From positions 1 to 10,414 of the forward strand of contig JBDZWC010000104.1 in the NCBI GenBank assembly GCA_040256005.1: DNA of 10,414 nucleotides, in the 5' to 3' direction. Below are positions 1-10,414 of the stretch, in pieces. Source of the DNA: Deinococcaceae bacterium (GTDB taxonomy: Bacteria > Deinococcota > Deinococci > Deinococcales > Trueperaceae). Positions within the stretch are counted from its first letter, which is position 1, and each line of letters starts with the position of its first letter. The translations under genes were made by a program, and so were the position numbers. The notes under the pieces are model-generated. The model ran no database searches. It was not told the DNA's origin and worked only from the letters and a program-made list of their open reading frames with translations.

Positions 1-2
1 AG

Positions 3-449
3 AACTCCGCCCGCTACCCCAACTACGTCTACTTCACCGACCGGCTCGGCTGCTGGTCGTACGTGGGCATGCGCGGCGGGATGCAGCCCATCTCACTGGG
101 GCGGGAGTGCGAGGTGGGCTCGGTCATCCACGAGATCGGCCACGCGGTGGGCCTGTGGCACGAGCAGAGCAGGGAAGACCGCGACCTGTACGTGCGCATC
201 AACTGGGACAACATCCAACCGGGCATGAAGGCCCAGTTCAACCAGCGCATCACCGACGGAGACGACTACGGCCCCTACGACTACGGCTCGATCATGCACT
301 ACCCGTCGTGGGCGTTCAGCCGCAACGGCGAGGACACGATCACGCCCATCGATCCCAACGTGCAGATCGGCCAGCGCGACGGTCTATCACCCGGCGACGT
401 GGCGACAGTGGCCGCGATGTACCCGCGTTGCTCGCGGGGGATGGCCTGA
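3..449 (+). CDS. Astacin-family (peptidase M12A) zinc metalloprotease, 5'-partial (runs off the window edge)
   Basis: Frame is open from position 3 (NSARYPNYVYFTDRLGCWSYVGMRGG...). It carries the astacin motifs GCWSYVG, zinc site HEIGHAVGLWHEQSREDRD (HExxHxxGxxH), Met-turn YDYGSIMHY and IGQRDGLSPGD. Stop TGA at 447-449. Confidence 0.93.
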   Translation, partial: NSARYPNYVYFTDRLGCWSYVGMRGGMQPISLGRECEVGSVIHEIGHAVGLWHEQSREDRDLYVRINWDNIQPGMKAQFNQRITDGDDYGPYDYGSIMHYPSWAFSRNGEDTITPIDPNVQIGQRDGLSPGDVATVAAMYPRCSRGMA

Positions 450-535
450 GAGCGTGGCCGCACCTGGGCTGGCCGGCCGGGCCTGAGGGGCGACGCTCCT
501 GAGACCGGGGCGGCCACCTTGGTTCTTGCGCCCGG

Positions 536-2344
536 CTAACCCTCCAAGGTGAGATGTGCCAGCTCGGCGGCTCCCTCGAGGGTCAGGGAGCGGCCGGCGT
601 CAGACAGTCGGGCGACCACCGCGGCGGGCAGCGAGGCCGCGACCTGGCGCACCGTCTCCACCGGCTTCAGCCACGCCGGCGGCAGGGGAGTACCGAAGCG
701 CTCCCGCCACGCCTCCGCCGCGGCAGCGAGCGTCACGGCCTCCTCGACCCTCGACGAGAGCGCCGCCAGGCCCGCGTAGAGCTCGACGGTCGTGACCAGG
801 CCGAAGCGATCGCCATGCTCCATGCGCGCCACGCGGCAGGCCGCTACGTGGCGCAGCGCTTCTTTCACGTCACCGGCCTCGAACGCGATGAGCGCCAGTG
901 CGGCCAAGCAGTTCGCGACCATCGTCGTGTCGCCGGCGGCGCGTACGACGTCGGTCGCTGCTCGCAGGGCTCGCATGCCGCCCTCCCTGTCGCCGGTGAG
1001 GTACGTCGCCCATGCGAGGTTGTAGCGGGCCAGCCCGTCGAGCTGGGCGTCTTCCAGCGTCCCGAGCTCCGCCAGCGCCGCTCGCAGGTAGGGCAGGGCG
1101 CCGGAGGCGTTGCCGCGCTCGATCTCCACCGCCCCGAGGTTGTTGAGCGCGCTGGCCAGCAGGTCGCGGTCGTCACCGGTGCGCAACGCGTCGATCGCCT
1201 CGGCGAGCTGGAGCGCCGCAGCGTCCCAGGCGCCGCGGCGCATCGCTAGGGAGGCCAGGCTCGTCTTCACCCGCGCGGCCAGCTCGGGATGGCCCGAGGC
1301 GGTCGCTAGCCACAGGGCATCGCGCAGCGCCTCCTCGGCACCGTCCAGGTCCGGGACGAACAGACGGAGGTTGCCGAGGGCGTTGAGCGCCCTGGCGCGC
1401 GTTTCGAGGGTCGTGTGACCTTCCCCGGCGCGGGCCAGCAGCCTCTCCAGGTGAGCGGCGCCCTCGTGAAGCCTGCCCGTAGCGACCCAGCTGCGCGTCA
1501 GCCGACCAGCCAGGCGCAGCCCCGGCTCGACCGAACTCCGCCTCTCGGCCCAAACAAGCGCCGCGGCCGCGTTGTCTAGCTCCTGGTCCAGGCGCGCCAT
1601 GCGTCGCCCAGCGGCGACTTCCTCGGCGAGCCGGGTCATGTACGTAAGCAGGCGCTCCGACACCTCGTCGGCGCCGCCGGGCATTACCGCGAGGCGCTCG
1701 GCCGCCAGGCGCCTGACCATCGGGTGCAGTAGGTACCGGTCACCCCGGCGGACGACGAGCGAGCGGTCGACGAGGTCGGCGAGGGTCGCTACGTGCGCAC
1801 CGGCCACCGCGGCGGCCAGGGCGGCGGTGAAGTTGTCGGCGCAGGCCGAGAGCCGCGCCAGCGCCTGCTGGGCGTGCTCGCCGAGCAGGTCCCAGGTGTA
1901 CCCGAAGGCGGCAGCCACGCTGCTGTGGCGCGCCGTGACACCCGCCCGGGGCGCCAAGCCGGGGTCGGGCGCTGACTCGAGCATCCCGAGTACGTCTTCT
2001 ATAGGTGCGGCGGCGGCCCAGGCCGCGGCTAACTCGACGCCCAACGGCGAATGGTCGACGGCGTAGCAGGCGCGCCGGACCGTCTCTAGCTCGCCTGCGC
2101 CCGGGTCGAAGGCCGGGTCCAGTCGGCGCGCCCTGGCTACGAACATCGCGACAGAGGCCTCGGCGATGCCCGCCAGCCTGACGAGCCGCTCCCCTGCCAC
2201 GCCGAGTCGGCCGTGGGACGTGGCGAGGACCGACAGGCCGGGTGCGGCGGACAGAAGCTCCTCCACGGTCCTCGCGAGCCCCGCGAGGTGCTCGGCGTTG
2301 TCCAGGACCAGAAGGCGCAGGCCGTCGAGCTGCGGCCCCAGCAC
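536..2344 (-). pseudogene. N-terminally truncated STAND (NB-ARC/AfsR-like, COG3903-type) ATPase with winged helix and TPR repeats
   Basis: Contains Walker B LLVLDNAEHL, sensor-like VLATSH, FVARARR, PLGVELAAA, RHSSVAAAFGYTWDLL, LADLVDRSLV and RYLLHPMVR, then TPR helices (ARALNALGNL, ASALNNLGAV, ARYNLAW). The ORF begins only ~10 codons before Walker B. The frame closes upstream at a TGA (plus-strand 2423-2425), and no Walker A or N-terminal DNA-binding domain is present. The 602-codon frame itself is uninterrupted. Confidence 0.75.
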
Positions 2345-2367
2345 CCTCGGCTCGCGATGGAGGGATC

Positions 2368-4116
2368 GTGTTCCGCCTCGAGGGCGGCCGGCCAGTGGTC
2401 GTGAACCCGAGCGTCGATCAGGTCATCGACGAGCCCGAGAACCTCACGGTCGCTTCCGCCGCGGCCGCCCAGCGGCTCACGGGGCTCCCTGAGTCCAACG
2501 GCGGGAGCCCACTGCCGAACCGTGTCGTCGGCGGCGACGGCCCCAAGAGCGCGCTGGTCCTCTCACCCTTCGCCTACGAATCGGGAGAGAACGACAGCGC
2601 CGGCTACGTCGCCGGCCTCCTGAACGCGCACCGCGACTACGAGGGACGCGTCGACTACGAGTACTCGAAGCCGAACTCCAACGAGATCGTCACCATCGAC
2701 GACCTACTGGGCATGGACGAGTACGACGTCGTCTACCTGGTGACGCACGGCGGTCGGTTGTGCGTGAAGGAGAAGACCGCTGAAACGACCGGGCTGGTTA
2801 CGCCCGCCACCCAGGCGGGCGAGGCAGGAGACTGCCGGACCGACTTCCTGCTGCACCGCTACGACGGCGACGCCTTCGACCTGCATGCCCTCGAGCACGT
2901 CGGCACCGTCATCTACTACGGCCGCACGCAGCAGTCGATCGCCGTCACGAGCGACTTCTTCAGGCACTACTACCCCTTCGGGCTCCCCGACACGCTCTTC
3001 GTGCTCGTCTCCTGCAACACGTTCGCACCCGACTTCGCCGCGACGATCGCCGGAGACCACGGCGTCTTCGTGAGCTGGGACGGCAACGTCAGCGTCCAGC
3101 GGGCGTGGGCTTCCGCCGCGTTGATCGAGATCATGCTCGAGAAGGGCATCACCAGCCAGGACGCGCTCCTGGAGCTGGGTGACGACGCCTGGGACTCGCA
3201 CGCCGGCGGCCGCCTACGCACCTCAGGCCATGGCGAGGCCGGCGACCTGCGGATCAGGAACATCCTGCGGGTCGAGGAGGCGCACAGCGGCGACGACCTC
3301 AGGCACGCGGTGGAGACGCAGGTGCTGGGCACCCCTGGCGACGGCGAGCCTGACTCGCTGCTGCTGATCGGCCACATCGACGGCGCCTGGGAGACCGACG
3401 CCGTGCGGTTCAAGGTCATCGCCAACGTGAACGGCCAGGAGCGGTTCACCGAGCGCCTCGAGCAGATCGGCGAGATGGACGATGAGCACAGCTGGACGTT
3501 CCCGATGGAGGTCGAGCTCGGCCGAGACGTGCTTCAGGGCGAGGTGCTCGACGTCGAGGTCGTGGTCATGTTGCCCGAGGGCGGCTTCGTGAGCGTCGTC
3601 GGCTCGCCGCGGGTCGTCGAGCAGGGCCCCGGTGCCGGCTGGTTCGGCAGCTTCGCGTACCGAGCCATGAGCACCGACGGCATCTCCTACCAGATGACGG
3701 CCTCGGCCCTCTTCACGCTGCCTGACGGGGACGACCCTGACTCGAACTACCTCCAGTTCTTCCTCGAGAGCGGCGAGTACACCTTCCTCGCCGAGGGCGA
3801 TGACGGCTTCTCCTGCGCGGTCTACGCCGAGGCGAACGGCTCGCTCGGTCCGTCCTCCGCCTACCTGTGGTTCGACATGACCGGGACTACGCCGGTGGTG
3901 AAGGCCTGGGGCAACAGCGGCACGCCGCCCACCATCGCGAGCGTCAGCTGCCCTGACGGCACCTTCTACCAGCTCGAGTTCTCGACCGACATGCTCTTCC
4001 TTTACATCCCGTCGTCGCTGAACCTAGCCGTATCCGACGACTCGTTCGGCGGTAGTTACACCGAGACCGGCGCCTGGGACCGGACGTGGACATGGTCCTT
4101 CGATAGGCGCGACTGA
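2368..4116 (+). CDS. Uncharacterised acidic protein with a caspase/gingipain-like (clan CD) His-Cys domain and beta-rich C-terminal domains; probably 5'-truncated
   Basis: Strong GC3 codon bias from about 2356 to the TGA at 4114-4116. Motifs KSALVLSPF, YDVVYLVTHGG (His 2746-2748), TLFVLVSCNT (Cys 3013-3015) and VFVSWDGNV. The start is uncertain: GTG 2368 follows GGAGG (2359-2363), while the track start at 2242 lies inside the opposite-strand gene. Confidence 0.7.
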   Translation: MFRLEGGRPVVVNPSVDQVIDEPENLTVASAAAAQRLTGLPESNGGSPLPNRVVGGDGPKSALVLSPFAYESGENDSAGYVAGLLNAHRDYEGRVDYEYSKPNSNEIVTIDDLLGMDEYDVVYLVTHGGRLCVKEKTAETTGLVTPATQAGEAGDCRTDFLLHRYDGDAFDLHALEHVGTVIYYGRTQQSIAVTSDFFRHYYPFGLPDTLFVLVSCNTFAPDFAATIAGDHGVFVSWDGNVSVQRAWASAALIEIMLEKGITSQDALLELGDDAWDSHAGGRLRTSGHGEAGDLRIRNILRVEEAHSGDDLRHAVETQVLGTPGDGEPDSLLLIGHIDGAWETDAVRFKVIANVNGQERFTERLEQIGEMDDEHSWTFPMEVELGRDVLQGEVLDVEVVVMLPEGGFVSVVGSPRVVEQGPGAGWFGSFAYRAMSTDGISYQMTASALFTLPDGDDPDSNYLQFFLESGEYTFLAEGDDGFSCAVYAEANGSLGPSSAYLWFDMTGTTPVVKAWGNSGTPPTIASVSCPDGTFYQLEFSTDMLFLYIPSSLNLAVSDDSFGGSYTETGAWDRTWTWSFDRRD

Positions 4117-4157
4117 GTTTGGCCTTAGCAGGTAATCGGGCCGAGGCGCGTACTTCG

Positions 4158-4187
4158 GGGCCCAGGCGGAACTTTCCGCCCGGGCCC
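4158..4187. terminator. GC-rich stem-loop between convergent genes, possible terminator
   Basis: GGGCCC-A-GGCGGA-actt-TCCGCC-C-GGGCCC (12-bp stem with one mismatch), with further outer pairing of 4139-4146 to 4195-4202. It lies between the stops at 4116 and 4218. There is no U-tract. Confidence 0.5.
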
Positions 4188-4217
4188 ATTCCGTCTTCGG
4201 CCGCGCCTAGAGGAGTC

Positions 4218-5090
4218 TCAGATCAAGAAGGTCGCGGCCTCACCGCGTGCGTGGAGCACGCCTTCCCGCACGGCCAGGGCCTGCTCGACGATCGCCGGCA
4301 CCCCGGTGTAGATGATCAGCGGTCCGGACCGGGTCAGGTCGGGACCGTTCAGCTCGAGGTGCACCTTCCCGCCCGCCTCCGATACCAGCACGCTGCCGGC
4401 GGCGACGTCCCACGGGCGGATGCCGTGTTGGAAGAAGACGTCCACGCGCCCTGAGGCGACCAGCGTCAGGTCGCGGCAGGCCGACCCGCTCACGCGGCAC
4501 CCGGCCGCGCTGCGCTGCAACGCGGCGAAGACGTTCATCGTTACCGGGTCCTTGCCGGCGCTGGTCGTGAAGCCGGTCGTGAGCAGCGACAGCGCGATGT
4601 CCTCGCGCGAGGAGACGCGCAGTCGCTGAGCCTCGCCCTGTCCCGTTGACGGGTCGCGCCAGGCGCCACCGCCCGCCACGGCCCAGTTCACCGCGTCCGT
4701 GACCGAGTCGTAGATGACGCCGAGCACGCTCCTGCCTTCGACCACCAGCCCGATGGAGACGCAGAAGCCCGGGTAGTTGCGCAGGAAGTTGTGCGTCCCG
4801 TCGATGGGGTCTATGACCCACACGGGCTCGCTGGTGTCCACGTCGGCCAGGCCCGACTCCTCGCCCAGCAGCCCGTAGCCCGGGAAGTTGCGGCTCAGGT
4901 CCTCGACGATGCGCTCCTGCACCGCCAGGTCCACCGAGGTGACGAAGTCGCTCGGGCTCGACTTGCTGCCGATCTCCAAGCCCGGATCGCCCCTGAAGTT
5001 GGCGTCCGACTGCTCGCGTGCCCATCTCCCCAGGCGGGCAGCCAGCGGCGCCACGTGGTCTTTGATCTGTCTCAGCTCTTCGGTTCTCAT
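4218..5090 (-). CDS. suhB: Inositol monophosphatase family protein (SuhB-like)
   Basis: Motifs KSSPSDFVTSVD, LLGEE, WVIDPIDGTHNF, RVSGSAC and PWDVAAG. Start placed at ATG 5090 (MRTEELRQ, 290 aa) because the 38 upstream codons are Arg-rich and non-homologous and a -10 box lies 7 nt upstream. Confidence 0.9.
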   Translation of the reverse strand: MRTEELRQIKDHVAPLAARLGRWAREQSDANFRGDPGLEIGSKSSPSDFVTSVDLAVQERIVEDLSRNFPGYGLLGEESGLADVDTSEPVWVIDPIDGTHNFLRNYPGFCVSIGLVVEGRSVLGVIYDSVTDAVNWAVAGGGAWRDPSTGQGEAQRLRVSSREDIALSLLTTGFTTSAGKDPVTMNVFAALQRSAAGCRVSGSACRDLTLVASGRVDVFFQHGIRPWDVAAGSVLVSEAGGKVHLELNGPDLTRSGPLIIYTGVPAIVEQALAVREGVLHARGEAATFLI

Positions 5091-5097
5091 CGGGGTG

Positions 5098-5103
5098 ACT
5101 CTA
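5098..5103 (-). promoter_or_regulatory. -10 element (TAGAGT) of a leaderless promoter for suhB
   Basis: Minus strand reads GG-TAGAGT-CACCCCG-ATG: a TANNNT hexamer 7 nt before the ATG, with no Shine-Dalgarno. Confidence 0.6.
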
Positions 5104-5214
5104 CCGCTGCAGGTGCGCCACTCCCGATGACGCGGAGACCCCTTTGGCCGCCGCGCCCTGCTCGTTGCACGTGCGATCGCCCATGGAGCGCGACGACCCT
5201 TCACGGGTCCGGCC

Positions 5215-6018
5215 TCAGAACGCCTCGAAGAACCCCGTGACCCGGTCTACTTGGACCGGCGCCTTGGCGAAGCGCGTCGCCAGTCCGTGGCGCCAGGCCT
5301 CGAAGCCGCGCGCCGCCTGTTCGCTGGTCAGGATCGCTTCCTCGATGGGCGAGTCCACCATCGAGAGGATGTAGCGGACGTACGGCTCCAGGTCGTTGAC
5401 GACCAGCCGGTCGCGTCGATCGAAGACCCTCACGTCATCGAAGTAGCCCCTCAGGAGCCTCTCGCCGGTGTCGAGGGAGAAGCGGCCGACGTCGTAACTG
5501 CGGACCTCGAGACCGGGCACCGCCCGCGACAACGGTTCCAGGTCGTCGTGAAGCTGCTTCATGTGGTTCTTGCCGTTGGTCGCGGCGTACAGCCGGCCGC
5601 CCGGCTTGATGACGCGTCGTAGCTCCGCGATGGCGGCGTCCACGTCCTCAGCGTGGTAGAGCATGTGGTTCGCGAAGGCCACGTCGAAGGACGCGTCGGC
5701 GAACGGCAGGTCGGCCACCGAGTGGATCCCGAAGCCTGCCTTGACTCCTGCTGCCTCTAGGTTCGCGCGAGCCTCGCTCACCATCCCAGCCGACTGGTCG
5801 GTGAGCGTCAACGTCCAGCCCTTCGGGACTTGCCGGGCGTTGACGACCCAGAAGTAGCCGGAGCCGCAGCCGACCTCGAGCACGTTGGCCGTGGGTGGCG
5901 CCTGGACCTGCCGGAGCATCCAGGCGTGGAACGGCTCCTGGGCAGGGCCGTAGCGCTCGTGGAGTGCGATGCGATCTTTGAGCTTGTCAGCAGTCCCGTA
6001 CTGCTTCGCCAGCGTCAT
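5215..6018 (-). CDS. Class I SAM-dependent methyltransferase (Methyltransf_11-like), substrate unknown
   Basis: Motif I VLEVGCGSG, LTLTDQSAGM, DLPFADASFDVAFANHMLYH and ELRRVIKPGGRL; 267 aa. Confidence 0.92.
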   Translation of the reverse strand: MTLAKQYGTADKLKDRIALHERYGPAQEPFHAWMLRQVQAPPTANVLEVGCGSGYFWVVNARQVPKGWTLTLTDQSAGMVSEARANLEAAGVKAGFGIHSVADLPFADASFDVAFANHMLYHAEDVDAAIAELRRVIKPGGRLYAATNGKNHMKQLHDDLEPLSRAVPGLEVRSYDVGRFSLDTGERLLRGYFDDVRVFDRRDRLVVNDLEPYVRYILSMVDSPIEEAILTSEQAARGFEAWRHGLATRFAKAPVQVDRVTGFFEAF

Positions 6019-6027
6019 GACCAGCAG

Positions 6028-6033
6028 ACTCTA
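6028..6033 (-). promoter_or_regulatory. -10 element (TAGAGT) of a leaderless or near-leaderless promoter for the methyltransferase
   Basis: Minus strand reads GG-TAGAGT-CTGCTGGTC-ATG (9-nt spacer). It shares the GGTAGAGTC 9-mer found upstream of suhB, and there is no Shine-Dalgarno. Confidence 0.5.
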
Positions 6034-6089
6034 CCCACGCATCGTGAGGGCGCGTGAGGGGCGTAGCGGTCCGGTCCTCAGGGTGCGTC

Positions 6090-6189
6090 GGTGCTTGCTC
6101 TTATGGTGGGGCGATGCTCGGTCTAGGCGTGCGACGGTGCTCGTTCTCGGGGCGCCAGGGTGCTCGCACTCGGGGAGAGACGGTGCTCG
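6090..6189. repeat. Degenerate tandem repeat, 23-bp period, core GGTGCTCG
   Basis: Cores at 6090 (GGTGCTTG), 6113 (GATGCTCG), 6136, 6159 and 6182 (GGTGCTCG), exactly 23 bp apart. A more degenerate unit lies at about 6068-6089. Confidence 0.8.
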
Positions 6190-6317
6190 CCTCCCCTTGA
6201 CCTGACCGGCGGGGGCATGCTCTACTCCGCTCCATCGCTCGCGCCGCCGGGTTCTCGCCCGAGTGCGTTGGCGATCCGGGGAAGACCCTGGTGCCACCGG
6301 CCGGGCATGCGGCCGGA

Positions 6318-6437
6318 CTTATCGAGAGCGGCTGAGGGAACTGGCCCTAGGAAGCCGCAGCAACCAGCCTTCATCTAGGCGGGTGCTAACTCCAGCCGGA
6401 GGCGACAGCCACGATGGTGAGCCGCCGGACAGATAAG
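6318..6437 (+). ncRNA. SAM-I (S-box) riboswitch aptamer
   Basis: P1 CTTATC/GATAAG; P2 CGGC-TGAGGG-AACTGG-CCC-TAGGAA-GCCG; P3 GCAACC...GGTGC; J3/4 TAACTCCAG (CCAG can pseudoknot with L2 CTGG); P4 CCGG...CCGG. It lies upstream of methionine biosynthesis genes. Confidence 0.95.
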
Positions 6438-6445
6438 GAGCAGGC

Positions 6446-6493
6446 ATGTCAGGTAGCGGCCTAACCGACCAACGAATGTCACGCGCGGCCTGA
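6446..6493 (+). CDS. Putative 15-aa leader peptide/uORF (MSGSGLTDQRMSRAA)
   Basis: AAGGAG at 6435-6440, 5-nt spacer, ATG at 6446 and TGA at 6491-6493. The SD overlaps the 3' strand of riboswitch P1. Translation is not demonstrated. Confidence 0.5.
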   Translation: MSGSGLTDQRMSRAA

Positions 6494-6686
6494 GCCGACC
6501 GCCCGCCAGCCGCGGGCGTGACCCTCAGGGCCGCAGGTAGTCGCCCCGGCGCGAGCTGGCGCCAGGGCGGGGTGGCGCGCTATCGCGCCTACCCGGCACA
6601 CGCATCCGCATACCCGAGACACCGTCGGCAGCACCGCTGCCTTGAGCAGGCCGCCCACGAACCGGCCGCACGACAGGAGAACCCGC

Positions 6687-8021
6687 ATGTCCTACCGCTT
6701 CGAGACGCTCCAGGTACACGCCGGACAGAGCTTCGACCCCGCGACCAAGTCGCGCGCCGTGCCCATCTACCAGACGACCGCCTTCGGCTTCGACGACGCC
6801 GATCATGCCGCGCGCCTCTTCGCGCTGCAGGAGTTCGGCAACATCTACAGCCGCATCATGAACCCGACGAACGACGTGCTCGAGAAGCGCATCGCCGCGC
6901 TCGAGGGCGGCACGGCAGCGCTGGCGGTAGCCTCCGGGCACGCCGCCGAGTTCCTGACGTTCACGACGCTGGCCGAGGCGGGCGACAACATCGTGGCCTC
7001 GCCGAACCTCTACGGCGGCAGCCGCAACATGCTGTCCGTTACCCTCAAGCGTCTGGGCATCGAGGCCCGGTTCGTTGGCGCCGAGGACGACCCGGCCGAC
7101 TACGCCAGGCTCATCGACGACCGCACCAAGGCTGTCTTCGTCGAGACCATCCCGAACCCCTCCCTCCTGCTGTGCGACCTGCGGGCGATAAGCGACGTGG
7201 CACACGAGCGCGGCGTGGCGGTGGTGGTGGACAACACCACCGCGATGGGCGGCTACCTGTACCGCCCCGTGGACCACGGTGCAGACATCGTCGTGCATTC
7301 CGCGACCAAGTGGATCAACGGGCACGGCACCGGAGTAGGTGGTCTCATCGTCGACCTAGGGACCTTCGACTGGGGCAACGGTCGCTACCCCGGCTTCTCT
7401 GAGCCCAGCCCGAGCTATCACGGCCTCGTCTTCTCCGACGTGTTCGGCAAGGACGGCCCCTTCGGCAACATCGCCTTCGCGATCCGTGCCCGGGTCGAGG
7501 GCCTGCGCGACCAAGGCGCAGCGCTGGCGCCTCAGAACGCCTTCCTGTTCCTGCAGGGGCTCGAGACCCTCAGCCTGAGGGCCGAGCGCCACATCTTCAA
7601 CACGAGGCGGCTCGTCGAGTGGTTCGGCCAGCAGGAGGGTGTGACCCGCGTCGTCTATCCCGAGCTGGAGTCGCACCCCAGCAACCAGCGCGCCAAGTCC
7701 GACTTCCCGCGCGGCGCCGGCGCCGTGTTCAACTTCGAGCTCGAGGGTGGCATACCAGCGGGCAAGGCGTTCCTCGACGCGCTGCAGCTCGCCTCACGCC
7801 TAGTGAACCTCGGCGACGCCAAGACGAGCGTCACCCACCCGGCCAGCACCACGCACTCCCAGCTCTCAGACACCGAGCTCCTCAGCGCCGGCGTCACGCC
7901 TGGCCTCATCCGCGTGTCGCCCGGGATCGAGCACGTGGACGACCTGATCGAGGACTTCTCGCGCGCACTGGAGGCCGCGCGGCGAACGTCTCCGGTCGCT
8001 GCTGACCGTGCCGCCGACTGA
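6687..8021 (+). CDS. metY: O-acetylhomoserine aminocarboxypropyltransferase (O-acetylhomoserine sulfhydrylase), PLP-dependent
   Basis: [35 protein letters not shown] lysine in [11 protein letters not shown], and [25 protein letters not shown] at 6675-6679 precedes ATG 6687 (444 aa). Confidence 0.95.
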
Positions 8022-9261
8022 AGTAGCTACGTTGGATCGGGTCGAGCGCCGGGGCGCCGCGTCAGCGGACTCCCCGGCGCGCACCCTCGTCCATGAGACG
8101 TGGGGTGATCACGCCGCCCTCCTGGCACGCACGCGAGGTCCAGGTGGCGGCTCGGTGGGCCGGGTTCATCCCAAGGTCCTCGACGTCGTCACCCCAGAGG
8201 ACCCCTTGCGCCTGCAACACGGCGGCATCCTGCCGAGCGTCGCGGTCGCCTACGAGGAGTACGGGGAGCGCAACGCCGCCGGCGACAACACGGTGCTCGT
8301 CTGCCACGCCCTCACGGGCTCGGCGCACGCGGCCGGGGTAGGGGACAGGGAAGAGGTCCCTGGCTGGTGGGACCCGCTCATCGGGCCCGGCAAGGCGATC
8401 GACACCGACCGTTTCCACGTGCTTTGCACCAACGTCCTGGGCGGCTGCTACGGCACGACCGGCCCGTCATCGCTGGATCCCTCGACGGGCCGTCCCTACG
8501 GCCCCACGTTCCCGCGCTACACGGTGCGCGACATGGTGGAGGTCCAGAAGCGCCTGCTCGATCGCCTGGAGATCGGTTCGGTGCGAGCGGTCGTGGGCGG
8601 CTCCATGGGCGGCATGCAGGTTCTCGAGTGGGGCGTCATGTACCCGGAGATGGTGCGCGGCCTGGTCCCCATCGCGATAGGTGCGCGCCATTCCGCTTGG
8701 GCCATAGGGCTCAACGAAGTAGCCAGGCGCGCCATCATGTCAGACCCAGCCTGGCAGGGCGGTACCTACCGGATAGATCAGCAGCCCGAGGTGGGTCTTG
8801 GTCTGGCTCGAGCGATCGCGATGCTGACGTACAGGTCGCACGCGTCGGTCGAGGGAAGGTTCGGTAGAGAACGATTTGATAATAAGCACTCGAACGGCCA
8901 AGCAGCTGGCTCCGTGCTCGAGGCTCCGTTCGAGATCGCCAGCTACCTCGCCTACCAGGGCGTCAAGCTCGTCAAGCGCTTCGACGCCAACACGTACCTG
9001 TACCTGACGTTGGCGATGGACGACTACGACATCGGCGAGGGCCGGGGTGGCGTCGACGCTGTGCTGTCCAAGTTGACGATGCCTGCGCTGGTGCTGGGCA
9101 TCGACACCGACGTTCTGTACCCGGAGGCAGAGGCCAAGGCGCTGGCGGAGAGGTTGCCCAGCGCGCGGTACGCGCGCATCGTCTCACCCCACGGACACGA
9201 CGCGTTCCTGATCGAGTTCGACCAGGTGTCAGCGCATCTGAGGCGGTTCCTGGCGAGCTGA
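8008..9261 (+). CDS. metX: Homoserine O-acetyltransferase (alpha/beta hydrolase fold)
   Basis: [35 protein letters not shown], nucleophile [21 protein letters not shown] and HGHDAFL. The GTG start overlaps the end of metY by 14 nt; the exact start is uncertain. Confidence 0.93.
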
Positions 9262-9278
9262 CGCCGGGGTGTTCCGGC
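9262..9278 (+). terminator. Short hairpin directly after the metX stop codon
   Basis: CGCCGG-GGTGTT-CCGGCG begins immediately after the TGA, followed by a second weak stem GCCCG...CGGGC. There is no U-tract. Confidence 0.3.
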
Positions 9279-9484
9279 GGCCCGTTCAGCGGCTTCGGGC
9301 GTTAGCGCGTCTAGGGTCGCATGCGGTTTCGGTGGCGACTTCGAGACAGACCACCTGGCACCTCTTTTCGGCGTCGAAGCCACTAACAACCTGGCGCATA
9401 GTCAGAGCGGCGAAGGGAAAGAACGCCGCGTTCCTAGCGGGTCTTTCAGGCAAGTGACGTCTTGCCCTATCAAGTAGGTGCATA

Positions 9485-9679
9485 GTGGCTTTCCCCCGGA
9501 AAAGACATGTGTCCTCCCCGGCCGCGAACGAGACAGCTCCGCCGGAAAAGACATGGGGTGGCCTCCCCCCGGAAAAGACATGTGTCCTCCCAGGCCGCGA
9601 ACGAGACAGCTCCGCCGGAAAGGACATGTGGTGGCTTCCCTCCGGGAAAGGCCTCTCAGGCCACGGACGAGGCAGCGCC
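9485..9679. repeat. 73-bp tandem repeat (two full copies plus a degenerate third) with nested 16-mer CCGGAAAAGACATGTG
   Basis: Units start at 9485, 9558 and 9631; copies 1 and 2 match at 68/73 by hand count. The 16-mer or its variants occur at 9496, 9542, 9569 and 9615, with a partial copy at 9642. Confidence 0.92.
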
Positions 9680-9836
9680 AGGTCGGCGCCAAGCTGCGAC
9701 CAGCCGACCGGCAATATCAGCGGCCGCGCCCATGTAGAGTGTCCGTCGTTCGGCACACTCCACTTACGCGTTAGCCACAGCAGGTCACACCACACAAGCA
9801 AGACAGCGCGGCGACCGCGCACCCACCGGAGGTTCC

Positions 9837-10414
9837 ATGCGTCCTACCTCGCTCCGCCTGCGGTCCGCCGCTCTTGGTCCGCGTCCCAGCGCCGCGCTAG
9901 GATCGCGGCTCCTCATCACGGCATTGCCTCTGCTGCTCGCCGGCTGCGGCGGCGTGACCGCGCCGCCAAAAGCTACCGTCGAGATCCCGGCTCCGAACCC
10001 CATCAGCATCAGCGCGGACGCGGACACCGCTGCCGCCAGTTCGGTGACGGTGCCGCTTAGCGGCGGCACGCTCTCCGCCACAGGGGCAGACGGCACGGTA
10101 TACACGCTCACCATCCCGGCTGATTCGCTCCTCGAGGAAACGGTCGTAACGATGACGCCGCTGACGGGCATCGCCGGGGCGCCGGTGACGGGCCGGGCAC
10201 TGGGCGTACGGTTGGAGCCTCACGGGCTACGGCTCTACCGGGAGGCGACCCTCGACATCGCACCGGCTGACGGCGTGGCGTTCAGCGCCATCGGCTTCGC
10301 CGCTGGCGCTGACGGATCGGACGTCCATCTGGTGCCGCCTATCGTGGCCGGTGACGGCACGAGCGTCTCGTTCCACCTGATGCACTTCTCGGACCATGGC
10401 GGCTTCACCGGCAG
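9837..10414 (+). CDS. Lipoprotein with a ZU5-like domain, 3'-partial (absent from the ORF track)
   Basis: GGAGG at 9828-9832 precedes ATG 9837, and the frame is open to the window end. Signal MRPTSLRLRS...LLITALPLLLAGC with lipobox Cys37 (9945-9947), then GGTLSATGADGTVYTLTIPADSLLEETVVTMTP...VRLEPHGL...ATLDI...LMHFS. Confidence 0.82.
   Translation, partial: MRPTSLRLRSAALGPRPSAALGSRLLITALPLLLAGCGGVTAPPKATVEIPAPNPISISADADTAAASSVTVPLSGGTLSATGADGTVYTLTIPADSLLEETVVTMTPLTGIAGAPVTGRALGVRLEPHGLRLYREATLDIAPADGVAFSAIGFAAGADGSDVHLVPPIVAGDGTSVSFHLMHFSDHGGFTG

Follow-up and report, generated by a model that had tools for sequence, protein, structure and literature searches.

A SAM-I riboswitch ahead of metY-metX in Trueperaceae most likely acts on a short upstream ORF carrying a conserved CGA-AUG codon pair

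The window, that is the whole stretch of DNA analysed here, comprises 10,414 nt of contig JBDZWC010000104.1 (assembly GCA_040256005.1) from a member of the Trueperaceae. It carries two sulfur/methionine genes on the plus strand: metY, encoding O-acetylhomoserine sulfhydrylase (6687..8021; TIGR01326, 615 bits, above the cut-off), the closest relatives of which belong to Trueperaceae, and metX, encoding homoserine O-acetyltransferase (8008..9261 with the longest-ORF start), which scores above the cut-off of PRK00175 (458 bits) and just below that of TIGR01392 (463 bits). Upstream of them, on the same strand, a SAM-I riboswitch aptamer is located at 6316..6439. The comparison with the RF00162 covariance model, suggested in a first-pass annotation of this DNA, returned 77.1 bits in cmscan against a gathering threshold of 44.4 (E 3.6e-17) with the model covered over its full length (1-108), and by its score and context, with metY and metX downstream, the element is classified as a true SAM-I riboswitch. 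Apart from SAM-I no Rfam match was obtained by cmscan in the whole window, and an Rfam search of the whole genome gave no second SAM-I. According to the cmscan alignment and the sequence, helix P1 is formed by CTTATC (6318..6323) and GATAAG (6432..6437) and is counted as 6 bp because the two outer P1 pairs are non-standard; P1 was not reproduced in a minimum free energy fold of the complete leader. The P3 loop YCAUNY (6372-6380) and the P4 cap CYA-CGR-URG (6409-6419) are conserved, and both recur in most Trueperaceae aptamers, including those with no upstream ORF. The remainder of the window holds an astacin peptidase fragment at the contig start (63-449, plus strand), a TPR-containing protein (536-2344, minus), a 624-aa ORF with no Pfam match (2242-4116, plus), an inositol-monophosphatase-family gene (4218-5204, minus) and a class I SAM-dependent methyltransferase gene that is oriented divergently to the riboswitch (5215-6018, minus), while overlapping ORF translations with short repeated units after metX, at about 9400-9700, suggest a small repeat array.

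The 3' strand of P1 overlaps a Shine-Dalgarno sequence (SD), AAGGAG at 6435..6440, half of which, i.e. the first three bases, lies within the helix. After a gap of 5 nt there follows the ATG (6446) of an upstream ORF (uORF) of 15 codons on the plus strand (6446..6493) with the translation MSGSGLTDQRMSRAA, and metY starts 247 nt past the aptamer with an SD of its own (AGGAG, 6675..6679). The first-pass annotation had described the same P1-SD-ATG arrangement, had placed metY about 250 nt after the aptamer with a separate SD and had noted the lack of a hairpin followed by a U-run in the leader; the sequence bears out all of this, and a promoter and terminator scan of 5800-7000 found neither. An intrinsic terminator platform is not seen here, as the window contains 0 sites with a hairpin and a U-tract, nor is direct occlusion of the RBS of the regulated gene, the SD within P1 serving the 15-codon uORF. 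SAM-I elements in which the 3' side of P1 contains the RBS are described as 'direct translation attenuation' (PMC2258182). Judged by the description given there, the aptamer and the overlap of the SD with P1 are alike, whereas here the SD belongs to the uORF and the gene with its own SD comes much further downstream.

To what extent this geometry is conserved was evaluated by comparing the leaders of relatives. The survey covered 128 family genomes, 99 of which had a match, with 128 hits in total; 124 were kept, and G120, G113 and two hits cut by contig ends were left out. The sequence CGAATG occurs between the aptamer and the gene in 88 of the 124 leaders, representing 28 genera. Within Trueperaceae it is present in 74 of the 75 SAM-I leaders preceding metY orthologues (at least 65% identity), in 5/16 leaders before distant metY-like genes and in 9/33 of the remaining ones, six of these nine ending at a contig edge and three preceding a homocysteine S-methyltransferase (a call made with Pfam on G017 only, out of three genomes). 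An SD-led start in frame with CGA-ATG and free of intervening stops was found in 85/88 leaders, the other two frames giving 2/88 and 3/88, even though the spacing from P1 to CGA takes 54 distinct distances and all three residues modulo 3. The geometry of SD, ATG and stop is accordingly conserved, and because the in-frame preference holds across such varied spacings the uORF is, as far as sequence comparison goes, beyond chance; the counts themselves are descriptive, kin not being independent. Neither the peptide nor its length is conserved, the number of codons ahead of CGA varying from 2 to 45. The stop codon falls 3 or 6 codons from CGA in 69/88 leaders, and the stop lies 193 nt before metY in the window and 75-416 nt before it in 78/79 leaders (median 160), G142 being the single leader in which the uORF runs into metY. 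A natural variant, G149 (L332), has CGA-ACG in place of CGA-AUG. In the metY leaders of Deinococcus, Thermales and Balneolaceae examined, no strong-SD CGA-ATG uORF was found upstream of metY. A second copy of the module was sought in the own genome and only one weak candidate (C69), which has no strong hairpin, was obtained; family-wide, a 17-nt pattern outside metY leaders occurred at a frequency near that of its reversed control.

The uORF start lies at most 30 nt from the P1 3' strand in 33 leaders, the present one included, and further on in 52. In these 52 relatives a separate SD, 35-159 nt downstream, opens the same frame, and in 51 of them a small hairpin, GGC...GCCUC, shares bases with the P1 3' strand, the GCCUC part being complementary to the uORF SD, which constitutes a separate anti-SD platform. 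An opening of the SD in the absence of P1 was predicted above 0.05 in only 26/52 distant-start leaders, and for that reason the anti-SD motif is considered stronger evidence than the energy model. That two different platforms converge on the SD of the uORF speaks most strongly for the uORF as target. The targeting of this SD, as put forward in the first-pass annotation, is upheld by the conserved geometry, by the second platform and by an exception, G025 (L049), in which the uORF is absent and the same anti-SD platform is aimed at metY directly. It can be stated with high confidence that the uORF is real and is the target of the riboswitch, which most likely regulates the access of ribosomes to the uORF and not the own SD of metY. 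In some Trueperaceae leaders the P1-SD geometry stands immediately at the start of a gene, and in L023 (G051:C10), inspected by eye, the SD in P1 opens a short ORF that overlaps the start of the next gene, a possible ppe2-like coupling.

One could still assume that the uORF is incidental, a purine-rich P1 3' strand (purine-rich by SAM-I consensus) merely mimicking an SD, and that metY is controlled by long-range refolding. This is very improbable in view of the frame test and of the 52 relatives in which the same frame is opened from a separate SD. Moreover, the predicted accessibility of the metY SD amounts to 0.48 with no ribosome, 0.52 with a stalled ribosome and 0.51 with a ribosome at the stop (n=72), and long-range refolding at this SD was rejected on the grounds that the states do not differ. 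With the accessibility practically unchanged and the uORF stop 75-416 nt from metY, both refolding at the metY SD and reinitiation appear unlikely in these predictions.

The most constant part of the uORF is the in-frame CGA-AUG with the following pyrimidine (6473..6479, plus strand), which is proposed to be a pause site sensing Met-tRNA. AUG is followed by C or T in 88/88 leaders and the base at -1 is a purine in 79/88; CGAAUG is predicted to be single-stranded and adjoins a stable stem. In the 74 metY-orthologue leaders with the pair the Arg codon is always CGA and no other Arg codon is used. As regards the criteria of a leader-peptide attenuator, a conserved in-frame pathway codon is present in the form of a single AUG, but there is neither a run of codons nor enrichment: Trueperaceae uORFs are not Met-rich, with 9 internal ATG in 1336 upstream codons. 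Nor do they resemble arrest peptides, for which a conserved peptide with synonymous variation is expected, the peptides being unrelated apart from Arg-Met, with Arg always as CGA. In this genome CGA is rare, accounting for 5 of 797 Arg codons before ATG in an impure ORF set; a specific avoidance of CGA-ATG in genes was discarded, CGA being equally low before TTC, AAC, ATC and TAC. Pairing of the L3 loop with CGAAUG was likewise rejected by inspection, and uORF-less aptamers (e.g. L153) keep the loop.

CGA is normally decoded by tRNA-Arg(ICG) (PMC3711424). The tRNA-Arg genes found here have the anticodons ACG, CCG, CCT and TCT and none has TCG, in a tRNA set that is incomplete, with Asp, Asn and Phe also missing; if tRNA-Arg(UCG) is truly absent, CGA must be wobble-read. 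A TadA-like gene scores 139 bits, below the cut-off. Modifications of the anticodon loop alter I:A decoding. The invariance of CGA and the fixed pyrimidine could be signals at the RNA level. It can also be envisaged that the pause reads some other signal, namely a SAM- or sulfur-dependent modification of tRNA-Arg(ICG) that sets the speed of CGA, or a metabolite acting on the ribosome. This possibility draws on the fact that CGA is never exchanged for another Arg codon, on its wobble reading in the case outlined above and on the precedent of mgtL, which is described as sensing Mg via translation of proline codons (PMC12360218), but AUG shows the same invariance and often flanks CGA on both sides in the sister family presented below, and the tRNA list behind the wobble argument has the gaps already named, so that the idea has a low probability.

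A predicted hairpin (6485..6534, plus strand; -31.8 kcal/mol, z -3.2) begins 12 nt downstream of the C of CGA and covers the uORF stop. Across the leaders the pairing probability is about 0.9 at offsets 12-15 as compared with 0.13-0.28 at offsets 0-3, and an unbranched hairpin of -10 kcal/mol or better begins exactly at offset 12 in 73/87, the best of 25 offsets. Set against shuffled sequences the signal is moderate: pairing is above that of dinucleotide shuffles in 78/87 leaders, with z<-2 in 37/87, and the hairpin beats all 20 mononucleotide shuffles in only 21/87. The five basal pairs are 96% paired and four of the five show double changes, a level reached by 0/500 shuffles and compared with 27-63% in slid controls, in an alignment of 43 of 61 shortlisted leaders; their ends had been set by folding, a choice that biases towards such an outcome. 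Stem-loops 11-12 nt from the first P-site nucleotide are reported to hinder binding of the A-site tRNA (PMC7282821), and the offset of 12 matches this spacing because CGA would be in the P site with AUG in the A site. As far as these are described there, the dnaX and HIV frameshift stem-loops have a like spacing, whereas here there is no slippery sequence and no second frame, and the hairpin would serve as a pause amplifier. The window hairpin lacks a U-tract and none was found in this genome. With regard to alternative antiterminator and terminator hairpins, one conserved hairpin is seen in Trueperaceae, U-tailed in AT-rich members only: a U-tract (T at least 5 of 9) follows in 9/85 leaders, and the T count past the hairpin is 57 against 31 expected in AT-rich members (13 leaders) and 47 against 42 in GC-rich ones (43 leaders).

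Between the hairpin and the SD of metY there extends an untranslated C-rich spacer (6535..6671, plus strand; C56/G46, and C37/G21 in 6590-6671), a candidate zone for Rho loading and termination. In the 105 nt before metY C exceeds G in 75/78 leaders versus 101/190 control regions of this genome, and a rho gene is present (581 bits), so that the two sequence features expected of a uORF-dependent Rho attenuator, a gene for Rho and an extended untranslated region rich in C, are at hand. Such attenuation is established for tnaC, speFL, mgtL and cruR (PMC12360218). On these sequence features Rho polarity is plausible. Of the two outputs offered in the first-pass annotation it is this one that survives, whereas refolding of the leader found no counterpart in the metY SD predictions. 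A ribosome close to a terminator blocks termination, as at pyrBI. A ribosome-free leader would be terminated, and a parked ribosome would prevent termination. The output is the weakest step of the Trueperaceae model. Since the hairpin would form without a ribosome (OFF) as well as with a stalled one (ON), the decision would have to be made by ribosome occupancy alone.

Taken together, these observations are best accommodated by a two-input switch, to which a probability of roughly 55% is assigned, in which SAM gates the loading of the uORF, a stall at CGA-AUG reads Met-tRNA and termination is the output, the operon being ON when SAM and methionine are both low. At high SAM, P1 would close over the SD, leaving the 250-nt leader ribosome-free and leading to early termination, probably by Rho. 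At low SAM and with plentiful Met-tRNA, the ribosome would pass AUG, melt the hairpin, stop within a few codons and leave, and termination would again follow. When both SAM and Met-tRNA are low, the ribosome would be held up with AUG in its A site and CGA, a rare codon read by wobble, in its P site; the pause would be prolonged by the hairpin at the mRNA entry channel, and the parked ribosome would block Rho, or the U-tailed hairpin terminator of AT-rich relatives, allowing expression of metY-metX. In a Met-sensing model translation of the uORF would therefore be insufficient to turn metY ON and stalling would be required. Against such a switch it must be said that one Met codon is a thin sensor.

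The same module was encountered in a sister family, f5, where 32 of 35 hits were examined (18 long and 14 short aptamers). An in-frame CGA-ATG uORF is inserted in P3 of all 18 long aptamers and of none of the 14 short ones; ATG directly precedes CGA-ATG in 14/18 and two copies occur in 6/18. The long aptamers, of 198-281 nt and with a Met-rich CGA-AUG uORF, are L364, L368, L372-L385, L169 and L171. In folds of the segment between CGA and the end of P3, the helix predicted at offset 12 captured the GGUG strand of the aptamer P3 in 16/18 (in one case counted from the second CGA), and an apparent intrinsic terminator was seen by inspection downstream of these long aptamers. A ribosome waiting at AUG would leave this anti-aptamer helix intact and the aptamer unfolded (ON), and a ribosome running through would melt the helix. 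In this folding model the operon would respond to Met starvation in the expected direction, and the 12-nt geometry recurs with a helix that is unrelated. The P3-inserted uORF aptamers are arguably a finding in their own right. It is conceivable, at slightly less than even odds, that the seven nucleotides of CGA-AUG and the following base, with a hairpin 6 nt on, form a portable ribosomal Met sensor that Deinococcota have joined to SAM-I riboswitches in two ways, as an AND behind the aptamer in Trueperaceae, with SAM gating the entry of ribosomes, and as an OR within P3 in the sister family.

A simpler alternative to the two-input switch treats the uORF as a relay only: any translation of it would cover the hairpin and the C-rich RNA and turn metY ON, the pause at CGA-AUG and the hairpin would be constitutive, keeping the ribosome in place for long enough, and SAM alone would be sensed. 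The position of the stop before or in the 5' arm of the hairpin in most leaders (the 69/88 given above) and the surplus of T behind the hairpin in the 13 AT-rich leaders are in keeping with it, and a relay from riboswitch to uORF is proven for the B12 riboswitch of Mycobacterium tuberculosis ppe2 (PMC11260477). It leaves unexplained, however, why a Met codon is invariant at the A site in a Met operon and why the sister family has AUG-CGA-AUG and repeated CGA-AUG, and stop and start do not overlap as they do in ppe2; it is regarded as unlikely. Improbable to a greater degree is an output through mRNA decay, with CGAAUGY as a frame-dependent site of cleavage or protection and the hairpin as a stabiliser or ribonuclease barrier. 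The invariance at the nucleotide level, including the pyrimidine at +6 and the purine at -1, the predicted single-stranded motif beside a stable stem and the lack of a U-tract in most members would suit decay, but the module of the sister family is predicted to compete with the aptamer upstream of an apparent intrinsic terminator, and the C-rich spacer fits Rho. In the two-input reading, preferred here, the uORF is probably a second sensor and not a plain relay, so that the two-tier design proposed in the first-pass annotation is retained as regards gating of the uORF by the riboswitch and amended as regards the uORF as a simple relay, given CGA-AUG and the hairpin.

The aptamer, the SD overlap, the frame, the codon pair, the hairpin position and the lack of stop-start coupling are read from the sequence comparison, and by these features the element is distinguished from a ppe2-type relay, an arrest peptide and a classical codon-run attenuator; it probably works like a SAM-gated methionine attenuator. 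In ppe2, uPPE2 overlaps PPE2 (AUGA) and acts by termination-reinitiation, as described in PMC11260477. The two systems have in common a riboswitch that masks the SD of a uORF, the translation of which controls the gene behind it, whereas here, in 78/79 leaders and in the window alike, the stop neither overlaps nor abuts the gene start, and the conserved codon pair and hairpin suggest a second sensor. The proposed logic of SAM level plus Met-tRNA charge is shared with tandem SAM-I / T box(Met) riboswitches (PMC9481103) and with SAM-I Xcc, which binds uncharged initiator tRNA (PMC7270179). In the accounts given in these sources both bind tRNA directly, whereas in the present leader the sensing of tRNA would fall to the ribosome, and the two tiers would stand in series, because SAM gates the loading of this sensor. 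With tnaC, speFL, mgtL, cruR and classical leader peptides the element would share a stalled leader-ORF ribosome that decides on premature termination; an aptamer-gated uORF initiation is not among the features for which the first four are discussed in the relevant part of PMC12360218, and in the present leaders a single control codon takes the place of a run, the peptide is not conserved and a conserved 2:3/3:4 hairpin set was not identified. A literature search covering main texts, largely from outside the subscription journals, found no description of the CGA-AUG/hairpin element; one may exist, for example in riboswitch or RegPrecise tables. The riboswitch-gated uORF (ppe2) and the SAM plus Met-tRNA logic (SAM-I/T-box) are already published, and their combination as present here was not found in that search.

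We know of no textbook leader-peptide attenuator for methionine, partly as AUG starts every ORF. If the two-input model is true, a single-codon sensor, a wobble codon and an entry-channel hairpin would be a way to build one, and hairpin-induced A-site blocking, hitherto studied at frameshift sites, would have a natural use. It also follows that a SAM-I riboswitch can have an unannotated uORF as its actual target, so that expression platforms called 'missing' may be misassigned. The occurrence of one module in two architectures makes a direct test of the logic possible, and the module may be viewed as a compact part for two-input synthetic switches. Two further observations may be added. In SAM-I leaders of Thermales (L002-L010, L140, L155-L159) GAACG recurs in the loop of the stem that follows the aptamer. 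A weak SAM-I hit in a genome of the Deinococcus family, L178 (G037, C49:174387-174508), has, when inspected by eye, a P3 uORF ending in Arg-Cys-Cys and, downstream, a second short uORF with CGA-TGT, which is possibly a cysteine version of the CGA-AUG design.
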